From the IMG/VR virus record IMGVR_UViG_3300008116_000018: a DNA stretch of 64,000 bases; one strand, given 5' to 3'. This document shows, one piece after another, positions 1 to 64,000 of this stretch. The DNA comes from a virus. The translations under genes and the position numbers were made by a program. The notes under the pieces are model-generated. The model worked only from the letters and a program-made list of their open reading frames with translations. It searched no databases and was not told the origin of the DNA. Numbering within the stretch: the first letter of the stretch is position 1; each line of letters opens with the position of its first letter.

Positions 1-165
1 TTTGATTTTATGTGCTTGCCAAAATTCACTTTGAAAATTACGCAGAAATTCTTTAACGTGTGCGTTATCAGTTCTAACAGAGTCTAGTGCTAGATATTTT
101 GAATTCAATGTGCTTAAGTTTATATCTCCTAAGCCAGCATTAGTTATTAGAGGTTCCGTCTTCAT
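1..165 (-). CDS. hypothetical protein, partial (runs off window start)
   Basis: ATG at 165 overlapping the phoH end; open frame MKTEPLITNAGLGDINLS... to position 1. Confidence 0.5.
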   Translation of the reverse strand, partial: MKTEPLITNAGLGDINLSTLNSKYLALDSVRTDNAHVKEFLRNFQSEFWQAHKIK

Positions 166-799
166 GTTGTAGTTTCGCCAAAATATAATCTTTTACCAAT
201 GAGGAACGAACAATGTCATCTACAGTAAATTCAATCTTTGTGAATGCATTCATGTGATATGCAATGTCAAAGAATTTCAGAATACCTGATACATCATTCT
301 TCTTTTTATTCAAGTCAGTTTGGCGATAGTCTCCACACCAAATAATCTTAGAGCGATAGCCAACCCTTGTCATAACTGTATCTATCTCTTCGAATGTCAT
401 GTTTTGCATTTCATCAACAATAATGATAGCGTCATCAAATGACATACCACGAATGAATGATGTAGAGATAAATTCAATGTGTCCTTGTTCTTCTAATCTA
501 TCCCATGCATCTTTGCGACCAAAAAGTGTGTCGCAAATTTGACGATATGGTTGTTGATAGATTTCCATTTTCTCATTTACATCACCTGGCAAATGTCCGA
601 TCTCTCTTGATTGAACAGCAGAACGTACTACAATAATTTTATCAAATGGATTTGATTTGTCCATCACCTCTTCGATTGCTTTGTATAGCGCACAGAATGT
701 TTTACCTGTGCCTGCTACGCCATGAAGTGCTACGAAATAGTCACCACGTTTGTATGCATCAAAGAAAAGTTTTTGATTGTCTGTTAACTCTAAATCCAT
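140..799 (-). CDS. phoH: PhoH-family ATPase
   Basis: Walker A GVAGTGKT, IGHLPGD, FIRGMSF, IIIVDEMQN, GDYRQTDL, DIVRS motifs. Confidence 0.93.
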   Translation of the reverse strand: MDLELTDNQKLFFDAYKRGDYFVALHGVAGTGKTFCALYKAIEEVMDKSNPFDKIIVVRSAVQSREIGHLPGDVNEKMEIYQQPYRQICDTLFGRKDAWDRLEEQGHIEFISTSFIRGMSFDDAIIIVDEMQNMTFEEIDTVMTRVGYRSKIIWCGDYRQTDLNKKKNDVSGILKFFDIAYHMNAFTKIEFTVDDIVRSSLVKDYILAKLQHEDGTSNN

Positions 800-968
800 T
801 GTCTGGCTTTCGTAAGCCCAATCTAACAGGATCGCCTAATGATGGGGCGCCTAGCATAACAGATTCATAGTGAGGATTTTGTTCTAAGAATTCCTCTCTA
901 TCAGCAATTTTAAAAAGTTTCTCAATTATTTCGCCTGTCTCACGATGGCGAAAGTTGTATGTTGGCAT
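759..968 (-). CDS. FmdB-like small protein (C-terminus possibly altered)
   Basis: MPTYNF...GDPVRLGLRKPDNGFR pattern typical of T4-like FmdB-type proteins. Confidence 0.6.
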   Translation of the reverse strand: MPTYNFRHRETGEIIEKLFKIADREEFLEQNPHYESVMLGAPSLGDPVRLGLRKPDNGFRVNRQSKTFL

Positions 969-1515
969 TCTTTACTCCGTATAAGAACCACTCTGGTGTT
1001 TCTCTGTTTTTCCAATTAGCGAATCTCGCCTTATCATGTATATAGTAGTTTTGATACGAGCGAATAGAATCATTTGTCACTTTGTATATATCTGGCATCG
1101 CAGGCGTAGGTTCGGTGAATGGAATGTCAGCAATGTTCTCTGGAGGCATACAAAGATACTTTGCATATTTTTCACACGCATGATGCTTGCCGTATCGATG
1201 TGTATACTCAACCAATAGATGAGTCCACATCTGATACAGCCACATGTAGTTCTGTTTGCTTGCACGAACCCATATGTTTGACGGGTGATTAACGTGTGAT
1301 GCTTTCATTAAGCCATATTCAATGATTTCGTTTTTCATGCGCCAACGTTGAATGTTACGATTGTTCGCAGTCTTATCTATGAATTTGTCACCATCAAGAA
1401 CACGGTGTGCGGTAGACATGAGTTGTGCATACTCAATAATCATTTTGACAACGTGTTTATCTAAGTGCATTTCAGCACAGATTTTTGGTTCGTGATTCAG
1501 ATAGAATATGTTCAT
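940..1515 (-). CDS. pyrimidine-dimer DNA glycosylase-like protein
   Basis: MNIFYL...DKHVVKMIIEYAQLMSTAHR, H-x-NHP, YQNYY motifs. Confidence 0.75.
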   Translation of the reverse strand: MNIFYLNHEPKICAEMHLDKHVVKMIIEYAQLMSTAHRVLDGDKFIDKTANNRNIQRWRMKNEIIEYGLMKASHVNHPSNIWVRASKQNYMWLYQMWTHLLVEYTHRYGKHHACEKYAKYLCMPPENIADIPFTEPTPAMPDIYKVTNDSIRSYQNYYIHDKARFANWKNRETPEWFLYGVKNANIQLSPS

Positions 1516-1733
1516 ACGAAATCGTAAGTCTTTTCAAAAATAGGACCATCACAAATATAAAGTTCTCCGTCAATACCTTGCATAAGATAATCACCAGCTT
1601 TGCCTTGCTTGTAATTACCTTCTAAAGTATTCACACGAAAATCTTCGTCAATTTTTTTAGCATATATTACAATAGGACGTTTTCTACACGGCGACATGTC
1701 ATAAACGGTCTCGAATGTATCATAAGTTTTCAT
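1512..1733 (-). CDS. PGDYG-like small protein
   Basis: TLEG...AGDYLMQGIDGELY...IFEKTY pattern. Confidence 0.6.
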   Translation of the reverse strand: MKTYDTFETVYDMSPCRKRPIVIYAKKIDEDFRVNTLEGNYKQGKAGDYLMQGIDGELYICDGPIFEKTYDFV

Positions 1734-2152
1734 AGTCTCTCCACAAGTACTTTATCGCCTTGGTCTCTACCAAACGACATATTATCATAGTATACACGAA
1801 CAAGCCCCTTACGTGCAAGTGAAACGCATGTCACACACGCACCAAAGTAATTTACATTTTCGGTAATGTCATCAATGCATTGACTTGGCACACCTTCGGC
1901 ACGGGATAACATTTCTGTCATCAATACAACATCTTCTATACCATCATTGAATTCGCTATCACCTTCTTCAATGATTTCTGAAAGTGCTTGCAAGTTATCG
2001 TCAGAAATTGTTTTGAAAAATTTACCCAATGATGTATATGGATTACGCATCAACATCTTTGCAACAGATTTTGTGATTGGCAAAAGTTTATCTGAGTTAA
2101 TGATCTTTTCCATGCAAGGATGAGAATTCTCAAAGTCGATAGGGTCTTCCAT
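1730..2152 (-). CDS. hypothetical protein
   Basis: ORF with start/stop overlaps to both neighbours. Confidence 0.7.
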   Translation of the reverse strand: MEDPIDFENSHPCMEKIINSDKLLPITKSVAKMLMRNPYTSLGKFFKTISDDNLQALSEIIEEGDSEFNDGIEDVVLMTEMLSRAEGVPSQCIDDITENVNYFGACVTCVSLARKGLVRVYYDNMSFGRDQGDKVLVERL

Positions 2153-3069
2153 TAAATCTCCACGTATTTTAGTTTAAAGTCATCGGCACGATCTTCATAA
2201 TTAATGTATCCACGTGGATTACAAACAACCCTAGTGGTACCGATCATGTAATCAAAGTCTTCGTGCGTATGCCCGTGAGTCCACAATTTGATTTGTGGAT
2301 TGTCAAGAATAAATTGATCTAAGCGGCTACTATATGCGCCATTCACAATCACTTCAGTTTGATATCGTGGATGTGTAGATGCTTTGCTAGGCGCATGGTG
2401 CCCAACAACAACATACTTGTTTGTATTCTCACCAAGCATTGCAGTAGTCACTTGAATGTATTGTAACATTTTTTTGTGATCCTGTACAGTATCTTCTGGT
2501 GTGAATCTAGCTGGACGTTTATGAAATTCTGCTTGTTGAATTGGTTGCCCATTCTCATCTAACTTTACATTACCATCAGCATCGTATGCATTGACCATAG
2601 TCTTGTAAGATACCATTTCGGTGCTGTTTTGAATAATACGAAAGTCATTCATCACACCACGAATATGTGCAAGTGTAACAGGGTCTTGTGCGTTCATGTC
2701 GGTCCACAATGTACCACCAATGAATGTTACATTACCAAGCGTGACATGTTCTTTATCAAGAATGTGTAGATTCGGAATGTGTCCAAGATAGTTTCGCAGA
2801 ATAGTAAACGTTTCTGCATAGTCACCATTATAGTGTTCGTGATTACCTGCAACGTAAATGACTGAAGGGAATTCAAACGCACAACGGGAAAAGAAGTCAA
2901 TATAACGTTGACTTTTACCATGCTCTATAATTCCATATGCATCAGACTTACGAAAGTCTGCGGCAACGCAAATATCGCCAGACAGTATTAGTACGTCAGC
3001 GTTTTCTTCGTTCTTTAAAATTAAGTCACCAAATTCAAGGTGAACATCGGATGCAATAGCAATCTTCAT
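2152..3069 (-). CDS. calcineurin-like metallophosphoesterase
   Basis: SDVH, GD, GNHE, HHAP, HGHTH, NPRGY motifs. Confidence 0.92.
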   Translation of the reverse strand: MKIAIASDVHLEFGDLILKNEENADVLILSGDICVAADFRKSDAYGIIEHGKSQRYIDFFSRCAFEFPSVIYVAGNHEHYNGDYAETFTILRNYLGHIPNLHILDKEHVTLGNVTFIGGTLWTDMNAQDPVTLAHIRGVMNDFRIIQNSTEMVSYKTMVNAYDADGNVKLDENGQPIQQAEFHKRPARFTPEDTVQDHKKMLQYIQVTTAMLGENTNKYVVVGHHAPSKASTHPRYQTEVIVNGAYSSRLDQFILDNPQIKLWTHGHTHEDFDYMIGTTRVVCNPRGYINYEDRADDFKLKYVEI

Positions 3070-3077
3070 TTTTACTC

Positions 3078-3593
3078 TCAGTCTGTATGAGGTGGGAGAA
3101 CATATTCTTCACAATAAAATTTTAGTTTAGCAATAGTCTCATTTACATCTTTATGCAGTATAGTAATACCGCCAGCGGCTCCAAACGAATCAATTACGTC
3201 TGGAGTATCATCCACCAATATGGTTGTGGATCTTGCGTATTCGGCTTTCAATTTGCGCCCAGGCACAGTATTTATTTTAAATTCAATACCACGTTCGCAA
3301 AGCCATTGTGTTTTTTGAATTGTCACTTCGCTGTGATACTTTAGTCCACCACTTGAAGTCAACATTTCAATTTGAATGTCTGGTATAGTTCGCACGTAGG
3401 CAAGCAATTCTTTTCCGCCTTCGTACCAATCTAATGTCGCAAAGTTTTCACCTTCAATAAATTTAGTCCAGTTGGAAGAAAAGTTTTTTCTGTCTCTAGA
3501 CGAACCAGGACTTTCGCCAAAAAGTTCAAAGTAACGTTTCTCAAAGTTACAAAGAACACCATCCATGTCGAGATACAGTTTAGTTATAGCCAT
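3078..3593 (-). CDS. HAD-family 5'(3')-deoxyribonucleotidase-like
   Basis: DMDGVL, LTS, K-x-x-W, LVDD motifs. Confidence 0.85.
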   Translation of the reverse strand: MAITKLYLDMDGVLCNFEKRYFELFGESPGSSRDRKNFSSNWTKFIEGENFATLDWYEGGKELLAYVRTIPDIQIEMLTSSGGLKYHSEVTIQKTQWLCERGIEFKINTVPGRKLKAEYARSTTILVDDTPDVIDSFGAAGGITILHKDVNETIAKLKFYCEEYVLPPHTD

Positions 3594-3702
3594 ACAATCA
3601 ATCCAACTATTACGATAAACACAAAGTATTCCATAAGAGTAAAATTTGTCATTAGTTTATAAACCCAGTCGTTTCTTAACAATTTTTCATACAGTGAAAG
3701 TT

Positions 3703-3861
3703 TCATTCTGACATTCTCGCAATCAAATCTTGTAAAACAGGTTCTATCTCAAAAACGGGAATGCTTGACATATACTGTACATATGTTATAACGTCAGTAC
3801 CAGTCAAGCCTGTGTCCCATGCTTCAAGGATGTATCGTTCTATTACTGCACGGTCATCCAT
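3703..3861 (-). CDS. small hypothetical protein
   Basis: GGAG Shine-Dalgarno before MDDRAV... Confidence 0.6.
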   Translation of the reverse strand: MDDRAVIERYILEAWDTGLTGTDVITYVQYMSSIPVFEIEPVLQDLIARMSE

Positions 3862-3877
3862 ATCACTCCAATCAATA

Positions 3878-4342
3878 TCAAGTTCGAATATATGCTTCGG
3901 CAAATTCACGGTCTTCAAAGTCCGCAACGTCTGTGTCGATTTCATCTAACAGGTTGACAGGTTTCTTTGCAGAAGACTTCGCCATTGCAGACATAATTCC
4001 ATCAAGGGAATCGCCAGCACGAACAGGCACAGGAGTAACTTTCTTCGCTTTTGCAACAACAGGCTTAGCCGCTTTGACAACTGGAGCCTTAACAGCCTTC
4101 ACTTTGGCAGGCTTTGCAACAGGTGCAGTACCAGCGCCAACGAGTTCATAACTCACAACTGTGCGGCCATCACGATTGGCACGAACAGCAAAGCCCGTGT
4201 TTTTCTTGATTTCCCACAGATAAGTAGAAAGGCGAGTCGCAACGATACCATCAATCGCACGAATTGTGCTAACAGGTACAGGTGCTTTTGCGTTTTGCAA
4301 AACTTCAAAAATTTTTGTGTATTGTTGAACAGATTTAGTCAT
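3878..4342 (-). CDS. winged-helix protein with K/A/P-rich linker and acidic tail
   Basis: N-terminal wHTH-like pattern (RLSTYLWEIKK...VVSYEL); histone-H1-like AKPAKVKAVKAP region. Confidence 0.6.
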   Translation of the reverse strand: MTKSVQQYTKIFEVLQNAKAPVPVSTIRAIDGIVATRLSTYLWEIKKNTGFAVRANRDGRTVVSYELVGAGTAPVAKPAKVKAVKAPVVKAAKPVVAKAKKVTPVPVRAGDSLDGIMSAMAKSSAKKPVNLLDEIDTDVADFEDREFAEAYIRT

Positions 4343-4403
4343 AATATAATTTCCTTAAAAGAGTTAACTAAGAGATACATGGTAACACACCATGTGGTGT
4401 TTG

Positions 4404-4817
4404 TCAAGCGGTAACAACAAAAGGTTTGTTCCACTTGCCAACGTTGATATGAGCATAGTAGGCGGTATCGAAATAATCCGTCATCGCATCACTATTATCA
4501 TAATAATCACCAGAATACATTGCAGTAACGATTTTGGTCATTAGTTCTTTTGCCTTACCAGAGTAGTGGCTCTGATAATGGTATGGATTCACTTGGTCGT
4601 AACCAGTGCCATTGGGACGAAAACCACGGGATACTTGGTAGAAGTCAGCGGCACAAGTTTCGTTAGAGTTAGCAATAAAATCAACAGGCGCAGATTTGAT
4701 TGTGCATGTGATAGAGAGACTATCGCAACGCAAGGAATATTTAACGCCAGTACCTTTGAGGGCGGCATCCAAGTTTGCTTTAATCTTCGCTTTGCGTTCT
4801 TGATTCATATAAGCCAT
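4404..4817 (-). CDS. conserved phage protein (LPD29-like)
   Basis: DNSDAMTDYFDTAYY C-terminal motif. Confidence 0.55.
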   Translation of the reverse strand: MAYMNQERKAKIKANLDAALKGTGVKYSLRCDSLSITCTIKSAPVDFIANSNETCAADFYQVSRGFRPNGTGYDQVNPYHYQSHYSGKAKELMTKIVTAMYSGDYYDNSDAMTDYFDTAYYAHINVGKWNKPFVVTA

Positions 4818-4819
4818 GT

Positions 4820-4993
4820 TCAATTCACTCCATAAAAAATAGCGTCTTCATCATACGAATGGGATGCATACATCATCATATCGTGGTAAGCATTCATTGT
4901 ATCAAGGAAGTCCTGATAAGTCAAGTCAATTTGTTCTTCTTGTTGCATAAAAGCAACAGTCTGTAATTCAGCATTAATCAAATCAATATTCAT
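4820..4993 (-). CDS. small acidic protein (57 aa, not in ORF track)
   Basis: AAGGA SD; MNIDLINAELQ...SYDEDAIFYGVN; directly downstream of a promoter. Confidence 0.7.
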   Translation of the reverse strand: MNIDLINAELQTVAFMQQEEQIDLTYQDFLDTMNAYHDMMMYASHSYDEDAIFYGVN

Positions 4994-5025
4994 AATTAGT
5001 CCTTAATCTCACAACCAACACCTTA

Positions 5026-5087
5026 AGTATCGCATGAAAACCACCACCTGTCAAGGGTTTTTTCGGTAATGTTGCAAAAAAACGACA
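5026..5087 (-). promoter_or_regulatory. sigma70 promoter with upstream TGTTG-N8-C(G)ACA palindrome
   Basis: TTGACA-17-GATACT; palindrome 5070-5087. Confidence 0.75.
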
Positions 5088-5170
5088 GAATTAGGGCGGT
5101 TTTAGGCGGCTTTTAGATATAAGTCAATGCTAGAGTACATCCGAACCCTCAGAGTCGCCCAAACGGCGGT

Positions 5171-5431
5171 CTAGGGCGTCAAATCGGCATCTATCTTCCT
5201 GTAATAAATCCCACAACAAAACCAAACGTTCGAATACACCAATCCGTAGTATGGAATCAACAGTTCTAAAGCGGCAATGAGGGCGGCATTATTCACAACA
5301 TCTTCTGGATGTAACCATTTTCCTTCTTTATAATCTTCAAGTTCTTTTCGCAAATATTTTAGTTGGTCTTGCAAAGTTAGCAAGGTAATTTTATCTGCAA
5401 TATCATAGTCAAGCATAAGCCCTTTACTCAT
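5171..5431 (-). CDS. hypothetical protein
   Basis: ORF with GAGG SD. Confidence 0.55.
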   Translation of the reverse strand: MSKGLMLDYDIADKITLLTLQDQLKYLRKELEDYKEGKWLHPEDVVNNAALIAALELLIPYYGLVYSNVWFCCGIYYRKIDADLTP

Positions 5432-5434
5432 AAT

Positions 5435-5623
5435 TCACCTCAAAAATGTTTTAGCAATTTTATCTGCACAATAATGTCCATCTTTACCATTGTCGCCCAT
5501 CTCTTCGCATATGTTTAGGCATTCTTGAATAATCAACTTGGCAAATTTTTCTAGGTTGTTATTCACAAAATTTAAACTGACACAATCACTTTCGACCATT
5601 AATTTGTAAATTCGTTCGTTCAT
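5435..5623 (-). CDS. hypothetical protein
   Basis: MNERI...LEKFAKLIIQEC pattern common in phages. Confidence 0.65.
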   Translation of the reverse strand: MNERIYKLMVESDCVSLNFVNNNLEKFAKLIIQECLNICEEMGDNGKDGHYCADKIAKTFLR

Positions 5624-5853
5624 GCGAATTCCTCAATGTCAAATTTAGTCATAACAATTTGACCCTTAACTTTCTTTGGATAGAATTCTGGTGCTGTCAT
5701 TGTCTCTGCAACGAGAATCTTACCAATTGCAATCCATTCAACAAGTGGCATTGCAGTATCAGTATACGCTTCAAGATATTCTTGGCATTCGGCAAAAGAT
5801 TTGAATTGCTTAGAGTCAAGTGTGTTTGTCAATTTTGGTTTTGCGAGTAACAT
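5620..5853 (-). CDS. hypothetical protein
   Basis: ORF with SD, coupled to neighbour. Confidence 0.65.
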   Translation of the reverse strand: MLLAKPKLTNTLDSKQFKSFAECQEYLEAYTDTAMPLVEWIAIGKILVAETMTAPEFYPKKVKGQIVMTKFDIEEFA

Positions 5854-5856
5854 AAT

Positions 5857-6078
5857 TTATTCCTTATAAACAAGTGAGGAGGTACCATCGTAACGTGAAA
5901 TGTCTTCGTTCCATGAAGGCGGTTGTCCACATTCAAAATGCGCCACATCCCGTCCCTCAATGTCTTCTTCAACATTCAATATATCAACTTCATCGGTGTA
6001 GTGCCAATCGTGGCACCACTCACAATAAACTTTGAATCTGTCTTCTGCCATTTTTCGTTTGCTTTGAAAGCCAGTCAT
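5857..6078 (-). CDS. small Zn-ribbon-like protein
   Basis: CEWC...FEC; GGAG SD before MTGFQ. Confidence 0.6.
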   Translation of the reverse strand: MTGFQSKRKMAEDRFKVYCEWCHDWHYTDEVDILNVEEDIEGRDVAHFECGQPPSWNEDISRYDGTSSLVYKE

Positions 6079-6080
6079 GT

Positions 6081-6512
6081 TCACTCCGCAGAAATTGGAT
6101 CTAAACAGAATTGTGCAAAGTCTTCCCATGTGCCATCAAATATAACTTGATTGTGTCCACTATCATATACAGTATTGCAATTCTGCACAATCACTTTGTC
6201 TTCATACACATGGTATTCATAGTCTTGGCTGTAATCACGACCAAGCACAGGTGCGTAAATATAAATTCCACCAACACCGTGTTTCAACTGAACAACCAAT
6301 TGTGCGGCAAGACAACTCATGCCATTTGCTTCAACTTCTAAGTCAACACCACCAAAGCCATTGACGAGGGTTTTAGAACCTAAAAACTGAGCAAGTTCAT
6401 GTCCATGCCCTGAAGGATATCCATCGTATTGACGATAGATGCACATGATTGGTTCAGATTCACCAGTGTCACCAGTAGAATCATAAACAAAAGTTAAAGA
6501 CCGAGTACCCAT
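6081..6512 (-). CDS. conserved phage protein
   Basis: MGTRS...YRQYDGYPSGHG motif. Confidence 0.75.
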   Translation of the reverse strand: MGTRSLTFVYDSTGDTGESEPIMCIYRQYDGYPSGHGHELAQFLGSKTLVNGFGGVDLEVEANGMSCLAAQLVVQLKHGVGGIYIYAPVLGRDYSQDYEYHVYEDKVIVQNCNTVYDSGHNQVIFDGTWEDFAQFCLDPISAE

Positions 6513-6700
6513 TACATATTCTCCTTTGCCATATCATAACCATTCATAAAATCATCATTGGAAAACAACAAGTCATTCCAACGCTTCTCAACAATTTTTT
6601 CAACCCATTCAACTGGACATCCAACTTGCTCTGCAATTTCTTCGCAAAGCATAACTGTAGTGTCTAGTATCTCATTAATTTCAATTTCAATATCGCTCAT
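6512..6700 (-). CDS. small HTH-like protein
   Basis: EEIAEQVGCPVEWV helix-turn-helix pattern. Confidence 0.55.
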   Translation of the reverse strand: MSDIEIEINEILDTTVMLCEEIAEQVGCPVEWVEKIVEKRWNDLLFSNDDFMNGYDMAKENM

Positions 6701-6864
6701 TATGCATCCTCACGCATTACACTAACACCAATCAACATGCCGATTAGCCCGCCAATTGCAACCATCATTAGGGTCAACAAGTCGGCATCAGGATTCACTT
6801 CAATACCACCAACGGCACCAAAAACAATTAGAAAACTCACAAGCATTATAATAGAACCACGCAT
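6700..6864 (-). CDS. small two-TM membrane protein (not in ORF track)
   Basis: MRGSIIMLVSFLIVFGAVGG...; TAATG coupling at both ends. Confidence 0.65.
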   Translation of the reverse strand: MRGSIIMLVSFLIVFGAVGGIEVNPDADLLTLMMVAIGGLIGMLIGVSVMREDA

Positions 6865-7040
6865 TAATTCCAACTCCTAACATTAAGTACTTCAATTTCA
6901 ACAAATTCATCCTCAATATCATCAGGTATTTGTTTTTCAACGGTATTAGCAAAATACACAGCGGCATCATTATTATCAAATGCCTTCAAATTGACCCAAC
7001 CATTCTCAGGACTAAAACTCTTAACGATATAAACTTCCAT
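6864..7040 (-). CDS. small acidic protein (not in ORF track)
   Basis: MEVYIVKSFSPENGW...; first gene after the 7070-7131 promoter. Confidence 0.65.
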   Translation of the reverse strand: MEVYIVKSFSPENGWVNLKAFDNNDAAVYFANTVEKQIPDDIEDEFVEIEVLNVRSWN

Positions 7041-7069
7041 TTTAATCTCTTTTCAACTGAACAAATTCT

Positions 7070-7131
7070 AGTATAGCACAACGGGAAACAATGTCAACAA
7101 CTATTTTCATTATTGTTGTTTTCTCGCAACA
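7070..7131 (-). promoter_or_regulatory. palindrome-associated sigma70 promoter
   Basis: TTGACA-16-TATACT; AAAATAGTTG abutting the -35; TGTTG-N8-CAACA at 7114-7131. Confidence 0.85.
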
Positions 7132-7355
7132 CCAGAAATTTGCCATAATTTCTCTTCACCCTCATAATCGTGGGCATAAACAGAAAGTTTTTTTCCGTAT
7201 GCTTCGATAGTACCCCAATTATCATAAACATTATTCGGGTCTGGTTCTACAGTAACGTTCCGCATAATCTCACAATAACCTTTTTGTCCCGTAGGCAATT
7301 TGCTTTTAAAATATTTGTAACTATCGGGATAAGTAATAAAGATTTTAGATTTCAT
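7110..7355 (-). CDS. hypothetical protein
   Basis: ORF MKSKIF... between two promoters. Confidence 0.6.
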   Translation of the reverse strand: MKSKIFITYPDSYKYFKSKLPTGQKGYCEIMRNVTVEPDPNNVYDNWGTIEAYGKKLSVYAHDYEGEEKLWQISGVARKQQ

Positions 7356-7378
7356 AAATTTCTCACTCAACAGAATCT

Positions 7379-7440
7379 ATTATACAGGAATTGGTGGGTA
7401 TGTCAACAACTATTTTCATAGTTGTTGTTTTTTTGCAACA
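7379..7440 (-). promoter_or_regulatory. palindrome-associated sigma70 promoter
   Basis: TTGACA-16-TATAAT; palindrome 7423-7440. Confidence 0.85.
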
Positions 7441-7442
7441 CC

Positions 7443-7934
7443 TCAACCTTGAGATATGACTTTGTATATTTTACACACCATGGCTGGATCACTTTCACCA
7501 TAGACATATACTACTGAGTTCATAACCCTAACCAAGTTTGCATAATGTATATTCAGATGTGCTTTGAATTTTTTTTCTATATTTACTTTATTTGCCTTAG
7601 GTCTCAGCACTTTTTGGTAATGCTTTGCATTTCCTTTTGCATCAGTCCATTCTAAATTCGAAAGACGGTTATCATCTTTCTTACCATTTTTATGATTGAC
7701 AATAGGTAAATTTTTAGGATTTTTAATAAAACATTGTGCGATCAAACGATGAACTTGAAAATGCTTTATTACTTTATCATCATTCGATAGTGCAATTTTA
7801 CGATACCCGGACGCCGTGAGTGAATCTCTTAATTCAACTTTTTTGCCAAGGCGTTTATCAGAGTAAACTTTACCTTCTTTAGAAACATAGTAACCAGAGA
7901 ATCCAGGAATAGATTTTAAATTTTTGACTGTCAT
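7443..7934 (-). mobile_element. NUMOD4-HNH homing endonuclease (free-standing)
   Basis: IPGFSGYYVSKEGKV (NUMOD4); VHRLIA...VNHKNGKKDDNRLSNLEW (HNH); very AT-rich. Confidence 0.9.
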
Positions 7935-7935
7935 T

Positions 7936-8685
7936 TTAAGCCGCTTTCAACATAAGAGTAGGATATTTCACAAAACCAGTGGTATCTTTTTTAGCTTTAC
8001 CTTTTGCATACAAGCCAACAACAACACCTTTAGGATCAAGGAAACGCAGGTCAGATTCGTCACCATTGAAAACTGGCATACCGATGTAAGTCTCAGGCAT
8101 TGGCAAAGTTTTCTTAATACCGAACACTGTAGCAACATTATACCCTTGTTGGATTGCTTTTGCAACATCGGCATCATTGCCATCGGCAACTGAGAATGTC
8201 AAATGATAATTAGCGATATCAACAATTTTACGACCAAGCACCTTGGTGTAGTCATAGAATTGGACTTCAGGAAAAGCAGTGAACATGTTACGGAACAATT
8301 GTCCGTTACGAACAACTTCATACTTTTCGAATGCAAGGTCGGAAGTGCCATTCAAACGGAACACAGGAACAAGGTTCATCCGTTTGCTTTGCTTAATTGC
8401 TAATTCAATATCAGCAACCAGCAGGTTCATAAAATCAATACGATTTTCGAAAAACATTTTGGTTTTGCGAATACGTGCCTTTTGAATAACGTTGGTGAAT
8501 TCACCACGCTTAAACATACCACCACGACCAGCAGTATTCAAACAGGCGGAAGTACATCCAGCGGTACGCTTAGGGCAAGTTTCATAGCCACTCAAATCAG
8601 CGGGAGCCAAATGCAGAATGTAGGTATTGTAACCTTGTGACATTCCTTTGAGGACTTTAGGATTTCCAGTAGATAGCAGTTTCAT
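7936..8685 (-). CDS. GP88-like Cys-cluster protein
   Basis: CP-x4-C-x3-CL, RLNGTSD, QFYDYTK, NYHLTFS, GDESDLRFLD. Confidence 0.7.
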   Translation of the reverse strand: MKLLSTGNPKVLKGMSQGYNTYILHLAPADLSGYETCPKRTAGCTSACLNTAGRGGMFKRGEFTNVIQKARIRKTKMFFENRIDFMNLLVADIELAIKQSKRMNLVPVFRLNGTSDLAFEKYEVVRNGQLFRNMFTAFPEVQFYDYTKVLGRKIVDIANYHLTFSVADGNDADVAKAIQQGYNVATVFGIKKTLPMPETYIGMPVFNGDESDLRFLDPKGVVVGLYAKGKAKKDTTGFVKYPTLMLKAA

Positions 8686-8718
8686 AAATTCCGTTCGTTT
8701 TCTTAATCTCTAGACTCT

Positions 8719-8780
8719 AGTATAACAGAATGGGAATACTAGTCAACAACTATTTTCGGAAATGTTGCAGAAAAACAACG
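8719..8780 (-). promoter_or_regulatory. palindrome-associated sigma70 promoter
   Basis: TTGACT-16-TATACT; palindrome 8763-8780. Confidence 0.85.
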
Positions 8781-8781
8781 C

Positions 8782-8804
8782 AAAAAACCGCCTTTTGGGC
8801 GGTT
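8782..8804 (-). terminator. intrinsic terminator
   Basis: AACCGCC-CAAAA-GGCGGTT hairpin followed by a U-tract. Confidence 0.75.
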
Positions 8805-8863
8805 CTTCTAGTCTCGGAGAGGTATGAGTACAGTCTATAGCAAAAACCCGCCCAAAAGCCTGG

Positions 8864-9301
8864 TTATGGGGTCGCTTTATGCCAGTTTTTGATTGCTTTT
8901 TCTAAGTCTTTGAATGCTTCGTCTTCCTCAAACGTGGTATTAGTACCTTGGTTCTCAGAACCAGATATTGTAACTTTACTGTAATTTGTATTGTCCCAAT
9001 TATTGTCGTTCATTGTCGGAAAACTAAATTCGTATTCTTCCTTAAGTGTATCGAATGTAAATTCTTCTTCGCCGCCTTCAGTTTCTTCATCACGAACCGC
9101 ATCCCACACAGTTTGAAATTTTTCATACAATGTAGAATCGATATCGTCAATCATACCTTCCATTGTGTAGATTGCAGATTGCAATACTTTAACATCCACG
9201 TAGTTTTCTGAACCAGCAACAAGAAGTTTAAAGAGGTTTTTAAATTCTCCAACTCGAATGATTGCAGATTCTAGGTCGGTTAATTCGTTCCAGTGTTTCA
9301 T
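8864..9301 (-). CDS. acidic hypothetical protein
   Basis: ORF coupled to upstream gene. Confidence 0.7.
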   Translation of the reverse strand: MKHWNELTDLESAIIRVGEFKNLFKLLVAGSENYVDVKVLQSAIYTMEGMIDDIDSTLYEKFQTVWDAVRDEETEGGEEEFTFDTLKEEYEFSFPTMNDNNWDNTNYSKVTISGSENQGTNTTFEEDEAFKDLEKAIKNWHKATP

Positions 9302-9467
9302 ATCGACTCCATTTTCATTTGTTGATTGTTTTGTTGTGGTTGTTCACGAACAGATTCTTTGATAGTGTTTTGAAATTTACTAACACTACTATCTATAAGC
9401 ATAGCAATACCAGAAGTTCCTGCTGTTGCTAAAAAGATACCAACAGCGCATCCACATATAAATTTCA

Positions 9468-9797
9468 TCATGCTATTTTCCAATCCATTTCATCACGAAT
9501 TTCTACCGATTCAGAACCATCATATTCGTGAATGCGAAAAGCAGTACCAACAGGCAACCATTCGATTGTCAAATCGTCTGCACCACCACAGTATGTGTGT
9601 GGATGAATAGCAGTAACGTATGTTTCAATTTCTTCTGCCAATGCACCACGTTCAACCATCTCAACTAATGTTGGATCAAACAACATAAAGTCACGATTAT
9701 CTTCTTCACCACTATATGCCCATGTTGACCAACCAGCACCAAATCCTGGAGATACTAGTACTGCAACTTTCCCATCACGAATAACTTTGTTCATCAA
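9468..9797 (-). CDS. conserved phage protein
   Basis: VAVLVSPGFGAGWSTW...IHEYDGSESV motif. Confidence 0.75.
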   Translation of the reverse strand: MMNKVIRDGKVAVLVSPGFGAGWSTWAYSGEEDNRDFMLFDPTLVEMVERGALAEEIETYVTAIHPHTYCGGADDLTIEWLPVGTAFRIHEYDGSESVEIRDEMDWKIA

Positions 9798-10405
9798 TTC
9801 ACCTTGATTGCATTCAATTCATTAATTTTTTGTGTTTCGATCTTATCTGTTTCTTTATCTAACTCACGGAAAGATTTAGATGCACGTAGTTGTGCGTAGA
9901 GTGCGGCGTTACGTTGAATTTCAGCAAGCATGATCTTGTTTGATTCGTCAGCAGAGAAACGCAAACGAACGAATGTGCGAAAGCCAGAACCTTCTTTGAC
10001 TACCATAAAGTTTTGACGTTGCACACCAACTAGATTTACTTTAGCGACAATCAATCGTGTGGTACGTTCAATGTCAGCATTAGCAACACCTCTACCAAGC
10101 ACACCAGACTCAACTGCAAAGTCTTTCATCATAGCACTAGTGTATGAAGAATAGTTAGATGCAAGTTCACGTTTAGCAGATAGCATTGCTTTGTCTACAG
10201 AGAATTGAAAATCGTTTGAGTATTCAGTACCAACACCATAGATAGCAGAATCATCTTTCTTTGGTGCATCAGCATACCACTTAGGATAGTCTACTTCGTT
10301 ACTAAACATTTTCGTTTCACTCACACTCGGACCAGTTTTGATGGAACTACATGCACTTAATGAAAGTACAACTGGCAATACGATATAACACAATAGTTTA
10401 TCCAT
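9794..10405 (-). CDS. LPP20-like lipoprotein
   Basis: lipobox LSAC; P-x-WY...IYGVG...KAMLSAKRELA. Confidence 0.75.
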   Translation of the reverse strand: MDKLLCYIVLPVVLSLSACSSIKTGPSVSETKMFSNEVDYPKWYADAPKKDDSAIYGVGTEYSNDFQFSVDKAMLSAKRELASNYSSYTSAMMKDFAVESGVLGRGVANADIERTTRLIVAKVNLVGVQRQNFMVVKEGSGFRTFVRLRFSADESNKIMLAEIQRNAALYAQLRASKSFRELDKETDKIETQKINELNAIKVN

Positions 10406-10408
10406 AAT

Positions 10409-10537
10409 TTATTTTCCCACGTTCTTAATGTATTGACCTGCTTGATTCAAGTCTTGTCCAGCACCTTGCAGAGTGCCACCCACAGTACCACAGCCAGTTA
10501 AGACTACCAGTACACCCATAATAAAAAGAGACTTCAT
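10409..10537 (-). CDS. entericidin EcnA/B-like lipoprotein (42 aa, not in ORF track)
   Basis: MKSLFIMGVLVVLTGCGTVGGTLQGAGQDLNQAGQYIKNVGK: lipobox LTGC plus GAGQD motif. Confidence 0.75.
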   Translation of the reverse strand: MKSLFIMGVLVVLTGCGTVGGTLQGAGQDLNQAGQYIKNVGK

Positions 10538-10541
10538 TTCA

Positions 10542-11264
10542 CTACCTTTCAATGCTCACATGATGATTAATAACTTTTCTGCTAGAGAACGGAATGTCCT
10601 TTATCAGCGATTCAAACTCCATTGTACTATACCGACTCTTAAAAGTCAAATTCTTATCGGTAAACAAAAACACAAGCAACTCATTAGAATGACTTTTGCC
10701 ATTTAGTAATTCTGCCTGCATCTTGTATCGCTCAGATGGAATTTGAACCTCTTTGTTAATCTCCAGCACTTTGTCAGTATAGACTAGTTGATACTGTTTG
10801 TCAACTAGATTGAAAACGCCAACGGTACCGGTAATCCCAGAGACTGCACGGAAAACAAATCGTTCACCTTGCTTGAAGTTATTCTTGCCTTCAACGTGAA
10901 ATTTTATTGTATTGGTAATCTTCTCTACATCGGCTACAATATCAACTTCACACACTTGCCGATTTCTGTCAGGATAAACTTGTTTGTCTTTCTTGATGAT
11001 TGTTTTAATCTCACCACTCACTTCGGTGTAAAGAGTAGAAAGCATAGTACACTTCTCATCTTTACAATTTTCGTTTTGTGCAGATTCAATCAATTCACCA
11101 ACAAAATTTGCAATTGCATTTTGCTTTGCTTTTTCTTCAGCAAGTCTACACGCAACATTCTCAGCAGTATCAGGACCGAATGAATATTCACCAGTACCCG
11201 ACACACGTTCAGCATGTGCAAGACTACTCACACAAAGCAAAGTCATAATAAAGAGTTTACGCAA
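10542..11264 (-). CDS. secreted/periplasmic protein (FlgT-N-like start)
   Basis: signal peptide ending AHA; A-x-x-x-A-x-x-x-A-x-x-NA helix. Confidence 0.55.
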   Translation of the reverse strand: MRKLFIMTLLCVSSLAHAERVSGTGEYSFGPDTAENVACRLAEEKAKQNAIANFVGELIESAQNENCKDEKCTMLSTLYTEVSGEIKTIIKKDKQVYPDRNRQVCEVDIVADVEKITNTIKFHVEGKNNFKQGERFVFRAVSGITGTVGVFNLVDKQYQLVYTDKVLEINKEVQIPSERYKMQAELLNGKSHSNELLVFLFTDKNLTFKSRYSTMEFESLIKDIPFSSRKVINHHVSIER

Positions 11265-11727
11265 CTTTCAATCCTTTCAGTCTGTCTGCCGCATATGATG
11301 CCGCAAACGCATTTGGTTTAACCATAGGCACAACATTACATGTGCCTTTGATGTACCCAATTGCTTCGTTAATAACACAAGAACTACCATGCATTTCGTT
11401 TGGATTAATATCCAAATGAACTTCAACATCTCGCCCCTCCAATACATCTGCAAGTTTAATATACAACTCAGAAAGTTTATACACTTCACTCATCAGACGA
11501 TACCTTGGACGATTCACTTTTTGGTCGTAGTCACGTTCACGTTGTACTTCACCAAACAATTTGCATCCATTATTTCCATTAATGTGAACTACGATAGCAA
11601 GAACATAGTCTGCGTACCACAATTCATTTACTCTCATTCTTTCAGAATCACAACCAATATAGATTTTAGTCTCCGGTGTTTGTGCTTCTATGAATTGCCT
11701 CACCTCTTCTAAATCTAATCTACGCAC
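11257..11727 (-). CDS. RNase H-like YkuK family protein (GTG start)
   Basis: YIGCDS, EVHLDIN, KPNAFAASYAADR; AAGGAG SD before GTG at 11727. Confidence 0.85.
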   Translation of the reverse strand: MRRLDLEEVRQFIEAQTPETKIYIGCDSERMRVNELWYADYVLAIVVHINGNNGCKLFGEVQRERDYDQKVNRPRYRLMSEVYKLSELYIKLADVLEGRDVEVHLDINPNEMHGSSCVINEAIGYIKGTCNVVPMVKPNAFAASYAADRLKGLKVA

Positions 11728-11750
11728 AGCGTACTCCTTAATAAAAACAA

Positions 11751-11825
11751 TGGTGGGCTGACTAGGAATTGAACCTAGACTCAATGAATTATGAGTTCAC
11801 TGCTTTACCATTAAGCTATCAGCCC
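11751..11825 (-). tRNA. tRNA-Ile2/Met(CAT)
   Basis: cloverleaf, loop CTCATAA, encoded CCA; overlaps the last 15 nt of hldD. Confidence 0.9.
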
Positions 11826-12584
11826 GTTTACTTTACTCATGTCTGCACGTGTATATTCTTGATAACTGTTTTTCAAATTATCTGGCATTGGAATTTCTAC
11901 AATATCAGCTTTATGCTTATCTGCAATTTCCTCAGCAACATCTAAAAAACTTTTTGTCTCACCTGTTCCAATGTTAAAAACACCAGACTCTTTACAATCT
12001 AAGAACTTCAAATGATATTGTATCACACTTTCTACAGGAATGAAATCCCTGAAATATTTGTCACTACCATGGAAGACTTTAATCTTGCCAGTTTCTTTAG
12101 CTTGTTTGGCAAACTGAGTTTGTGGACTTGCTTGATTGCCCTTATGCTCTTCACCAGAACCATACACATTAAAGTATCTAAAACCTTGTACAATTGATCC
12201 GCATGGATGTTTACGCACATGACGTTCAAACAAATACTTCGACCATGCATATGGTGTTCTTGGGTCTAATGGCGACTCTTCGGTAAACTCTTGATTCAAA
12301 CCATATACACTCGCTGAACTTGAGTATTGAAAATTAACACCAAACATCTTACATGCATCATACAGTTGAATGCTGAAATCTAAATTTTGTGTTAAAACTT
12401 TTTCAATGTCTTTCTCTGTTGTTGCACTGATTGCGCCAATGTGAATAACCCAATCTTGTTCCATAACACTTGGTAATTGTTTATCGCCCCATTCATACGT
12501 ATCAACAGAATGTCCTGCATTCTCTAATGCAGTAAGCATATGACTACCGATGAAACCTTTGTGACCCGTCAGAAGAATTTTCAT
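11811..12584 (-). CDS. hldD: ADP-L-glycero-D-manno-heptose 6-epimerase-like SDR
   Basis: TGHKGFIG, SSASVYG, YAWSK, GFRYFNVYG, RDFI, YQEYTRAD. Confidence 0.85.
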   Translation of the reverse strand: MKILLTGHKGFIGSHMLTALENAGHSVDTYEWGDKQLPSVMEQDWVIHIGAISATTEKDIEKVLTQNLDFSIQLYDACKMFGVNFQYSSSASVYGLNQEFTEESPLDPRTPYAWSKYLFERHVRKHPCGSIVQGFRYFNVYGSGEEHKGNQASPQTQFAKQAKETGKIKVFHGSDKYFRDFIPVESVIQYHLKFLDCKESGVFNIGTGETKSFLDVAEEIADKHKADIVEIPMPDNLKNSYQEYTRADMSKVNGLIA

Positions 12585-12937
12585 TTCTGAGAATCTCCAG
12601 GAAGAACTCTATAATTGTCTTCAACGGAATCTGGAGTAGACACTTCAATGATTGTGCCTTCTTCTAAGCAAATCACTTGATGTGGTTCTAGTGGCTCATT
12701 GCGCCAAACGTCACCCTCATTCAGAATTGTGTTACGCATACTAGCATCTTTAGTCTGAATGTACTTAACTTCAAACTTGCCATTCAAGACATACCATGTT
12801 TCATCTTTGTGTGCATGAAAGTGCATACTGAATTTTGCGCCTGTGTTAAACTTCAACAGCTTACCGCAATACTTATCATTGGTTGCAAAAATGAATTCGT
12901 GCCCCCAACCTTTTTCAACAAAGCCTTCTAATCTCAT
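12581..12937 (-). CDS. cupin sugar-isomerase-like protein
   Basis: KGWGHE, SMHFH...KDETWYV, IIEVSTP...DNYR. Confidence 0.8.
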   Translation of the reverse strand: MRLEGFVEKGWGHEFIFATNDKYCGKLLKFNTGAKFSMHFHAHKDETWYVLNGKFEVKYIQTKDASMRNTILNEGDVWRNEPLEPHQVICLEEGTIIEVSTPDSVEDNYRVLPGDSQK

Positions 12938-13725
12938 TGTATCTCCTTTAGTGTGGGTGCATAATTACCCACATGCTGTACTGTAATTGACGATGCTTTA
13001 TTTGCAAATTTGATTGCATCATCAATGCTATTCGTCACAAGATATTGATAAGCTAATGCGGCTAAGAATGTATCGCCTGCACCACACACATCAAGAACAT
13101 CAACTTTTTTTGTTGGGTAATTTGTATTGACATGTTCACTACGTAGCATTGCGCCATCGGCACCCAATGTTACAATCATATCCCATGCATATGACTCAGC
13201 CGCTTCAAATTCTTTTTCGTTGATTTTAACAAAAGCACCATTGAATGCTTCTAAGTTTCTTTTCTTCGTATCGATAAAAACTGGTCCATTAAAATCGTGA
13301 ATCAGATTTTGGATATGCTCATAAGTTAAAAAGCCTTTGTTGTAATCAGATATAACAACAGCATCATAACCTTCGGTATCTACAATTCCATTCCACGGCT
13401 CTATCTTTGGCTCTTCATCTATTCTGACGATTTGATATCCAGACTTTTCGTCTATGATTCTAGTCTTTGTGATTCTTGGTTCGCCATTGACACCTGCCGC
13501 TTGATTTGAAATTATCGTTGTGTCACAGCCGAGTTTGTACAGATTGCTATGGACATTTCGTGCCATACCAAGTCTGGTTTCTTTTCGTGTTAGTTTGATT
13601 ACGGGAATTGGTGCTTCTGGACTCAATCTGTCGATTGTTCCATATTGATAAACATCTATGCAAGAATCACCGAGTAGCAATATCTTGAATTTTGTTTGTG
13701 GTTGAGTACTGTTCAAGTCTGTCAT
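12934..13725 (-). CDS. hldE: heptose-7-phosphate kinase (HldE domain I, PfkB family)
   Basis: RLSPEAPIPV, SDYNKG, DVCGAGDTF. Confidence 0.88.
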   Translation of the reverse strand: MTDLNSTQPQTKFKILLLGDSCIDVYQYGTIDRLSPEAPIPVIKLTRKETRLGMARNVHSNLYKLGCDTTIISNQAAGVNGEPRITKTRIIDEKSGYQIVRIDEEPKIEPWNGIVDTEGYDAVVISDYNKGFLTYEHIQNLIHDFNGPVFIDTKKRNLEAFNGAFVKINEKEFEAAESYAWDMIVTLGADGAMLRSEHVNTNYPTKKVDVLDVCGAGDTFLAALAYQYLVTNSIDDAIKFANKASSITVQHVGNYAPTLKEIQ

Positions 13726-14068
13726 AAAATTTAATTTCTTTACAGAATTCGGCACCAATGATCGGTGTGTTTCTGTAGTCACTTCCTTTAACCATTATAT
13801 CAGGCTTATAGTCACGAATCAAGTTTATCAATTCTTCATCGGTATCAAACACATCTACTCTATCTACGTATTTAAGTGCGAATAATAATGATGTACGTTC
13901 ATACTCGGTATTGATTGGTCTATCTGCACCTTTTAATTCTTTGATGCGTCTGTCGCTATCAGTAAGCACGTACACGTATGCGCTAGGATAAGATTTTGCA
14001 TACTGCAATAATCGCAAGTGTCCTAGATGTACAATATCAAATGATCCGTTTACTATAATTTTCATCAT
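13667..14068 (-). CDS. heptose-1-phosphate adenylyltransferase (HldE domain II)
   Basis: NGSFDIVHLGH, LKGADRPIN, VKGSDY, YSTT. Confidence 0.88.
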   Translation of the reverse strand: MMKIIVNGSFDIVHLGHLRLLQYAKSYPSAYVYVLTDSDRRIKELKGADRPINTEYERTSLLFALKYVDRVDVFDTDEELINLIRDYKPDIMVKGSDYRNTPIIGAEFCKEIKFYDRLEQYSTTNKIQDIATR

Positions 14069-14079
14069 ACATTTATATA

Positions 14080-14166
14080 TGGTGCGAGTAGCCGGACTCG
14101 AACCGGCACACCTTTTAAAGCGAGAGATTTTAAGTCTCTTGTGTCTACCAATTTCACCATACTCGC
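14080..14166 (-). tRNA. tRNA-Leu(TAA)
   Basis: cloverleaf with long variable arm, CCA. Confidence 0.95.
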
Positions 14167-14170
14167 TAAC

Positions 14171-14245
14171 TGGTCCGGCGTGAGGGAATCGAACCCCCAT
14201 AATGACTTTAGAAGAATCATGTCCTATCCGTTGAACGAACGCCAG
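14171..14245 (-). tRNA. tRNA-Arg(TCT)
   Basis: loop CTTCTAA, CCA. Confidence 0.93.
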
Positions 14246-14264
14246 AATTAATTTCTATACACGT

Positions 14265-14293
14265 AGTATAGTCTACATTTTCTATCTTGTCAA
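14265..14293 (-). promoter_or_regulatory. sigma70 promoter inside tRNA array
   Basis: TTGACA-17-TATACT. Confidence 0.75.
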
Positions 14294-14294
14294 G

Positions 14295-14368
14295 TGGAGC
14301 GGGGTAAGAGAATCGAACTCTCAGCATTAGCTTGGAAGGCTAAGGTATTACCACTATACGAACCCCGC
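14295..14368 (-). tRNA. tRNA-Gly(TCC)
   Basis: loop CTTCCAA, U73, CCA. Confidence 0.95.
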
Positions 14369-14375
14369 ATTTTTT

Positions 14376-14449
14376 TGGCTACCCACCAGGGACTCGAACC
14401 CCGACCAACGGTTTTGGAGACCGTGATGCTGCCATTACACCAGTGAGTA
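14376..14449 (-). tRNA. tRNA-Trp(CCA)
   Basis: loop CTCCAAA, CCA. Confidence 0.93.
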
Positions 14450-14450
14450 A

Positions 14451-14753
14451 TTATTTGTTTAATTGTCTGAACTTAACTTCTTTGGTTTCTTCATTGTACT
14501 TATGAATTGCATCATACTCATCATCATACAATCCTAATTCTTCATTAGCAGTATGTAACTTGTCTAACGCATCTTGGCGTTTCTTATTGAATGCTTCATA
14601 GCCTTCTTTGGTTCCCAATTCATATCCTTTATCGGAATGAATTTCTTCAGCCGATTTGATATTCTTTTTAAAGATGGCATCAAATCGATTTGCGTATTCT
14701 TCCTGACTTACGCTAAATGGACGTGGTGCGCTTCCTTTTCCACCATCACTCAT
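14451..14753 (-). CDS. hypothetical protein
   Basis: MSDGGKGSAPRPFSV N-terminus common in T4-like phages. Confidence 0.7.
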   Translation of the reverse strand: MSDGGKGSAPRPFSVSQEEYANRFDAIFKKNIKSAEEIHSDKGYELGTKEGYEAFNKKRQDALDKLHTANEELGLYDDEYDAIHKYNEETKEVKFRQLNK

Positions 14754-15196
14754 AAAATCACCCTATGATATTCGTAGTTAACTGTATCGTCATTCTCTCT
14801 AAAAACAACTGCACCATTACGCATATGAAAACGTTTAGCCATTTCAGTCTTAGGACTCAGCGTAACGTATCTTTGAATCTCTGGTTTGTTTTCTTTGATG
14901 TGTTTAACAGCATCAAAAATTAATGTGCGACCTGCACCTGGAGCATAACTCCAAATGGTATAAAATATTGCAACAATCGGTTCAGATGAAATCTGAAACA
15001 ATTCAGTTTCTTTTGTTGGAATTTCTGTTTGATAACTTACGCATGTGATTGCTTTCACTTGTTCATTTTCGTCACGTAACACAAAGATATCTTTGTTGTC
15101 ACCAACTCTGTCAACATGTGGAATATGAGGACGCACAGGGTCTTCACTTAACATACTCATTACACTATCAGTAAACGATTTTATTAGATATAACAT
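14750..15196 (-). CDS. GNAT-fold protein resembling the malonyl-CoA decarboxylase catalytic domain
   Basis: AIFYTIW...GAGRTLI...YVTLSP...AKRFHMRNGA parallels MCD motifs AVFYSI/FVTLSP/RFHLGNGA. Confidence 0.6.
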   Translation of the reverse strand: MLYLIKSFTDSVMSMLSEDPVRPHIPHVDRVGDNKDIFVLRDENEQVKAITCVSYQTEIPTKETELFQISSEPIVAIFYTIWSYAPGAGRTLIFDAVKHIKENKPEIQRYVTLSPKTEMAKRFHMRNGAVVFRENDDTVNYEYHRVIL

Positions 15197-15217
15197 TCTA
15201 TACTTTCATTTCTTATA

Positions 15218-15292
15218 TGGTGGAGAATAAGAGATTCGAACTCTTGACTATTGCTTGCAAAGCAATTGCGTTCCCAATTACGCCAATCCCCC
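15218..15292 (-). tRNA. tRNA-Ala(TGC)
   Basis: loop TTTGCAA, G3:U70, CCA. Confidence 0.93.
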
Positions 15293-15303
15293 ATTATTAT
15301 ATT

Positions 15304-15380
<77 letters not shown>

Positions 15381-15390
15381 ATATTTATAC

Positions 15391-15464
15391 TGGTGCCCCA
15401 TGACAGAATCGAACTGCCGTAACCTGATTACAAAACAGGTGTAATGCCATTATACTAATAGGGC
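15391..15464 (-). tRNA. tRNA-Thr(TGT)
   Basis: loop TTTGTAA, CCA. Confidence 0.92.
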
Positions 15465-15470
15465 TAAAAC

Positions 15471-16214
15471 TTAAATTATCTTCTCCATTATATTCTTTGC
15501 TAAGTTATCCACATCGGCTCTTGTTGTGCCTCCGAGAATAACAATAGCATACTGTTCACCATTCTTATGTACGATCATCACAAGACACTTACCAGCCGCA
15601 TTCGTTGTGCCAGTTTTAGATACTTCAATGATATCATATTTGTTCATCAACTTCACGTTAGTGTTATTGACTGGAATGTGTTTCTCTCTATTCTTCTTAT
15701 CTACGACTTTCAAATCGTATCTACTCAATGCAGATATATCACGTATCTTATCATGCCTGTACGCATCTGTCAACATGATAACTAAATCTTTTGCGGTACT
15801 AATGTTCTTTGCACTCAGACCAGATACATCATCAAATTTTGTATCGTACATTTGAAGCATAATTGCACGTTTATTCATTTGATAAACTGTCCACAATTTA
15901 CCACCCATGCTTTCTGCTAATGCTTCTGCGGCTCTGTTGTCACTTTTGACTAACATTAAATTCAACAATTCTTCTCTAGTGAATTTCTTGTGTGAATAGA
16001 ACATTCCTTTATATGGAACTTTCTCATCCAATGAAACTCCACTCTCAAGTAACACCAATGCAGTCATCAGTTTCGTAATGCTTGCTATTGGTCTCATTTT
16101 ATCAATTTCAGCATCAACAATCGGATATTGTTTTGTGATGTTGTATGCGTAAACTGTAATAGCATTAGCACTCAAACAAGTCAATAGGATTAGAGATAAG
16201 ATTATTTTTTTCAT
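15471..16214 (-). CDS. D-alanyl-D-alanine peptidase, family S11 (PBP7-like)
   Basis: signal peptide; ASITKLMT (SxxK), SDN (SxN), KTG. Confidence 0.92.
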   Translation of the reverse strand: MKKIILSLILLTCLSANAITVYAYNITKQYPIVDAEIDKMRPIASITKLMTALVLLESGVSLDEKVPYKGMFYSHKKFTREELLNLMLVKSDNRAAEALAESMGGKLWTVYQMNKRAIMLQMYDTKFDDVSGLSAKNISTAKDLVIMLTDAYRHDKIRDISALSRYDLKVVDKKNREKHIPVNNTNVKLMNKYDIIEVSKTGTTNAAGKCLVMIVHKNGEQYAIVILGGTTRADVDNLAKNIMEKII

Positions 16215-16228
16215 ATTCTTCTTTGTAA

Positions 16229-16307
16229 TGGCTCCGAGTAAGAGGATCGAACTCTTCTAACCAGTGATTAACAGTCACGCCCATGCACCTTGCTCGGGTT
16301 TCTCGGA
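16229..16307 (-). tRNA. tRNA-Asn(GTT), atypical
   Basis: loop CTGTTAA, G73, CCA; A7:A66 mismatch, A8, enlarged D-loop. Confidence 0.8.
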
Positions 16308-16314
16308 ATAAAAT

Positions 16315-16388
16315 TGGAAGCGGGTGTTGGATTCGAACCAACGATGCACCTGGCTTATGAGACCGGTGTGGTGACCGCCCTACCCGCT
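16315..16388 (-). tRNA. atypical tRNA-like RNA with CAT anticodon
   Basis: perfect acceptor and T arms, CCA; reduced D-arm; bulged anticodon stem. Confidence 0.75.
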
Positions 16389-16401
16389 ATATTATATATC
16401 T

Positions 16402-16478
16402 TGGAGTGAGTGACAGGACTCGAACCTGCATAGAACGGATTTGCAATCCGTAGCCTAACCATTCAGCGGCACACTCAC
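16402..16478 (-). tRNA. tRNA-Cys(GCA)
   Basis: loop TTGCAAA, U73, CCA. Confidence 0.92.
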
Positions 16479-16487
16479 ATAAAAACT

Positions 16488-16562
16488 TGGCGATGCGTGG
16501 GAGAATCGAACTCCCGTAAGCGGATAGACAATCCGCAGTAATAACCTCTATACGAACGCACC
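16488..16562 (-). tRNA. tRNA-Asp(GTC)
   Basis: loop TTGTCTA, G73, CCA. Confidence 0.92.
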
Positions 16563-16571
16563 TAAAAAACT

Positions 16572-16656
16572 TGGTGGAGACAGTAAGATTCGAACCTACT
16601 CACCCGAAAGAACAGATTTACAGTCTGCCGCAACTCTCCAACTTTGCCGTATCTCC
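16572..16656 (-). tRNA. tRNA-Tyr(GTA)
   Basis: loop CTGTAAA, long variable arm, CCA. Confidence 0.93.
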
Positions 16657-16671
16657 AAAATACTAAACTCA

Positions 16672-16747
16672 TGGTACACGATAGGGGAATCGAACCCCTC
16701 TTCCCGCCGTGAAAGGGCGGTGTCCTAAACCGATAGACGAATCGTGC
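16672..16747 (-). tRNA. tRNA-Glu(TTC)
   Basis: loop CTTTCAC, CCA. Confidence 0.95.
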
Positions 16748-16770
16748 ATACTTTTTTAATCTATGAATAG

Positions 16771-16799
16771 AGTATAACACTCTAAACATTTTCTGTCAA
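16771..16799 (-). promoter_or_regulatory. sigma70 promoter inside tRNA array
   Basis: TTGACA-17-TATACT with extended -10 TG. Confidence 0.78.
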
Positions 16800-16808
16800 C
16801 AACATTTT

Positions 16809-16896
16809 TGGCAGAGAGTATGAGATTCGAACTCATGCACCGCTTTCGCAATGACAGTTTAGCAAACTGCTGGTTTAACCACTCACCCAACTCTCT
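16809..16896 (-). tRNA. tRNA-Ser(GCT)
   Basis: loop TTGCTAA, long variable arm, G73. Confidence 0.93.
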
Positions 16897-16903
16897 ATAA
16901 TTT

Positions 16904-16993
16904 TGGCGGAAGCGGTGAGATTCGAACTCACGGAACATTTCTGTTCGACAGTTTTCAAGACTGTTGCCATAAACCAGACTCGACCACACTTCC
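16904..16993 (-). tRNA. tRNA-Ser(TGA)
   Basis: loop CTTGAAA, long variable arm. Confidence 0.95.
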
Positions 16994-16999
16994 ATAACT

Positions 17000-17074
17000 T
17001 GGTGCGCCCTGAGAGAATCGAACTCCCACTCGTAGGTTCGTAGCCTACTGTAATATCCATTTTACTAAAGGCGC
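17000..17074 (-). tRNA. tRNA-Arg(ACG)
   Basis: loop CTACGAA, CCA. Confidence 0.95.
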
Positions 17075-17085
17075 ATAAAAACATT

Positions 17086-17162
17086 TGGTGCCCTCTCTCA
17101 GATTCGAACTGAGACTTTACGGCTTCTAAGACCGTCCTCTCTACCAATTGGAGTAAGAGGGC
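17086..17162 (-). tRNA. tRNA-Leu(TAG), short variable loop
   Basis: loop CTTAGAA; 5-nt variable region AAAGT. Confidence 0.9.
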
Positions 17163-17165
17163 ACT

Positions 17166-17239
17166 TGGTTCCCAGAGAAAGAATTGAACTTTCGATAATC
17201 GCTTATCAAGCGACCGTTATACCATTTAACTATCCGGGA
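17166..17239 (-). tRNA. tRNA-Ile(GAT)
   Basis: loop TTGATAA, CCA. Confidence 0.9.
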
Positions 17240-17248
17240 CTATCTTGT

Positions 17249-17323
17249 TGGTACCTTGTGACGGGATTGAACCGCCGACCTTCTCCTTGTAAGGGAGACA
17301 CTCTACCGCTGAGTTAACAAGGC
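17249..17323 (-). tRNA. tRNA-Val(TAC)
   Basis: loop CTTACAA, CCA. Confidence 0.95.
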
Positions 17324-17332
17324 AATTTTCTT

Positions 17333-17408
17333 TGGGGTGACCTATGGGATTTGAACCCATCCTATCGGAATCACAATCCGAGGTGCTGACCGCTAACACT
17401 AAGGTCAC
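17333..17408 (-). tRNA. tRNA-His(GTG)
   Basis: loop TTGTGAT, C73; genomic -1 base is T. Confidence 0.93.
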
Positions 17409-17420
17409 ACCAAAGAAAAC

Positions 17421-17495
17421 TGGTAGGGGCACCGAGAATCGAACTCGGATTTACTGGTTAAAAGCCAGCTACTCTAGCCGTTGAGTTATACCCCC
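17421..17495 (-). tRNA. tRNA-Lys(TTT)
   Basis: loop CTTTTAA, CCA. Confidence 0.94.
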
Positions 17496-17499
17496 AAAT

Positions 17500-17574
17500 T
17501 GGTGGTGACAGTTGGATTTGAACCAACGACCGATTGCGTATGAAGCAATTGCACTACCGCTGTGCTATGTCACC
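17500..17574 (-). tRNA. tRNA-Met(CAT)
   Basis: loop TTCATAC, CCA. Confidence 0.9.
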
Positions 17575-17577
17575 ATT

Positions 17578-17651
17578 TGGCAGGGGATACAAGAATCGAA
17601 CTTGTGCCAACGGAATCAAAATCCGTTGTGCTACCATTACACTAATCCCCA
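17578..17651 (-). tRNA. tRNA-Gln(TTG)
   Basis: loop TTTTGAT, G73, U1:U72 mismatch. Confidence 0.93.
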
Positions 17652-17718
17652 TCATAAAAAATATGGATGCAAATTGTTAAAGAACGTTTTGTTGAACCTC
17701 TATCGACTCAACATATGA

Positions 17719-17780
17719 AGTATAACACAATCGGAAAGACTGTCAACAACTATTTTCATAGATGTTGTTTTCATACAACA
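17719..17780 (-). promoter_or_regulatory. palindrome-associated sigma70 promoter at head of tRNA array
   Basis: TTGACA-16-TATACT; palindrome 17763-17780. Confidence 0.85.
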
Positions 17781-17781
17781 C

Positions 17782-17818
17782 AAAGAAAAACCCCCTAGAG
17801 TTTTCAGTCTCTAGGGGG
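17782..17818 (-). terminator. intrinsic terminator (attenuator)
   Basis: CCCCCTAGAG-8 nt-CTCTAGGGGG perfect 10-bp stem followed by TTTTTCTTT. Confidence 0.92.
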
Positions 17819-17870
17819 CTTGTCTTTGTATTCTCTTTGGACTTATGGTCCTCAGGTATAACAAGCCCCC
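17814..17870 (-). promoter_or_regulatory. antiterminator helix
   Basis: GGGGGCTTGT (17870-17861) is perfectly complementary to ACAAGCCCCC (17823-17814), which includes the 5 C at the terminator stem base. Confidence 0.8.
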
Positions 17871-17968
17871 ATCACTGGTGCGTGGCAATCGGATTTCTCT
17901 GAGCGAGAAATACTCTGCCACGTAATCGGCATATAATTTCTTGTTGAGAGTTTCGATATTAAATTCAT
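17852..17968 (-). CDS. putative attenuator leader peptide (38 aa, not in ORF track)
   Basis: MNLISKLSTRNYMPITWQSISRSEKSDCHAPVMGACYT*; ATG 1 nt after the mazG-like stop; 19 amino acids, 31 distinct codons. Confidence 0.75.
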   Translation of the reverse strand: MNLISKLSTRNYMPITWQSISRSEKSDCHAPVMGACYT

Positions 17969-17969
17969 T

Positions 17970-18251
17970 TTAGTTTACTGTTTCTTCGTTAAAAATATTA
18001 GACCATTTCTGGAGTTTTGCTTTCTTGTTTGCGGATGCTCTATCTACTTCATCAATGCTAATGATACCTGTTTCAATCATCAACTGAATCATACAAAATA
18101 AATCACCAACTTCTTCTGTCAATCGTTCACGATTAGATGCACCATTGTGTTCACCATCTAAACCAAATCTAAAAACTTTACTGATTGCCTGTGTCACTTC
18201 GGCACATTCTTCTTGTGCAATGAGTAAAACTTCTTTTTCAACACTATTCAT
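17970..18251 (-). CDS. MazG-like all-alpha NTP pyrophosphohydrolase
   Basis: EECAEV...SK...EEVGDL motifs. Confidence 0.85.
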   Translation of the reverse strand: MNSVEKEVLLIAQEECAEVTQAISKVFRFGLDGEHNGASNRERLTEEVGDLFCMIQLMIETGIISIDEVDRASANKKAKLQKWSNIFNEETVN

Positions 18252-18274
18252 TATCTAACCTTTTCTCAATACAT

Positions 18275-18480
18275 AAAATGCTCTGCGAATCTCGGCGGTA
18301 ATTATAGAACATCAAGATATGACGCTATCATACCCATCACACGTTCCTTCCACCCGCTCCCCGACAGATTCCGTTCTCGCATTGCCAGCGGCCTTTCGGT
18401 TTAAAGACTACCACCCGTAGCTGTCACACTACTTCTCATCCTGTGGGTCACAGTATCCAGAGACTAACCCGGAACGTTCT
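18275..18480 (-). ncRNA. candidate structured ncRNA (~205 nt)
   Basis: ORF-free, GC-richer than flanks; paired termini and at least six hairpins/helices. Confidence 0.7.
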
Positions 18481-18783
18481 TTACATATTCTGAATGAATT
18501 GCTTCACCAAGAATCGTTTCACTTCCCATGCGTTAGTCATTCGCACAGTCTTTTCTTTACTATTCAATCTGTATGTAATATATAGCCTTTTTGGAGCAGA
18601 AATTACCACAGCACCAAAAATATTTTTACTGAGTCCAAACGGTATCACATAAGCATCACCGTTGTCAAGTTTTTTCTTGGCATAACCATTAGCACCTTTG
18701 ATCTTATCAAGACCACCAAATCGAACTGTATCTAAAATTTCAACAGCCATCGATTGTCGTGGACCCATACCATCAATATACAT
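18481..18783 (-). CDS. hypothetical protein
   Basis: AAGGAA SD before MYIDGMG. Confidence 0.65.
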   Translation of the reverse strand: MYIDGMGPRQSMAVEILDTVRFGGLDKIKGANGYAKKKLDNGDAYVIPFGLSKNIFGAVVISAPKRLYITYRLNSKEKTVRMTNAWEVKRFLVKQFIQNM

Positions 18784-18896
18784 ATTGTTCCTTATGCTTT
18801 GGTTCTCTCTTACGCTTGTCTTCAACCACACGCATACGATACTTAGGGCTACGCAAGTCCTTCGCTACCATGTTACGTGGTTTTGTTTTCGACAAT

Positions 18897-19133
18897 TTAA
18901 AATTCAGGCTCTCCATAACTTCCATAATCCTCATCGGTTCCATATCCTGCTGAAGCCATAGCGGAATCAAAATCTCCGTCCATGCTTTCATTATACTCTG
19001 CATCCATAAAACTTGCAACAAAATTGTCAACCAATTCTACTGGTATATTAAGCATTGTTGCAATCGTGAATTCATTGTATCCTTGAAGATACAACTCTTC
19101 AATCTCCATAGCCAACTCGCTCATCTTACTCAT
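18897..19133 (-). CDS. small HTH-like protein with acidic tail
   Basis: TIATMLNIPVELV; SAGYGTDEDYG tail. Confidence 0.65.
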   Translation of the reverse strand: MSKMSELAMEIEELYLQGYNEFTIATMLNIPVELVDNFVASFMDAEYNESMDGDFDSAMASAGYGTDEDYGSYGEPEF

Positions 19134-19474
19134 GCTAGTTCCTTTTGCTTATCCAAAACTTGTTGATACGTCATTGTGGGTTCTTTGCTAGTGATAGCAC
19201 CATCAAACTGTAACTGAGACCTCTCAAACCATGAAAGGTAGTCATCACTTTCCATAGACCAATCGACCATGTACTCGCTAGAATAATCCGTATTCGTTTC
19301 AATGCCAGTCAATGTGAACTTCACAAACTCATTGTAATCTATGTTAAGCGGAACGTCAAGTATCTTATACTCTGAACCGCCTTTGGCTTTCCAATACTGA
19401 GGACACTCACCCACACCATCCCAATCATGTGCGCCATAATTTTCGTGGTACTGAGTGCGGATAACTATCATCAT
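19130..19474 (-). CDS. conserved phage protein
   Basis: TQYHENYGAHDWDG...PQYWKAKGG motif. Confidence 0.75.
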   Translation of the reverse strand: MMIVIRTQYHENYGAHDWDGVGECPQYWKAKGGSEYKILDVPLNIDYNEFVKFTLTGIETNTDYSSEYMVDWSMESDDYLSWFERSQLQFDGAITSKEPTMTYQQVLDKQKELA

Positions 19475-19486
19475 ATATTTATTCCT

Positions 19487-19681
19487 TTAATAACTTTGGT
19501 GAGAATGTCCTACTGCAAACAATGGGGTACCATCGTTGTCATCGCCAGCAGGTCGTGGCATAAAACAATCGGCAAAATCATCATAACAGTAGTAACCAGT
19601 CTGTGTCACAACCAAGCGGGCATCAGCCGGCAAGGCAGACAAAGCGGTAATCATATCCGCAACAGTAACAAAATTAGTCAT
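19487..19681 (-). CDS. small hypothetical protein
   Basis: TVADMITALSALPADA pattern, SD present. Confidence 0.65.
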   Translation of the reverse strand: MTNFVTVADMITALSALPADARLVVTQTGYYCYDDFADCFMPRPAGDDNDGTPLFAVGHSHQSY

Positions 19682-19682
19682 A

Positions 19683-19937
19683 TTATCTTTCCTTAAAACC
19701 TAATTCAAATTCCATCATCAACATTTTTGCAATATTAATATATTGCCTTGCATCATTCAACGCACGTTCACTACCGTGTTCCATCACTTCCTGTGCATCA
19801 GAAAGGTAACTTGCAATCACCATACCAGGACCAGAAAGTTGGAAACTAATTGAATCTTGTACAGACTCAAGAATTTCGGATTTCTTAGCACCGTATGCTT
19901 GGATTTCCCAGAGGGTTTGTTCGCTTGCTGTTCTCAT
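19683..19937 (-). CDS. hypothetical protein
   Basis: AAGGA SD before MRTASEQ; SYLSDAQE...ARQYINIAK. Confidence 0.65.
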   Translation of the reverse strand: MRTASEQTLWEIQAYGAKKSEILESVQDSISFQLSGPGMVIASYLSDAQEVMEHGSERALNDARQYINIAKMLMMEFELGFKER

Positions 19938-19968
19938 TTCAATGTCCTTTATCAACTCAACAGAATTA

Positions 19969-20030
19969 ATTATACACGGTTCGGAGGGTAAGTCAACAAC
20001 TATTTTCGTTACTGTTGTTATTCTGCAACA
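19969..20030 (-). promoter_or_regulatory. palindrome-associated sigma70 promoter
   Basis: TTGACT-16-TATAAT; palindrome 20013-20030. Confidence 0.85.
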
Positions 20031-20200
20031 GGTGCAAACATCTTGCGACCATCAACCATGAACCGTTCAAATGCTTCCATAGTCTTTTCAGAGTAAACCA
20101 TCTTACCTTCATGTTGGATATCTTGCAATAACTCCAAGAAACCCAAACCTAAAAATTCACGTTCTTTATTCAGAATACCAATTGCTGTTTCGATTTTCAT
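20018..20200 (-). CDS. small hypothetical protein
   Basis: AAGGAAATAAAATG SD/start. Confidence 0.7.
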   Translation of the reverse strand: MKIETAIGILNKEREFLGLGFLELLQDIQHEGKMVYSEKTMEAFERFMVDGRKMFAPVAE

Positions 20201-20209
20201 TTTATTTCC

Positions 20210-20389
20210 TTAATCAAAAAAGTTGCCAGACTGATACGAAAATGCATTCTGGCCAGCATCAGCCCAAGCCATAGGATGCAAATCCAACTTATCAATCACT
20301 TGACGATTACACATTTCCATCGCATTCAGTTTAGACTCTGCGGCGAATTCATAAACATCTTTACCAACATAAAATTTGTATGTAATCAT
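20210..20389 (-). CDS. small hypothetical protein
   Basis: MITYKFYVG... coupled to upstream stop. Confidence 0.6.
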   Translation of the reverse strand: MITYKFYVGKDVYEFAAESKLNAMEMCNRQVIDKLDLHPMAWADAGQNAFSYQSGNFFD

Positions 20390-20390
20390 A

Positions 20391-20627
20391 TTAAGCACCA
20401 TAAAAGTCAGAAGTAAAACCACAAGTATTGTAGACACACTCACGAACTGTGGTGTCCATCGCTTCACCAAATTTGTTGTAATCATTTTTGGCTAACATGT
20501 TGAGACACTTGTAAGTTTCTGGCCATGTTAGGTTCATTGTTACTGCGGCAACAACAACACCGTGAACGGCTAAGTTGCCAACTTCGCTAAACATTCCGTA
20601 AGAGATATCATGTGATAATGTAGTCAT
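20391..20627 (-). CDS. small hypothetical protein
   Basis: YGMFSEVGN...EAMDTTVRECVY; strong SD. Confidence 0.7.
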   Translation of the reverse strand: MTTLSHDISYGMFSEVGNLAVHGVVVAAVTMNLTWPETYKCLNMLAKNDYNKFGEAMDTTVRECVYNTCGFTSDFYGA

Positions 20628-20636
20628 TTTATTTCC

Positions 20637-20906
20637 TTAAATCAAATCAACTTGAACTTGCGTACCAACTTGCGAGGTATTGTAACTTGTCATGCCAACA
20701 CCAGTCGGAACTAACGCACCATCTTTTTGTGCCATGTAACGCATGTAAGACAAACGGAGCAAAGCATCATTAGCCGCTTGTGAATGGGTGTATGTAGCAA
20801 ACACACTTGACACACCAGCAACGGTGGTGTAGACACCAATTCCGTCAAACATCACACGAATTTTTTGTGAATTCTTGAAGCCCTGAATGTAAGTTTTTGT
20901 ACGCAT
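20637..20906 (-). CDS. hypothetical protein
   Basis: strong SD; first gene after a promoter. Confidence 0.7.
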   Translation of the reverse strand: MRTKTYIQGFKNSQKIRVMFDGIGVYTTVAGVSSVFATYTHSQAANDALLRLSYMRYMAQKDGALVPTGVGMTSYNTSQVGTQVQVDLI

Positions 20907-20943
20907 TTCAAATTTCCTTTTCTTTTCTCAATCTCTAGACTCT

Positions 20944-21005
20944 AGTATACCACAATGGGCACACTTGTCAACAACTATTTTCGATTCTGTTGTTTTTTTG
21001 CAACT
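20944..21005 (-). promoter_or_regulatory. palindrome-associated sigma70 promoter
   Basis: TTGACA-16-TATACT; palindrome 20988-21005. Confidence 0.85.
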
Positions 21006-21019
21006 GAATACTTTGGTAT

Positions 21020-21352
21020 TCACATTGCCCCCATCCAACGAACGTTCTGGAAAGTCCGTGCCATCGTGTTACCACGGGCAAAATTCTTTGCAGGAGCCGA
21101 CCAACCAGCCGCTTTCAAAATGTCGCCTTTGGTGAATTTGCCCATGTCACGGAGACAAACAAACGAATGCACGGAACGACCGCTACCAGCACGACCAGTA
21201 ATTACTTTGATATAACTACGACCAACTTCATAGGACAAGGAATCGCAAAATTCTTGTGCCATTGCTTTTTGAATTTCAGAAGGATTGTCACCATGCCATT
21301 TAACATAGTCAGCTTTGATGCATTCGAGGTATTCGTTAAATCCGTCAATCAT
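21020..21352 (-). CDS. conserved phage protein
   Basis: SVHSFV...GDILKAAGWSAPAKNFARGN motif. Confidence 0.75.
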   Translation of the reverse strand: MIDGFNEYLECIKADYVKWHGDNPSEIQKAMAQEFCDSLSYEVGRSYIKVITGRAGSGRSVHSFVCLRDMGKFTKGDILKAAGWSAPAKNFARGNTMARTFQNVRWMGAM

Positions 21353-21492
21353 TTTCTTTTCCTTAAAAATTAAAATCAGCCGAGGGTCGTAACAGAACCA
21401 CTAACAGCGGCACCGAACAAAACTATTACTGTAAAAATCATCAAAACTGTAAGCATCTAAATCTCCTATTAATCTTACTCACTACAGAATCT

Positions 21493-21554
21493 ATTATACA
21501 CGGTTCGGTAGGTACGTCAACAACTATTTTGGCTTTTGTTGCTGGAAAACAACA
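21493..21554 (-). promoter_or_regulatory. palindrome-associated sigma70 promoter
   Basis: TTGACG-16-TATAAT; palindrome 21537-21554. Confidence 0.85.
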
Positions 21555-21602
21555 AAAAAGCCGTCTAAAACGGCTCGAAAAGGGGTATTAGTACTTCGGT
21601 AT

Positions 21603-22202
21603 TCAATCTTCGGACTCTAGTTCCTCGTTTTGCGGCAATTTCTCACCTCGTTCTAATCGATGGGTATCGCACAATGTTGAAATCCATCCGTAGTTATTTG
21701 AACGACCAGGACTACCACACACTTCACATGTACGATATGACATGGACTCAGCCATACGAATCATTCCATCAATTGTATCTGTAAAACCATTTGTATAGAA
21801 TCGCAATCCGCCAAACTTTTCTTTCACTTGACTTGCTGTGATGTGTGGCATATGTGGAGGAACTTCTCTGAACTCTCCTTTTACAATTGCTTTGCTAGAA
21901 TGTTCAATCGCCCATTCATCTGGTTCTGTTTTATTACCAAATGTAAAATTCATTTGAAGTGGGCGTGTGTCTCCAGCCAATGCACGTTTCAACGCACGAT
22001 TGAATTTCAATACTCTTGCACGTTCTTTACGTCTTTGATCCACGTGATGTTGAATGTTTGAACACAATACATCAATGATGTTGTACCAACCATCACCACA
22101 ATCAAAACCCCAACACATAGCGGTGTGTGTCATTGGGGCATGACGATACTTAAAAATCTTTGGGTACTTTGCTACTAGTGCTTCGTCCAATTCTTTTTTC
22201 AT
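21603..22202 (-). CDS. conserved phage protein with C-terminal Zn finger
   Basis: CGDGW, QVKEKFGGLRFY, CEVCG...LCDTH. Confidence 0.75.
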   Translation of the reverse strand: MKKELDEALVAKYPKIFKYRHAPMTHTAMCWGFDCGDGWYNIIDVLCSNIQHHVDQRRKERARVLKFNRALKRALAGDTRPLQMNFTFGNKTEPDEWAIEHSSKAIVKGEFREVPPHMPHITASQVKEKFGGLRFYTNGFTDTIDGMIRMAESMSYRTCEVCGSPGRSNNYGWISTLCDTHRLERGEKLPQNEELESED

Positions 22203-22219
22203 AATATACTCTCAATAAA

Positions 22220-22408
22220 TTATTTCACTTCGTCAAATTCTTCAAACTCGTCCCAATCATCTTCTTTGAGATTCTTAGGATCAATAAACTTAGTCTGGTG
22301 CTTGAACTTATCTTTTTGCTTTTTAGATTCGTCCAACTTCGGTTTCCCTTTGCGACCTTCGTCATCATAGAAGTCACGGAAACTGGAATACTTTTTTGTT
22401 TTTGCCAT
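22220..22408 (-). CDS. small charged protein
   Basis: GGAGA SD before MAKTKKY. Confidence 0.6.
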   Translation of the reverse strand: MAKTKKYSSFRDFYDDEGRKGKPKLDESKKQKDKFKHQTKFIDPKNLKEDDWDEFEEFDEVK

Positions 22409-22412
22409 TTTG

Positions 22413-22856
22413 TTACTCTGATTCTCCCTGCAAGATTTCGGGCAACGCTTCTTCAATAAGTTTTCTAGTGATGCCTTTGTACGTAAGTTTTTTATCCTTC
22501 ATCATCAAAACAAGTTTAGCCTCTTCTGGAGAAACTGTTTCAAGAACCTCAATAAAAATTGATTCACGCTTGATAGGGTTTATAGCACTACCCTTTAGAA
22601 AATATTCAAACTTTCTCAATTCTTTTGGTAGACGATTGTGTCCCCAATTGTCTGGAGTTTCCATAGGTCTATATGGTGGAGCGCCTGCGGGCAATTCAAA
22701 TATAACATTCTTATGAAATGTATATCGCAAAACCGTTTTCAATTCTGGTGTCAAGTTTGCAATCTGCTTCAATGAACTTGCTCTTTTAGCCGCTGGTAAT
22801 TCTGCGACATGCTGGAGCAACTCTGGTAAAGTCATTTTACTAATATCAATAGCCAT
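22413..22856 (-). CDS. conserved T4-like protein
   Basis: LPAGAPPY...KRESIFIEVLE...EAKLV...KDKKL motif. Confidence 0.75.
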   Translation of the reverse strand: MAIDISKMTLPELLQHVAELPAAKRASSLKQIANLTPELKTVLRYTFHKNVIFELPAGAPPYRPMETPDNWGHNRLPKELRKFEYFLKGSAINPIKRESIFIEVLETVSPEEAKLVLMMKDKKLTYKGITRKLIEEALPEILQGESE

Positions 22857-22857
22857 T

Positions 22858-23724
22858 TTAAAATTCCTGTATATGTTCCAACAACTGCTTCATGCGGTTT
22901 TGGATAAAATAGTTAAGTAGTTTTTCCCTACCACGTTTAGGGGTATTTTCATAAGTCTCAAGAATCTTCTCTTGATACTCAGTTGGAATCTTAGACAGGT
23001 CAATCAGCAATTCATTTCGCTTGTAATTTCTCAGCATCACTTCATCGCAAAAAGACTCAGGTTCTTCTTCTAACCACTTATTTAGCTTTTTCTCAGTTAC
23101 AGGTTTTTGACGGGCTTCTGTTACGAATGTGTCATCAGAAGACATGAAGTTAGGAATACCATCGCTTCTGTCACCTCTGATAATGTGTTCCTTTAAGAAT
23201 GCTTCTGGCGTATTGGTACGCAAGAACTTCTTACCCATTGGGCTATACTGTTCTACGTTTGCGAACTTCTGCAATTGCATAAAGTCTTTATCGCTGGATA
23301 GAATCAGAATCTTTTCAGTAGTGCTATTCTTAAGAGGAACACCGAACTTGTGTGCCAATGTTGCGATAACATCATCGGCTTCAGTCTTCTCAACTTGAAT
23401 CACTTTGTACGGAAAGTATTCTTTGATTTCGTCACGCACTTTGTTTAGCGTTTCGAAAATCATATTCCAGTCAAACGGAGATGCCTCTCTGTCTTTCTTA
23501 CGACCAGCTTTGTAATATGGAAAGTAGTCTCTGCGCCAGTACTTCTTATCATCGCAACAGATAACAATGTCGCCATACTCATCTTTGAATTTAACATTGT
23601 ACATTCGAATGCTATTCAGCACCATGTGGCGAACCATGTTCTCATCAATAGGATTTGATGCATTTGAATTCACTTGCATCATCAGGTTTGAAATCATTAC
23701 CTGATTCAAGTCGATTAAAATCAT
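22858..23724 (-). CDS. rnh: T4-type RNase H (5'-3' exonuclease)
   Basis: YWRRDYFPYYKA, EADDVI, SSDKDFMQL, GDRSDGIPN. Confidence 0.93.
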   Translation of the reverse strand: MILIDLNQVMISNLMMQVNSNASNPIDENMVRHMVLNSIRMYNVKFKDEYGDIVICCDDKKYWRRDYFPYYKAGRKKDREASPFDWNMIFETLNKVRDEIKEYFPYKVIQVEKTEADDVIATLAHKFGVPLKNSTTEKILILSSDKDFMQLQKFANVEQYSPMGKKFLRTNTPEAFLKEHIIRGDRSDGIPNFMSSDDTFVTEARQKPVTEKKLNKWLEEEPESFCDEVMLRNYKRNELLIDLSKIPTEYQEKILETYENTPKRGREKLLNYFIQNRMKQLLEHIQEF

Positions 23725-23730
23725 TTTAAG

Positions 23731-24855
23731 TTATCCAGTTATTACTCTAACAACAATTGTATCAGAGTTAATGCGTCCTGTCAATTCGGAGGGCTTGGTA
23801 GTCAATCCATCTAACAGTTTTTTCAACACAATCTTACCACCATCAAGTACTTGCTTAACAGTCACTTCGGGCTTACGCAAACGTTTGCCAATGGACGTTT
23901 CTGTATTAAAGTTTTGAATTGTCGTACCTTTGATTGTCAGGCCTTTTGCATTGTCAGCATTGTACATGCCAAGCAATTTAGTTTTGGTATTGTACAACCA
24001 CACCTGATTCGCACCAACAATCTTTTCTGGTAGAACACTCTTCAAATTCAACTCAGCAAAATCTTTCATGTATTGCACTTTAGCGGCAATCACACTTGCA
24101 GGTTTCTCTTTTACTTTACGTGTTTTACGTGTGGGTTTCTTTTCTGCACCACGATTTGTTTCTGTAACAATCGCATCATAAAATTCTTTGATCTTGCGTA
24201 ATTGAACTTTACTGAAATTAGAATACCCTTCTTTAATATCAGCATCGGAGGTATTCATCGCATCTTCAAATTCTTTAGAACGCTTGATGAACACTTCACA
24301 CATTTTCTTTTGCACAACGGCAGATAATTCTTTACCCTTTAGATACGATTCCATATCTGGTGCGAACTTACATCCGCCGGCAATGAACTCATCAACAAGT
24401 CCTTCAATCTCACCGACTTCATCCGAAGCCTTTTCACGAATTCGATCTTGAATAGATACGACTGGTGCAGTTGTTGTTGCGACAACGGGCGCTTTTGTTT
24501 TTTTAGTTTTCTTTGCAGTCTCAATGACAGTCTTAAACTCTTTGACAAAAAAGTTTTTGAATGTGTCAGATGGTTCGTAGCCCATACACATCATACGTGC
24601 TACCCAACCAAGTTGTACTGGAATAGATGCGTCACTTGATGACACTAAAGAAATTTCTTCCTTCGGTCGACCAATGCTAGCCATGTATTCGACAACAAAC
24701 GTTTTTGCTTGCTTGCTGTCACAAAAATAGTTATACCAATTCAATGCACGAATCTCAGCAATCTTAAGATTGTTGATTTCCTCTTGATTGGTCCAAGAAG
24801 GTTCTGTGCCAAAGGCTTGTGCGTCAGCGCCAGGATTGATCTTGGAAAATTTCAT
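23731..24855 (-). CDS. conserved T4-like hypothetical protein
   Basis: long ORF; RALNWYNY, KRLRKPE, GRINSDT. Confidence 0.75.
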   Translation of the reverse strand: MKFSKINPGADAQAFGTEPSWTNQEEINNLKIAEIRALNWYNYFCDSKQAKTFVVEYMASIGRPKEEISLVSSSDASIPVQLGWVARMMCMGYEPSDTFKNFFVKEFKTVIETAKKTKKTKAPVVATTTAPVVSIQDRIREKASDEVGEIEGLVDEFIAGGCKFAPDMESYLKGKELSAVVQKKMCEVFIKRSKEFEDAMNTSDADIKEGYSNFSKVQLRKIKEFYDAIVTETNRGAEKKPTRKTRKVKEKPASVIAAKVQYMKDFAELNLKSVLPEKIVGANQVWLYNTKTKLLGMYNADNAKGLTIKGTTIQNFNTETSIGKRLRKPEVTVKQVLDGGKIVLKKLLDGLTTKPSELTGRINSDTIVVRVITG

Positions 24856-24858
24856 AGT

Positions 24859-25191
24859 TTATTCACCTAATGTAAATGATACAGACTTAACAGAATCGTA
24901 ACGGAAAGAACGCCATTCGTTTTTCTCTAAGTCGACTACAGAGATTGCCTCATCAGTTGCCGTTGTACGAACACGTTCGGTTTTCTTTTCGTATGTTGGG
25001 ATTGCGCTCTCTTGCAATGTGCATTTCATGGTACGCATTGTGCCGTCTTTCTTAAGAAAGTCAACAGTCACAGGACCATATTTGAGGTGGCTAACAAGCC
25101 AATCACGAAATACTTTTTGCTCTTTTGCGTCACTTGTTGCATAGTTAAAAGTTGTCATATCAAAGTTCTCCATGTTAAAAATATCTTTCAT
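24859..25191 (-). CDS. WYL_2/Sm-like SH3 beta-barrel protein
   Basis: FLKKDGTMRTMKCTL...VVDLEKNEWRSFR. Confidence 0.85.
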   Translation of the reverse strand: MKDIFNMENFDMTTFNYATSDAKEQKVFRDWLVSHLKYGPVTVDFLKKDGTMRTMKCTLQESAIPTYEKKTERVRTTATDEAISVVDLEKNEWRSFRYDSVKSVSFTLGE

Positions 25192-25197
25192 GTCTCT

Positions 25198-25226
25198 AGT
25201 ATACCTACAATCCGTTCGGTTGTCAA
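25198..25226 (-). promoter_or_regulatory. sigma70 promoter (likely leaderless transcript)
   Basis: TTGACA-17-TATACT; ATG 6 nt after the -10. Confidence 0.75.
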
Positions 25227-25227
25227 G

Positions 25228-25470
25228 TCAATCATTCTGTGTTCTTAATTCATCATAAAGATAATCATGCAATTCATTGATACCACCAACGTATTTGAAT
25301 TCATGGTATATGTGTGGAACAAAGTTTGTGTTAGGAATCAATTTCTGTAATTGGGCTACTGTATAATCTTCGCCAAGTATGAAAAGTTTGTATCTTCTTT
25401 TGCATATGTTAAGGAGCAATTCTGTTTTTTCGGTTGCTTTGCTTCCAATCGCACCATAGACATAATACAT
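25228..25470 (-). CDS. glutaredoxin-fold protein lacking CxxC
   Basis: VPHIY...YVGG..EL retained; SKAT at the CxxC position. Confidence 0.7.
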   Translation of the reverse strand: MYYVYGAIGSKATEKTELLLNICKRRYKLFILGEDYTVAQLQKLIPNTNFVPHIYHEFKYVGGINELHDYLYDELRTQND

Positions 25471-25877
25471 TAAGGCACATTGTACACCTGCACATAGTCA
25501 CTGGGTTCATTATTTAATATTGCAGTTTTGAGTGTACCCTTGAAATCATACGTAACTTGATAACCCTTTACGACATTATAGAATTCTTCGTGGGTTACTA
25601 AATTGCATATTGGTTTTTGGTTTAATGGTGTTGTTGCTAATATAACAGGTGTTCCGACAGACGCACCTGAATAGTGAACTGTTCCATAATGTTTTTCACA
25701 ATAATTTTTTGTTGCCATGTACGGTACCTTTTCTATGATAGGTTTCTTGCTTATTACTTTTGCCATGTATACTTTATTCGTTGAAGAATTATCTTCAACA
25801 AGGGTAACCTCGGCATGTGCAAAATTACACATAATTAAAAGTGCTACAATACTATGTAGCGTAGACAAGTTTTTCAT
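25470..25877 (-). CDS. secreted YcfJ-like protein
   Basis: signal peptide; AKVI...C...C...GYQVTYDFKG. Confidence 0.65.
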   Translation of the reverse strand: MKNLSTLHSIVALLIMCNFAHAEVTLVEDNSSTNKVYMAKVISKKPIIEKVPYMATKNYCEKHYGTVHYSGASVGTPVILATTPLNQKPICNLVTHEEFYNVVKGYQVTYDFKGTLKTAILNNEPSDYVQVYNVP

Positions 25878-26308
25878 TCCATCACATATATGCTAGTTAC
25901 TGATTTTACACGTACTGCGGTACCTGGATCGTGATTCATACGAACGGTTCTGATTTGTCCGTAGTATTCAAACGTTACATCATATCCAATAATGAATTGT
26001 TTGTATTCTCTATCAGCATAGGGAATGCATCTTTGAATCATGTTGCTTGGAGGTTTGCCCGTAGGTGTGCCAGCAGTTTGTGCCGATGCGCCAGACAAGT
26101 CTTCTACCATTGTGCATGATGTTCTAGTCACGTTATACGTTCTGGATTCTTGAATCGGTTGAATGCGAACAACTCTTGCCAATTCGAACTTAACTAAACT
26201 GTCACCCTCAAGGCTACTTCGATAATTGCTAGAATTACCTTGAAGCATACCAGAAACTGCGGATGTTGAAATCATAATTCCAACTAGTGCAGTGGTCAAG
26301 AATTTCAT
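25874..26308 (-). CDS. secreted YcfJ-like protein (paralog)
   Basis: ARVV...C...C...IIGYDVTFEYYG...TVRMNHDPG. Confidence 0.7.
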   Translation of the reverse strand: MKFLTTALVGIMISTSAVSGMLQGNSSNYRSSLEGDSLVKFELARVVRIQPIQESRTYNVTRTSCTMVEDLSGASAQTAGTPTGKPPSNMIQRCIPYADREYKQFIIGYDVTFEYYGQIRTVRMNHDPGTAVRVKSVTSIYVME

Positions 26309-26526
26309 TTTGAACTCCCAATGATAGCATTAATTATTGCAGTCAACCAAAACACCGACATTACAGTTTCCCATGTCACAGGAATGTTAACGGCAAACAA
26401 AGTATTGACAGCAGACAATGTAATGTATGAACCTAGAATGTACAGTGACACCCAAGCAATCAACGCACCAAGAATGACGCCGGCCGTTGCTTTTTCAGGC
26501 GCAAATGTAAACGGACCAATTTTCAT
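26305..26526 (-). CDS. small two-TM membrane protein
   Basis: hydrophobic; AVNTLF...IPVTWET. Confidence 0.7.
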   Translation of the reverse strand: MKIGPFTFAPEKATAGVILGALIAWVSLYILGSYITLSAVNTLFAVNIPVTWETVMSVFWLTAIINAIIGSSK

Positions 26527-26551
26527 AAAAACTCCTATTCAATGTTTATAC

Positions 26552-26580
26552 AGTATAACATAACAATCATGGCATGTCAA
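26552..26580 (-). promoter_or_regulatory. sigma70 promoter
   Basis: TTGACA-17-TATACT with extended -10 TG. Confidence 0.75.
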
Positions 26581-26894
26581 AATGTATTCAACGATGGTTC
26601 GAATTCGGCAATCAATTCTCGTTCACGCTGGTGTGCGGGTTTACGTCCACGAATCACTTCAAGGACTTCATATTGCCATGCGGCACCAGCCAACTCACGC
26701 AATGCAGTACACATTGCCCAATTTTTGTTTTCGCACTTTGCACGACTCACATGTTTTTGCCAGCGAACTTTAACAGAACGGACATAGGCTTGACCCTGTG
26801 CAACAGTCAAGCCAACATATGAATCGCCAGTATCCACGCACGTAACTTTGTACAGCACATGGTTTCGGTCGGAACGTTTCTTTCTCAATGTCAT
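26577..26894 (-). CDS. stand-alone GIY-YIG nuclease domain protein
   Basis: VLY...YVG...RWQKH...ERELI...LN. Confidence 0.8.
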   Translation of the reverse strand: MTLRKKRSDRNHVLYKVTCVDTGDSYVGLTVAQGQAYVRSVKVRWQKHVSRAKCENKNWAMCTALRELAGAAWQYEVLEVIRGRKPAHQRERELIAEFEPSLNTF

Positions 26895-26900
26895 ATGACT

Positions 26901-26961
26901 AGTATACCATAGTGGGACAACAAGTCAAGGGTTATTTCGGCTTTGTTGCAGGAAAACAACA
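26901..26961 (-). promoter_or_regulatory. palindrome-associated sigma70 promoter
   Basis: TTGACT-16-TATACT; palindrome 26944-26961. Confidence 0.8.
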
Positions 26962-26998
26962 AAATCCCCCTCTGATAATTGCTGAAAACTTGGTTTAC

Positions 26999-27006
26999 CA
27001 TAAATA
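26999..27006 (+). promoter_or_regulatory. T4 late-type promoter (variant)
   Basis: CATAAATA 25 nt before the first plus-strand gene. Confidence 0.5.
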
Positions 27007-27031
27007 TATCGACATTTAAAGGGAGGTTGTC

Positions 27032-27592
27032 ATGGCAGAAGTAGTATTTTCAGAAAAGAAACCATTGTCACGTAGTGAGCGTGAAGCAAATATCAAAGAC
27101 AAAGCGGGATGGTTGATTACTGTTCTAGCCGCTTTGCTTGCAATCAATACATATGTTTCAAGTGGTAACAGCAGTAAAGTATTGAACAATACAATTAGTG
27201 CAAATAATACTTGGGCATTCTATCAAGCAAAATCAGTTAAACAAACTCTTGCTGAGATGGCTAGAGATGATGCTATCGATAGAAAACAATTTGATAAAGC
27301 AGACAAGTTAACTGCAAAGATTGATAGATACGAATCTGAGCCTGCAACAGGTGAAGGTAAGAAAGAACTATTTGCTAAAGCAAAGGCACTTGAAGCGGAA
27401 CGTGACCAAATTCGTAAGTCTGGTCCTTGGATGACATTTGCTGGTTCTGCATTTCAAATTGCAATTGTTTTATTGACGGCAAGCATTTTAGCAGTTAGCA
27501 TGTCGTTATATTTTGCTAGTATTGGCGTTGGAATTTTTGCCGCCTTACTAATGAGTCAAGGTCTATGGCTTTGGCTTCCAATAGTTTTATAA
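27032..27592 (+). CDS. DUF4337-like membrane protein
   Basis: LAALLAI...WAFYQAKSVKQ...FQIAIVL; GGAGG SD. Confidence 0.8.
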   Translation: MAEVVFSEKKPLSRSEREANIKDKAGWLITVLAALLAINTYVSSGNSSKVLNNTISANNTWAFYQAKSVKQTLAEMARDDAIDRKQFDKADKLTAKIDRYESEPATGEGKKELFAKAKALEAERDQIRKSGPWMTFAGSAFQIAIVLLTASILAVSMSLYFASIGVGIFAALLMSQGLWLWLPIVL

Positions 27593-27788
27593 AAATTATT
27601 GTCTTTATAATATGTTTAATAATTCTAAATGCGAGTGCTGAAAGGACAAACAAAAACGAAACGATGAAGTGTGTCCGTTGGGGATGGACTGGTGATGTGT
27701 TTGAACGAAAAGTATATTGCATAGAGTGGGTTAAAAAAGACTGTTCGAATAGATTACACAAAGAAATTTGTAAACGGGAGTAAAACAA

Positions 27789-28286
27789 ATGATCGATCCT
27801 ATCACGGCACTAGCAGGCATTACGTCTGCTATTTCGATGGTTAAAAAAGCGGCTAAGGTCGCAAATGACCTAGGTTCTCTTGCGCCAATGATCGGCAAGA
27901 TGTTCGATGCCAAGAGTACCGCTACTAAAGCATTGATTGAAGCTAAAAAGACAAAGAAGGGTTCCAACATGGGAACCGCACTTCAGATTGAAATGGCATT
28001 AGAACAAGCTAGGGCATTCGAAGAAGAGTTAAAATTGCTGTTTATGCAGACAGGCAAGATTGACGTATGGAATAAAATCAAGGCTCGTCAAGCAGAAATG
28101 GATGCAGACGATGCTAATGATTTAAGACTTCATAACGCACAAGAACGTAAGCGTAAACAAAAAGAAGAAGAGTTAAATGAATGGGCGATGATTATCGGCG
28201 CAGTTGCATTTGTCATATTCATATTTGCTATCGGTAGTTATGAACTGATACAATGGTGCCAAACAAGTGCTAGGTGTGGAAGATGA
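27789..28286 (+). CDS. MIDPIT-start coiled-coil protein with C-terminal TM
   Basis: amphipathic N-helix, coiled coil, TM; GGAG SD. Confidence 0.75.
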   Translation: MIDPITALAGITSAISMVKKAAKVANDLGSLAPMIGKMFDAKSTATKALIEAKKTKKGSNMGTALQIEMALEQARAFEEELKLLFMQTGKIDVWNKIKARQAEMDADDANDLRLHNAQERKRKQKEEELNEWAMIIGAVAFVIFIFAIGSYELIQWCQTSARCGR

Positions 28287-28435
28287 ACGAATACCAAAAA
28301 ACATTTGATCTTTGCTTAAAGATATTTTGTTATGGCTCAGTAGCATTATACTTATTAGGCTTCCTTAAATTCTTGCCTGATGACCTATCAGACAGAATTG
28401 TCAATGGATTGATTAATAAGTACCTACCTTTTTAG
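28283..28435 (+). CDS. small membrane protein (50 aa, not in ORF track)
   Basis: ATGA overlap; MNEYQKTFDLCLKIFCYGSVALYLLGFLKFLPDDLSD... Confidence 0.65.
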   Translation: MNEYQKTFDLCLKIFCYGSVALYLLGFLKFLPDDLSDRIVNGLINKYLPF

Positions 28436-28445
28436 CACATGAAAA

Positions 28446-29219
28446 ATGGATCCAATCACCCTCTTTGCATTAGCGAACGGAGCAGTCTCCGCAGTCAAGG
28501 CTGGATGCAAACTTTATAAAGATATTAAAGGTGCCGCTGGAGATATCAGAGGCGTACTCAAAGATTTAGATGAACAGTTTGCAAATAACCATAAGAATAA
28601 ACCAGCAACAACTACACAACGTAATGCGTACATAGAAGAGAAAAATCGTGTAATAGAATTAAACAAGCGTGATGGTGATACAACTAGCATCTATACAGAG
28701 ATTGGTAATCATCTTGGCACATACTACGATAACTTAAATAAATGTATTGCTGTGTTTGAAGAAGAAGAACGAAAAGCAAGGACTAAAATTTATGAGGGTG
28801 ATGATAGTTTAGGTAAACGTGCGTTACAGCGTGTGTTAATGCGTAAACAATTAGAACAAATGGCTGTTGAGTTGCGTGAATTGATGGTATATCAAAGTCC
28901 GCCTGAGTTGGGTGCATTGTATACTGAAGTTGAAGAGATGATGGTTCAGATGGGAAAAGAACAAAAGATTCTTATCACAAAACAAATACAAAGAGAAGAA
29001 ATTGAAAACCGTAGACGCACCGTTAGGAAAAAACAAATGATGCATCAGGCAATGATTGGCATTGCTATCTTATTTGTAATTTTTGTTTTTGGATTCAGCA
29101 TGATGTGGGTTGCACAAATGCGACAAGAAATGTACCCTCAGTACGGCAACGAATTTATTCCAAAAACAGAAGAACAACGCAGACAGGAATCCCAACCACA
29201 AATTTATGTGGGTAGATAA
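28446..29219 (+). CDS. MDPIT-start coiled-coil protein with C-terminal TM
   Basis: same architecture as 27789-28286. Confidence 0.75.
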   Translation: MDPITLFALANGAVSAVKAGCKLYKDIKGAAGDIRGVLKDLDEQFANNHKNKPATTTQRNAYIEEKNRVIELNKRDGDTTSIYTEIGNHLGTYYDNLNKCIAVFEEEERKARTKIYEGDDSLGKRALQRVLMRKQLEQMAVELRELMVYQSPPELGALYTEVEEMMVQMGKEQKILITKQIQREEIENRRRTVRKKQMMHQAMIGIAILFVIFVFGFSMMWVAQMRQEMYPQYGNEFIPKTEEQRRQESQPQIYVGR

Positions 29220-29993
29220 ATGGTTCATACGAAAACATATCGTTCTATTTTTGTGAGTGATGTGCATTTAGGCACGAAAGATAGTCAAGCAGATAAGTTA
29301 AATAACTTTTTAAAGCATAACAGTTGTGACACACTATATCTAGTGGGTGATATTATTGATGCATGGCGCATACAACAAAACAAGTGGCGATGGAAACAAA
29401 GCCATACCAATGTAGTACGTAGAGTATTAGGTCACGCAAAACGTGGCACTAGAGTTGTTTATATAGCCGGGAATCACGATGAGTTTCTTAGACCCATGAT
29501 ACCATATGGTTTTAGTTTTGGTCTTGTTGAAATTCACAATCAAATAGAACATATAGGTGCAGATGGTAAGCATTATCTAGTCACACATGGAGACTTGTTT
29601 GACGGCATTACTAAACTGGCACCATGGTTAGCATTCTTAGGAGATAAAGCATATGACTTCATCCTTTCTGTCAATAGTAGGTATAATTGGCTACGTCATC
29701 GCATGGGTTTTGGGTACTTTAGCATTAGCAAGTTTCTTAAACACAGAGTTAAAAAGGCAGTAGACTTTATGTTCAAGTTTGAAGAAAACTTGGCCAATTA
29801 CTGTAAGAAGCGAGGTTTTGATGGAGTTATATGCGGACATATACACCACGCAGAGATTAAAGAAATTAATGGCGTTATGTATATGAATGATGGCGATTGG
29901 GTTGAAAGTTGTACAGCACTTGTAGAACACCATGACGGCCGCTGGGAAATTATAACTTGGACTAAGGAAAAAGACAATGATGAAACTCTGTGA
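29220..29993 (+). CDS. plcP: PlcP/LpxH2-type metallophosphoesterase (phospholipase C for lipid remodelling)
   Basis: SDVHLGT, LVGDIID, GNHDEFLR, HGDLFD, WLAFLGD, CGHIHHAEI, NDGDWVESCTALVEH. Confidence 0.8.
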   Translation: MVHTKTYRSIFVSDVHLGTKDSQADKLNNFLKHNSCDTLYLVGDIIDAWRIQQNKWRWKQSHTNVVRRVLGHAKRGTRVVYIAGNHDEFLRPMIPYGFSFGLVEIHNQIEHIGADGKHYLVTHGDLFDGITKLAPWLAFLGDKAYDFILSVNSRYNWLRHRMGFGYFSISKFLKHRVKKAVDFMFKFEENLANYCKKRGFDGVICGHIHHAEIKEINGVMYMNDGDWVESCTALVEHHDGRWEIITWTKEKDNDETL

Positions 29994-30690
29994 TAAAATT
30001 ACTATTGTTGTGCCGTGTAAGAATGAAGAAAATTATATTCATCATCTACTAGATTCACTACGTTCACAAAACATAGGTGACACTAGAGTAATCATTGCTG
30101 ACTGTTCCACCGATGCCACTAGACAAGTTATTAAAGATAACAGTATTGGACTGAATGTTGAAATCATTGATGGTGGTCCAGTGTCTATTGCTAAGAACAA
30201 CGGAGCAAGACTAGTCACTACTCCTTACATTCTGTTCATCGATGCCGATGTTCGATTCTTTAAAGATACAGTTATTCAAGATTCTGTTAACAAGATGGAA
30301 TTAAAGAAACTACATCTTGTTGGACTAAACATTAAATGTTACGATAAAGATATACGTGCAAAGATTGGCTTTACTGCATTCAACCTAATTAATCATACAC
30401 TAAAATTCTTTTCACCATTTGCAGTTGGCGCATTCATGCTGACACGTAAAGATAAGTTTGAAGAGTATGGTGGGTTTCCTGAAAACCTATTAACATCTGA
30501 AGACTACTTCTTGTCTAAAAAATATAGTCCTAGAAAGTTTAAGATTATTCGACACCACTTCGGACAAGATAGCCGTAGATTTAAAAAGATGGGCTACTTA
30601 GGTATGGGCAAATATCTTATTAAAAATTTTGTTAATCGCAATAACAAAAAGTATTGGGAAAGTTTATACCATAATAGATACTGGAATTAA
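29977..30690 (+). CDS. GT2 glycosyltransferase
   Basis: VVPCKNEE, STDAT, KNNGA, FIDAD, SEDY, SRRF. Confidence 0.9.
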   Translation: MMKLCDKITIVVPCKNEENYIHHLLDSLRSQNIGDTRVIIADCSTDATRQVIKDNSIGLNVEIIDGGPVSIAKNNGARLVTTPYILFIDADVRFFKDTVIQDSVNKMELKKLHLVGLNIKCYDKDIRAKIGFTAFNLINHTLKFFSPFAVGAFMLTRKDKFEEYGGFPENLLTSEDYFLSKKYSPRKFKIIRHHFGQDSRRFKKMGYLGMGKYLIKNFVNRNNKKYWESLYHNRYWN

Positions 30691-30695
30691 GCACA

Positions 30696-30977
30696 TTATT
30701 TTGGTGCTGGCTTTCTTTTCCTAGGCGCAGTAGTAGTCGCTTTAGTAGTTTGTGGTTTTTTTCTAGTAGTCGTTGCGATAGGCGCAGGAGAATTTTTAGT
30801 CCATGCTTGTTGTGGTATCGCTTCTGCTACTGGTGCAACTTCAACCTTAGCATCTACTGCCGCAGTAGTTTCTTTGATGTTTTTGATTGCCGCATCAGCC
30901 GCAGTCAATGGAACTTCTTGAGTTGCCTCTACCGCTGGTTTGCTACCTGTGAAAAACTCTTTAATTTTATTGAACAT
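30696..30977 (-). CDS. A/T/K-rich small protein
   Basis: ORF downstream of the endolysin. Confidence 0.65.
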   Translation of the reverse strand: MFNKIKEFFTGSKPAVEATQEVPLTAADAAIKNIKETTAAVDAKVEVAPVAEAIPQQAWTKNSPAPIATTTRKKPQTTKATTTAPRKRKPAPK

Positions 30978-30989
30978 GATTATCGCCTT

Positions 30990-31610
30990 TTAAGTTAAAA
31001 TTTCAATCGCATGATTGTAATGATTGATTCTGTCTTCTAAGCCAATGAATCCACCATTGATTCGTTTCGTCATTGTCTTTATATCTCCACTATCTGATAG
31101 TTCATTCAGTCTAGCCGCAGACCAGAACCAACAAGCAGAATGAATAGCATACTCTGCTTCAAGCAACAAATCAGGATTCTCAACTAGTACATTGCTTTCA
31201 AACAATGATTGTGAACACTTAGTGTAGTTATTCTTTCCTGTAATTTGTATAATGCCTCTTCCACGAAAGTACCAGCCTTCTCCAGATGCTTCATCTCCAT
31301 TACCCATACGATTAGCATATACACGATTCGCAATCATTTCTGGTTTGCGTTCGTATGGTTTTGCGTGGGCTTCAGTAGGAAAGTATTTCTTAAAAGTACC
31401 GACTAAACCTTTTGCAGAATAATTCAAATTCTCTTGCATCAAAGTAAATCCACCAGACTCATGTCCACATTGTGCCATGAAAGCCGCAACTCGCTTTGGT
31501 GTGTCTATGTCATACTCAGGTAAAATATCACTTAGATTAGTATACCATTCGTCAAAGTTTTTAACTTTTGGAATTAAATGATGTACTGCCTCTTCTGTAA
31601 AAAAGTCCAT
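30990..31610 (-). CDS. GH19 endolysin
   Basis: AQCGHES, ENLNYS, FRGRGIIQITGKNNY, KRINGG..GLEDR. Confidence 0.92.
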   Translation of the reverse strand: MDFFTEEAVHHLIPKVKNFDEWYTNLSDILPEYDIDTPKRVAAFMAQCGHESGGFTLMQENLNYSAKGLVGTFKKYFPTEAHAKPYERKPEMIANRVYANRMGNGDEASGEGWYFRGRGIIQITGKNNYTKCSQSLFESNVLVENPDLLLEAEYAIHSACWFWSAARLNELSDSGDIKTMTKRINGGFIGLEDRINHYNHAIEILT

Positions 31611-31652
31611 TGCTGTCTCCTCTATGATTATATAGAAGTATTTAGCATAGAA

Positions 31653-32378
31653 TTAATCCCAAAGTGCTTGATAGTATTTGCCAAACAAACGAAATCCGTT
31701 TTGAATTCGTGTCTCAACCACTTTCATGCCTTCATAGTCACATTTGTATGTGTCGTTAGGACCATGACCCATTCGAAACAACTTAGCGTCTTTCTTGGGA
31801 ACTTCATTGCCGTCTTTGTCGATTGGAGTCCAAATCAATTCGTGTTCACCAGAACGAAACGCTTCTTCCCACGAATCATCATTCTTGCAAGTAAACGCAA
31901 AAATCATTTCATCTAATACCCAATCCCAACGCTTAAAATGATTTTCGTCAGTATCATATTCATTCTCTTTTGCTGGCGCTGAAGTTGACTTCAATTCTTC
32001 TGGCACATCTTCATCATCAACATGGGGTCCACCATGCTTTGTTGCTTGCAATTGTTTCAGCATAGGCAAGACAATCATTGCGAGTGTGTGATCCATTGAC
32101 CATGTATCGTATTTGTCAATCTTGATATATGACTTACGATTGCGCTTAGACTCTATCCATTGGCATAGTTTCAACAGCCAAGTTTCTGGAGCATTCTTTG
32201 ATTCTACAATTTCTTCTTTTGTAGTTCCGTGAGAAAGCCAAGTACCAAAGTTATGCACCCAATCAGGCTTACGTTTGAATCCATATTCATCCTCGACAGG
32301 CTTTGCCCAAAAGCAAAGTGCTTCGGCAATCTGATATGGTCCAACCCAATTCTTATAAGGTCCGATATAAACTTTCAT
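31653..32378 (-). CDS. conserved T4-like hypothetical protein
   Basis: DTWSMDHTLA...WDWVLDEMI...GFRLFGKYYQALWD. Confidence 0.8.
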   Translation of the reverse strand: MKVYIGPYKNWVGPYQIAEALCFWAKPVEDEYGFKRKPDWVHNFGTWLSHGTTKEEIVESKNAPETWLLKLCQWIESKRNRKSYIKIDKYDTWSMDHTLAMIVLPMLKQLQATKHGGPHVDDEDVPEELKSTSAPAKENEYDTDENHFKRWDWVLDEMIFAFTCKNDDSWEEAFRSGEHELIWTPIDKDGNEVPKKDAKLFRMGHGPNDTYKCDYEGMKVVETRIQNGFRLFGKYYQALWD

Positions 32379-32683
32379 TTCAATTTCTTCCTAATGTGTG
32401 GACATGGATTAGGTCTAGTGCGAATTTCTGCATTCAAAAAGGGATCATCATCTATTAACACACCAAACTCTTTTTCTATATAGTATTTACCCATCGCCTT
32501 GATACATTGATCCATCAAACTATTAGAACCAGAAGAATCATCTTCTGCCCAAAAACAGATCGGAGACCTACCCCATGTACGATATCTTAAAACATCGTGG
32601 AAAATTTTTCTATGGTTTTTATTACTAGGGTCAAACGTTTCGAACACTCTGCCGAATTGCTGAATCTTGCTCATTACTTTCAC
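32375..32683 (-). CDS. hypothetical protein
   Basis: FDPSNKNHRK...WG pattern. Confidence 0.65.
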   Translation of the reverse strand: MKVMSKIQQFGRVFETFDPSNKNHRKIFHDVLRYRTWGRSPICFWAEDDSSGSNSLMDQCIKAMGKYYIEKEFGVLIDDDPFLNAEIRTRPNPCPHIRKKLK

Positions 32684-32793
32684 TTTCTATCATAATTAAA
32701 AGACGCTTTGATTCTTTACGAACCTCAGCAGTTACTGACCAACCAAAACCCTCAGGATGCAGTAACTCTTGCAAAAAATGCACAACTTCATTT

Positions 32794-33027
32794 TCAGTTT
32801 GCGTTTTCATTCGTCACCTTCACAAATGGACTATTGACGGCAAAATCTTCAGGCAATCTCTCCACAATCTTTGTGAAGTGATATGGGTCTGGATAGTGTC
32901 GTAGAACACCCAATGCACGTTGACGAATATACTTAGGCACCTTAGGTGTTACTTTTGGATTCAACAAATCCAAAAGCATTTGATGCCCGCAACGCAACGC
33001 ACGATATCTTTCGTCAGGTAGCGTCAT
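32794..33027 (-). CDS. conserved small protein
   Basis: MTLPDERYRA...TPKVP...LRHYP. Confidence 0.75.
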   Translation of the reverse strand: MTLPDERYRALRCGHQMLLDLLNPKVTPKVPKYIRQRALGVLRHYPDPYHFTKIVERLPEDFAVNSPFVKVTNENAN

Positions 33028-33032
33028 TATAG

Positions 33033-33527
33033 TTACCTCGAAGAATCGTCAGAGTAGTCATCTTTTTGAATATGCTCTGCCATTGTCGTGAAGAAATTTT
33101 TAACTTTCATTTCTTCAGTCCACGCTTTGCAGTAGGCATTGTCCTTATCACATAACGCAAGTGCTTCTTCTTTTGTAATGACACGATGTGAGGTGATAGT
33201 TTCACCCAAGTGTTCTTGTGAGAATTCTTTAGCCTCACACAAAGTAACTGTATCAAGTGCCCAATCAGCTTTGTCTTTGCCGTATCTGTCAACGCCAACA
33301 GGCACTTCTACCATGTATCGTTCACGAAACATAGACACGGCTTCAACAAGAACCCATTGTGTTTCAGTCTTCTTCATAGTCCAACTACCATCCTTATTGT
33401 CAATCCAATCAATAGTGTCACCAGTCTTCCAACCAGTTTGCTCTAGTATATCATCATTCAGTGGAAGAATCAAGTCACCAGTCTCAGGGTCTTCTTCCAA
33501 GTTTATAGTCCAAGATTTGTTTGCCAT
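33033..33527 (-). CDS. AbrB/MazE-like N-domain fused to a conserved phage domain
   Basis: GDLILPL...GWKTGDTIDW swapped-hairpin pattern; EFSQEHLGE. Confidence 0.7.
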   Translation of the reverse strand: MANKSWTINLEEDPETGDLILPLNDDILEQTGWKTGDTIDWIDNKDGSWTMKKTETQWVLVEAVSMFRERYMVEVPVGVDRYGKDKADWALDTVTLCEAKEFSQEHLGETITSHRVITKEEALALCDKDNAYCKAWTEEMKVKNFFTTMAEHIQKDDYSDDSSR

Positions 33528-33551
33528 ACGTACTCCTTAAGCGATACATTT

Positions 33552-33580
33552 ATTATAACTCAAGTGTCATGAAAAGTCAA
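33552..33580 (-). promoter_or_regulatory. sigma70 promoter
   Basis: TTGACT-17-TATAAT. Confidence 0.75.
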
Positions 33581-33870
33581 GCGGCAAGCATTCTTATCAA
33601 ACCTATGGAATCAATAGTTGTTAGCAGAATATAGTTAGCCAACATGCCAAAAGATTTCCTAGTCCAACTAGCCCAAGCATACATAGCACAGCCAAGGATC
33701 CAGATAGGGTAAAGAGTAAGAAGCGGAGGAGTGGGGACTGTGAGTGCCATAGTAATACTACAGCCAATGCTAATAGCCCAAGCAAGCAACTCAACAACAA
33801 AGCGAATTCTGTTAGACTTAAAATCATCTTTAATCCATTCTATAGTGGGGCGAAACAAATCAATAATCAT
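33577..33870 (-). CDS. three-TM membrane protein
   Basis: three hydrophobic segments. Confidence 0.75.
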   Translation of the reverse strand: MIIDLFRPTIEWIKDDFKSNRIRFVVELLAWAISIGCSITMALTVPTPPLLTLYPIWILGCAMYAWASWTRKSFGMLANYILLTTIDSIGLIRMLAA

Positions 33871-33874
33871 AATC

Positions 33875-34693
33875 TCAATCTAAGTTAAATAAATCGGGGT
33901 GTGTCTTTGCGAAATACAACCTCAATAAGTTCCAGTGTTCGAATAACTCATGTGATTGTCTTTCGACAACCATACGTTTAATACCATACAGTGCGTTTAG
34001 CACTTTGCTAAAATCATTAATTTGATTTTGATAAACGTCATAGTCATATGGCTGACTATAGACTTTATATTCTTTCATCTGAAGAAACGTAGAGAACAAT
34101 CGTTCAACGATAAATGGAAACATATTCAGATTTGGGTCTCTGCTATAGTTTGCACTACCGTGATAAATTTCTGCATCTTCTCCAGTCAATGATTCGAGTT
34201 TTTCTTTGATATCTTTTACGAATGCAATGTACTCTAACCAAAATGCTTTTGTCGCAACAAAGTAACTACAATAGCAAGCTGAATCTGTCATTACACTATC
34301 AAGCACATTCGTATCATATCCGCCAGCAGTAAATGCGGAACGAACAACTTGTTTAATTCCTGGATGGAAATAATCTCCTTGTTCCCACACGTTCGCAGTT
34401 AATGCATTCTGTACTCTAGCATGATTGAAAATGTAAACATCAAATCCTTCACTCTCATCAATAGCATTTTTAATTACGTTAGCTTCATAACGCATCTTGC
34501 TTTGCCAGCGAGGACCAAAGACACCCCAAGCATCTAAGTCATCTGCAAAGCCTTCATCAATGATACGATTGAATGAATGAAACTCACGCAACTCGGGCTT
34601 CTCATTTGACGTATTATCAAATGGTGTCAGTAGAGGATCGACTAAAGGAATCTGTCTGTTTTCGAAACAAATCTGAAAAATCTTATAGTTCAA
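33875..34693 (-). CDS. glycosyltransferase-like protein
   Basis: KIFQI...LRE...FIVERLFS. Confidence 0.55.
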   Translation of the reverse strand: MNYKIFQICFENRQIPLVDPLLTPFDNTSNEKPELREFHSFNRIIDEGFADDLDAWGVFGPRWQSKMRYEANVIKNAIDESEGFDVYIFNHARVQNALTANVWEQGDYFHPGIKQVVRSAFTAGGYDTNVLDSVMTDSACYCSYFVATKAFWLEYIAFVKDIKEKLESLTGEDAEIYHGSANYSRDPNLNMFPFIVERLFSTFLQMKEYKVYSQPYDYDVYQNQINDFSKVLNALYGIKRMVVERQSHELFEHWNLLRLYFAKTHPDLFNLD

Positions 34694-35400
34694 TCTGATA
34701 CCCTCACTCCATTTGGTGCGATATTTCCTTCTACACCAACTTTACCAATATTCTCAATTAACGCAGGATCAAGGTGATGAAACAATAAATGTTCAATGTC
34801 AATGTATCCCTTTGCGTTCAATCTATCTGTCATGTGATTAAACATGTCAGTATAAATGTCTCGAACGTATGGAAGTAAGAATGCATCGAAACTCCACAAG
34901 CGACTCATGTATTGCAATGAAACACCGCCTGTAATATTTGAATTGAATTGGCTTGTGAAAGGACCACGAATGACAACCATGTCTTTAGCTTGCATGTGTT
35001 TGTCATAGTTGAAGTCATCATTCAACGTATAACGTCCACTCATCTTAAAGATACGCTTATACTTTTCACGCCAACCATCTTCAACTGCTTTATCAAAGAA
35101 CGAACCGAATACGATAATCTCAATCATATTCTTTACGATATCGTGATTTGGCACTTGCTGAAGTTGTTGAACATTCTCTGCGTCAGCAAAACTATAAAAT
35201 CTTTTAATGTGTGGTGATAAGATATCACGTTCTTTTTCTGTGATATCTTGATATCCACCATCTAGTATAATGATTTCTGCATCACACTTGTTTCTGATAG
35301 ACTTGCAAGTTTCAATAGTTTGTTCAAGTCTTGTTTGAGTATCATACACACCATGCTTTGCATGAATCGCAGACGATACTAAGAATACACCATCACTCAT
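34690..35400 (-). CDS. glycosyltransferase-like protein
   Basis: RLEQTIET..SI, IFKMSGRY, DIEH. Confidence 0.6.
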   Translation of the reverse strand: MSDGVFLVSSAIHAKHGVYDTQTRLEQTIETCKSIRNKCDAEIIILDGGYQDITEKERDILSPHIKRFYSFADAENVQQLQQVPNHDIVKNMIEIIVFGSFFDKAVEDGWREKYKRIFKMSGRYTLNDDFNYDKHMQAKDMVVIRGPFTSQFNSNITGGVSLQYMSRLWSFDAFLLPYVRDIYTDMFNHMTDRLNAKGYIDIEHLLFHHLDPALIENIGKVGVEGNIAPNGVRVSD

Positions 35401-36055
35401 TTGTCTTCCTCACTTTTTTAGCAGGCACCTTTTTGGGGGCTGGTTTGGCTCTAGGTTTTTTAACTTTAGCCTCTGCCTCTTTCATTATATCTTCTCCACG
35501 TTTGTTCAGGCGTTTGAACACTTCTTCTGGTTCCATCCAGATATCTTTGTTCTCTAGCATTGATTTGATTTCAAGATCAGTTAAGAACCCGTCATAAATG
35601 CTACGCATGAATTTATCTGACCATTTGCGTTCATACATGATGTTGTCATACATCTCACCACCCTTACCAATTGTTCCACCCGAATAGTTGTGGAACATAA
35701 ACATAGAATGTTCTGAGATTTCAAATCCATCGCCAGACAAGAACACCATCGTAGCCGCAGACATACATGCGCCTTCTACTGATGTTAAAATGTTTGCTTG
35801 AGATTCGGACATGACACGCATCAACTGTACAGCAGTAAATAGATTACCACCAGAAGAATTGATGTGAATTTTGATAACATCATTCTCTGTTGCATTTCTA
35901 ATGATTTCGAACCACTCAACGTAATCGTCTGGAGATGTTATTTCTCCGACCAAATACAATGTGTATAGTTGTCCTAGTACTTTTGGTTGTCTAGGTTTCT
36001 TAGCGTCATCTAAGCCAAACAAAGAACTAATTTTTTCTTCTTCCATGATTATCAC
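35393..36055 (-). CDS. clpP: ClpP-like protease
   Basis: HINSSGG, CMSAAT (Ser), FMFH (His), KDIWM. Confidence 0.85.
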   Translation of the reverse strand: MIIMEEEKISSLFGLDDAKKPRQPKVLGQLYTLYLVGEITSPDDYVEWFEIIRNATENDVIKIHINSSGGNLFTAVQLMRVMSESQANILTSVEGACMSAATMVFLSGDGFEISEHSMFMFHNYSGGTIGKGGEMYDNIMYERKWSDKFMRSIYDGFLTDLEIKSMLENKDIWMEPEEVFKRLNKRGEDIMKEAEAKVKKPRAKPAPKKVPAKKVRKTNE

Positions 36056-36080
36056 TTTCTATAGTAATATAGAGTATACT

Positions 36081-36665
36081 CTATTTTGTTTCGGATGTCA
36101 AACTGTCAACTCCATATTTGCACAACCAATATGCATCAATCAAGTCGGAAGAAGGATTCCATTGCTTCTCAGTCATATGTAGTTCTTCTTTTAAACGAAT
36201 GTCATTGAATTCTTCAAAAACTTCTTGCATCCGTTCTTTATTTGCATTGCCCTTACCAGTGGCATATTTCTTAAGTACTGTTGGTGGTATCTCTGTGCAT
36301 TCAACACCAAACAACCACAATCTATATTTTAGAATGCCAGCGTTCTCTGCAATGTTGAATACTCTGCCTTTTGATCCCATAGAATATCCTTCTAGGAATA
36401 CGTGACATTGTTTGTCTGTCTCTAACAGTCTATCGATGAAGAAATTTGATATACCATCATATCTTAATACGTCAGTCATTCCTTCGTGGTCGAAAAACTT
36501 ACCTCTTATATTTTTAAATTGTACATCATATTTTCTAGATTGAGTTAGAAAATAAAAATTACAATCAGAAAAATTAAAGTGTCCAATCCTATCATTATCG
36601 TCTCCTGTATCAAATACACACATTGCAGGGCACGTTAGCGAATAATCTACTCCTGCTACGATCAT
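36081..36665 (-). CDS. RuvC-like Holliday junction resolvase
   Basis: GVDYS, LEGYS, PTVLKKYATGKGNANK, DLIDAY. Confidence 0.85.
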   Translation of the reverse strand: MIVAGVDYSLTCPAMCVFDTGDDNDRIGHFNFSDCNFYFLTQSRKYDVQFKNIRGKFFDHEGMTDVLRYDGISNFFIDRLLETDKQCHVFLEGYSMGSKGRVFNIAENAGILKYRLWLFGVECTEIPPTVLKKYATGKGNANKERMQEVFEEFNDIRLKEELHMTEKQWNPSSDLIDAYWLCKYGVDSLTSETK

Positions 36666-36871
36666 CTATCGTCTTCCGAGGACCATTCATCATCTTCTAT
36701 TAGTTTGTCCCACTCTTCATCTGTCCACTCTTCGTCTTTTTCCGAAATTGCATCATCGGTTATTGTTGAACCGCAATAGGCGCAATTTGTTGGGGGTGTG
36801 TCTGTTCCTACTAATGGTGTTACTGAATACTCAGCCGCACATGAATCGCAGAATACGTTATATGTTGTCAT
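36662..36871 (-). CDS. Zn-ribbon protein with acidic tail
   Basis: CDSC...CAYCG. Confidence 0.75.
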   Translation of the reverse strand: MTTYNVFCDSCAAEYSVTPLVGTDTPPTNCAYCGSTITDDAISEKDEEWTDEEWDKLIEDDEWSSEDDR

Positions 36872-36881
36872 TTTTTTCTCC

Positions 36882-37514
36882 TTATTCGTACATTACTGTA
36901 TCAGCATCACCAATCGCCCATTTTGGATTTTGCTCTACAATGTATTTTTTAGTACAGACTTTAAAGTCTGGGAATAGCATCTCTTTTGGATTGCTTGCGG
37001 CGTCAAGCCATATGCAACGGTTGTTTGGTTGTGCCGCATATTGTCCGTTGTCTAGTTCTAAGAAATTATATGATTTATGGTCTTCTGGATTTTCGCTATC
37101 GCCCATATCTAGATATTCATCTGATGCACAATTGTCAACAGTAAACATGTAGTTACCAGAATACCATTGTTTATCTTTAGCGTAAAACTTACCACTTAGA
37201 TTCATTAGAAATGATTTTTGTATTACAGTAAGGTCATACGACAAACAGTCCCATATCTGTAAATGGTCTAGAGGCAAAAATTTATCTCTATCTAAATTGT
37301 GATTTCTACTTACATATGCTTCTAAAGGAAGTTTATCGTACAATGCGCCATACTCAGGCAAATACGATTCAATAAAAAATGCCCTACGGCTCATCGATTT
37401 AATTGATACCCAAATACAAGGTACGTATTCACCAAAGCCTTTTTCAAAATTATAAAGAAATTCTTTTCTTACGTAACATCTAACTCTTGGTGTGTTTGCG
37501 ACTAAAAAACTCAT
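36882..37514 (-). CDS. conserved phage protein
   Basis: GALYDKLPL, LQIWDC, EDHKSYN, AAQPNNR. Confidence 0.8.
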   Translation of the reverse strand: MSFLVANTPRVRCYVRKEFLYNFEKGFGEYVPCIWVSIKSMSRRAFFIESYLPEYGALYDKLPLEAYVSRNHNLDRDKFLPLDHLQIWDCLSYDLTVIQKSFLMNLSGKFYAKDKQWYSGNYMFTVDNCASDEYLDMGDSENPEDHKSYNFLELDNGQYAAQPNNRCIWLDAASNPKEMLFPDFKVCTKKYIVEQNPKWAIGDADTVMYE

Positions 37515-37531
37515 TTAATATCTTCTCCAAT

Positions 37532-37681
37532 TTACCAATGCCTTATAACGCCTGCTACAATAAACAGGTTCGTTATTATATAGCAAAGCACAATACATGT
37601 TCTAATGATTGCAACTTTGTCGGACTCTCTGTCACATGCACTAGCCTTATCGCCCAATGATTTTGCCCACAATCTCCACAT
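37532..37681 (-). CDS. small membrane protein (49 aa, not in ORF track)
   Basis: MWRLWAKSLGDKA...DKVAIIRT...IVAGVIRHW; GAGG SD. Confidence 0.7.
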   Translation of the reverse strand: MWRLWAKSLGDKASACDRESDKVAIIRTCIVLCYIITNLFIVAGVIRHW

Positions 37682-37692
37682 GAACACCTCAA

Positions 37693-38163
37693 TTAATTAC
37701 ACCAAGAAGTTTTAGCCTCGCCGTAGTATTCACGGGCTAGACCATTTGCAATCAATGCTTGACGTAGACTCTTTCCATCTAAAATAACATCACCAAGAAC
37801 ACGACCACCATACTTGTCCCAGTCCATTAAAACGATTTGACGTTTCTGTGCGGAGATAACTGCTTGCTTTGTGAATTCAGTAGCCCTTTTACCCATCACA
37901 TCTTCTTTTGGGCATTGCGCTCTGTGTCCTTTTTCTGGTGTGTCAACACCAAAGACACGAATGCTTAATTCTTTTTTGAGTGGATCAGGAAGGAATGTCG
38001 CTTCAAACGCAACAGTATCCCCATCAATAACCCTAGTAATATTAGCGTCATAGGTAACTCCAGCCTTTTGTTTTCCTGTTTGTGCGTGTGCATTCAATGC
38101 AGAAAATGTAAATCCTGCAACAATCAATGCAAGAGCAAAAAATACATATGTTAATTGTTTCAT
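37693..38163 (-). CDS. thermonuclease (SNase-like), signal peptide
   Basis: VIDGDT, RVFGVDTPE, DKYGGRVLG, GLAREY. Confidence 0.9.
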   Translation of the reverse strand: MKQLTYVFFALALIVAGFTFSALNAHAQTGKQKAGVTYDANITRVIDGDTVAFEATFLPDPLKKELSIRVFGVDTPEKGHRAQCPKEDVMGKRATEFTKQAVISAQKRQIVLMDWDKYGGRVLGDVILDGKSLRQALIANGLAREYYGEAKTSWCN

Positions 38164-39155
38164 GCCGCTTTACCCCATACGTCTGCCCAATCACCTTTTG
38201 TAGCACCCTTTGCATAATCGGTTGCTCTGTTCTCAAAGAAATTTGTATGCGTTGGTGCATTAATCATTTCTTCAACCCAAGGTAATGGATTCTTCTTAAC
38301 TTTAAAAATGCCTTTTAGTCCAAGACTGATAAGGCGCCTGTCTGCAATGTAACGAATGTACTTCTTAACTTCTTCTGAAGTGAGTCCTTCCATTTCATTG
38401 ATGCCGAATGCTAAATCGATAAACTTGTCTTCGAGTTCAACCATTCGTTCTGCAATAGTATATATCTTAGATTTTAATTCGTCATTCCAAATCTCATTAT
38501 TTTCTTGAATGAATGTTCTGAATAATTTAATCATAGATTCGGCATGTTGTGTTTCATCAACAATCGACCAAGTAATAATCTGACCCATGCCTCTCATCTT
38601 ACCCATACGTGGAAAGTTCAATAGCATAATGAATGAAGAGAACAACTGCATCCCTTCAGTGAAAGCACTGAACACGGCGATGTGGGTTGCAGTTGATTGT
38701 AAATCCCCATTTGCATTTGAAATGTCTAGCACATAATCGTGCTTGTCTTTCATTTCTTGATATGCTAAGAATTCGTTATATGTTGTATCTGGCAGACCTA
38801 ATGTCTCAATCAAGTGTGAGTATGCGGCAACGTGCAATGCTTCTCTAGCGGCAAAGCCAAGCAACATCATTCTTACTTCTGGTTGCTTGAAGTATGGTAG
38901 ATAGTTTTTTACGTAGCCACCAGCAACGTCAATGTCACCTTGTGTGAAGAAACGAAAAATGTTTGTGAGAAAATGTTTCTCTTCTGCTGTTAATTTTTTC
39001 TTCCAATCTTTCACATCTTCAGCCATTGGTACTTCTGTGTGTAGCCAATGACTCTGTTCGTGCTTCAGCCAAGCATCATACGCCCACGGATAATTAAATG
39101 GCTTGAACGCATCTCTGCCATCCATTAAATTACTTTTTACTTTTGTTGCACTCAT
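38160..39155 (-). CDS. nrdB: ribonucleotide reductase class I beta subunit
   Basis: FFTQGD, EALH..AY, EGMQLFSSF, DETQH, NFFE. Confidence 0.95.
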   Translation of the reverse strand: MSATKVKSNLMDGRDAFKPFNYPWAYDAWLKHEQSHWLHTEVPMAEDVKDWKKKLTAEEKHFLTNIFRFFTQGDIDVAGGYVKNYLPYFKQPEVRMMLLGFAAREALHVAAYSHLIETLGLPDTTYNEFLAYQEMKDKHDYVLDISNANGDLQSTATHIAVFSAFTEGMQLFSSFIMLLNFPRMGKMRGMGQIITWSIVDETQHAESMIKLFRTFIQENNEIWNDELKSKIYTIAERMVELEDKFIDLAFGINEMEGLTSEEVKKYIRYIADRRLISLGLKGIFKVKKNPLPWVEEMINAPTHTNFFENRATDYAKGATKGDWADVWGKAA

Positions 39156-39162
39156 TTTTTTA

Positions 39163-39471
39163 TTATTCTCCGAATTGTATTCTTCTGTTTGGGTAATTGT
39201 TTATAAAATATTTAAACATACTTTCAACGTTAGGCTGTTGTGTGATGAATGCATTCGTGTCTTTTTCGTAGACAAAAATTTGTCCTTCAACGATTTCACT
39301 CTTGCAAAACATAACTTCTCTTACCATATTTTTATATTTAACTTGTTCCGCTTCAGCAAGAACTTTATCAATTTCATTTTCTCTTACTTGAAATCGTTTT
39401 TTCAAATCTCTGAATAAGAAATAAATTGACAATACAACTAAAAATATTACGTCTGAGGTTGAGAATTCCAT
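39163..39471 (-). CDS. membrane-anchored hypothetical protein
   Basis: N-terminal TM. Confidence 0.65.
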   Translation of the reverse strand: MEFSTSDVIFLVVLSIYFLFRDLKKRFQVRENEIDKVLAEAEQVKYKNMVREVMFCKSEIVEGQIFVYEKDTNAFITQQPNVESMFKYFINNYPNRRIQFGE

Positions 39472-39714
39472 TTAAGCTCCTAACCAAGTTTCTATTTCAT
39501 TTTTCATTTTCATGCCAGAGAATCGTTTAACTTCAATGTCACCATCTATCATCACTAAAGTTGGGACACCACGAATGCCATAGTCCATTGCGATTTGTTG
39601 ATTCTCATCAATGTCAATAACTTCAATTGGAATTTGAGTATCAACGTCTTCTAATGTCTTTGCTAACATCTTACATGGCTGACACCATGATGCTGTAAAT
39701 CTAAGTACTTTCAT
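39472..39714 (-). CDS. thioredoxin
   Basis: WCQPC, GVPT. Confidence 0.92.
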   Translation of the reverse strand: MKVLRFTASWCQPCKMLAKTLEDVDTQIPIEVIDIDENQQIAMDYGIRGVPTLVMIDGDIEVKRFSGMKMKNEIETWLGA

Positions 39715-39716
39715 TT

Positions 39717-41498
39717 TTATCCTTCACATGCGAGACATGCATCACCATCGATGAGTGCTTTCATGTCGAGTTCTTTAATTACTTCACGCTCAATGCGTTT
39801 TGATACCTTGTCTGCTTTACCAATCTTCTCTGAACGACAGTAGTACAATGTTTTGAGGCCTTGCTTCCATGCTTGAAAGTGTACTGCATGTAGATACATG
39901 ATGTTCACATCAGGTCGGAAGAATAGATTCAATGACTGTGCTTGATCGATATACTCTTGTCTATCTGCGGCATGATTAACTAACCAACGTTGGTCAATCT
40001 CCATAGAAGTCTTGAATACGTCTTTAGTCCAATCATCTAGAATATCTAAGTGCTGTACACTACCATCATTTGCAATAATGCTAGACCAGACTGTCTGATA
40101 TTCATCATCTGATTTTACTACACTTTTGATGATCCTGTCAAGCCACTTGTTTTTGGCTAATGATGAGCCCGATAAAGTGTCCTGACGATAAGCGTTAGCA
40201 CGATAAGGTTCGATACTAGGGCTAGTATTTCCCATGATGATAGACGAAGAAGCATTTGGAGCAACAGCCATAAGATGGCTAAAACGTTGACCAGTGCCAA
40301 CAGCATCAAGAGCCTCACCTCGCTCTTTACCCAATTTAAGATTCGCAACATTTAATCCATCCCTGATGTGTTTAAAGATTTGTTTGTTTCTTCCGACTGC
40401 GAGTGCTGACTCGAACGGTACGTTATTTCGTTGTAGATAAGCGTGAAAGCCCAAAGCACCGACACCAATACTGCGCTCACGTATGGCAGAATACCTTGCA
40501 CGTTCAACGGCGGCAGGAGCATTATCAATAAAATACTGAAGAACATTGTCGAGCATTTCAGCAATATCAGCAAGGAATAAAGGATCATTCTTCCATTCAT
40601 CAAAGTACTCCAAATTAACTGAAGACAAACAACATACTGCTGTTCTATCTTTGTCTGTAGGTAAAATAATTTCAGAACACAAGTTCGATTGCTTGATGCT
40701 GAGTCCCAACTTCTTCTGAAATTCTGGCATAGCACGATTGCTTGCGTCAATGAAATGTAGATATGGTTCACCAGTCTGCATACGAATATCAAGCACACGT
40801 TGCCACAAGTCTTTAGCAGAAACTACTTCACGCACTTCATTGTTGTGTGGGTCTCTTAATTCCCAAGAGTCATCTGCATCTTTGTCTTGCATACATCGTT
40901 CAACGATTTGCATGAATGAATCTGGAATGTTGATGCCGTGATGCAAGTTCAATGTGCGTAGATTGGGATCACCTGTCGGCTTTCTCATCTCAAGAAATAA
41001 GAGAATATCAGGATGAGAAATATCAAGATAAGTAGCGTAGGAACCACGGCGAGTCCTACCTTGTCTGTAAGCGAGAGATGATGCGTCATACGTGCGAAGG
41101 TGGGGCATGACTCCAACCGATTTATCATCCGAACTGCGAATGCCGACACCGATGCCGACACCACCACCCAACATCGAAAGCCAATTGACTTCAGCGAGAC
41201 AGTTAACAAGACCTTCTGCACTATCGTGTAGATATGGAAGAAAACATGAAATAGGGAGCCCACGACTACTGCGACCAAAAGAAAGAATGGGAGTAGAATA
41301 AGACAACCAATGCCTACTGCTGTATTCATATAATCGCTGTGCATGTTCTGGATTGCTACCAAACGCTTCTGAAACATGAGCAAACCTTTCTTGTGGAGAA
41401 TTTTCATCCTCCTTCATATAACTTTCTTTCAATCTTTTAATACCTAACTCATCGAATAGCGAATCTCTACTATAGTCGATTACAATATCAGTTGTCAT
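39717..41498 (-). CDS. nrdA: ribonucleotide reductase class I alpha subunit (no ATP cone)
   Basis: ISCF, SNLCSEI, APNASSS, LKTLYY, CLACEG. Confidence 0.95.
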   Translation of the reverse strand: MTTDIVIDYSRDSLFDELGIKRLKESYMKEDENSPQERFAHVSEAFGSNPEHAQRLYEYSSRHWLSYSTPILSFGRSSRGLPISCFLPYLHDSAEGLVNCLAEVNWLSMLGGGVGIGVGIRSSDDKSVGVMPHLRTYDASSLAYRQGRTRRGSYATYLDISHPDILLFLEMRKPTGDPNLRTLNLHHGINIPDSFMQIVERCMQDKDADDSWELRDPHNNEVREVVSAKDLWQRVLDIRMQTGEPYLHFIDASNRAMPEFQKKLGLSIKQSNLCSEIILPTDKDRTAVCCLSSVNLEYFDEWKNDPLFLADIAEMLDNVLQYFIDNAPAAVERARYSAIRERSIGVGALGFHAYLQRNNVPFESALAVGRNKQIFKHIRDGLNVANLKLGKERGEALDAVGTGQRFSHLMAVAPNASSSIIMGNTSPSIEPYRANAYRQDTLSGSSLAKNKWLDRIIKSVVKSDDEYQTVWSSIIANDGSVQHLDILDDWTKDVFKTSMEIDQRWLVNHAADRQEYIDQAQSLNLFFRPDVNIMYLHAVHFQAWKQGLKTLYYCRSEKIGKADKVSKRIEREVIKELDMKALIDGDACLACEG

Positions 41499-42206
41499 TC
41501 AAGTTCCTTCTCGTATACTTTTAATTATTGGAAATACCTTTGCAATTACTTCAGCACACGCCCTTGCAATTTCTGCGTGTTCTTTTTGTGTTCCGTTACC
41601 ATCTCTCAAATCGATGTAGTGGATCCATGATCTAAGTGTGCCATTAGCATAGAGCCTCGATACTGTAAGACCCTCTGGCAAAACTGCTCTCGCTTGCTCT
41701 TTTGCAATACCATTCTTAATAGCCCATTCATATTCTTTTTTTACTGCGTACAATACTCGCTTCTGGGCACGTTCCCATTCATATGCTAATAGTTTTTGCT
41801 TTTCATCGGACATATCAAGTTCTACAGAATTCTGACGATTCTTTGTGTCTTGCATTCTCGCTTCACGTAAAACAAATGCGTCATCAAGTTCGGCTGTAGG
41901 ATCAGCATAACGTTGACTGAATTCTTGAAACGAAAAACTTCTATGTCTCAATAACTGTCTTGCAATGTCTCTTGTTGTTTCTACTTCAATACATGCTGAC
42001 ACCATTTCAAGCGGCGACCAATGCTTATGCTTAATGAGATACTTGATAAGTTTCTCAGACGTTTCGCTGTTGGCTTGATTTGATGGGTTTGATACTCTTG
42101 CACAGTATGCTACAAGGTCTTGTAGATTTGGTAAATCGAATTCAAATTCATCTTGTTTGTTTGCCTCAATCGCTTGTTGTGAATAACTTATTAATTTTAT
42201 GTTCAT
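41499..42206 (-). CDS. thyX: flavin-dependent thymidylate synthase
   Basis: HWSPLE, RHRSFSFQEFSQRY, TQKEH. Confidence 0.95.
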   Translation of the reverse strand: MNIKLISYSQQAIEANKQDEFEFDLPNLQDLVAYCARVSNPSNQANSETSEKLIKYLIKHKHWSPLEMVSACIEVETTRDIARQLLRHRSFSFQEFSQRYADPTAELDDAFVLREARMQDTKNRQNSVELDMSDEKQKLLAYEWERAQKRVLYAVKKEYEWAIKNGIAKEQARAVLPEGLTVSRLYANGTLRSWIHYIDLRDGNGTQKEHAEIARACAEVIAKVFPIIKSIREGT

Positions 42207-43225
42207 CTCATCTTCCATATGTTGTATTCAAGTAGTGCTTTAGGACCACGAAAAGTAAATTTATTTATAGTATTCAAGATTTCATCCTGCGCTTTTCCGG
42301 CGAGTATCATATCATTTATATCTTTTTCTTCATACGTTTTGGGCCATATCACTACATTTGCATCTGTACTAATTGCATCACCAATCTCTCTCACGATTTC
42401 TTTATTGCGAGGTTCGTTGTCGTAAATCAATACTAACTTATCTTTCGGTAAGTGATTGAGTACATACTTCAGATTGGAGTTGCCAACTGCGACTGCATTG
42501 GGTAAGAATAGACTATCGATTGGTCCCTCAGTAACAAAAATAGTCTGTGTTATATCTATTCCGTTCATGTTGTAAATCATGGGCGAATCATCTTTTATTT
42601 TCATCACAAGATAACGTTGTTTCTCACCACGAATACCTCTGGCAGTCAAGCCAACTAATTCATCATCTCTATCATAGAACGGCAATACGATTCTAGGTTC
42701 TTCAGTCACAATCTTCTCTTCATACTCTGGAGAAAAGACTTTCAACTTCTGAACATTATCAACGTAGTATAGCGTCTTTAATTTGTCTTCAGGAATCTTT
42801 CGTGAACGTGCATATACAATCGCTTCATGCGTATCGTTGAGTTTAGATAGAGGAGTTAGAACACCTTTTAGATTGTCTGTTTTGTTACTGCCGAATACGA
42901 CAGGCTTAAAAATGAATCCGTGTTCTTTGTGCGCTTTGCGACCAGTTTCACCTTCTTTGTATCGCTCTAAGCAATACTCTTTGTAAAGGTTAGCATCAAC
43001 TGCTTTGATTAGACTGCCTAGCGAAATGCTGACTGCACAATTGTGGCACTTGTAGAAGAGTCCACCTTTTTGTGCAAAGATGTATCCACGTGCCTTGTTT
43101 CGATTTGTTTGGGAGTCACCGCAGATAGGGCATCTGAAGTTATAGGTGTAGTCGCCTTTGCGAACAAATTTGTCCAAGCGAACCGAGAGTGTACCAATGT
43201 ACTTTTGGTCAATCCAAATACTCAT
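42203..43225 (-). CDS. 61: DNA primase (gp61)
   Basis: CPICGDS...CHNC Zn finger, EGPIDS, YDNEPRN, KDINDM. Confidence 0.93.
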   Translation of the reverse strand: MSIWIDQKYIGTLSVRLDKFVRKGDYTYNFRCPICGDSQTNRNKARGYIFAQKGGLFYKCHNCAVSISLGSLIKAVDANLYKEYCLERYKEGETGRKAHKEHGFIFKPVVFGSNKTDNLKGVLTPLSKLNDTHEAIVYARSRKIPEDKLKTLYYVDNVQKLKVFSPEYEEKIVTEEPRIVLPFYDRDDELVGLTARGIRGEKQRYLVMKIKDDSPMIYNMNGIDITQTIFVTEGPIDSLFLPNAVAVGNSNLKYVLNHLPKDKLVLIYDNEPRNKEIVREIGDAISTDANVVIWPKTYEEKDINDMILAGKAQDEILNTINKFTFRGPKALLEYNIWKMR

Positions 43226-43252
43226 ATTTTCTCATTATATACAAAAAGTCTA

Positions 43253-43291
43253 TCGAATGTACATTATAGCGTACATTCGACTGGAAGTCAA
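43253..43291 (-). promoter_or_regulatory. sigma70 promoter nested in a 10-bp inverted repeat
   Basis: TTGACT-17-TATAAT; TCGAATGTAC/GTACATTCGA flank the -10. Confidence 0.75.
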
Positions 43292-43726
43292 TTAATTACC
43301 GAATAGTTTTGATACCGCATCTATTTTGATATTGGACATTATCCATGCGAGAACTACAATTGCGCCAGCGGCCATCCATTTCCATTCCATGATCTTACGC
43401 AATTCATTATCTTCTTTTTTATTATGCTCTTGGATTTCTTCACGGAGTGCTTTAATTTCATCCATGATTCTACGTTCCGTCAATTCTACCTTGTCGGAAA
43501 CTTCACGACTAATTGTAGTAATTCTAGAATGCAATTCTTTGATATCCGTGTTGGTATCTGCTTTTCTTTTTTCCATATCGTCATATATTTGATTGACCAT
43601 ACGGTCGTGATTAACCACCAGTTTTTCGATAACTGAGTCCATTTTACTACAAAGCTGTGTTATTGTCAATACTTGATTCTTCAAGACTTCCACATCAACT
43701 TTTAATTCTACTGTAGCATCACTCAT
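43292..43726 (-). CDS. coiled-coil protein with C-terminal TM (lysis-associated?)
   Basis: next to spanins; WKWMAAGAIVVLAW. Confidence 0.6.
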   Translation of the reverse strand: MSDATVELKVDVEVLKNQVLTITQLCSKMDSVIEKLVVNHDRMVNQIYDDMEKRKADTNTDIKELHSRITTISREVSDKVELTERRIMDEIKALREEIQEHNKKEDNELRKIMEWKWMAAGAIVVLAWIMSNIKIDAVSKLFGN

Positions 43727-43992
43727 TTGTTTAACTTCTCGAAAATTATTTTTTGTGTCTCGTACCATTCTATCCAACTGTCATTTCTAACCGCACATTC
43801 GTAATACGTTGTGTAGTTTTCGGTTACTGTTTTAGCTATGTCGGATAACTTAGCATCTTCGTTTAGGGTTTTTAACTGAGGGCACTTAATTTTTATTCTA
43901 TCTGGCGCATCAGGAAACTTTACTGTCACTGGAACGACAGTAGAACACCCCGATATTAATATAAGCAATAATGATGCAAGGTATTTAGTCAT
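43723..43992 (-). CDS. o-spanin-like lipoprotein
   Basis: lipobox ISGC, Pro-rich, two further Cys. Confidence 0.75.
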   Translation of the reverse strand: MTKYLASLLLILISGCSTVVPVTVKFPDAPDRIKIKCPQLKTLNEDAKLSDIAKTVTENYTTYYECAVRNDSWIEWYETQKIIFEKLNK

Positions 43993-44435
43993 CTTGAATC
44001 CTTTGCCGCATTGTTATGCGCTATAAAAAATTCTTTAGGCAGTTCACAAATACCACCTGGCGCAAATTTAGTGTCATACTTTACAACTTCTCTGTCAACA
44101 TACTTGATAACTTCGTTGCCTTGCACTCTAACAATTTCAAGTTTCTTAACTATCTTTTCGACAATCTTTACATTTTCTTTAGCAGACTGCACTTGAACTT
44201 CTGCAACTTTTGCTTCAACATCTTTTACTTTAGCAAGCCAAGATTCATTGTCTGATATAGCACCTGCCATGTATGTACCAAAGCACAATGCTATGATAGA
44301 TATTACTTGTATCGGAATTTGATACAGCGATAAGAATGGAATGAACTTTAGAAAATACGTTGCAACAAGTCCAAGCAATCCTGCAAAGAAGACTGCATAG
44401 AAAACCCAATTAGGCAACCATTCTAAAATCCACAT
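43989..44435 (-). CDS. i-spanin-like protein
   Basis: N-terminal TMs, coiled coil, C-x-LP...HN.AA. Confidence 0.75.
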   Translation of the reverse strand: MWILEWLPNWVFYAVFFAGLLGLVATYFLKFIPFLSLYQIPIQVISIIALCFGTYMAGAISDNESWLAKVKDVEAKVAEVQVQSAKENVKIVEKIVKKLEIVRVQGNEVIKYVDREVVKYDTKFAPGGICELPKEFFIAHNNAAKDSR

Positions 44436-44440
44436 GACAA

Positions 44441-44560
44441 TTACTCTTTAGATGCGAATAATGAACGGACTTTAGTTTCTATTGCTTTAGCCCATTCTGG
44501 TTGAGGAAAGTGCCAACCTACAAATGCACCAACTAAAATCCAAAAAATTGTTTCTAACAT
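44441..44560 (-). CDS. small membrane protein (39 aa, not in ORF track)
   Basis: MLETIFWILVGAFVGWHFPQPEWAK...; AAGGA SD. Confidence 0.7.
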   Translation of the reverse strand: MLETIFWILVGAFVGWHFPQPEWAKAIETKVRSLFASKE

Positions 44561-44569
44561 ATCGTTTCC

Positions 44570-45610
44570 TTATACTGTGAATTTTTGATTATGCGTCATA
44601 AAGTTTTTCTTACGCATAACTGTCTTTGCTACCAAATCTAACTCTTCAGAGTCTCTGTCCCACTTCAAAACGAATGGTAAATTTATCTGAGTTTGCATGT
44701 CATTCAATACTGCTTCTGCATCAGGTCCCAATGCAGGAATCCTTTTGCCATATTTTTGAATAGTTTTCTTGAACAACAACTGCAACTCATCAACTGTAAT
44801 TGGTTTACCATTACGTGAATCATTTACTCTATCCAGAAAGTGCTTAGTGAAAGATACATCAACATTCAATATTTTGAACAATTGGTCTAAATATTTCTCT
44901 AACTCTTTTAATTGAGATTGGGATACTTCTTCAACCAAGTGCCTTGTTTCGAATTGTTCTGTGAACATACCACTTCGCCCATATCGCAAAAAAATCATCG
45001 AGCCAGTTTTATCATCCTGTAGAATGATTGGCTTCTTAGGATACTTTCTACCATACTCACGAATTGCATTTCCAACTTCATCACTACCAACATACTTTTC
45101 ATATTTAAGATATTTCTTTTTACCAGTACGTGCTTTATTGAAACGTTCTGTGTCAACAACAAACACATCATTCTTTGCGAATCTACGTATGAATGCTCTG
45201 CTTGCTGGAGGGTTACCATCTAGTCCCGCAATACCACCTGTCACGTTTGCAATATCTTCTTCTATGCCTTCTGACAAATATGTCTTGCCATTGTAGTAGT
45301 CTAAGAATTGTTCTTCTAGTGTTTCTTCTTTAATGTTCTTTTCTTCTTTGAGAAGGAACAATGCGGCCGCATAAGACGCAAGTTTATTTTTACCGAATGG
45401 CAATTTTTCCAAAACTCGTTTAAGTTTTAGAATCAATAAGTCAAACTTAGTGAATGAATCGTCTTGTACTGGTGTTCTCTTTTCTGAAGGCACAACAATG
45501 TTTCCTTCGTCATCGATGACGCCAGTTTTGTTTGCTTCCCACTCTGCGAACGGTGTAGTAAACAATCTTAAAATTCTATACACTAAGTATAAGTCTACTA
45601 AATTTGCCAC
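44570..45610 (-). CDS. multi-domain T4-like late protein
   Basis: conserved N-domain (FTTPF..W.A...GVID..G); FTKHFLDRVND C-domain. Confidence 0.7.
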   Translation of the reverse strand: MANLVDLYLVYRILRLFTTPFAEWEANKTGVIDDEGNIVVPSEKRTPVQDDSFTKFDLLILKLKRVLEKLPFGKNKLASYAAALFLLKEEKNIKEETLEEQFLDYYNGKTYLSEGIEEDIANVTGGIAGLDGNPPASRAFIRRFAKNDVFVVDTERFNKARTGKKKYLKYEKYVGSDEVGNAIREYGRKYPKKPIILQDDKTGSMIFLRYGRSGMFTEQFETRHLVEEVSQSQLKELEKYLDQLFKILNVDVSFTKHFLDRVNDSRNGKPITVDELQLLFKKTIQKYGKRIPALGPDAEAVLNDMQTQINLPFVLKWDRDSEELDLVAKTVMRKKNFMTHNQKFTV

Positions 45611-45967
45611 TTATATTCTTCTCTTTAAAATGTTATACAATGCCAAGTCCAAAACTTCCACATCTTCTAATTTAATATACTCAAGATAGATTAAAAATGC
45701 ATTCAACACATCGTGATGATTTACATCTATCTTGAACCTTAACATATTGACAGCCGCTTCGACACCAAACACATTTGAAAGAGAAATTATGTGATTCAAA
45801 ATCAATCTCTCTTTCAACTCATCTTTATCTACATATTTGTTTATGAGTCTTTTAATGTACTTAATTATTTTCAAGTCATCAAGAAATTCTAAAACAGATA
45901 CACAATTTGGATTTATGTAGTTGCTTACTGCGTACTCATCAAAGTTATCATTATTTAATATAGACAT
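45611..45967 (-). CDS. conserved T4-like protein
   Basis: YINPNC...EFLDDL...ERLILNHII...NVFG. Confidence 0.8.
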   Translation of the reverse strand: MSILNNDNFDEYAVSNYINPNCVSVLEFLDDLKIIKYIKRLINKYVDKDELKERLILNHIISLSNVFGVEAAVNMLRFKIDVNHHDVLNAFLIYLEYIKLEDVEVLDLALYNILKRRI

Positions 45968-46503
45968 TAGAATGAACTTAGTGCCACTCGCTTGATTGTC
46001 GATGCATCAACAGCAATATACAAATAGCTTGCGTCCCAAGAAATTGTACCCACACCCCAACCAACAGCAGTATTGTTTGAACTTGCTGGAGTTTGTGTTG
46101 TACGAATACGAATAGCGTCAGAGTTAATATCAAGTGCTTCAGTTGGAGCATCAGTCATAATGCCGATCTTATCTGCTGAAGCATCAACATAAAACATGTT
46201 TGTTTGATTGTCAGATGCAATTTTAGTATCGGAATCTGCAAGCGTACTATTAATCGAAACACCCCTAGTCAAAATGGATTGTGTGTTTGATGTTAACGTA
46301 AAGTTGTTTGCACCCAATGATGTAGTGCCACTAGCAATGATGCTAATTGCATTGACATTTAATGCTGATGTTGCACCAAAGAAGTTATCTACAGTAATTT
46401 TCTTACTTACTGGTGAACCTAATGGATCATCGATGATTAATAACAAATCATCTTTTGTTGCTACAGTCGATGCTGTTAGCTGTGTTACTTTTTTATCTGC
46501 CAT
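45967..46503 (-). CDS. virion structural/fibre-like protein
   Basis: MADKKVTQL...DDLLLIIDDP...KKITV; WDASYLYIAV. Confidence 0.7.
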   Translation of the reverse strand: MADKKVTQLTASTVATKDDLLLIIDDPLGSPVSKKITVDNFFGATSALNVNAISIIASGTTSLGANNFTLTSNTQSILTRGVSINSTLADSDTKIASDNQTNMFYVDASADKIGIMTDAPTEALDINSDAIRIRTTQTPASSNNTAVGWGVGTISWDASYLYIAVDASTIKRVALSSF

Positions 46504-46560
46504 TTCTTTTCCTTAATGTAAACCCAATTGAATGGGAATGCTACTTCCGGGACTCGGACC

Positions 46561-46583
46561 AAAATGGGGACCTAAGTCCCCAT
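46561..46583 (-). terminator. intrinsic terminator
   Basis: ATGGGGAC-TTAG-GTCCCCAT then TTT. Confidence 0.7.
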
Positions 46584-46589
46584 GTATTA

Positions 46590-47363
46590 TTAAGCAATCG
46601 TCAATACTGCGTTTGCAGATACTGTGTTTGCACCAGTACCGCCTGTAACAGACATTTGAACACGATAGATAGAACCGCTTACTGCAACTGAAGAGTTTGC
46701 AAAGTTTAGAGTTGTTGTCGTTGTGTTTGTGAATGTACCTGTGTTTGTCAAATCTGCGAATGCTACGTTAGCATTAGCCGCACGTTGCCAACGATAGTTA
46801 ATCGTAGCACCAGTTGGTACAGATGTTGTAGCAATAGTGAATGTGTTTGCGCTACCAGCAGTAACAGTTTTGCTTGTTGGTTGTGTACCAATAACAAGTC
46901 TGTAATCTGGATAAACTGTGTCTTCTGCATCAGTAGTAATTGTAGCAAGTGTGCAAAGAACTTCTGATTTTCTGCGAATGTTTCCGTGCATGTCTGTATA
47001 CACGTTTGTGTAAACCCATCCAGGAATTTCATTATTAGCTGTTGCTTCGCCTGCATCAACGCCATAAACGTTTCCGATGCTCTGTACTGTTGCACCAGAA
47101 CCAGCGGCAAGCCATTTCGGTGATTGTTCTAGCGTAGCACTAACACCTGTAGTATTAGCGATTGCCCAAGCTGGACTAATCGTCAATGCAGTATTGCTAG
47201 TGATTCCGATAATTTTTGCGAAAGTGCTGTTAACGGTAATAACATCACCAACTTGTGCTTCTGTTGTAAAAACTGTGCTAGTGCCAGTGACTGTAGCCGA
47301 ACCGTTTGTTGTTGCTACTGTACCCGTCAATGCAAGTGCTTCTTTGTTTCCCCATAGTGCCAT
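46590..47363 (-). CDS. head decoration-like protein with Ig-like C-domain
   Basis: MALWG start, GWV...RRKSEVL, QP...YRWQ...YRV...S.NAVLT. Confidence 0.75.
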   Translation of the reverse strand: MALWGNKEALALTGTVATTNGSATVTGTSTVFTTEAQVGDVITVNSTFAKIIGITSNTALTISPAWAIANTTGVSATLEQSPKWLAAGSGATVQSIGNVYGVDAGEATANNEIPGWVYTNVYTDMHGNIRRKSEVLCTLATITTDAEDTVYPDYRLVIGTQPTSKTVTAGSANTFTIATTSVPTGATINYRWQRAANANVAFADLTNTGTFTNTTTTTLNFANSSVAVSGSIYRVQMSVTGGTGANTVSANAVLTIA

Positions 47364-47378
47364 GGTGTTCTCCTTTTA

Positions 47379-47873
47379 TTAATATCCTAGTTTTCGTAAT
47401 TGTGAAATAGTGTTCATACTATTTATATGTCGTATTCCAATTCCTCCAGCAGAAACCCATTCTTTGATGTTTTTTTCATAATCATCAATTAATAGATTGC
47501 GGGTTCCGTCCTTATTTACTGCAAATTTCTGTTTATCCTCTCTCGGGACAAGATAAATGTGTTCTACATTACCCAAATGTTTGCGAACCCATTCAATCTT
47601 TTCAGGCTTACATGTCGCCATACGTTTGGATGGTGTAGATAACACAAATGGATTGTGCGGTCTGATATATCTCCATAGCGTCATAGCGTCAGACATAGGC
47701 TCTAAGTTAGCCCAAAACTTTGGAACTTTACTTAGTGCTTCCCATTTGACATTCTTTTCTTCTTGCTGAAAAGGCTGTAGTCCTTGTGCAGTCAATACTT
47801 TATTTGCACCGCCCATAAAGTTGACTAACACTTGGTCCATGTCACAATATATTTGTGGCAATTCGTTATTCAT
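47379..47873 (-). CDS. HAD-family 5'(3')-nucleotidase-like
   Basis: DMDQVL, FWANL, LIDD, AGGIGI.H. Confidence 0.85.
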   Translation of the reverse strand: MNNELPQIYCDMDQVLVNFMGGANKVLTAQGLQPFQQEEKNVKWEALSKVPKFWANLEPMSDAMTLWRYIRPHNPFVLSTPSKRMATCKPEKIEWVRKHLGNVEHIYLVPREDKQKFAVNKDGTRNLLIDDYEKNIKEWVSAGGIGIRHINSMNTISQLRKLGY

Positions 47874-47874
47874 T

Positions 47875-49482
47875 TTATTTTGCCGCATCTTTCAATTCGG
47901 GATTGATTTCGATTGGTTCTTTTTTACCAGTCAATGCATCACCCTTTTGAACTGTAGACTTGTTAGGTACTTCTTCTTCTTTTATTTTTTTCTTAATGTT
48001 TTTGAAAGATTTAGGTTTTTTAGCTTCAAGTACAACTTCTTCTTTGTTTAAAAGATTGTGATAGCGAACTGCTTTTTTCAAGTCTTTTCTTGCGTCTGGA
48101 TTCTTTGGATCACCTGCTTTGTCAAAATGATCGTCTGATTTTGCCTTTGCTTCAATACCACGCTTGATAGCTTTAATCTTATTCATTAAACCTTCAGACA
48201 TTTTCTTTCTAGCGGCTAATGCGGCTAGCTTTGCACGTTTGTCGGCAGCCTCTTTATCATGTGGCTTGTCGCTTGGCTTAACGTTCTTGTCGTATGCGTC
48301 ACTCTCTTCCATATCTTTTGGCTTCTTACCAGCCTTCTTCATTGCAATAGCAATGGCGGCTTGTTGTGCAGGGCTACCAGCTTCATCCAATTGAACTTCT
48401 TCAATGTACATGTTCAACTCATACTTCTGATTGTCCATGTTGTACACTTGAAGATGCAATGCTTTCTTAGATTCTTTGCCGTCTTTCTTTAACTTAACAG
48501 AAAATGAATTTGTTTTGCCTGACGATGGCTTCTTAGGACCGGTCGCAACTTTGTCGTGCCAGTCATCCATGTCTACTTCAAAGCCACGCTTCTCTGCTTG
48601 CTTGATAGCTGTCTGTACTGCACCAGAATAATCTTTGTGATAAACTTCGTAGTCAGACTTCGCTTCATCCATACGCCCATTAGATGCAAGTCTTTCTTTG
48701 CGTCTTTGTGCGGCAAAGTCTGCACCTTGTGGCTGTTTCTTTTTACTACGCAAATGCGCTAAGTCACTGCCATCAATTTTACCATTCTTGTTCTTGTCTA
48801 ATGCTTTTTGTTTTGGTGACAACTCCTCAGTCTTCTTACGTAAGTGTGCTAAATCAAATCCGTCAATCTTGCCGTTTTTGTTTTTATCAATTTCTTTTTG
48901 CTTCGGTGATAACTCTTCGGTTTTCTGCTTTGCATCATTGTCAAATTGTTTTCTAGTTGCTTTCATAATGCCAGAGAAACGCTTGTTACCTTTTTTTATA
49001 TCGCCTGCTTTATCGGCAGCCGTTGCATCAGCGCCAGCTTTCTTTTTGTAGTCTGCTAGTTTATCTGTTGACAATTCGGCAAGTTGAATTTCTTCTTTCA
49101 TGTTTTTTCTAGCAACACGATTCTGTGCAAGTTTAGATACGAACTTAACTTCAGCGCCAGCAAGAGATTGTAAAGATTTCAAATCTAATCTATCAAGCAT
49201 AGCAATCAATTTCTTGTATGTGTCACTTGATGGATCGATTGTATTAATCTTAGAGTACTCTGCTTTCAAAGCGGCGATCTGAGATGGGCTAAAAGATTCT
49301 TCAATGCCTTCTTTGACTTGCAAAGATTTCTTTTGCTGTTGAAGTGCGGCACGTTCTTTCTCTTGCTTCAAACGTAACTGAATTGACTTCAATGTCAATT
49401 GGGCACGTTTCTCAGATTGCTTTGTATCTGCAACTTTTGTTCCAGAGCCAACTTCTGCTTCTTGAATATTTTTATCTGTCAT
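47875..49482 (-). CDS. K/E-rich internal head protein-like polyprotein
   Basis: modules separated by LDE/IEE/LAE sites resembling gp21 cleavage sites; tandem EF-hand-like repeats. Confidence 0.65.
   Translation of the reverse strand: MTDKNIQEAEVGSGTKVADTKQSEKRAQLTLKSIQLRLKQEKERAALQQQKKSLQVKEGIEESFSPSQIAALKAEYSKINTIDPSSDTYKKLIAMLDRLDLKSLQSLAGAEVKFVSKLAQNRVARKNMKEEIQLAELSTDKLADYKKKAGADATAADKAGDIKKGNKRFSGIMKATRKQFDNDAKQKTEELSPKQKEIDKNKNGKIDGFDLAHLRKKTEELSPKQKALDKNKNGKIDGSDLAHLRSKKKQPQGADFAAQRRKERLASNGRMDEAKSDYEVYHKDYSGAVQTAIKQAEKRGFEVDMDDWHDKVATGPKKPSSGKTNSFSVKLKKDGKESKKALHLQVYNMDNQKYELNMYIEEVQLDEAGSPAQQAAIAIAMKKAGKKPKDMEESDAYDKNVKPSDKPHDKEAADKRAKLAALAARKKMSEGLMNKIKAIKRGIEAKAKSDDHFDKAGDPKNPDARKDLKKAVRYHNLLNKEEVVLEAKKPKSFKNIKKKIKEEEVPNKSTVQKGDALTGKKEPIEINPELKDAAK
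48745..48925 (-). repeat. two tandem 90-bp/30-aa EF-hand-like repeats
   Basis: KTEELSPKQK(EI/AL)DKNKNGKIDG(F/S)DLAHLR, two copies. Confidence 0.85.
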
Positions 49483-49496
49483 TTTTTATCTCCACC

Positions 49497-52271
49497 TTAA
49501 TCTAAATCGCTTACGCTTTTGTCTGAACGCCACATTTGGCAAGACCAATAGTTTGCTTTCCACTTTGGTCCGGGATTGTCGCAACCGTGTCTAGCACGAT
49601 AACTCTTTAATCTCTCAGGATCGTCACGTTTGATTTCCATATTGGGATCACCAAAACGAACGACAACAACTTTACCATTTGGTCCCATAGTGTAGACACC
49701 AAACTTCTTCGGACCATCAGATGTTCTGAATGGATCGTTCAACTTAACAGACTTACCTTGATACTCTGCTTCGTTAACAACTTGTTCCCAATCAACTTCT
49801 TCTAGTACTTCTTCTACTTCTTCGTTTTTAGGGCGACAGTCGGGAACCATTCTGTTGCCTTTTTTCTTCATACCAACTTGTTTGTGTGTGTCCCAACATG
49901 CTTCGTCAACGACAGCATTTTCATCACAATCATCACAACATGTTTCTTCAGATTGTCCTGGCGTATCTTTTGCATACTTCTTACGCATTGCATCTGTACC
50001 CCACTCTAATGCTTCAGCAAATCTAGAAAACTCTTCGTTACTTCTAACTTTGGAAGCTAAGTCTTTATCTGCTTTACCCCAAGTGCCAGGACCTTTTGTA
50101 ATGAATGAATTCACTCTAGCAAATGCCCATTGCTGTGGTGTTGTTCCAGGACGATGGCCACCTTGCCATGCGGCCATACCTCTGTCGTAAACTGCTTTGA
50201 GAATGCTATAAGCAATACCAGACTTTTCTGATTTCTTTTTCAAGCCTTCGATTTCTTCTAAGATTGGCTTGAATTCTTCGTAAGCATCACCAAACTCATC
50301 TGGTTCCATTTGACTTGCGTACATATCTAACTCTGCGCCAGAAAACTCACCATCGTCTTCTTCCTCGCCACTATCTTCGTCATCATCTTGATAATCAAAG
50401 TCGCCTTCGAATTCTAAGTAATCACGTACTGTTGAAACGTAATCGGCAGCCTTAGTGATCTTAGATAGAACCCAAGCATCTGGCTCTTCATCCATTTCAT
50501 CCATCATTTCAAGCAATTCTTCTGCGTCTTGAATCATGTTAGAAACTTCAATCTGCGCCATTGACAGTCCATCAGTCTCATCATAGTCATTGTCATCGTA
50601 CTCATCGTCTTCGCCCATGAGTTTCATACCAGTAACGTCTTGAATCATTTTCCAAGCGGCTGATTGATTCTTATCGGCAATAAGTTTCTTGAGTTTTTCT
50701 TTTTCTTGTGGTGTTGCAACTTGGAAGAACTTCATCATCTCCATTGCACCAATGTTGCCTTTGTATGCGGCTTCATCAATAGATTCTTTTTGCAACTGCG
50801 TCTTTGTCATTCTAAACAATGCATCGCTTGAAGTTACCATATCAAGTAGCGTTGTCAACAAATCATTTGTGACATTTCGTTCTGACGGATTCAACATGTC
50901 GCCAGATTTTAATTTCTCAACGGAACGCTTAATGACTGTAAGAGATTTAGTGTCTGCCAATCCCAAACGAACCAATTGATCTAATCTAGAAACTTCTTTT
51001 CTTTCTTCTGGTGTCTTTACTGCTTCACCATACATCTGTTTGAATTTGAGTGTATGCTTTGATTGTTGCATACCTTTTTCTCTTGCCTCTTTGTCACCAG
51101 GCGCATCTTTATATGCACTCTTGTCTGAATCTGATTTTGGTCCAGTTTTCTCAAAGTGTGATGCTCTAGCGTCTTTTGTATCTTTGTCTAAACCAACATA
51201 ATACTTTTTCGGTTGTGTTCCATCTCTCTTTGCAATATCTTTGTCTTGCGGTATAGTTGGTTTCTCAACAATGAATTGCTCGAACATATGATTCAAATCT
51301 TCTCTTTTCATCATCATGTTTTTACGTGCAACTTCTTTACTTCTAGCGGCTGGCACTAAACGTACTGCAAACTTTTTAATTGCAGGCAACATCTTTTGCA
51401 ATCTAGTGTCGATTGCAATTTTCTCTCCAGTACCCAAGTCTGCATAGTTCTTACCACCAGCAAGGCGTCCTCTGAAGAATTGATATGCCATTTTAGCGGC
51501 TCTTCTTTTTAATCTCTTAGGGTCGGCAAAACGTTTTGCTTGTAATGCTCTTGCTCTGACTAAACGCTTTTGAATTCGTTTAAATTGTTGCGCTCTTTGT
51601 CTACGTTGTTTGTAGCCAAGAACTGCTTCGTCTTGTTGTTCTATTTCTTCGTTCATGCCACCACCTATGTATTTGTCTAAAAGTTTTTTCACCTTAGCTT
51701 TACTTCTTGCTTTTGGATATAAATCACTGATGATTTTATCTCTGCCTTCTGAGTCTGCGTCCGAATACATTTTTCTAACTTGACTACCAGAGAATGCTTC
51801 TTTGCCATTAACTTTAAAGTCGTGTTTCTTAGTCACAAAAATATATGCGTGTGTTTCGAATGATTCACATTTATCAATGCTGACAAATGGCTGATAGTAC
51901 GCTGGCGAACCATCTTTCTTTGTGTACTTCATTGGGTCACGTTCAGAACGAACAAGAATGAGAACATCTTTCTTTTCGTCATACTTCTTCATAATCTCTT
52001 CTGGATTAATCGGCTGAACGACCTGAACGAAATCGTCTGTAACTCCTGCTTGCTGTGCTAGGAATTCTTTGTCTTTGAATGGGATTGGGCGAACCTTTGT
52101 GTCGTTGCTAGATGCAACATAAAAGTCTGGAGTGCGAAATTTGGATTTGGCTTGAGTGTAACTACTCAAATGACCGGCGTGAAATGGCTGAAAGCCACCG
52201 CCATATACGACAATTACTTTGCCTTTGGCTTTTGCTTCATCAAGCAATATTGATTCTTTAAACGATTTCAT
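49497..52271 (-). CDS. HxGH nucleotidyltransferase (cytidylyltransferase-like) fused to multiple head-protein modules
   Basis: GGFQPFHAGH, SGSQVR; QQWAFARVNSF and VRFGDPNM...YWSC modules. Confidence 0.75.
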   Translation of the reverse strand: MKSFKESILLDEAKAKGKVIVVYGGGFQPFHAGHLSSYTQAKSKFRTPDFYVASSNDTKVRPIPFKDKEFLAQQAGVTDDFVQVVQPINPEEIMKKYDEKKDVLILVRSERDPMKYTKKDGSPAYYQPFVSIDKCESFETHAYIFVTKKHDFKVNGKEAFSGSQVRKMYSDADSEGRDKIISDLYPKARSKAKVKKLLDKYIGGGMNEEIEQQDEAVLGYKQRRQRAQQFKRIQKRLVRARALQAKRFADPKRLKRRAAKMAYQFFRGRLAGGKNYADLGTGEKIAIDTRLQKMLPAIKKFAVRLVPAARSKEVARKNMMMKREDLNHMFEQFIVEKPTIPQDKDIAKRDGTQPKKYYVGLDKDTKDARASHFEKTGPKSDSDKSAYKDAPGDKEAREKGMQQSKHTLKFKQMYGEAVKTPEERKEVSRLDQLVRLGLADTKSLTVIKRSVEKLKSGDMLNPSERNVTNDLLTTLLDMVTSSDALFRMTKTQLQKESIDEAAYKGNIGAMEMMKFFQVATPQEKEKLKKLIADKNQSAAWKMIQDVTGMKLMGEDDEYDDNDYDETDGLSMAQIEVSNMIQDAEELLEMMDEMDEEPDAWVLSKITKAADYVSTVRDYLEFEGDFDYQDDDEDSGEEEDDGEFSGAELDMYASQMEPDEFGDAYEEFKPILEEIEGLKKKSEKSGIAYSILKAVYDRGMAAWQGGHRPGTTPQQWAFARVNSFITKGPGTWGKADKDLASKVRSNEEFSRFAEALEWGTDAMRKKYAKDTPGQSEETCCDDCDENAVVDEACWDTHKQVGMKKKGNRMVPDCRPKNEEVEEVLEEVDWEQVVNEAEYQGKSVKLNDPFRTSDGPKKFGVYTMGPNGKVVVVRFGDPNMEIKRDDPERLKSYRARHGCDNPGPKWKANYWSCQMWRSDKSVSDLD

Positions 52272-52335
52272 ATGTAATAGAGTTTTCCGTAGACTTATCT
52301 GTTCAGGTTTGCCGTAGCCTAACTGTGTTATAGTT

Positions 52336-52343
52336 TATTTATA
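52336..52343 (-). promoter_or_regulatory. T4 late promoter
   Basis: TATAAATA. Confidence 0.75.
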
Positions 52344-52345
52344 AT

Positions 52346-53140
52346 TTACATGAATGCTAGAAGTATGGGGTCTGCCTTTAATGCTACTTCATCAATTGCC
52401 GCACTAGCGCCTTTTTTAAGGGGTGCAATGTTATATGGGGATTTTGATACTTTACCGAATTGTAACGTCATAACAAACTGATAGTCTCCACCACCCTTAT
52501 ATTGACAGCGAACACGAATAACCGCAGATGCATTCTTAGCAAAATCGGGAATCGGAGAATTCTTGTTTGCTTTGAGTTTTGGCTGTAGACCCAATAAGTC
52601 TTTGCCTGCTAATGTAAAGAATCCGTGAGTTCCCACATTGATATACGAACATTTTTTTGCAATGTAATAGTCACATATTGCTTTTGCTGGAATAGGCACA
52701 TGCACTTCATTTTGCGCCCCAAACTTTTCTAAATCTGATTTGTATGCGGCCGCCTTATCTTTAGCACCAACTATGACTTTTTTACCTCTTTCATCATTTT
52801 GCAAAGAAGGCACCTTACCACGCCAATCTTTACCGTGAGTTCCACTAGTGTTCATCTCTTTTAGCAAATTGAACTTCTTTGCTAATTCAACTAAGAATTC
52901 TTTCTCAGGATCAGTTCCAATGTCACCGAATTGCCACTTACCATCGTAGTATTTCATAACTAAAGAACCAGCGGCAGTCGGTGAATTTTTAAGTTCGCAA
53001 CCAGTAGGCTTTTTACCTTTTGCTTGAATAGTCAAATCTGGTTTGTCGTGTGATGCGCCGGCAGTTCCACCCGTTGAAATCTTATATTTGTTCAACGCCT
53101 TATATGCATTCTCTTCGTATAAAAAGCCTTCTTGTGCCAT
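52346..53140 (-). CDS. PD-(D/E)xK nuclease-like protein
   Basis: GFLYE...PDL...CELK. Confidence 0.65.
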   Translation of the reverse strand: MAQEGFLYEENAYKALNKYKISTGGTAGASHDKPDLTIQAKGKKPTGCELKNSPTAAGSLVMKYYDGKWQFGDIGTDPEKEFLVELAKKFNLLKEMNTSGTHGKDWRGKVPSLQNDERGKKVIVGAKDKAAAYKSDLEKFGAQNEVHVPIPAKAICDYYIAKKCSYINVGTHGFFTLAGKDLLGLQPKLKANKNSPIPDFAKNASAVIRVRCQYKGGGDYQFVMTLQFGKVSKSPYNIAPLKKGASAAIDEVALKADPILLAFM

Positions 53141-53159
53141 TTTTTATTCCATTTAATTA

Positions 53160-53483
53160 TTATACTGTGAAACTACTACCACACCCACACGTTTGTTTTG
53201 CGTTAGGATTGATAAACACAAACTCTTTACTCATCAACTTTTCTTGATAGTCTATTGTTGCACCTTGAAGATATTGCATACTCGTAGCATCTACAAGTAC
53301 TTTAAATTCTCCAAGAGAAACTTCAAAATCATCTTCGTTCATTATTTCATCGAATGTAAATCCGTAGTTGAATCCCGAACATCCGCCACCTTGAATGAAT
53401 GCTCTCAAAGATAGATTTGGATTATTTTCTTCCATCAACAAGTCTATGATTTTAGACTTTGCAACATCTGTTATTGTAATCAT
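53160..53483 (-). CDS. erpA: A-type Fe-S carrier (ErpA/IscA)
   Basis: [11 protein letters not shown]...SMQYLQGA...[14 protein letters not shown]. Confidence 0.92.
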
Positions 53484-53835
53484 TTATAGCCGCCTTTATA
53501 GCATCTTCTGCAAGTATTGAACAATGAATTTTAACCGGTGGTAAGGCAAGTTCTTCAGCAATTTGTGAATTAGATATCTTTCCTGCTTCGTCAAGTGTTC
53601 TGCCCTTGACCCACTCTGTAACAAGACTGGAACTTGCAATTGCACTTCCACATCCGTATGTTTTGAATTTCGCATCTGTAATTACTCCATCTTCTACTTT
53701 AATTTGAAGTTTCATAACATCGCCACACGCTGGCGCACCCACCATACCCGTACCTATGTTATCGGCATCTTTGTCGAATGATCCCACATTTCGTGGATTT
53801 TCGTAATGATCTAAAACTTTTTCAGAATATGACAT
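53452..53835 (-). CDS. iscU: Fe-S scaffold IscU
   Basis: [37 protein letters not shown]. Confidence 0.96.
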
Positions 53836-53896
53836 ATTTACCGTTAAAAATAGTTACCCGATGTATACATAAAGGTGTCCGGTTTCAAATTAAACC

Positions 53897-54346
53897 TTAT
53901 TTAGATCCCCATACAATGTACCATGAAATCCAAGCGGCTACAAAGAAACACCAAAATTGAACCCATCTAACTTTTGACAACTCAGCATCAAAATACGCTT
54001 TGTCTGCTTGTTCTATCTTTTCAATTTCATTCTTAATCTGAATAACTTTATCCCACTCTTTAGTTCCGTACTTCTTTACAAACTCTACCCTTAATTTGTA
54101 CTCTTCTTCCGATATTTGCTTGCGGTGTCGGTACTCTTCAAGGGCTTTAAATATTGCTTTTTCTTTTCTTAACTCTGCTTCTCTGCGTTCACGAATTTTT
54201 GCATTCGCTCTTTCTTTTGCAACATCTACCGCTTCCCTTTGAACATCTTCGATATTCTTGCCAATTTCTCTTCCGGCTTCTCTTCCAGTTTTAAAGCCTT
54301 CGCTTATACCCTTGGCACCAGCCAAGAACCCAAATTCATCTGGCAT
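53897..54346 (-). CDS. coiled-coil protein with C-terminal TM
   Basis: amphipathic N-terminus, KKYG..EW, TM. Confidence 0.7.
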   Translation of the reverse strand: MPDEFGFLAGAKGISEGFKTGREAGREIGKNIEDVQREAVDVAKERANAKIRERREAELRKEKAIFKALEEYRHRKQISEEEYKLRVEFVKKYGTKEWDKVIQIKNEIEKIEQADKAYFDAELSKVRWVQFWCFFVAAWISWYIVWGSK

Positions 54347-54354
54347 GTCTCAAC

Positions 54355-55581
54355 TTACCTCTGCCAACCTTTAATGATATCAGGCGAGAAGTTTGCGTAA
54401 CTGAATTGCATTCTGTCAACTAACTTGACTGCATTGCCTTTGATCTTGTCGATTGCAACATAACCCTCAACACCAGTCACTTCGTAGCCTTTCTTAGTCA
54501 ACAAGAAAGTGTTCAACGTTTTAACTTCATCCATCTTCTTAATCAAAATCAACTTCGCTTCTGCTAAGAGATTCATCATTGTGAAAATGTCTTCTAGATG
54601 TGATTTGTTTTTTGGCGAGAAGAATTTAAGCACTTTGCTTTTCTTTAGCATCTGAGTAGCACGACCACGTTCACCTTTGCCCTCGGCTTGTTTCTCGTAG
54701 TAATCTTCTATGTAGGTAATCAATTCTTTAACGTGCGCTTTGACGTTTGTGATTTTCAACTGTTGACGTACTTTTGAATTGTTGAATGTCTTAATGCGTT
54801 CAATCAAGTCTTCGTCTGTATTGATGTAGTTTAGTGTTGGTGCATCTAGCTTTTGGAATATCTTTCCAGCTTCAGATAGAATTGCAGTCACTTCATCATT
54901 TTCTGATTGTGTGAGTGTAGCTTTACCTGATACGTCTTGATAGACTGCACTTGTCATCCAAACGTTTGGTGTCTTTGTGAGTGTGCTTAGAATATCTTTA
55001 CCAAAGACTGCGGACATTGTTTCGAATGTATCGCCTTCGTAAATTGTATGCCAGACAATGCCAATCTTTGCTCTTTTGATATCTTTAGCAAGTTCACTTT
55101 CTGACGGTACTGCATACACTAGCGTATTTGGATGAAACGTGACGTATGATTCGCCTTCAATTGTTTCTGTCTTCAAGTCTGACTGTGTGAATAGTAAGTC
55201 GCCTTGAATGACGCCTTTGATGTTGATCTTAGGCAAATACATCAAACATGCTTTGAGTTTGGTTGCTAAGTCGCCAGAAGTGTCTGCATCAATTTCTGCT
55301 GGAGTTTTGTATACTTTGGGATTTTTATTGAAGACGCCCTTCTTCGCAACAAAGAATTTGCCGTCTGTTGGATCTTGTCCTGCAAAGACTGCTGGCGCAC
55401 CATCCCATTTGACTGAAATGTCAACTTTGCTTTTGGAATGTCCAGCAAGCATATCACGCACCGCTCTGAGTGCGTTTATGCTATCTCTAGTTCCTTCAAC
55501 ACCCCCATTAAGAACATCGTCTTCCGCATGTTCCATGTGAGTGTTTTTCTTTTCAATAAGGTATTCTTTAAATTTAAACAT
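54355..55581 (-). CDS. conserved T4-like protein with ligase-type nucleotidyltransferase motifs
   Basis: KWDG (motif I), QGDLLF (III), EGYV (IV), KLVDR (V). Confidence 0.6.
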   Translation of the reverse strand: MFKFKEYLIEKKNTHMEHAEDDVLNGGVEGTRDSINALRAVRDMLAGHSKSKVDISVKWDGAPAVFAGQDPTDGKFFVAKKGVFNKNPKVYKTPAEIDADTSGDLATKLKACLMYLPKINIKGVIQGDLLFTQSDLKTETIEGESYVTFHPNTLVYAVPSESELAKDIKRAKIGIVWHTIYEGDTFETMSAVFGKDILSTLTKTPNVWMTSAVYQDVSGKATLTQSENDEVTAILSEAGKIFQKLDAPTLNYINTDEDLIERIKTFNNSKVRQQLKITNVKAHVKELITYIEDYYEKQAEGKGERGRATQMLKKSKVLKFFSPKNKSHLEDIFTMMNLLAEAKLILIKKMDEVKTLNTFLLTKKGYEVTGVEGYVAIDKIKGNAVKLVDRMQFSYANFSPDIIKGWQR

Positions 55582-55606
55582 GATAGGTCTGTCGTTGCAA
55601 TAGACC

Positions 55607-55614
55607 TATTTATA
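55607..55614 (-). promoter_or_regulatory. T4 late promoter
   Basis: TATAAATA. Confidence 0.75.
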
Positions 55615-55615
55615 A

Positions 55616-55954
55616 TTACCTTCGCATTGATGCTTGATCCTTTGCATCATCACTAGAGAAAATAGGTACTGCATTGCTTTTGTGTAATGTGCCAATGCCA
55701 ATCATCTTGTCGCCAGTGTAAACTTTGCCGTGAATTGGCTTAGTGCAACTGTCGCCAACTGTCGCTAAACTGGGATGACGTACAGTTTCACGAATATATG
55801 CTTTTGGAGGTTTGTATGCTTCGATTTCTTTAGACTTCTTGAAACCTTTAGAGAATGAAGTAGTTGGCAGATTGTCTAGCCATTGTTGATACTCTGCAAC
55901 TTTCTTTGCAGGAGTTTTTTTCTTCTTCGATTTTTGATTTGTGTAAATTAACAT
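55616..55954 (-). CDS. conserved T4-like small basic protein
   Basis: YTGDKMIGIGTLHKSNAVPIF. Confidence 0.8.
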   Translation of the reverse strand: MLIYTNQKSKKKKTPAKKVAEYQQWLDNLPTTSFSKGFKKSKEIEAYKPPKAYIRETVRHPSLATVGDSCTKPIHGKVYTGDKMIGIGTLHKSNAVPIFSSDDAKDQASMRR

Positions 55955-56586
55955 AATGTAAGTTCGTCAACAAAGTTTAACAACAATTTATGGTTTTGTT
56001 CTTCGTGCCAATGTTCTGATATATAATTTTTATACCAATACTTTTGACTCTCAGGATGACAACCAATCACACCTACACGATTTTGAATGATTGCCATGGC
56101 GTCACCATTCGCATAAGTAGAGACTATTTTAGCACGTTCTAGATTGCCTGTCAATGCACACCCATCATAGAAGAACATTGTCTCAGGTTTGCCGTTCCAA
56201 GTAACGTTTGCAATGGTAGAATAAGACCTACGAATGTCTGCGGTATTTTGTTTAATATACTGAACAGGTTCAATGTCATCTAGTATATCGAAATAGTGAC
56301 TGCCAGCCCAATATGCACCCATACATATTCCAAGATAATATCCTTTAGACTCAACAAAGTCTGCTATCATATTAGCACGTTTGCGTCTAAAGAATTTATC
56401 ATAAGAATCTGCATCTCCGATACCTCCAGGAAATGCAACAATATCTGCATTGTTTAATACTGTCACTAAATCACTATCAACATTGAATAAATTAATTTCA
56501 TAGTTTGGCGATAGTGCTTTAATCATCCCATCACAACAATCTGTTGAACATTCGGGATGATTAACAAACAATGCTATCGATTTCAC
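55948..56586 (-). CDS. BPL-N (class I glutamine amidotransferase-like) protein
   Basis: FPGG, YLGICMGAY, GCHPE. Confidence 0.85.
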   Translation of the reverse strand: MKSIALFVNHPECSTDCCDGMIKALSPNYEINLFNVDSDLVTVLNNADIVAFPGGIGDADSYDKFFRRKRANMIADFVESKGYYLGICMGAYWAGSHYFDILDDIEPVQYIKQNTADIRRSYSTIANVTWNGKPETMFFYDGCALTGNLERAKIVSTYANGDAMAIIQNRVGVIGCHPESQKYWYKNYISEHWHEEQNHKLLLNFVDELTLC

Positions 56587-56587
56587 T

Positions 56588-56785
56588 CTATGCCATTCTA
56601 TCTACATTCTGTCCAGGACGATTCATTCTACGATTCATTTCGATACGTGCTTCTTCACTAACTTCACGCAGATGTTTAATTCTACGTTCTTCTAAACGCA
56701 ATTCATCAATTCTTCTCTCCGTTTTGTTGAGAATAAGTTGTTCATACATCTTATTGTTGTATGCTCTAATACTATCTACACTCAT
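56588..56785 (-). CDS. small hypothetical protein
   Basis: GQNVDRMA C-terminus; coupled start. Confidence 0.6.
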   Translation of the reverse strand: MSVDSIRAYNNKMYEQLILNKTERRIDELRLEERRIKHLREVSEEARIEMNRRMNRPGQNVDRMA

Positions 56786-57069
56786 TTTAACACCAAGAAT
56801 GCCAACATGATACTTTGCATGAAGAATCCAATGCCGTTTGAGATCATGTAAAGTTTATCTTTTACAATTGCAGAACGAATAAAGAATAATAGCAAACCAG
56901 TCCAAATTAGTAACACCATGCTTAATGGGGGCAATACTGTAGGCTCACCTTGAATTGCTAAGTACGTTACTGGTACTGTAGACCCATGAATTAGAACTAA
57001 TCCAATCCAACCACAAATCTCACCAAACTGACGTACAATCCAGTTATACCATTCTGTAACTTTAATCAT
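56782..57069 (-). CDS. SemiSWEET/PQ-loop-like three-TM protein
   Basis: GWIG...P...G..L....I..D......N.I pattern. Confidence 0.55.
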   Translation of the reverse strand: MIKVTEWYNWIVRQFGEICGWIGLVLIHGSTVPVTYLAIQGEPTVLPPLSMVLLIWTGLLLFFIRSAIVKDKLYMISNGIGFFMQSIMLAFLVLK

Positions 57070-57070
57070 T

Positions 57071-57553
57071 TCAAATTTCTTTCCTAAGAAGTTTAAGAGT
57101 TGGTCTAAATTTTTGATAGAGTCCGACTTCACGTCCATATGCTTCAATCTCCCATAATGATTCCCAATATTCATCACCTTGGTATTGTTCTCGTTGAAAC
57201 GTTACCAAGTTCCCTCTTTCATGGAATTTTAATTCACCTTTAGCATACTGCTTAACGTGAACCATTTCATGTGCAAGACATTGTAAAACACGCTTGCCAA
57301 GTTTATTATTCCATTCCAAATTTATTACAAACTGTTTATTGCTTGGTATTCCTAGAACATCATCTTTAGGAAACGCTTCACCAAGTATTTTGTTTTTCAC
57401 ATAAAAATCTTTTATGACGTTTATGCTAATTTCTAATGTATTCGACAACCTGTCACTCATCAAACGACTAGCATAAAAATGCGTAGCCATCTTTAAAATC
57501 TTTCTCTCCTTTGGTGTCAAGGTTGCCCCTTTTGCCCTGAGAATGAGTTTCAT
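57071..57553 (-). CDS. HExxH metallopeptidase-like protein
   Basis: LAHEMVHVKQY...WEIEAY. Confidence 0.85.
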   Translation of the reverse strand: MKLILRAKGATLTPKERKILKMATHFYASRLMSDRLSNTLEISINVIKDFYVKNKILGEAFPKDDVLGIPSNKQFVINLEWNNKLGKRVLQCLAHEMVHVKQYAKGELKFHERGNLVTFQREQYQGDEYWESLWEIEAYGREVGLYQKFRPTLKLLRKEI

Positions 57554-57579
57554 GTCGTATCCCTTTCTTAACAATATCT

Positions 57580-57608
57580 ATTATAGTACAGTTATGGTAT
57601 CTTGTCAA
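57580..57608 (-). promoter_or_regulatory. sigma70 promoter
   Basis: TTGACA-17-TATAAT. Confidence 0.8.
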
Positions 57609-57647
57609 GGGATATTTAGGGAAAGGGATACATTTCACATTATGAAA

Positions 57648-59063
57648 TTAAACCTTTAGATTGCCGAAATCTCGGTTTTTCTGCATTCGTTTGCCGAAAC
57701 CAGACTTATCAAATACGGGTTTATCGTCTTCAATCTGCCCACTATCGGAAATGTTAGTCTGCGCTGACTCTTCTGCATCATACAGTTTCATTTTCGCTCT
57801 ATCAACACCAATCACAAAACGTTTGTTTGTTGTTGGGTCGCTGTAACGATTCTTCAACTGCTTAACCATAATCTGATTCAACTCTGCAAGTTCTTCGGTT
57901 GAAATCAAAGCAAACATCAAGTCTGCTGTTGCAGGCAGACCAAACGATTCTGAAGTATCTTCAAGTCCAACGTCTGAGTTTGTATAACCACTTCTCGTTG
58001 TTTGTGTAGCTGATACAATTGGTAATTTATGTTCAACTGCAAGCCCACGCAACTCTTCTGCAATTGCTTTGATGTATGTGTATGAGTTAATAGAAGAACC
58101 CATCTTCATACGTGCAGAGGAACAAATGTTCAGATAGTCAATGTAAATGATATCAGGAATGAATTGTCGTTTCAATTTCAACTCATTCAACAAATGATTG
58201 AAGTGATTTACGTTTGCACTAGCGGTTGGATATTCTTTGATGATTAGCTTACCTTTAGTCTTCTCACGTAGAGTTTCGACTTTCTTCAAGTATACATCTT
58301 TAGGCATACCAATCAATCTATCAAGTTCAACGTTCATCAAGTTAGCATCGATACGTTCTGCAATACGTTCTTCAGCCATTTCCATTGTGATGTACAAAAC
58401 GTTTTTACCCATCGTCAGATTGGCTGCGGCACAATGACACATGAACAAAGATTTACCAACACCAGTACCAGCAAGAACAATGTTCAAAGATTTTTCTGCA
58501 AGCCCACCTTTAGTGATTCTGTTTAGATAGTCAAGGTCGAATGGGATTCGTCTTTCAACTTTATGATAGAAGTCATATCGTGTTTCTGCGTCATCAATAA
58601 AATCGTGACCAATGTGATTATCAAAAGAAACTGAAAGCGCATCTGCTAGAATTTTAGGGATCGAACCTTTATCAAGTTTTTCTGTGCTGTTCTTATTCTT
58701 GTCATCAAGAATTTGAATGCTCTGCATGATACCATTGTAGATTGCTTTTTCTTGACAGAAATTTTCTGTTGCATCAATCAACCATTTGGTGTCGGACACT
58801 TCGGGATCGATTGTAATTTCTTTAACAAGCGCAATCGTTTTCTTGTGCTGGTCATCTGTTAGATTAACTCTCTTGTCAATCTCAATAGCCAATGCCTCTT
58901 GCGTTGGCATTGTGTTATACTTATTTACATAACTTTCAATTTCAGAGAACAATAGTTTTTCTGAAGATTCCTGAAAATACTCGCCTTTAATGAATGGTAA
59001 AGTCTTTCGTGTATACTCTTCATCCAATATCAGGTGTTTCAGTATTTTTTGTTCCAAGTTCAT
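57648..59063 (-). CDS. 41: replicative helicase (gp41)
   Basis: AGTGVGKS, YITMEMAEE, IDYLNIC, SESFGLPATAD, KQLKNRY. Confidence 0.95.
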   Translation of the reverse strand: MNLEQKILKHLILDEEYTRKTLPFIKGEYFQESSEKLLFSEIESYVNKYNTMPTQEALAIEIDKRVNLTDDQHKKTIALVKEITIDPEVSDTKWLIDATENFCQEKAIYNGIMQSIQILDDKNKNSTEKLDKGSIPKILADALSVSFDNHIGHDFIDDAETRYDFYHKVERRIPFDLDYLNRITKGGLAEKSLNIVLAGTGVGKSLFMCHCAAANLTMGKNVLYITMEMAEERIAERIDANLMNVELDRLIGMPKDVYLKKVETLREKTKGKLIIKEYPTASANVNHFNHLLNELKLKRQFIPDIIYIDYLNICSSARMKMGSSINSYTYIKAIAEELRGLAVEHKLPIVSATQTTRSGYTNSDVGLEDTSESFGLPATADLMFALISTEELAELNQIMVKQLKNRYSDPTTNKRFVIGVDRAKMKLYDAEESAQTNISDSGQIEDDKPVFDKSGFGKRMQKNRDFGNLKV

Positions 59064-59364
59064 TCTTATACCTTTTCTCTGCTTCGTTCAATGCGTGTTT
59101 CAGCAAGTCATTTAAAACCTCACCAAGATATGCTTCAAAGATATCATTACCTTGAAGTGCTTTGTGTTCTTCACTTATTATATCATAGTTGAAGCCAATT
59201 GAATAGGTTCCGTCAGGATTTTCTTCTTCGGCAAAATTAATTTCACCAAAATGGAATACTGTGTCTTTAAAGTCGCCAGCAGTAATTTTGATTGTTGCGA
59301 CAACATCTTTATCTTTGTATTTGATATCGCTTTCGGCAATCTCATAAGTTTCTTCAATCTTCAT
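59020..59364 (-). CDS. gp40-like protein
   Basis: position between uvsX and gp41 as in T4; acidic. Confidence 0.5.
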
Positions 59365-60424
59365 TGACTAACTCCAACTCTTCTTCATCAGTAACACCCT
59401 CAACACCATCTTGCCCATACAAGAATTCTTTCTTACATGCTTCGTCAATCAATGCTAAGATATCAGGTGTGAAATACTTCTCTGGCTCTTCGTTGATGTT
59501 CTTGCCGAATACTTTAGTACCATTAGCAAGTTCATATCGTGTAGATACTTTTTTGATGATACCATACTTCTCTGCAATTTCAAGCAAGCCAAAGTATCTG
59601 TCAAGCCCTGTGCTGTATGTAATCTTCACTTCGACTTGAGAGTTTTCTTTTGTCAAACGTGACTTCTGCAACTTGCAACGAACGATGTTACCAACAACAG
59701 CAGTACCATCTTTATCTTTACGCTTAGACAAGTAAATGATTGTAGATGCGGTGTACTTTAAGCCAGAGCCACCAGACATTTCTTTAGTTGGGATGTATGC
59801 ACCAACAACATCATAAACGTGATTCGTTACAAGCAAAGGCACACCAATCTTAGCAAGTTTCAAATTCAATACACGGAATGTTGCTTTGAGAATAGCAGAC
59901 TTGGTCATGTCTTTAGTCTCTTTGCCTTCAGCAGTATCTTCCATTTCTTTAGTAGATGATAACTGACCAAGAGAATCAAGAACCATAATCATTGGCTTGC
60001 GTTTCGCTTCTGGTTGTGCTTGATACTTCTCAATGATTTGCAATGCGGTGTGACGAAACTTTTGAATTGTATCTGGCTCAGAGATAACAACCCGTTTAGT
60101 ATCAACGCCACGAGATTCCATCATTTGTTTTGTAACTGCGGCTTCTGTATCAAAGTAGATAACACCGCCTTCGGGATTTGCATCGAGAAATTGTTTAACA
60201 ATCCCAAGCACAAAGAATGTTTTACCAGTTGACGATTCACCAGCGAATGCAGTCACTTTGTTGTTAGGCACACCGCCATAGATGCTACCTGATAGAACAG
60301 CATTCAATGCATATGAACCCGTATCAATACATCCACTATACTCAGCAGATGCACCACCTTCAGATAAAATCTTTGTGTCTTCATCTTTCAATTGGTCAAC
60401 TAAATCTGTAAAAAAATTGCTCAT
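59354..60424 (-). CDS. uvsX: UvsX/RecA-like recombinase
   Basis: [29 protein letters not shown]. Confidence 0.95.
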
Positions 60425-60921
60425 TGTGTTTTTCCTTCATAATATTTGTTTAATAACTTTGGCGAATGCTGTTCATATTCACTAACATCAGGTTCGCTTT
60501 TCTTTTGCACTTCTAAATCATGGGTACGCTGACGGAGTTCTGATGTACTGTAACTATGATTTCTCACATGATAGTATAACTCAATTCCGTTCTCAATGCA
60601 ATACTGTTTACCGGTAAAGTCTTTATTTTTGTATTCTTCGCCAAGAAATCTTATGTGCATTGTTTGCGTCATAATCAGATTAGCTAAGTCTTCTTCGGTA
60701 TGGTAGACAAGAATTTCATCCACATACTTACACGCTTGCAATTGAACATATCTTTCATATACCGATTGTACAGGTTTATTTTTTGTACTAGGTCTATCTA
60801 CAGTAGGATCAACTTGTAACGCAACAATCAAATAGTCACACAACTTTTTTTCCATCTTCAACATCGTCACATGACCAGCATGAAATAAATCAAATGACGA
60901 ACAATTAAAACCAATTTTCAT
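60421..60921 (-). CDS. TagD-like cytidylyltransferase
   Basis: [24 protein letters not shown]. Confidence 0.88.
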
Positions 60922-60924
60922 AAA

Positions 60925-61911
60925 TTATCTTTCTGCAAACTCTGCAAATTTTGATCTGCCATCCCTAGTGTATTTACGTTTAAAATCTTCCAGTTCTTCT
61001 TTCGTCATTGGTATAGGTTCAATGAGTGTCGCATTCAAATTTTCATCGCCAATAGATTGATCTGGCGTTCGTTTTCTTTGTCTTCTTTTTTGTTTTGGTT
61101 CAACTTCATTGGTTGGAATATCAACTTGATATCCACCAGACTTCTCTTCTTTCTCTTTTGCTATTTGTCTCAAAGAAAAGTTTCCTGCAATAACAAGCAA
61201 GACTGCCATTGGGTCAAACACAAGAACTAAAAGAATAATAACGAATCGTACAGACTTATCTAGTAAACTAGAATCGATGCTATCTCCGTAGATTAACGCC
61301 GCAATATATTTGATCGGACCAACCTCTGCTTCCACTTTACGAATTTCGGCGGCGATAGGAGCCCGTTCTTCATTAAGAGTCGCCACCCGCTTGTTATATG
61401 TTTCGATTTCTTTAAGTAAGCGACCACGTTCAACCTGTTGGGCTTTGCGTAGACTTGCCGCTTTTTCTGCACCCTTTTCGTTTGTTGAACGAACCATAAC
61501 TTGGTCCACAGCTTCATCCATCTGTTTGAGCGTTTTGCGATTAACATCAATATTATCCTTCTCAACTTTAATCTTCTCATCGATCATTTCAATTTTTGCA
61601 GATACATCACCACTCACTAAACTTTGATCGTTATGTGCTTTAGAAAGATATCCAAAAATTCCCAATGATGTAATGAACATCAGAATCATAACTGCTACTG
61701 TGAAATAGTATTTCAAAAATTTCGGAGCAACTTTCCAATTCTTATATGCCCATGATGCGGCAATGAGTTTAGAAAACTCTAGCGCACCACCCATGATTGC
61801 AATTGGTATTGGGCTAGCCGCAAAGATAGCCATCAAGCCAATGACTGAATAGTATGCGGCAATAGCAGAAAGAGATATCGCACTCAATAATGTAATCAAA
61901 GCGAATAGCAT
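60925..61911 (-). CDS. multi-TM coiled-coil protein
   Basis: AAYYSVIGL, ITSLGIFGYLSKAH, EVGPIKYIA, VFDPMAV. Confidence 0.8.
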   Translation of the reverse strand: MLFALITLLSAISLSAIAAYYSVIGLMAIFAASPIPIAIMGGALEFSKLIAASWAYKNWKVAPKFLKYYFTVAVMILMFITSLGIFGYLSKAHNDQSLVSGDVSAKIEMIDEKIKVEKDNIDVNRKTLKQMDEAVDQVMVRSTNEKGAEKAASLRKAQQVERGRLLKEIETYNKRVATLNEERAPIAAEIRKVEAEVGPIKYIAALIYGDSIDSSLLDKSVRFVIILLVLVFDPMAVLLVIAGNFSLRQIAKEKEEKSGGYQVDIPTNEVEPKQKRRQRKRTPDQSIGDENLNATLIEPIPMTKEELEDFKRKYTRDGRSKFAEFAER

Positions 61912-61913
61912 AA

Positions 61914-62324
61914 TTATCCTCTAGTCAACGCCAACACCCTATCAATTTGATCTTGGATCTTTGAAGTTCGATTAGGCCAATAGATATATTCTTTTTCTGG
62001 ATTCTTCATCAAGTTAACTAGCAAAGGCATGATGAGTTGTTCTAACTCTTTTAGATTTGCTTGCACTTCTGATTTCATGTTTTGGCGTTCTGCATCAAGT
62101 CCTAGTTTACCTTGATTGTATAGTGCCAACATTGCGTCTAACTTCTCTTCTACTCGGTGTAGTGATTCTGAAGATTGTTCAACAGTTTCTCTAACGAGAA
62201 TAGTATCTTCTAATGTATTTGGATCAGTGAGTCTAGTTAACGTTGATTCGTCAACTGCACTAAATCCAAAATCATCTTCTTTTCTAAACGCTAGGTATTC
62301 TGCGGGTATTGTTCTTGTTGTCAT
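61914..62324 (-). CDS. conserved T4-like protein
   Basis: DFGFSAV...PLL.NL.KNPEKEYIYWPNR. Confidence 0.8.
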   Translation of the reverse strand: MTTRTIPAEYLAFRKEDDFGFSAVDESTLTRLTDPNTLEDTILVRETVEQSSESLHRVEEKLDAMLALYNQGKLGLDAERQNMKSEVQANLKELEQLIMPLLVNLMKNPEKEYIYWPNRTSKIQDQIDRVLALTRG

Positions 62325-64000
62325 GCGAAAAAACTCTCCAATGAAGAAACACGTTCAGTCTTCCAACCAATTGTGTTTACGATTGTTTTTAATGGTTCAA
62401 GATATGCTTTATCAAACTGCGTATCGTAGTCGATATATTTTTCTACGCCAAACTCTTTTGGTAAGACTGTGAGAATAGAAAATACATTTTCTTGAACGGG
62501 ATTTGGAACTTTCATGTAACAGAATTTAGTCTTGTCACCATCCTGAATAAGTTGATACTTCTTAGTCAGTTTATACTTTTTCAGAAACGCATTAAACATT
62601 ATCGCACCACGCACATGCATAGGTGTGCCTTTTGAATATAGTTCCGAACTGCTCACATATTTAGACAGGTCACTAACACCACGTGGAAATGCAATGTCTT
62701 CGAATGGAAGAGTTTTGAATTCTTGTTTGAATAATTCAACGAAAGATTGAAACTCTTGTTCATTGCCATTCATCACAATCTTCAAAGACTCTTTAATCTT
62801 CTCACGGCATGACATTGGTGTGGAAGACTTAACGGCTTCAATGCCCATCATCTTCAACTTTGGTTCTGCGAATCGAACACCTTCAGAATCGTACACGTTT
62901 AGAATGTAACGTTTTTTTGCAGTCCAGATGCCTTTGTTTGCGATAACTTCACGCTTCATCTGCATCTTCTGGTCGAATGCATTCATGTAGTCTGCTAGTT
63001 CTTGGTATGACTTGTCGATGAATGGTTCGAATTTTTCGATACACGCTTTGTTGACGAAATCAACAATCGTTTCAACTTTCGTTTCACTCTTCGATCCGTA
63101 GACCATATGTACCAGCGGACCAAGATTGACGTATACAGAGTCCGTGTCCGATGCGATAACATAATCAATATCCTTAGTCTTCAATAGTTTGTTTAGATAA
63201 CTATTCAACTTCATTTCAATCCATCGAATAGCTAGTTGACCAGACAGAGTAATTGCCTCTGCTTGGCGAATGTCAAAGAACCTAAAGTATTGATTACCAA
63301 GTGCGCCATAAGCGGAGTTCAATTGTACTTTCTTTGCGAGTTGCAAGTTCTTGTACTTTGAAATCTGATTTGTTATTTCACGTTTACGTTCTTTATCAGT
63401 TTCTTTTTCGTAAGCCTTTTGTGCCTCGATCATTTTCTTTTTGTACAATGAACGATCATCATACATGCGTTGCATCATAGCAGGCAAGAAGCCTTGCTTG
63501 TCACGCTTGAAGTAATGGCCATTGGCTGCCATGCAATATTCACCTTGTGCTTGATACTCACCATCTAGCAAATTATCAATAGAGATACTTGTGTGGCGAC
63601 CTTCAATAATTGTTTCAGGTGAAACATTGTACTGCATAATCAAGTGTGGATACAATGAGTTCAAGTCAAACGATACAACCCATTCGTGCATACCAACGAT
63701 TGGGTCTTTCACATAAGCGCCAGCATACTGTTCATCTTTTGCGGTATGAACATTCTGTGGCACAACAATATTTTGTTCAATCAATTCGTTATGAATCAAA
63801 GTATCCCACATGCGTACTTGTGTGAACACATCGGTGTAATTAACTTTAGCATCGTATGCGAGGGCAAGCGCCATGTCAATCAATTGCATCTTAGCATCAA
63901 TACGATCCACAAGTTCAACGTCATGGATGTTGTACTCAATAAACTTTTGAAAGTTTGTTCGATATAACTGATGTAGACTTTCAACTTCAGAGTAGTCAAG
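62321..64000 (-). CDS. 43: family B DNA polymerase (gp43), C-terminal part; 5' end outside window
   Basis: SFDLNSLYP, KVQLNSAYG, SDTDS, KKRY; SLESFF clamp-binding tail. Confidence 0.97.
   Translation of the reverse strand, partial: LDYSEVESLHQLYRTNFQKFIEYNIHDVELVDRIDAKMQLIDMALALAYDAKVNYTDVFTQVRMWDTLIHNELIEQNIVVPQNVHTAKDEQYAGAYVKDPIVGMHEWVVSFDLNSLYPHLIMQYNVSPETIIEGRHTSISIDNLLDGEYQAQGEYCMAANGHYFKRDKQGFLPAMMQRMYDDRSLYKKKMIEAQKAYEKETDKERKREITNQISKYKNLQLAKKVQLNSAYGALGNQYFRFFDIRQAEAITLSGQLAIRWIEMKLNSYLNKLLKTKDIDYVIASDTDSVYVNLGPLVHMVYGSKSETKVETIVDFVNKACIEKFEPFIDKSYQELADYMNAFDQKMQMKREVIANKGIWTAKKRYILNVYDSEGVRFAEPKLKMMGIEAVKSSTPMSCREKIKESLKIVMNGNEQEFQSFVELFKQEFKTLPFEDIAFPRGVSDLSKYVSSSELYSKGTPMHVRGAIMFNAFLKKYKLTKKYQLIQDGDKTKFCYMKVPNPVQENVFSILTVLPKEFGVEKYIDYDTQFDKAYLEPLKTIVNTIGWKTERVSSLESFFA

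Follow-up and report, generated by a model that had tools for sequence, protein, structure and literature searches.

A candidate ribosome-dependent transcription attenuator at the head of a phage tRNA array

What determines how far transcription from an upstream operon runs into a phage tRNA array? To our knowledge, the control of phage tRNA gene expression is largely unknown. Phage tRNA genes have been linked to the evasion of tRNA-targeting host defences (PMC10264068, PMC11555353). The window discussed here, by which we mean the whole 64,000-nucleotide stretch of DNA analysed, comes from an uncultured freshwater phage, and the element at issue lies on its minus strand and is compact (~190 nt). 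The reading that we favour, with moderate confidence, is that this element is a transcription attenuator that works through the ribosome and senses the general speed of decoding. By inference, it sets how far transcription of the upstream early operon extends into the tRNA genes. This function is inferred, and no data presented here demonstrate actual read-through. Literature searches for an attenuator of phage tRNA genes found no such element described.

Architecture and predicted folding of the locus

The upstream operon begins at a sigma70-like promoter (19996-19969), and its final complete gene encodes a MazG-like protein (Table 1). A single nucleotide separates the stop codon of this gene from the AUG of a short leader ORF (TAA-A-ATG), which has no Shine-Dalgarno sequence of its own. 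The first-pass annotation had described this ORF, a hairpin within it, two perfectly complementary 10-nt arms and a terminator, and had regarded the antiterminator and terminator helices as mutually exclusive. All of the features it listed were located at the minus-strand positions it gave, including both segments of the hairpin stem and the full 10-bp complement. The helices do share the five C that lie in the antiterminator 3' arm and double as the base of the terminator stem. The extent of the terminator needed correction: the 10-bp stem with its U-tract (17790-17786) is present, and in the minimum-energy fold the hairpin can be extended to ~23 bp (17829-17780) through pairing of its A-rich 5' flank with the U-tract and the bases behind it.

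Table 1. Coordinates of the features of the leader locus in the window
Feature	Coordinates	Strand	Details
MazG-like nucleotide pyrophosphohydrolase gene	17970..18251	-	93 aa; Pfam MazG E = 9.4e-06; PHROG 4856 E = 6.6e-25
Leader ORF	17852..17968	-	38 codons + TGA; conserved; indels preserve frame
Small upstream hairpin	17916..17931	-	UGCCG/UGGCA; built from invariant Met-Pro and Trp-Gln codons
Main intra-ORF hairpin	17881..17922	-	Codons 16-30; CGTGGCA 17922-17916 with TGCCACG 17887-17881; ATTTCTC 17911-17905 with GAGAAAT 17899-17893
Antiterminator 5' arm	17861..17870	-	GGGGGCTTGT (RNA form GGGGGCUUGU); codons 33-36; ends 6 nt before the stop codon
Small hairpin right behind the leader stop codon	17839..17851	-	GGAC-CAUAA-GUCC; within the antiterminator loop
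Antiterminator 3' arm	17814..17823	-	ACAAGCCCCC; exact complement of GGGGGCTTGT
Intrinsic terminator	17778..17829	-	10-bp core CCCCCTAGAG 17818-17809 with CTCTAGGGGG 17800-17791; 8-nt loop ACTGAAAA; then TTTTTCTTTGTGT
Sigma70-like promoter of the first tRNA block	17719..17746	-	TTGACA-16-TATACT
tRNA array	11751..17651	-	24 genes, 22 anticodon species; first gene tRNA-Gln 17651-17578

Several smaller structures accompany the two competing helices. The main hairpin inside the ORF is a possible RNA-polymerase pause or synchronising hairpin; its loop holds the variable codon 23 (F, S, L or I), and its 5' arm has an alternative partner in the small upstream hairpin. The pattern of the latter, TGCC(N6-12)TGGCA, is present across all clades of relatives, including the distant lineage L041. 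The hairpin behind the stop codon (17851-17839) retains its stem among relatives, and its loop differs in both length and sequence. Of the 10 bp in the terminator core, seven are G-C pairs. An internal C of the antiterminator 3' arm forms a mismatch in the extended terminator and pairs with G in the antiterminator.

The complementarity and the features listed above are not chance. A 201-nt region spanning them folds at -70.1 kcal/mol (z = -6.9), a value matched by none of 200 shuffles. The antiterminator duplex itself has an energy of -22.8 kcal/mol, and dinucleotide shuffles of the upstream 134 nt average -9.7 (sd 2.45), with none of 3000 reaching the observed strength. Synonymous recodings that keep the peptide, drawn from phage codon usage, reach it in only 25 of 3000 cases, which indicates that the peptide does not dictate the pairing. 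For transcripts stopping short of the terminator 3' arm, the minimum-energy fold consists of the antiterminator with the internal hairpin 17851-17839. With the whole stem transcribed, folds forced into the antiterminator and into the terminator differ by less than 1 kcal/mol (-53.9 versus -54.6, and -58.8 versus -58.5 kcal/mol, respectively), so the two helices are isoenergetic when the decision falls. The extended terminator prevails energetically once the polymerase has passed the entire U-tract and flank. As modelled, this course of energies is the profile expected of a kinetic switch.

Other identities for the structure were rejected. A tRNA-like reading of the GGGGGCU...AGCCCCC helix has no tRNA match in ARAGORN or Rfam, and the enclosed 43 nt cannot form the arms. 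The Rfam His_leader family (RF00514) scores 28.5 against a threshold of 49 bits (E = 0.18) and has a mirror match on the opposite strand; these sub-threshold matches on both strands stem from a hairpin followed by a U-tract. An Rfam scan of 11000-19000 returned only tRNAs and the sub-threshold His_leader, with no T-box match at E <=1.

Codon content of the leader and the tRNA array

The tRNA array includes two genes, Cys-gca and Asn-gtt, that appear only under relaxed ARAGORN settings and raise the count from 22 to 24. All amino acids except Phe are covered. The leader of the window phage uses 19 of the 20 amino acids within 38 residues, Phe alone being absent, and most relatives use all 20 within 37-42 residues. 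Among equal-length windows of the phage's long ORFs, 20 types occur in 0.3% (0.003) and at least 19 types in 2% (0.02). Leu, Ser and Arg are each encoded from both of their codon families. When the codons are assigned to the phage's own anticodons, the leader calls on 21 of 22 species under strict wobble and on 22 of 22 if U34 superwobble is allowed in four-codon boxes. No stretch of equal length taken from the phage's own genes matches this census (0 of 13,132; null mean 14.3, maximum 20), and random ORFs with the base composition of the window reach it at a rate of 2.7e-4. The suggestion in the first-pass annotation of a leader that surveys tRNAs at large thereby gains the support of an independent statistic. 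The leaders of four other arrays give census P values of ~1.5e-3 or less, the census of the L041 leader is unremarkable (P = 0.02-0.2), and L131 has a full-census leader yet only 15 tRNA genes.

The one amino acid missing from the window leader is also the only one for which the array lacks a tRNA. Across relatives, the presence of Phe in the leader and of tRNA-Phe in the array agree in 12 of 14 distinct sequences, with L014/L122 and L009/L131 as exceptions. This agreement reflects about three independent events and is not significant; with two exceptions as well, it is suggestive only.

What the switch probably reports is decoding capacity in general, since nearly every phage tRNA species is needed one or a few times along the leader. 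No tandem runs of regulatory codons are present. We extend this reading only tentatively, as a possibility short of a favoured view, to large phages in general: these may use "codon-census" leader attenuators, in which a test ORF that samples the whole tRNA repertoire gates a tRNA array as a general feedback, so that whatever slows decoding, anticodon nucleases and other tRNA-targeting defences among the causes, would raise the supply of tRNA. If true, this would be a new class of regulation for tRNA genes, and for the phage a counter-defence that can be induced.

Proposed mechanism and its counterparts among known attenuators

In the proposed mechanism, ribosomes that finish the MazG-like gene would re-initiate on the leader, which, judging from the sequence and without ribosome data, may be translated only by ribosomes that have just left that gene. 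A ribosome in step with RNA polymerase would stand at the last codons or the stop codon as 17823-17814 emerges. Because the antiterminator 5' arm ends so close to the stop codon, a ribosome at or near the stop would cover 17870-17861; the terminator would then form, and the transcript would end at the U-tract. A ribosome that lags in the MazG-like gene, or that waits at a hungry codon within roughly the first 29 leader codons, would leave the arm free. The free arm would capture 17823-17814 and sequester the five C, leaving 5 bp of terminator stem, and the polymerase would enter the tRNA genes. Wherever this scheme relies on the footprint or the timing of the ribosome, it is inference. The outcome would be negative feedback on tRNA supply, and the switch would respond as well to tRNA depletion by host nucleases or starvation.

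The geometry limits what can be sensed. The sensing zone covers approximately the first 29 codons, and in the window phage codons for Val, Gly and Ala occur only after it; a ribosome stalled at these would still cover the arm and favour termination. An earlier expectation that a stall for want of any tRNA would lead to read-through was therefore too strong: in this phage, the only Val, Gly and Ala codons sit among the last nine. The distance from arm to stop codon is 6 nt in the window, 3 nt in the 37-codon forms, 12 nt in L115 and 15 nt in L041. With generally assumed footprint sizes, the spacing suits masking by a terminating ribosome in the window and in the 37-codon forms and is marginal in L115 and L041, where such a ribosome would barely cover the arm.

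Well-studied attenuators of enterobacterial amino-acid operons, such as trpL, hisL, leuL and pheL, and the multivalent thrL and ilvL, combine a translated leader ORF, an intrinsic terminator and an antiterminator that shares bases with the terminator 5' arm, and the position of the ribosome decides between them. The phage element has the same short leader ORF, terminator ahead of the regulated genes and base-sharing antiterminator, together with an upstream hairpin and possible pause. An attenuation logic of the trp/his/ilv type had been proposed in the first-pass annotation, and it is supported in silico by the conserved coding ORF, the complementarity in homologues and the fold energies. Unlike these attenuators, the element is phage-borne and precedes tRNA genes rather than genes for biosynthetic enzymes, its leader samples tRNA species once or a few times each instead of carrying a regulatory codon run, and the leader lacks its own ribosome-binding site and is predicted to be fed by re-initiation from the upstream gene. 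A further difference concerns the 1:2 helix. Two nascent folds contain a trp-like candidate (CUCAACAAG with CUUGU..UGAG), which is not stronger than in shuffles, is absent from other clades and was rejected. As no convincing 1:2 helix exists, untranslated RNA should read through and not super-attenuate, unlike in trp.

The pyrBI and pyrE (rph-pyrE) attenuators sense how close the ribosome is to RNA polymerase, and in pyrE the ribosome comes from an upstream gene. In both, the ribosome overlaps the terminator hairpin and blocks it physically. The proposed phage switch would likewise sense the closeness of ribosome and polymerase and, as in pyrE, would rely on a ribosome from an upstream gene. 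It differs in that 33 nt lie between the end of the leader stop (17852) and the first base of the stem (17818), so that any effect must pass through the antiterminator, and its polarity is the opposite, with close coupling leading to termination. T-boxes bind one specific uncharged tRNA directly and do not need translation; the phage element would share with these riboswitches a transcription attenuation that reports tRNA status and would differ in relying on translation. In the E. coli topAI-yjhQ transcript, the "multipurpose" uORF toiL senses stalls at different positions and many translation stresses, and it acts by unmasking a ribosome-binding site and avoiding Rho-dependent termination, with a demonstrated response to antibiotics (PMC12121999). 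The phage leader resembles toiL in that it is proposed to sense stalls at many positions. Unlike toiL, it is joined to an intrinsic terminator/antiterminator pair, and its proposed signal is tRNA supply.

The logic of the trp, his, leu, thr and ilv attenuators is known, and what would be new here are the tRNA targets, the census leader, the translational coupling and the location in a phage. Such an attenuator would extend the textbook mechanism, with tRNAs as the product and, as the sensor, a leader that addresses all species in place of one repeated codon. It would provide the phage with a built-in gauge of the decoding capacity of the cell, and the element offers a simple plan on which a synthetic sensor for translation stress in general could be built.

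Relatives, competing explanations and a distant lineage

DNA searches of 50,697 phage records in near and distant modes found no match to this phage. Relatives are abundant in IMG/VR and in JGI/ENA metagenomes, mostly from freshwater, and were gathered with the MazG-like protein, the leader peptide and a peptide profile against 1.84 billion protein representatives. The profile search of these representatives found nothing beyond the leader family; two apparent proteins of 145-162 aa are gene predictions continued past the leader TGA and were discarded. The ~27 distinct metagenomic copies fall into four subclades, namely the window type, L015/L132, L096/L115 and L114/L116/L117/L134. Gene order is constant, with the MazG-like gene followed by a leader ORF of 37-42 codons, the antiterminator/terminator and the tRNA array. 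In every clade the leader start overlaps or adjoins the MazG-like stop codon (TAAAATG, TAATG or ATGA). The terminator lies 30-40 nt past the leader stop, and an array of 15-25 tRNA genes follows directly wherever the contig extends far enough. A MazG-like gene of 62-76% identity is also present at 64 other loci; 63 of these lack both this leader and a nearby tRNA gene, and the remaining one is L041.

Comparison with related phages had been put forward as a check on three points: retention of the short ORF, antiterminator complementarity in homologues and compensatory changes in both helices. The ORF is kept in ~27 sequences of the four subclades, and complementarity is kept as well, even in L041 with its wholly different terminator. 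Compensation is seen in the extended terminator, which covaries and carries matched insertions, and is not seen in the antiterminator, which is invariant.

The leader ORF behaves as coding and, in the absence of ribosome data, is presumed to be translated. Its frame survives three independent 3-nt indels (one +3 in the L009/L010 type and two different -3), and synonymous changes are found at conserved residues. Between distant clades, an identical codon is used at conserved degenerate residues at a frequency of 0.75-0.89 in the leader and 0.57-0.62 in the MazG-like gene; the higher codon identity of the leader points to a constraint at the RNA level. Nearly all invariant leader residues fall on RNA helix arms. 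The Met-Pro and Trp-Gln codons form the UGCC/GGCA helix, the Ser-Arg-x-Glu codons the top of the inner hairpin, the Cys-His codons the 3' arm of the main hairpin and the Gly-Ala-Cys codons the antiterminator arm. The outer pair of the main hairpin changes from G:C through G.U to A:U by way of synonymous third positions (ACG/CAC, ACG/CAT, ACA/CAT), and the inner stem is kept only partly in other clades.

Leader residues are conserved by position and not by composition alone, which would also fit a functional small peptide. One such explanation is a nascent-peptide switch in which W17, Q18, S21, R22, E24, H29, P31, G34-A35-C36 and T38-stop act in the exit tunnel, as in TnaC or SecM, to hold the ribosome near the stop for some ligand; alternatively, the peptide may work in trans. 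The C-terminal 22 residues are indeed the most conserved part of the leader, and both the stop codon and its distance to the arm are conserved in four subclades. Yet no known arrest motif was recognised, Pfam gave no match, and Arg or Ser can stand in place of the first Cys. The leader of L041 is homologous in its N-terminal half only and has a completely different C-terminal half, and the switch is retained. As nearly all the invariant residues coincide with helix arms, RNA can explain their conservation. We regard a peptide-based switch as very unlikely.

For the attenuator that we favour, the antiterminator offers conservation without covariation. Of 21 aligned sequences, 20 have an identical 5' arm, in which even the synonymous sites of GGG and GCT are unchanged. 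Nine of its pairs never vary across relatives and no pairwise covariation is seen, so the covariation test is uninformative either way. Invariance could be due in part to the conserved Met-Gly-Ala-Cys peptide and to the terminator's own needs. In the L015 clade two of the ten pairs, both outer, are lost without compensation, and 8 bp remain. The C of ACAAG, mismatched in the extended terminator and paired in the antiterminator, is kept in three of the four subclades. The terminator itself is more variable: its core stem is lengthened in L098/L099 by matched insertions on both sides, and the outermost pair of its extended form covaries from C:G through U.G to U:A. On the minus strand, this outermost pair exists solely in read-through RNA.

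Read-through also bears on the promoters behind the terminator. Sigma70-like promoters end at 17719, 16771 and 14265, the first of them preceded by a palindrome (TGTTG-N8-CAACA, 17780-17763). The first-pass annotation had cautioned that these separate promoters would confine the element to added read-through. They are present, and most members of the family carry their own promoter behind the terminator; the caveat is nonetheless weaker than it appeared, as the ~75-nt promoter segment is missing in six distinct relatives (L001, L002, L005/L119, L012/L120, L104 and L115), in which ~75 nt separate the U-tract from tRNA-Gln. In L119 no further strong promoter is met until 1.1 kb into the array, and about the first ten tRNAs have no visible transcription source except read-through of the terminator. 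With no promoter between terminator and tRNAs, read-through matters in these six relatives.

Functional read-through RNA, as implied by the promoter-less variants, is also what an RNA processing or stability element would require. Under that explanation read-through is constitutive, the ~23-bp hairpin (17829-17780) is an RNase III-type site that splits the mRNA from the tRNA precursor, and the upstream complement only modulates the fold. The extended helix is about two turns long, and the covarying outer pair present only in read-through RNA counts in the same direction. As a full account we find it highly improbable, since a GC-rich stem of 10 bp with UUUUUCUUU behind it makes a canonical terminator, and neither the census nor a competing arm in the last codons of a translated ORF is explained. 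Processing of this kind is compatible with an attenuator and does not exclude one.

The locus could also be an ordinary operon end, in which a terminator that is strong and possibly bidirectional closes the early operon behind a small protein gene, the tRNA block has its own promoter, and the complementarity gives a compact, nuclease-resistant mRNA 3' end or serves another purpose or none. The unit spanning the promoter at 19996-19969 and the terminator, with a new promoter at 17746-17719, has this layout. The conserved peptide positions across clades and the lack of covariation in the antiterminator agree with it. We judge this explanation unlikely, though not negligible. It leaves unexplained the tRNA-species census, the excess conservation at synonymous sites and the six variants in which no other source of transcription is visible for the first tRNAs, as well as the antiterminator that is re-created at an unrelated terminator in L041.

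The last of these observations is the clearest case in which the proposed attenuator architecture is kept and its parts are exchanged. L041 is a distant relative on a 152-kb contig, with a MazG-like protein 67% identical to that of the window. Its terminator, GCCUCAAGA-loop-UCUUGAGGC, is unrelated in sequence, and the 3' end of its ORF, AGAGGCUUUUU, is complementary to the flank and first bases of this terminator, forming an 11-bp antiterminator of -17.9 kcal/mol that is matched in 9 of 3000 shuffles. As L041 pairs its own antiterminator with an unrelated terminator, the architecture is retained and both helices are replaced. The L041 antiterminator remains the minimum-energy fold even when the terminator 3' arm has been made. 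A search of viral contigs with the L041 leader returned only L041 itself. The 94-aa database protein P0010 shares the N-terminal half of the L041 leader and continues beyond it, a point in favour of an ordinary operon end; the leader may have originated as a portion of a longer gene, or may even now be one in some phages.

Sequence elements ahead of the first tRNA gene

The stretch between the leader terminator and the tRNA array of this phage carries several features on the minus strand, listed below with those found within the array. A 17-nt motif, GTTCTTTAACAATTTGC, is conserved across all clades, regardless of whether the first tRNA is Gln or Glu and whether the tRNA promoter is present or absent. 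It occurs only once in the window, even with up to two mismatches allowed, and may serve for RNA processing or as a binding site. The 5' stem-loop that follows the predicted start of the tRNA promoter has the forms GACUGA-GAAA-UCAGUC and GAUUGA-GAAA-UCAAUC in other clades, which differ by a compensatory C:G to U:A change. The six relatives without the promoter segment lack this stem-loop along with the promoter.

Features near and within the tRNA array
Feature	Window position	Strand	Remarks
17-nt motif GTTCTTTAACAATTTGC	17669-17685	minus	9-18 nt 5' of first tRNA
5' stem-loop	17691-17712	minus	directly after predicted start of tRNA promoter; equivalents in loci L015 and L096
Palindrome TGTTG-N8-CAACA	17763-17780	minus	between terminator and -35 of tRNA promoter
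tRNA genes Cys-gca and Asn-gtt	16402-16476 and 16229-16307	minus	not called by default ARAGORN
D-alanyl-D-alanine carboxypeptidase gene	15471-16214	minus	Peptidase_S11, E = 2.8e-34; within tRNA array

Composition of the tRNA array

Counting Cys-gca, which Rfam also detects, and Asn-gtt, the array comprises 24 genes, with tRNA-Phe the sole absentee. Among near-identical phages, a tRNA-Phe(gaa) gene between tRNA-Arg(acg) and tRNA-Ser varies in presence, distinguishing the related metagenomic loci L120, L121 and L124 from the window, L119 and L122. The leaders of L121 and L122 are identical, yet the two loci differ in this gene.

Leader variants and leader-derived database proteins

Two related loci, L103 and L104, have mosaic leaders, in which an N-terminal part of the window type is joined to a 3' part of the L015/L096 type (CACACACCTGGAATGGGGGCTTGTACCTGA). 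Judged from sequence, these mosaics indicate recombination within the element; consequently, conservation counts are not fully independent. At another locus (L115:554-682), a one-base insertion 3' of the antiterminator arm alters the reading frame so that the leader ends in …GACTLRT*, with its stop codon displaced downstream by 9 nt. As this contig is short and single, the insertion may be an assembly error.

Leader sequences also surface in public protein entries. P0001 and P0002, 162 and 145 aa long, start at their N termini with the leader, and their translations read the leader TGA as Trp before continuing across the terminator into the tRNA genes; we rejected both as gene-calling artefacts. 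A third entry, P0010, is a 94-aa ORF on an ENA contig that shares its first ~40 residues with the leader type of the distant lineage L041 and differs over the remainder; it is either a longer gene of ancestral type or a form of the element that lacks the terminator.

Follow-up and report, generated by a model that had tools for sequence, protein, structure and literature searches.

A near-complete amino-acid leader at the head of a phage tRNA array: a candidate transcription attenuator with broad sensing

The tRNA arrays of phages are usually seen as helpers for codon usage or as stand-ins for host tRNAs that defence nucleases have destroyed. How the expression of such an array is matched to need is a question raised by a locus in the IMG/VR virus record IMGVR_UViG_3300008116_000018, of which a stretch of 64,000 nucleotides (hereafter "the window") was analyzed. 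A short open reading frame (ORF) of 38 codons, termed the leader, is located between a MazG-like gene and an intrinsic terminator, and an array of tRNA genes follows (Table 1). An earlier note, made from the DNA letters alone, had described this ORF as a codon census that appeared built to poll all amino acids and that matched the phage tRNA set, both lacking only Phe. These two parts of the description fared differently: a near-complete amino-acid content wired to a terminator switch was supported, and the match to the tRNA set was not. Our preferred reading, to which we assign about an even chance, is that the leader works at the entry to the phage tRNA array as a ribosome-operated (leader-peptide) transcription attenuator, and that it is broad in its sensing.

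Table 1. Positions of the features discussed, numbered from the first nucleotide of the window.
Feature	Position	Strand	Description
MazG-like pyrophosphohydrolase gene	17970..18251	(-)	93 aa; Pfam MazG E 9e-6; PHROG 4856 E 7e-25
ORF-free region upstream of MazG	18275..18480	(-)	Flagged as structured in the earlier note; no Rfam family at a permissive threshold
Leader ORF	17852..17968	(-)	38 sense codons; frame kept in homologues (see text)
Codon 23 of the leader	17900..17902	(-)	Ser in the window; most relatives have Phe, others Leu or Ile
Hairpin inside the leader ORF	17881..17922	(-)	Codons 16-29; predicted stable in single and consensus folds; clade without covariation
Predicted antiterminator arm	17861..17870	(-)	From the third base of codon 33 through codon 36; perfect 10-nt complement of the terminator 5' arm
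Terminator 5' arm	17809..17823	(-)	Common to antiterminator and terminator
Intrinsic terminator	17778..17821	(-)	13-bp stem, 8-nt loop, T-run
First array promoter	17719..17746	(-)	Sigma-70-type, 11 of 12, extended -10; strong, near-consensus; between terminator and tRNAs
boxA-like element	17674..17685	(-)	rrn-type; just before the first tRNA
tRNA array	11751..17651	(-)	23 confident tRNAs and one aberrant Asn-like sequence; no tRNA-Phe
Promoter inside the array	16771..16799	(-)	Same type as the first array promoter
tRNA-Cys(gca)	16405..16478	(-)	Added by Infernal; missed by ARAGORN
CAT-anticodon tRNA-like gene	16315..16388	(-)	Reduced D arm; 27 bits, below the Rfam threshold
Asn slot	16229..16307	(-)	Aberrant tRNA-Asn(gtt)-like sequence
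D-alanyl-D-alanine carboxypeptidase (Peptidase S11) gene	15471..16214	(-)	247 aa; inside the tRNA array
Promoter inside the array	14265..14293	(-)	Same type as the first array promoter
Gene for a 924-aa protein	49497..52271	(-)	Cytidylyltransferase-like N-terminus and DUF5824

The leader, the terminator and the array in the window

The start codon of the leader is separated from the MazG stop codon by 1 nt, and the leader has no Shine-Dalgarno sequence of its own in the window; its start is apparently coupled to MazG termination. Translation of the ORF reproduced what had been reported of it, namely 19 amino-acid types (with Phe absent), 31 distinct codons in 38 positions, and both codon boxes of Leu, Ile, Ser and Arg. 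Codon runs are absent, and the even spread of 19 types over 38 codons is the distinctive feature of the leader. The GC-ending codons had been called uncommon for this genome; they are not, as the GC3 of the leader (0.45) was equalled or exceeded by 11% of the gene windows. The C-ending codons CTC, TCC and ACC are located in boxes for which the phage tRNA has U34 only, and under standard wobble rules they would not obviously be readable by the phage tRNAs. The Val and Gly codons are confined to the tail of the ORF, in or just before the antiterminator arm. Codons at such positions could not be sensed in the classical model of attenuation, in agreement with the caveat that the earlier note had attached to Gly and Val. 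The stable hairpin inside the ORF, in the loop of which codon 23 is found, may be a pause hairpin or a hairpin of the 1:2 type.

Several features of an attenuator are present at this locus: a short ORF directly upstream of an intrinsic terminator, a mutually exclusive antiterminator pairing, and a stop codon (beginning 7 nt past the arm) placed for a terminating ribosome to mask the 5' strand of the antiterminator. The fold strength of the whole leader-terminator region corresponded to a z of -6.3. Two further features are absent, i.e. runs of codons tied to the regulated genes and, in the window, a dependence of the tRNA genes on read-through, as a promoter is located between the terminator and the tRNAs. 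When the region was compared to Rfam, none of the leader families (His_leader, Trp_leader, Thr_leader and others) was matched at the gathering score, nor was the T-box. At a permissive threshold, His_leader was returned with 28.5 bits (49 are needed) and with an equal match on the opposite strand; this sub-threshold match occurs on both strands because the terminator is palindromic, and the candidate was rejected.

In the proposed mechanism, ribosomes finishing MazG would re-initiate on the 38-codon leader. A ribosome that reached the leader stop codon would cover or unwind the 10-nt arm (codons 33-36), the terminator would form, and transcription arriving from upstream would end before the tRNA genes. 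Slow decoding at almost any earlier codon, or ribosomes that were scarce or absent, would allow the arm to pair first with the terminator 5' arm; the polymerase would then enter the array and add to the output of the array's own promoters. Operating in this manner, the leader would be a general sensor of decoding capacity and not of one amino acid. We infer that stalling causes read-through and that read-through matters for tRNA levels. Set beside the codon runs of classical leaders, a single codon for each amino acid makes for a weak sensor.

A total of 22 tRNAs was called in the window by ARAGORN, the first of them beginning at 17651, and the anticodon pairs that had been listed for Leu, Ile, Ser and Arg were among them. 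No tRNA-Phe was detected in the 64-kb window by ARAGORN, by Infernal or by BLAST with the tRNA-Phe of a relative. In the Asn slot, where relatives carry a normal tRNA-Asn, the aberrant sequence has retained the anticodon loop, the T arm and the 3' end, but its acceptor stem is mismatched, its D arm is odd and its anticodon stem has 4 bp. It was called by ARAGORN only at a relaxed threshold, and it was not matched by the Rfam tRNA model at E<=10. The absence of tRNA-Phe was therefore confirmed for the window, but the stronger statement that only Phe is missing holds only if the aberrant Asn-like sequence is counted.

Conservation of the unit in relatives

Relatives were collected using searches with MazG, a DNA motif, boxA and the terminator, all of which were blind to leader composition. 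A first DNA pattern was unspecific and returned mainly known contigs; the terminator pattern yielded mostly unrelated loci and one new relative. The layout of leader, terminator and tRNA array was common to about 25 close variants (the window's clade) and at least eight further phage lineages, which are designated here by the numbers of their contigs (L015, L041, etc.). The leader unit keeps its place at the heads of tRNA arrays even where the upstream gene differs. No match to the region was found among isolate phages using megablast and blastn. Elsewhere in the window, the nearest isolate matches of the 924-aa protein were Pelagibacter phage HTVC008M and Methylophilales phage Melnitz, which indicates a phage without a close cultured relative.

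At least six indel events were identified within the leader ORF among the about 25 variants of the window's clade, and all of them were multiples of three; the spacer after the leader stop codon, unlike the ORF, had indels of 1-4 nt. The start and stop codons of the leader were retained in every lineage. Where MazG precedes the leader, the start is coupled to its stop codon; behind other genes, the leader has its own Shine-Dalgarno sequence, as in the L230 group, whose upstream gene encodes a membrane protein. The in-frame indels, the kept start and stop codons and the coupled start suggest that the leader is translated. Variable sites were distributed over the three codon positions as 16:15:20. 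The pN/pS of the leader was 0.38 (0.22 for MazG), a value that implies some constraint on the peptide or on an overlapping RNA, and pS was 0.22 (0.29 for MazG). The pN/pS and the low pS together are compatible with a translated frame that overlaps a constrained RNA, and they fit that description.

The same indels, set against the mixed lengths just downstream, argue against the possibility that the region is a structured RNA element (a 3' UTR, a small RNA or a processing or binding site) with the open frame as an untranslated by-product. The start and stop codons, kept in every lineage with a coupled start or a Shine-Dalgarno sequence, argue in the same direction, as does the lack of any Rfam family above threshold. 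An RNA element would be well served by the strong fold, by the pS below that of MazG and by the invariance of synonymous sites in the stems. It would also be served by the G-run of the arm, which is conserved across different frames: it is read in another frame in the L230 group than in the window, and it is thus conserved as RNA. Taking all of these observations into account, we regard an untranslated RNA element as very improbable.

Between lineages, the leader peptides could not be aligned except for a short motif around the single Trp, and neither a Pfam family nor a PHROG family was matched by the leader peptide. Conservation of the amino-acid sequence as a folded protein, which the earlier note had named as the alternative to be checked across homologues, was not observed; the peptide drifts beyond alignment and the frame is kept. 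A reading of the Cys, His and Cys residues as a metal-binding motif was rejected, as the first Cys is replaced by Tyr, Arg or Ser among the relatives.

The complement between arm and terminator was compared to shuffled sequences for the window (10 nt, P 0.0004), L321 (10 nt, P 0.0002), L015 (8 nt, P 0.007), L254 (9 nt, P 0.001), L230 (7 nt, P 0.02) and L041 (11 nt, reached in none of 5000 shuffles); the remaining lineages were assessed by arm length. In the lineages that were compared to shuffled sequences, the arm-to-stem spacing was 30-37 nt. Other strict terminators in the family loci had complements of no more than 7 nt. The terminator stem of L041 differs in sequence and is matched by a changed arm, and yet other stem sequences are found in L406 and L381, with 12-nt arms; the arm of L440 is 8 nt long. 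Weak arms of 5-6 nt are found in L428, L492, L511, L429 and L242. In most lineages, the stop codon follows the arm at a distance of 3-14 nt; in L406 and L440, the two overlap. When minimum-free-energy structures were calculated for the nascent RNA (i.e. with the 3' arm not yet made), the arm was paired with the terminator 5' arm in 6 of 7 representatives, the window among them. Within the close clade, RNAalifold found too little variation for structural covariation.

That the arm changes in step with the unrelated stems of the L041, L406, L381 and L440 terminators is difficult to reconcile with an ordinary small protein gene that ends the MazG operon and is followed by an insulating operon-end terminator, the complementarity and the diversity having no regulatory meaning. 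Such a gene would keep its reading frame and would show some constraint, as the leader does with its pN/pS, and the promoter after the terminator makes a plain insulator sensible. Its peptide, however, is unconserved across lineages and without a Pfam or PHROG family, its motif-like Cys and His residues vary, and the unit stands at the heads of tRNA arrays despite different upstream genes (with its own promoter in L428). An ordinary gene with an insulator is, in our judgment, unlikely.

The diversity of the leader was compared to several null distributions. In the long ORFs of the window, at least 19 amino-acid types were present in 2.1% of the 38-codon windows, and at least 31 distinct codons in 0.34% of them; about 5% of random open frames of the leader's length had at least 19 types. 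Of the window's 57 ORFs with 35-40 codons, the leader was the most diverse. By this comparison to random windows, which had been proposed as a check, the excess over chance is mild for this ORF alone: the window leader by itself is unusual, not compelling.

The relatives make a stronger case than does the window leader alone. With Phe at codon 23, most close variants encode all 20 types in 38 codons. Twenty types were also found in the leaders of L015 (37 codons), L321 (39 codons), the L230 group (36 codons) and L428 (40 codons), and 19 types in 40-41 codons in those of L041, L406/L421, L492, L511 and L429; the L440 leader has 16 types in 36 codons. By chance, at least 19 types would be expected in 3% of frames of 36 codons and in 7-9% of those of 40-41 codons, and all 20 in 0.3-1%. 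Outside the window's clade, 19-20 types in 36-41 codons were observed in 7 of 8 lineages, with a binomial probability of 6e-8 to 7e-7 that overstates independence, because the lineages probably have a common ancestor. Among 184 distinct small ORFs in the family loci, five had 20 types, and all five were leaders.

Simulations indicated that completeness outlasts divergence that random substitution would usually break. After an equal number of random substitutions, 20 types were kept in 1-2% of cases (window clade to L015 or L321, and L230 to L254). When the same sites were mutated with random outcomes, 20 types were kept in 0.5-5% for L015/L321 and L230/L254, and in 21% for the window clade to L015. 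Singletons that are lost return at other places, as is seen for Lys and Asn when L230 is compared to L254, and for Val at three different positions within the window's clade. Selection appears to hold the leader near one of every amino acid.

The return of these singletons and the recurrence of 19-20 types in 7 of 8 out-of-sample lineages also bear on a translation-coupled attenuator in which amino-acid completeness is incidental, and both speak against it. An attenuator of that kind would report the closeness of the ribosome to the polymerase (as in the pyrBI type) and not a slow codon. It would be in keeping with the conserved anatomy of the switch, with the presence of that switch in L440 beside an ordinary 16 types, with tail codons that are beyond sensing, and with a leader content that does not follow the tRNA content (see below). 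We consider this reading quite unlikely. The L440 switch with its 16 types, together with the 5-6 nt arms of L428, L492, L511, L429 and L242, must be entered against an attenuator selected for its composition. A broad, ribosome-operated attenuator is supported because the frame is kept, the peptide drifts, the arm changes with the stem, and 19-20 types recur.

Leader content and tRNA content

The claim that leader content tracks tRNA gene content, including the joint absence of Phe, was not supported, with counter-examples both in the window's clade and in other lineages. Within the clade, tRNA-Phe was absent from each of the four contigs in which codon 23 encodes Ser (the window, L005/L210, L200 and L207) and present in 12 of the 15 contigs with Phe at that codon (one-sided Fisher P 0.03). 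This association rests on a single shared Phe-less haplotype, as all six Phe-less arrays have the same Arg/Ser deletion junction; the change to Ser may have happened a single time on that haplotype. In favor of tracking, the four Ser contigs have different sequence backgrounds in the Gln-to-Val tRNA stretch, which lies between the two sites. In L014 and L222, tRNA-Phe is absent and the Phe codon is kept; L009 has tRNA-Phe, Ile at codon 23 and no Phe codon. Codon 23 is located in the hairpin loop and varies freely.

Other amino acids gave similar results. The window leader has two Asn codons despite the aberrant tRNA-Asn, and the L170 leader has three Asn codons with tRNA-Asn absent. No Gly codon is present in the leaders of L406/L421, yet there are two tRNA-Gly; L492 has no Phe codon, yet tRNA-Phe is present. 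Identical leaders are found in L421, which is without tRNA-Val, and in L406, which is without tRNA-Cys and tRNA-Tyr. Moreover, the tRNA sets are near-complete, and a "match" between leader and tRNAs is thus close to automatic. The joint absence of Phe from the leader and from the tRNA set is most likely due to linkage or coincidence, and it is a weak hint. It would take on meaning if leader and tRNA content were co-adapted, such that loss of tRNA-Phe led to selection that removed the leader's single Phe codon; polling by the leader would then be limited to amino acids that have a tRNA in the array. We judge such co-adaptation to be distinctly improbable.

The slot between tRNA-Phe and tRNA-Ser(gct) was itself variable, as the near-identical phages L002, L012, L199 and L225 differ there. 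The variants carry Phe only, Ser(tga) only, or both, and the "Phe only" arrays contain a Ser-like tRNA sequence of roughly 90 nt that is not called by ARAGORN.

Array promoters, known attenuators and significance

The extent to which the switch can control the array is restricted by the promoter between the terminator and the tRNAs. The three array promoters are near-identical, with the same -35 and the same -10; the same promoter recurs elsewhere in related contigs, with an A-rich upstream part. With a promoter and boxA after the terminator and two promoters inside the array, the tRNAs of the window do not depend on read-through, and since strong promoters are located downstream of the terminator, read-through can only add to tRNA expression. 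The arrangement differs in some relatives. A deletion of about 70 nt has removed the first array promoter in L001, L002, L005 and L012, with the terminator, boxA and tRNAs remaining, and L440 has no promoter between the terminator and the tRNAs. The first tRNAs of L001, L002, L005 and L012 would depend on read-through, and in L440, too, the switch would matter more.

The boxA-like sequence, which we take to be close to the rrn boxA consensus, was conserved between the promoter and the first tRNA in every lineage found, including L015, L041, the L230 group, L406, L428 and L440. Its conservation suggests that phage tRNA arrays borrow rRNA-type antitermination from the host. The head of the array resembles the leader of an rrn operon in that a strong promoter of the sigma-70 type precedes a boxA-like sequence near the rrn consensus. 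This rrn-like unit is the array's own promoter unit and not the leader switch, and the binding of Nus factors to it is putative.

The leader itself may be compared to trpL, hisL, thrL and ilvL (of which those of ilv and thr are multivalent). Like these, it would be a translated leader with a mutually exclusive antiterminator and terminator, and with a stop codon that lets a terminating ribosome mask the antiterminator strand. The enterobacterial leaders have runs of the regulatory codon or codons, gate biosynthetic genes, and have no promoter in between; the phage leader has about one codon per amino acid, would gate tRNAs, and is followed by a strong promoter after the terminator.

The closest published analogue, to judge by anatomy and composition, would be the whiB7/wblC upstream ORF (uORF) of Actinobacteria, likewise a short uORF overlapping an antiterminator/terminator switch, in which stalling at many different codons leads to read-through and whose sequence drifts between species (PMC10274678). 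In M. smegmatis, the whiB7 uORF encodes 19 of the 20 amino acids, and it is induced by knock-downs that affect 18 of 20 amino acids (PMC10274678). Its single Trp codon senses Trp starvation, and removal of that codon abolishes the response (PMC10274678); thus, one codon per amino acid can work. The phage leaders have the near-complete amino-acid set of the whiB7 type, a likeness of composition for which homology is not claimed. Unlike the phage leader, the whiB7/wblC uORF is bacterial and chromosomal, controls a transcription factor, and is enriched in Ala rather than even; it has no known tie to tRNA genes or phages and no sequence similarity to the phage leader.

Among open-access papers and preprints, no published account was found of the attenuation of phage tRNA arrays or of a leader that covers all amino acids. 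The leader element recurs in many uncultured freshwater phages, and it offers a signature for the annotation of phage genomes: a short ORF ending in a copy of the terminator 3' arm, followed by boxA and tRNAs. If the preferred reading is true, the leader would sense demand for decoding capacity in general, and attenuation, known from amino-acid biosynthesis and from the stress response of whiB7, would reach the translation machinery itself.

Follow-up and report, generated by a model that had tools for sequence, protein, structure and literature searches.

The window analysed in this study, a stretch of 64,000 nucleotides of viral DNA, belongs to a distant T4-like aquatic myovirus with genes for a gp41-like helicase, a primase, a ribonucleotide reductase, a family-B DNA polymerase and UvsX, the last being 59% identical to its nearest cultured counterpart. 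On the minus strand, 228 nt separate the stop codon (18481) of a 116-aa ORF without a family match (18481-18831) from the start (18251) of a MazG-like pyrophosphohydrolase gene (17970-18251; PF03819, 9.4e-6; phrog_4856, 6.6e-25). No ORF longer than 33 aa was found in these 228 nt, and the G+C content of the RNA interval was 0.51-0.57, compared with approximately 0.37 in the flanks. The preliminary description had placed a structured non-coding RNA in this ORF-free, GC-richer interval (18275-18480, minus strand), upstream of MazG and the tRNAs, and the placement was right to within 2-3 nt. The family profile matched 18277-18480 of the minus strand over model positions 3-208 (nhmmer, E=6.5e-57). 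The comparisons described below showed that this interval is a discrete gene for a structured non-coding RNA of approximately 204 nt, consisting of a leader, five 5' hairpins, a long 3' arm and a tail; its extent was set by the nhmmer match, by row 1 of alignment A2 and by two relatives (L005 and L010) lacking the cassette. The stop codon of the 116-aa ORF abuts the RNA, and MazG starts 25 nt past it.

The window also contains 22 tRNA genes, all downstream of the RNA (11751-17651), the nearest of them at a distance of 625 nt. No promoter or terminator belonging to the RNA itself was found in the window. Without these signals and without an adjacent tRNA, the RNA could here remain on the mRNA of MazG. 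Between MazG and the first tRNA, at 17719-17746 and 17788-17821, lie a promoter close to consensus (TTGACA, 16 nt, TATACT, with TG) and a strong hairpin resembling a terminator. The tRNA array therefore has its own start, and the RNA of the window is thus not simply part of the tRNA transcript.

The single-sequence minimum-energy fold of the RNA was not better than that of shuffled sequences (z = -0.92), and therefore the window sequence alone is no proof of a structured RNA. The proof is comparative, not thermodynamic. The first homologues came from MazG-based loci in IMG/VR, and an invariant 17-mer of the conserved core, GTCGGGRAGCGGGTGGA, served as the search pattern. The 17-mer scan gave at least 119 viral loci, among them contigs of 200-524 kb, and all of those listed were true members; another 39 members, with variant cores, came from a second scan for a 5' motif. 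With these two independent motifs, more than 220 loci were recovered in uncultured phage contigs, the carriers including T4-like genomes of about 150 kb at one extreme and 524-kb megaphages at the other. The RNA is thus shown to belong to a large, uncatalogued family in uncultured phages. The profile search (an nhmmer profile rather than a covariance model of the whole RNA) found one copy per locus in each of 187 loci. No homologue was detected by blastn among GenBank or cultured phages, even at E<=10. Among prokaryote genomes, 119 of the 120 matches to the 17-mer were due to chance in G+C-rich DNA, and the remaining one, on a MAG contig (L305), was a true member. Metagenome contigs also included true members, and the two marine records checked were not among them. 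The label "lake" or "freshwater" was not taken from ecosystem labels and rests on the preliminary description. The metagenome scan returned no short transcript-like contigs showing the mature ends of the RNA. Member lengths were 174-285 nt, the differences coming from the tip hairpin, which is exchangeable, and from an insertion of about 60 nt that only some members carry. Two aberrant copies were also observed: L466 diverges after the first 70 nt, the only part retained, and looks like a decayed copy, and L478 has a normal 5' domain with a much enlarged and divergent 3' arm.

Gathering the homologues and examining their covariation gave very strong support for the structure. In alignment A2 (67 diverse sequences), a model of nine helices and two pseudoknots was counted; 96.4% of the cells paired, against 36-48% when the partners were slid, compensatory changes were present at 29 of 49 pairs, and none of 500 shuffles reached the observed pairing values. 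Moreover, a mutual-information scan without any prior structure recovered the helices and the kissing loops. A larger alignment of 165 unique full-length sequences, core variants included, was used for individual contacts. The RNA folds as a compact knot composed of a 5' domain and a long 3' arm. Beyond the helices already proposed, the alignments revealed that the loops of hairpin 1 and hairpin 3 kiss and that the ACC loop of hairpin 2 forms a pseudoknot with a GGU tract, and they gave covariation proof of the GCGG/CCGC core helix.

The 5' domain begins with the leader AGAACGU (18474-18480; all features of the RNA lie on the minus strand), which in most relatives directly follows the CCA of an upstream tRNA. 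Hairpin P1h (UCCGG/CUGGA, 18456-18473), with compensatory changes at five of five pairs, is followed by P2h (CUGUG/CACAG, 18441-18453), in which three of five pairs showed compensatory changes and every cell was paired, and, after the purine-rich joiner GAUGAGAA (18433-18440; near-invariant in the A2 conservation line), by P3h (GUAGU/GCUAC, 18417-18432), with compensatory changes at four of five pairs. These three correspond to the hairpins TCCGGG/TCTGGA, CTGTG-ACC-CACAG and GTAGT-GTGACA-GCTAC of the preliminary description, all of which were upheld by covariation. Another of its proposals, an imperfect pairing of the two termini, found no support and clashes with P1h, whose first pair covaries. 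The loop GUC of P1h (18464-18462) kisses the loop GAC of P3h (18425-18423): 88.7% of the cells were paired, compared with 19-69% in slid registers, and none of 500 shuffles scored as high. At the pair 18464-18423, G-C occurred 101 times, A-U 41 times and G-U 11 times, and the loop combinations observed were GUC/GAC, AUCA/UGAU, GUCA/UGAC, GUUA/UGAC and AACG/CGUU.

Downstream of P3h lies the invariant tract GGGUGGU (18410-18416), immediately after which some relatives carry the optional insertion of about 60 nt. Its first GGU (18415-18413) pairs with the ACC loop of P2h (18448-18446) to form the pseudoknot PK1. In 165 sequences this pairing changed from A-U to G-C once and from C-G to A-U twice, with zero mismatches, and PK1 is proven. 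The second GGU may form an equivalent pseudoknot, PK2, with the invariant ACC in the loop of P4h; both sides are invariant, so PK2 is neither supported nor refuted and remains a candidate. P4h itself (GUCUU/AAGGC with the loop UAAACCGA, 18391-18408; compensatory changes at four of five pairs) replaces the CC-GAAA-GG hairpin that had been proposed there. The last hairpin of the domain, P5h (CGC/GCG, 18378-18390), has a conserved 7-nt loop, UGGCAAU, and its pair 168-176 was C-G in 46 sequences and U-A in 21. A pseudoknot between CUGGCA of the P5h loop and UGC(C)AG of the tail was rejected, with 63 A.C mismatches at its central pair. Helix P0 (CGU of the leader with ACG of J5/6) had conserved complementarity without compensatory change and was left as a candidate. 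In addition, the last base of P3h (18417) was observed to correlate with 18401 in the P4h loop (C/A in 126 sequences, A/U in 36), which may reflect a tertiary contact or merely shared ancestry.

The 3' arm is built, in order, of P6, a CG/CG step, the GCGG/CCGC helix, an invariant internal loop, P7 and a variable tip. The three long-range helices that had been suggested from the window alone, GAATCT/AGATTC, GCGG/CCGC and GAACGT/ATGTTC, were each confirmed. In P6, the 5' strand GAAUCU (18366-18371) pairs with 18287-18292, and all six pairs showed compensatory changes. The conserved core 5' strand GUCGGGGAGCGGGUGGAA (18348-18365) contributes CG, which pairs with CG at 18293-18294, GCGG (18354-18357), which pairs with CCGC (18295-18298), and GUGGAA, one side of the invariant internal loop; the core 3' strand, AUAAUUA-CCGC-CG, runs on into the 3' strand of P6, AGAUUC (18287-18305). 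The core pair 202-303 was C-G in 152 sequences, A-U in six and U-A in six, with zero mismatches among 165 sequences, and the adjacent core pair 195-306 also covaries (C-G 157, U-G 3, U-A 3). An alternative core helix, GGUGG/CCGCC, is preferred by single-sequence and alifold folds; it was rejected because of six U.U mismatches exactly where GCGG/CCGC remains paired. P7 (GGAACG/UGUUCU, 18306-18347), with compensatory changes at four of six pairs, encloses hairpin P8 (18312-18341). The hairpin GGGTATGAT-AGC-GTCATATCT that had been drawn at this tip is plausible as P8; it is, however, a variable and exchangeable module outside the counted structure, differing in length and sequence among members and missing in L095. 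The near-invariant tail GCAGAGCA (18279-18286) closes the molecule, and the profile extends 2 nt past it.

These results bear directly on whether the interval encodes an RNA. The long stop-free frames on the antisense strand would be compatible with a small protein gene, a site acting at the DNA level or mere chance. The open antisense frame, however, differs among members, the compensatory changes include G-U pairs that are valid only on the minus strand, and the lengths are spread evenly modulo 3 (60, 56 and 49). The coding reading was rejected on the lack of a conserved frame and this spread of lengths, and the absence of an RNA gene is hardly conceivable.

The claim that the RNA lies outside known classes and carries no tRNA, tmRNA or RNase P signatures also stood. 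Rfam 15 (4227 models) recognized only the 22 tRNAs in the whole window at gathering scores and gave no match to 18100-18650 at E<=10, so that the novelty of the family was not removed by a known one, and ARAGORN called no tmRNA. As regards a tmRNA, furthermore, members do not conserve the AUG of the P5h loop or the UAA of the core, and their lengths are not in frame. The RNase P RNA models gave no match, and the covariation-supported helices include no P4-like pairing. No match to Intron_gpI was found, and the flanking tRNAs are complete and of varied identity; the RNA is therefore not an intron. An SRP-like identity was rejected for want of any SRP model match (Rfam, E<=10). Mimicry of rRNA, suggested by a likeness to H69-H71 of 23S rRNA, was rejected, the 8-mers shared with the E. 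coli rrn operon numbering 16 against 14 for shuffled sequence and the profile finding nothing. When the loci of five relatives were searched with Rfam at E<=1, the sole match on the RNA was to tmRNA_permuted, in L083 (22.7 bits, E=0.93). This match gives a weak hint that the RNA could belong, as a highly diverged member, to one of the known classes (RNase P, tmRNA, SRP, 6S, group I intron or T4 rnaC/rnaD). Its score is far under the gathering threshold, it also spans the 3' end of the neighbouring tRNA, and it is presumably driven by the T arm of that tRNA. As nothing else appeared at E<=10, as the complete flanking tRNAs exclude an intron, and as neither the profile nor the family motifs found anything in T4 rnaC/rnaD, the chance that such an origin has been overlooked is very slight.

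The distribution of the family showed the RNA gene to be an accessory cassette. Only 10-17 nt lie between the ORF stop and the MazG ribosome-binding site in the near-identical relatives L005 and L010, from which exactly the cassette of about 212 nt is absent, the ribosome-binding site of MazG being unchanged in the relatives without it. A complete relative of 150 kb, whose MazG is 96% identical, has no copy anywhere. The RNA is therefore accessory and not needed for the expression of MazG. In L015 and L016, by comparison, the RNA lies 1.7 kb downstream of MazG, abutting a tRNA, rather than before MazG, and a 524-kb phage has two copies in two separate tRNA arrays. Thus none, one or two copies per genome were shown, in many contexts.

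This variability weighs against a ligand-binding aptamer, whether it served as a riboswitch controlling MazG or some other downstream gene or as a sponge that soaks up a nucleotide signal. An ORF preceded by a ribosome-binding site does begin 15-30 nt past the tail of the RNA in roughly 30-40 loci; MazG is the commonest such ORF, occurring within 5 kb in 28 of 187 loci, and a pseudoknotted core with invariant internal loops resembles an aptamer. However, the downstream neighbours (tRNAs, MazG, a GroES-like gene and others) are unrelated in kind, over half of the copies precede tRNAs, and relatives keep the same MazG ribosome-binding site without the RNA. Because the downstream genes vary, the RNA is not a cis-regulator of one gene. 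Moreover, no expression platform (no terminator and no pairing with a ribosome-binding site) was found, and no riboswitch family in Rfam matched. We regard an aptamer as decidedly improbable.

The RNA usually lies among tRNA genes. Same-strand tRNAs are present in 162 of 187 loci, within 10 nt in 106 of the 187 and on both sides in 37, and at least ten tRNA types flank the RNA on each side. The next tRNA begins 0-9 nt past the profile end in relatives. The median tRNA-tRNA spacer of these loci is 6 nt, and the leader and tail of the RNA occupy this usual spacer; therefore, from hairpin 1 through to the tail, the RNA is arranged as a further tRNA-sized unit of the array. In other loci the RNA follows conserved AT-rich promoter-like boxes or precedes unrelated ORFs such as MazG or a GroES-like gene. 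No linked partner protein was found, as no protein cluster within 5 kb occurred in more than 21% of the loci.

Several other conserved elements were observed around the RNA. In seven loci (L120, L157, L101, L193, L148, L109 and L436), a conserved AT-rich box, CAUACUGUAUUUAUAAAAG, ends exactly at the first conserved bases of the RNA; it may be a promoter that starts a transcript at the 5' end of the RNA, and its fit to sigma-70 spacing is poor. Five loci (L118, L096, L356, L366 and L399) share a conserved G+C-rich stretch (CACAUCGCCUGGACACUUCC...GGUCCUGCAACC...) within the 55 nt that precede the RNA, a region without a called tRNA, and in other loci tRNA-like stretches ending in CCA and missed by ARAGORN lie upstream. 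Directly after the RNA, a second conserved module of about 90 nt was seen in L083 (1430-1520), in L086, L107, L127, L133 and L179 and in about 15 more loci. Its ends pair (AUAUUGAAGCACA ... UGUGUUUCAAUAU), it is not called as a tRNA by ARAGORN, and it is probably another uncatalogued RNA of tRNA arrays. A third recurrent module, which starts with UUUGUUUUUAUAGUCAAGCAUCGAUAA, lies just downstream of the RNA in L085, L110, L145, L158 and L356; it contains hairpins, and about 160 nt separate its end from the next tRNA.

In about 74 of the 82 loci with a tRNA no more than 10 nt upstream, the conserved RAACG starts 0-1 nt after the CCA. This start fits self-processing equally well, and hence a cis-acting processing element, possibly a new self-cleaving ribozyme that cuts at its own 5' edge and frees the CCA of the preceding tRNA, has to be weighed. 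There is no RNase P site at the junction between CCA and RNA, phage ribozymes abutting tRNAs are known (PMC10879173), and the approximately 60 invariant unpaired nucleotides of the RNA would suit a catalytic core. On the other hand, no Rfam model of a self-cleaving ribozyme (HDV-like, hammerhead, twister, hatchet or pistol) matched, which does not exclude a new class; the spacer between CCA and the first conserved base varies by 0-3 nt; a length of 174-285 nt far exceeds that of the known small self-cleavers; and conservation is equal where no tRNA precedes the RNA, as in the window and after the promoter-like AT-rich boxes. Such an element is consequently considered unlikely.

Taken together, the explanation that we favour, with a confidence only a little better than even, is that of an accessory, trans-acting stable RNA released by the tRNA-processing enzymes. 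Expression, ends and stability are all inferred, without transcript data. The RNA would share a transcript with the tRNA/MazG region. Its 5' end would arise when the CCA end of the preceding tRNA is cut free, and its 3' end when RNase P cleaves at the 5' end of the following tRNA; in the window, where the RNA would lie inside an mRNA, endonucleases would be needed for its release. Once released, the RNA may act in trans as a stable, abundant species and presumably binds, through its many unpaired but invariant nucleotides, a partner that is conserved across hosts. No such partner has been identified, and the likeliest would be either part of the machinery of translation or of tRNAs or further copies of the RNA. 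Strongly conserved pseudoknots in RNAs of about 200 nt usually mark ribozymes, aptamers or ribonucleoprotein cores, and phage tRNA genes serve the takeover of translation or the escape from tRNA-targeting defences.

A bolder possibility, to which we assign a rather low probability, is a new class of functional RNA machine acting on tRNAs. It might be a self-cleaving or processing ribozyme that frees tRNA 3' ends, or its GGU tracts might capture the ACCA ends of tRNAs in trans. In the capture version, the GGU tracts would normally be occupied by the RNA's own ACC loops. T-box leaders and RNase P are known to capture the ACCA ends of tRNAs.

Returning to the stable trans-acting RNA, its occurrence in hundreds of unrelated phages, among tRNA genes and without a linked protein gene gives the family a wider significance. 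The partner, once found, could reveal a new phage route to the host translation or tRNA machinery, and the structure model, with its nine helices, one kissing contact and one proven pseudoknot, offers targets for mutate-and-rescue experiments.

Three known systems invite comparison. The HDV-like theta ribozymes of gut phages directly abut tRNAs (PMC10879173), and in both cases one cut could yield the 3' end of a tRNA and the 5' end of the RNA. However, theta ribozymes are minimal HDV-like folds, whereas the family RNA is much larger, has a different architecture, matches no HDV family and is also conserved away from tRNAs.

GOLLD and ROOL are RNAs of phages and prophages that often lie beside tRNA islands and form multimeric cages, as seen by cryo-EM (PMC12286853). 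Like the family RNA, they have many pseudoknots, an unknown function and no known protein partner, and an RNA-only assembly of their kind would be a special case of the trans-acting reading. The shared niche in phages next to tRNA islands (PMC12286853), the very strongly conserved loops and the lack of a linked protein gene speak for it. Nevertheless, the lengths of GOLLD and ROOL run from about 580 nt to over 800 nt, the family RNA is, at approximately 200 nt, three to four times smaller, no Rfam match to either was obtained, and no evidently self-complementary loop was seen; an assembly of this type is therefore quite unlikely.

The preliminary description had pointed to the stable RNAs of T4 as a possible analogy, and this held for position and failed for sequence. 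Its further suggestions of a decoy or a ribozyme are conjecture. T4 rnaC (species 1, 139 nt) and rnaD (species 2, 119 nt), whose function is still not known (PMC3014915, PMC9697503), lie at the 3' end of the T4 tRNA cluster. Within it, rnaD starts 1 nt after tRNA-Arg, the same layout as that of the family RNA beside same-strand tRNAs. The profile, run on the T4 region with nhmmer without filters, gave only a junk match (E=15) outside rnaC and rnaD, and six family motifs were absent from both. Moreover, rnaC has a tRNA-like T arm near its 3' end, which the family RNA lacks, and the family RNA is larger than either T4 RNA and is pseudoknotted. Identification of the partner of the family RNA might nonetheless illuminate the 50-year-old puzzle of T4 rnaC and rnaD.
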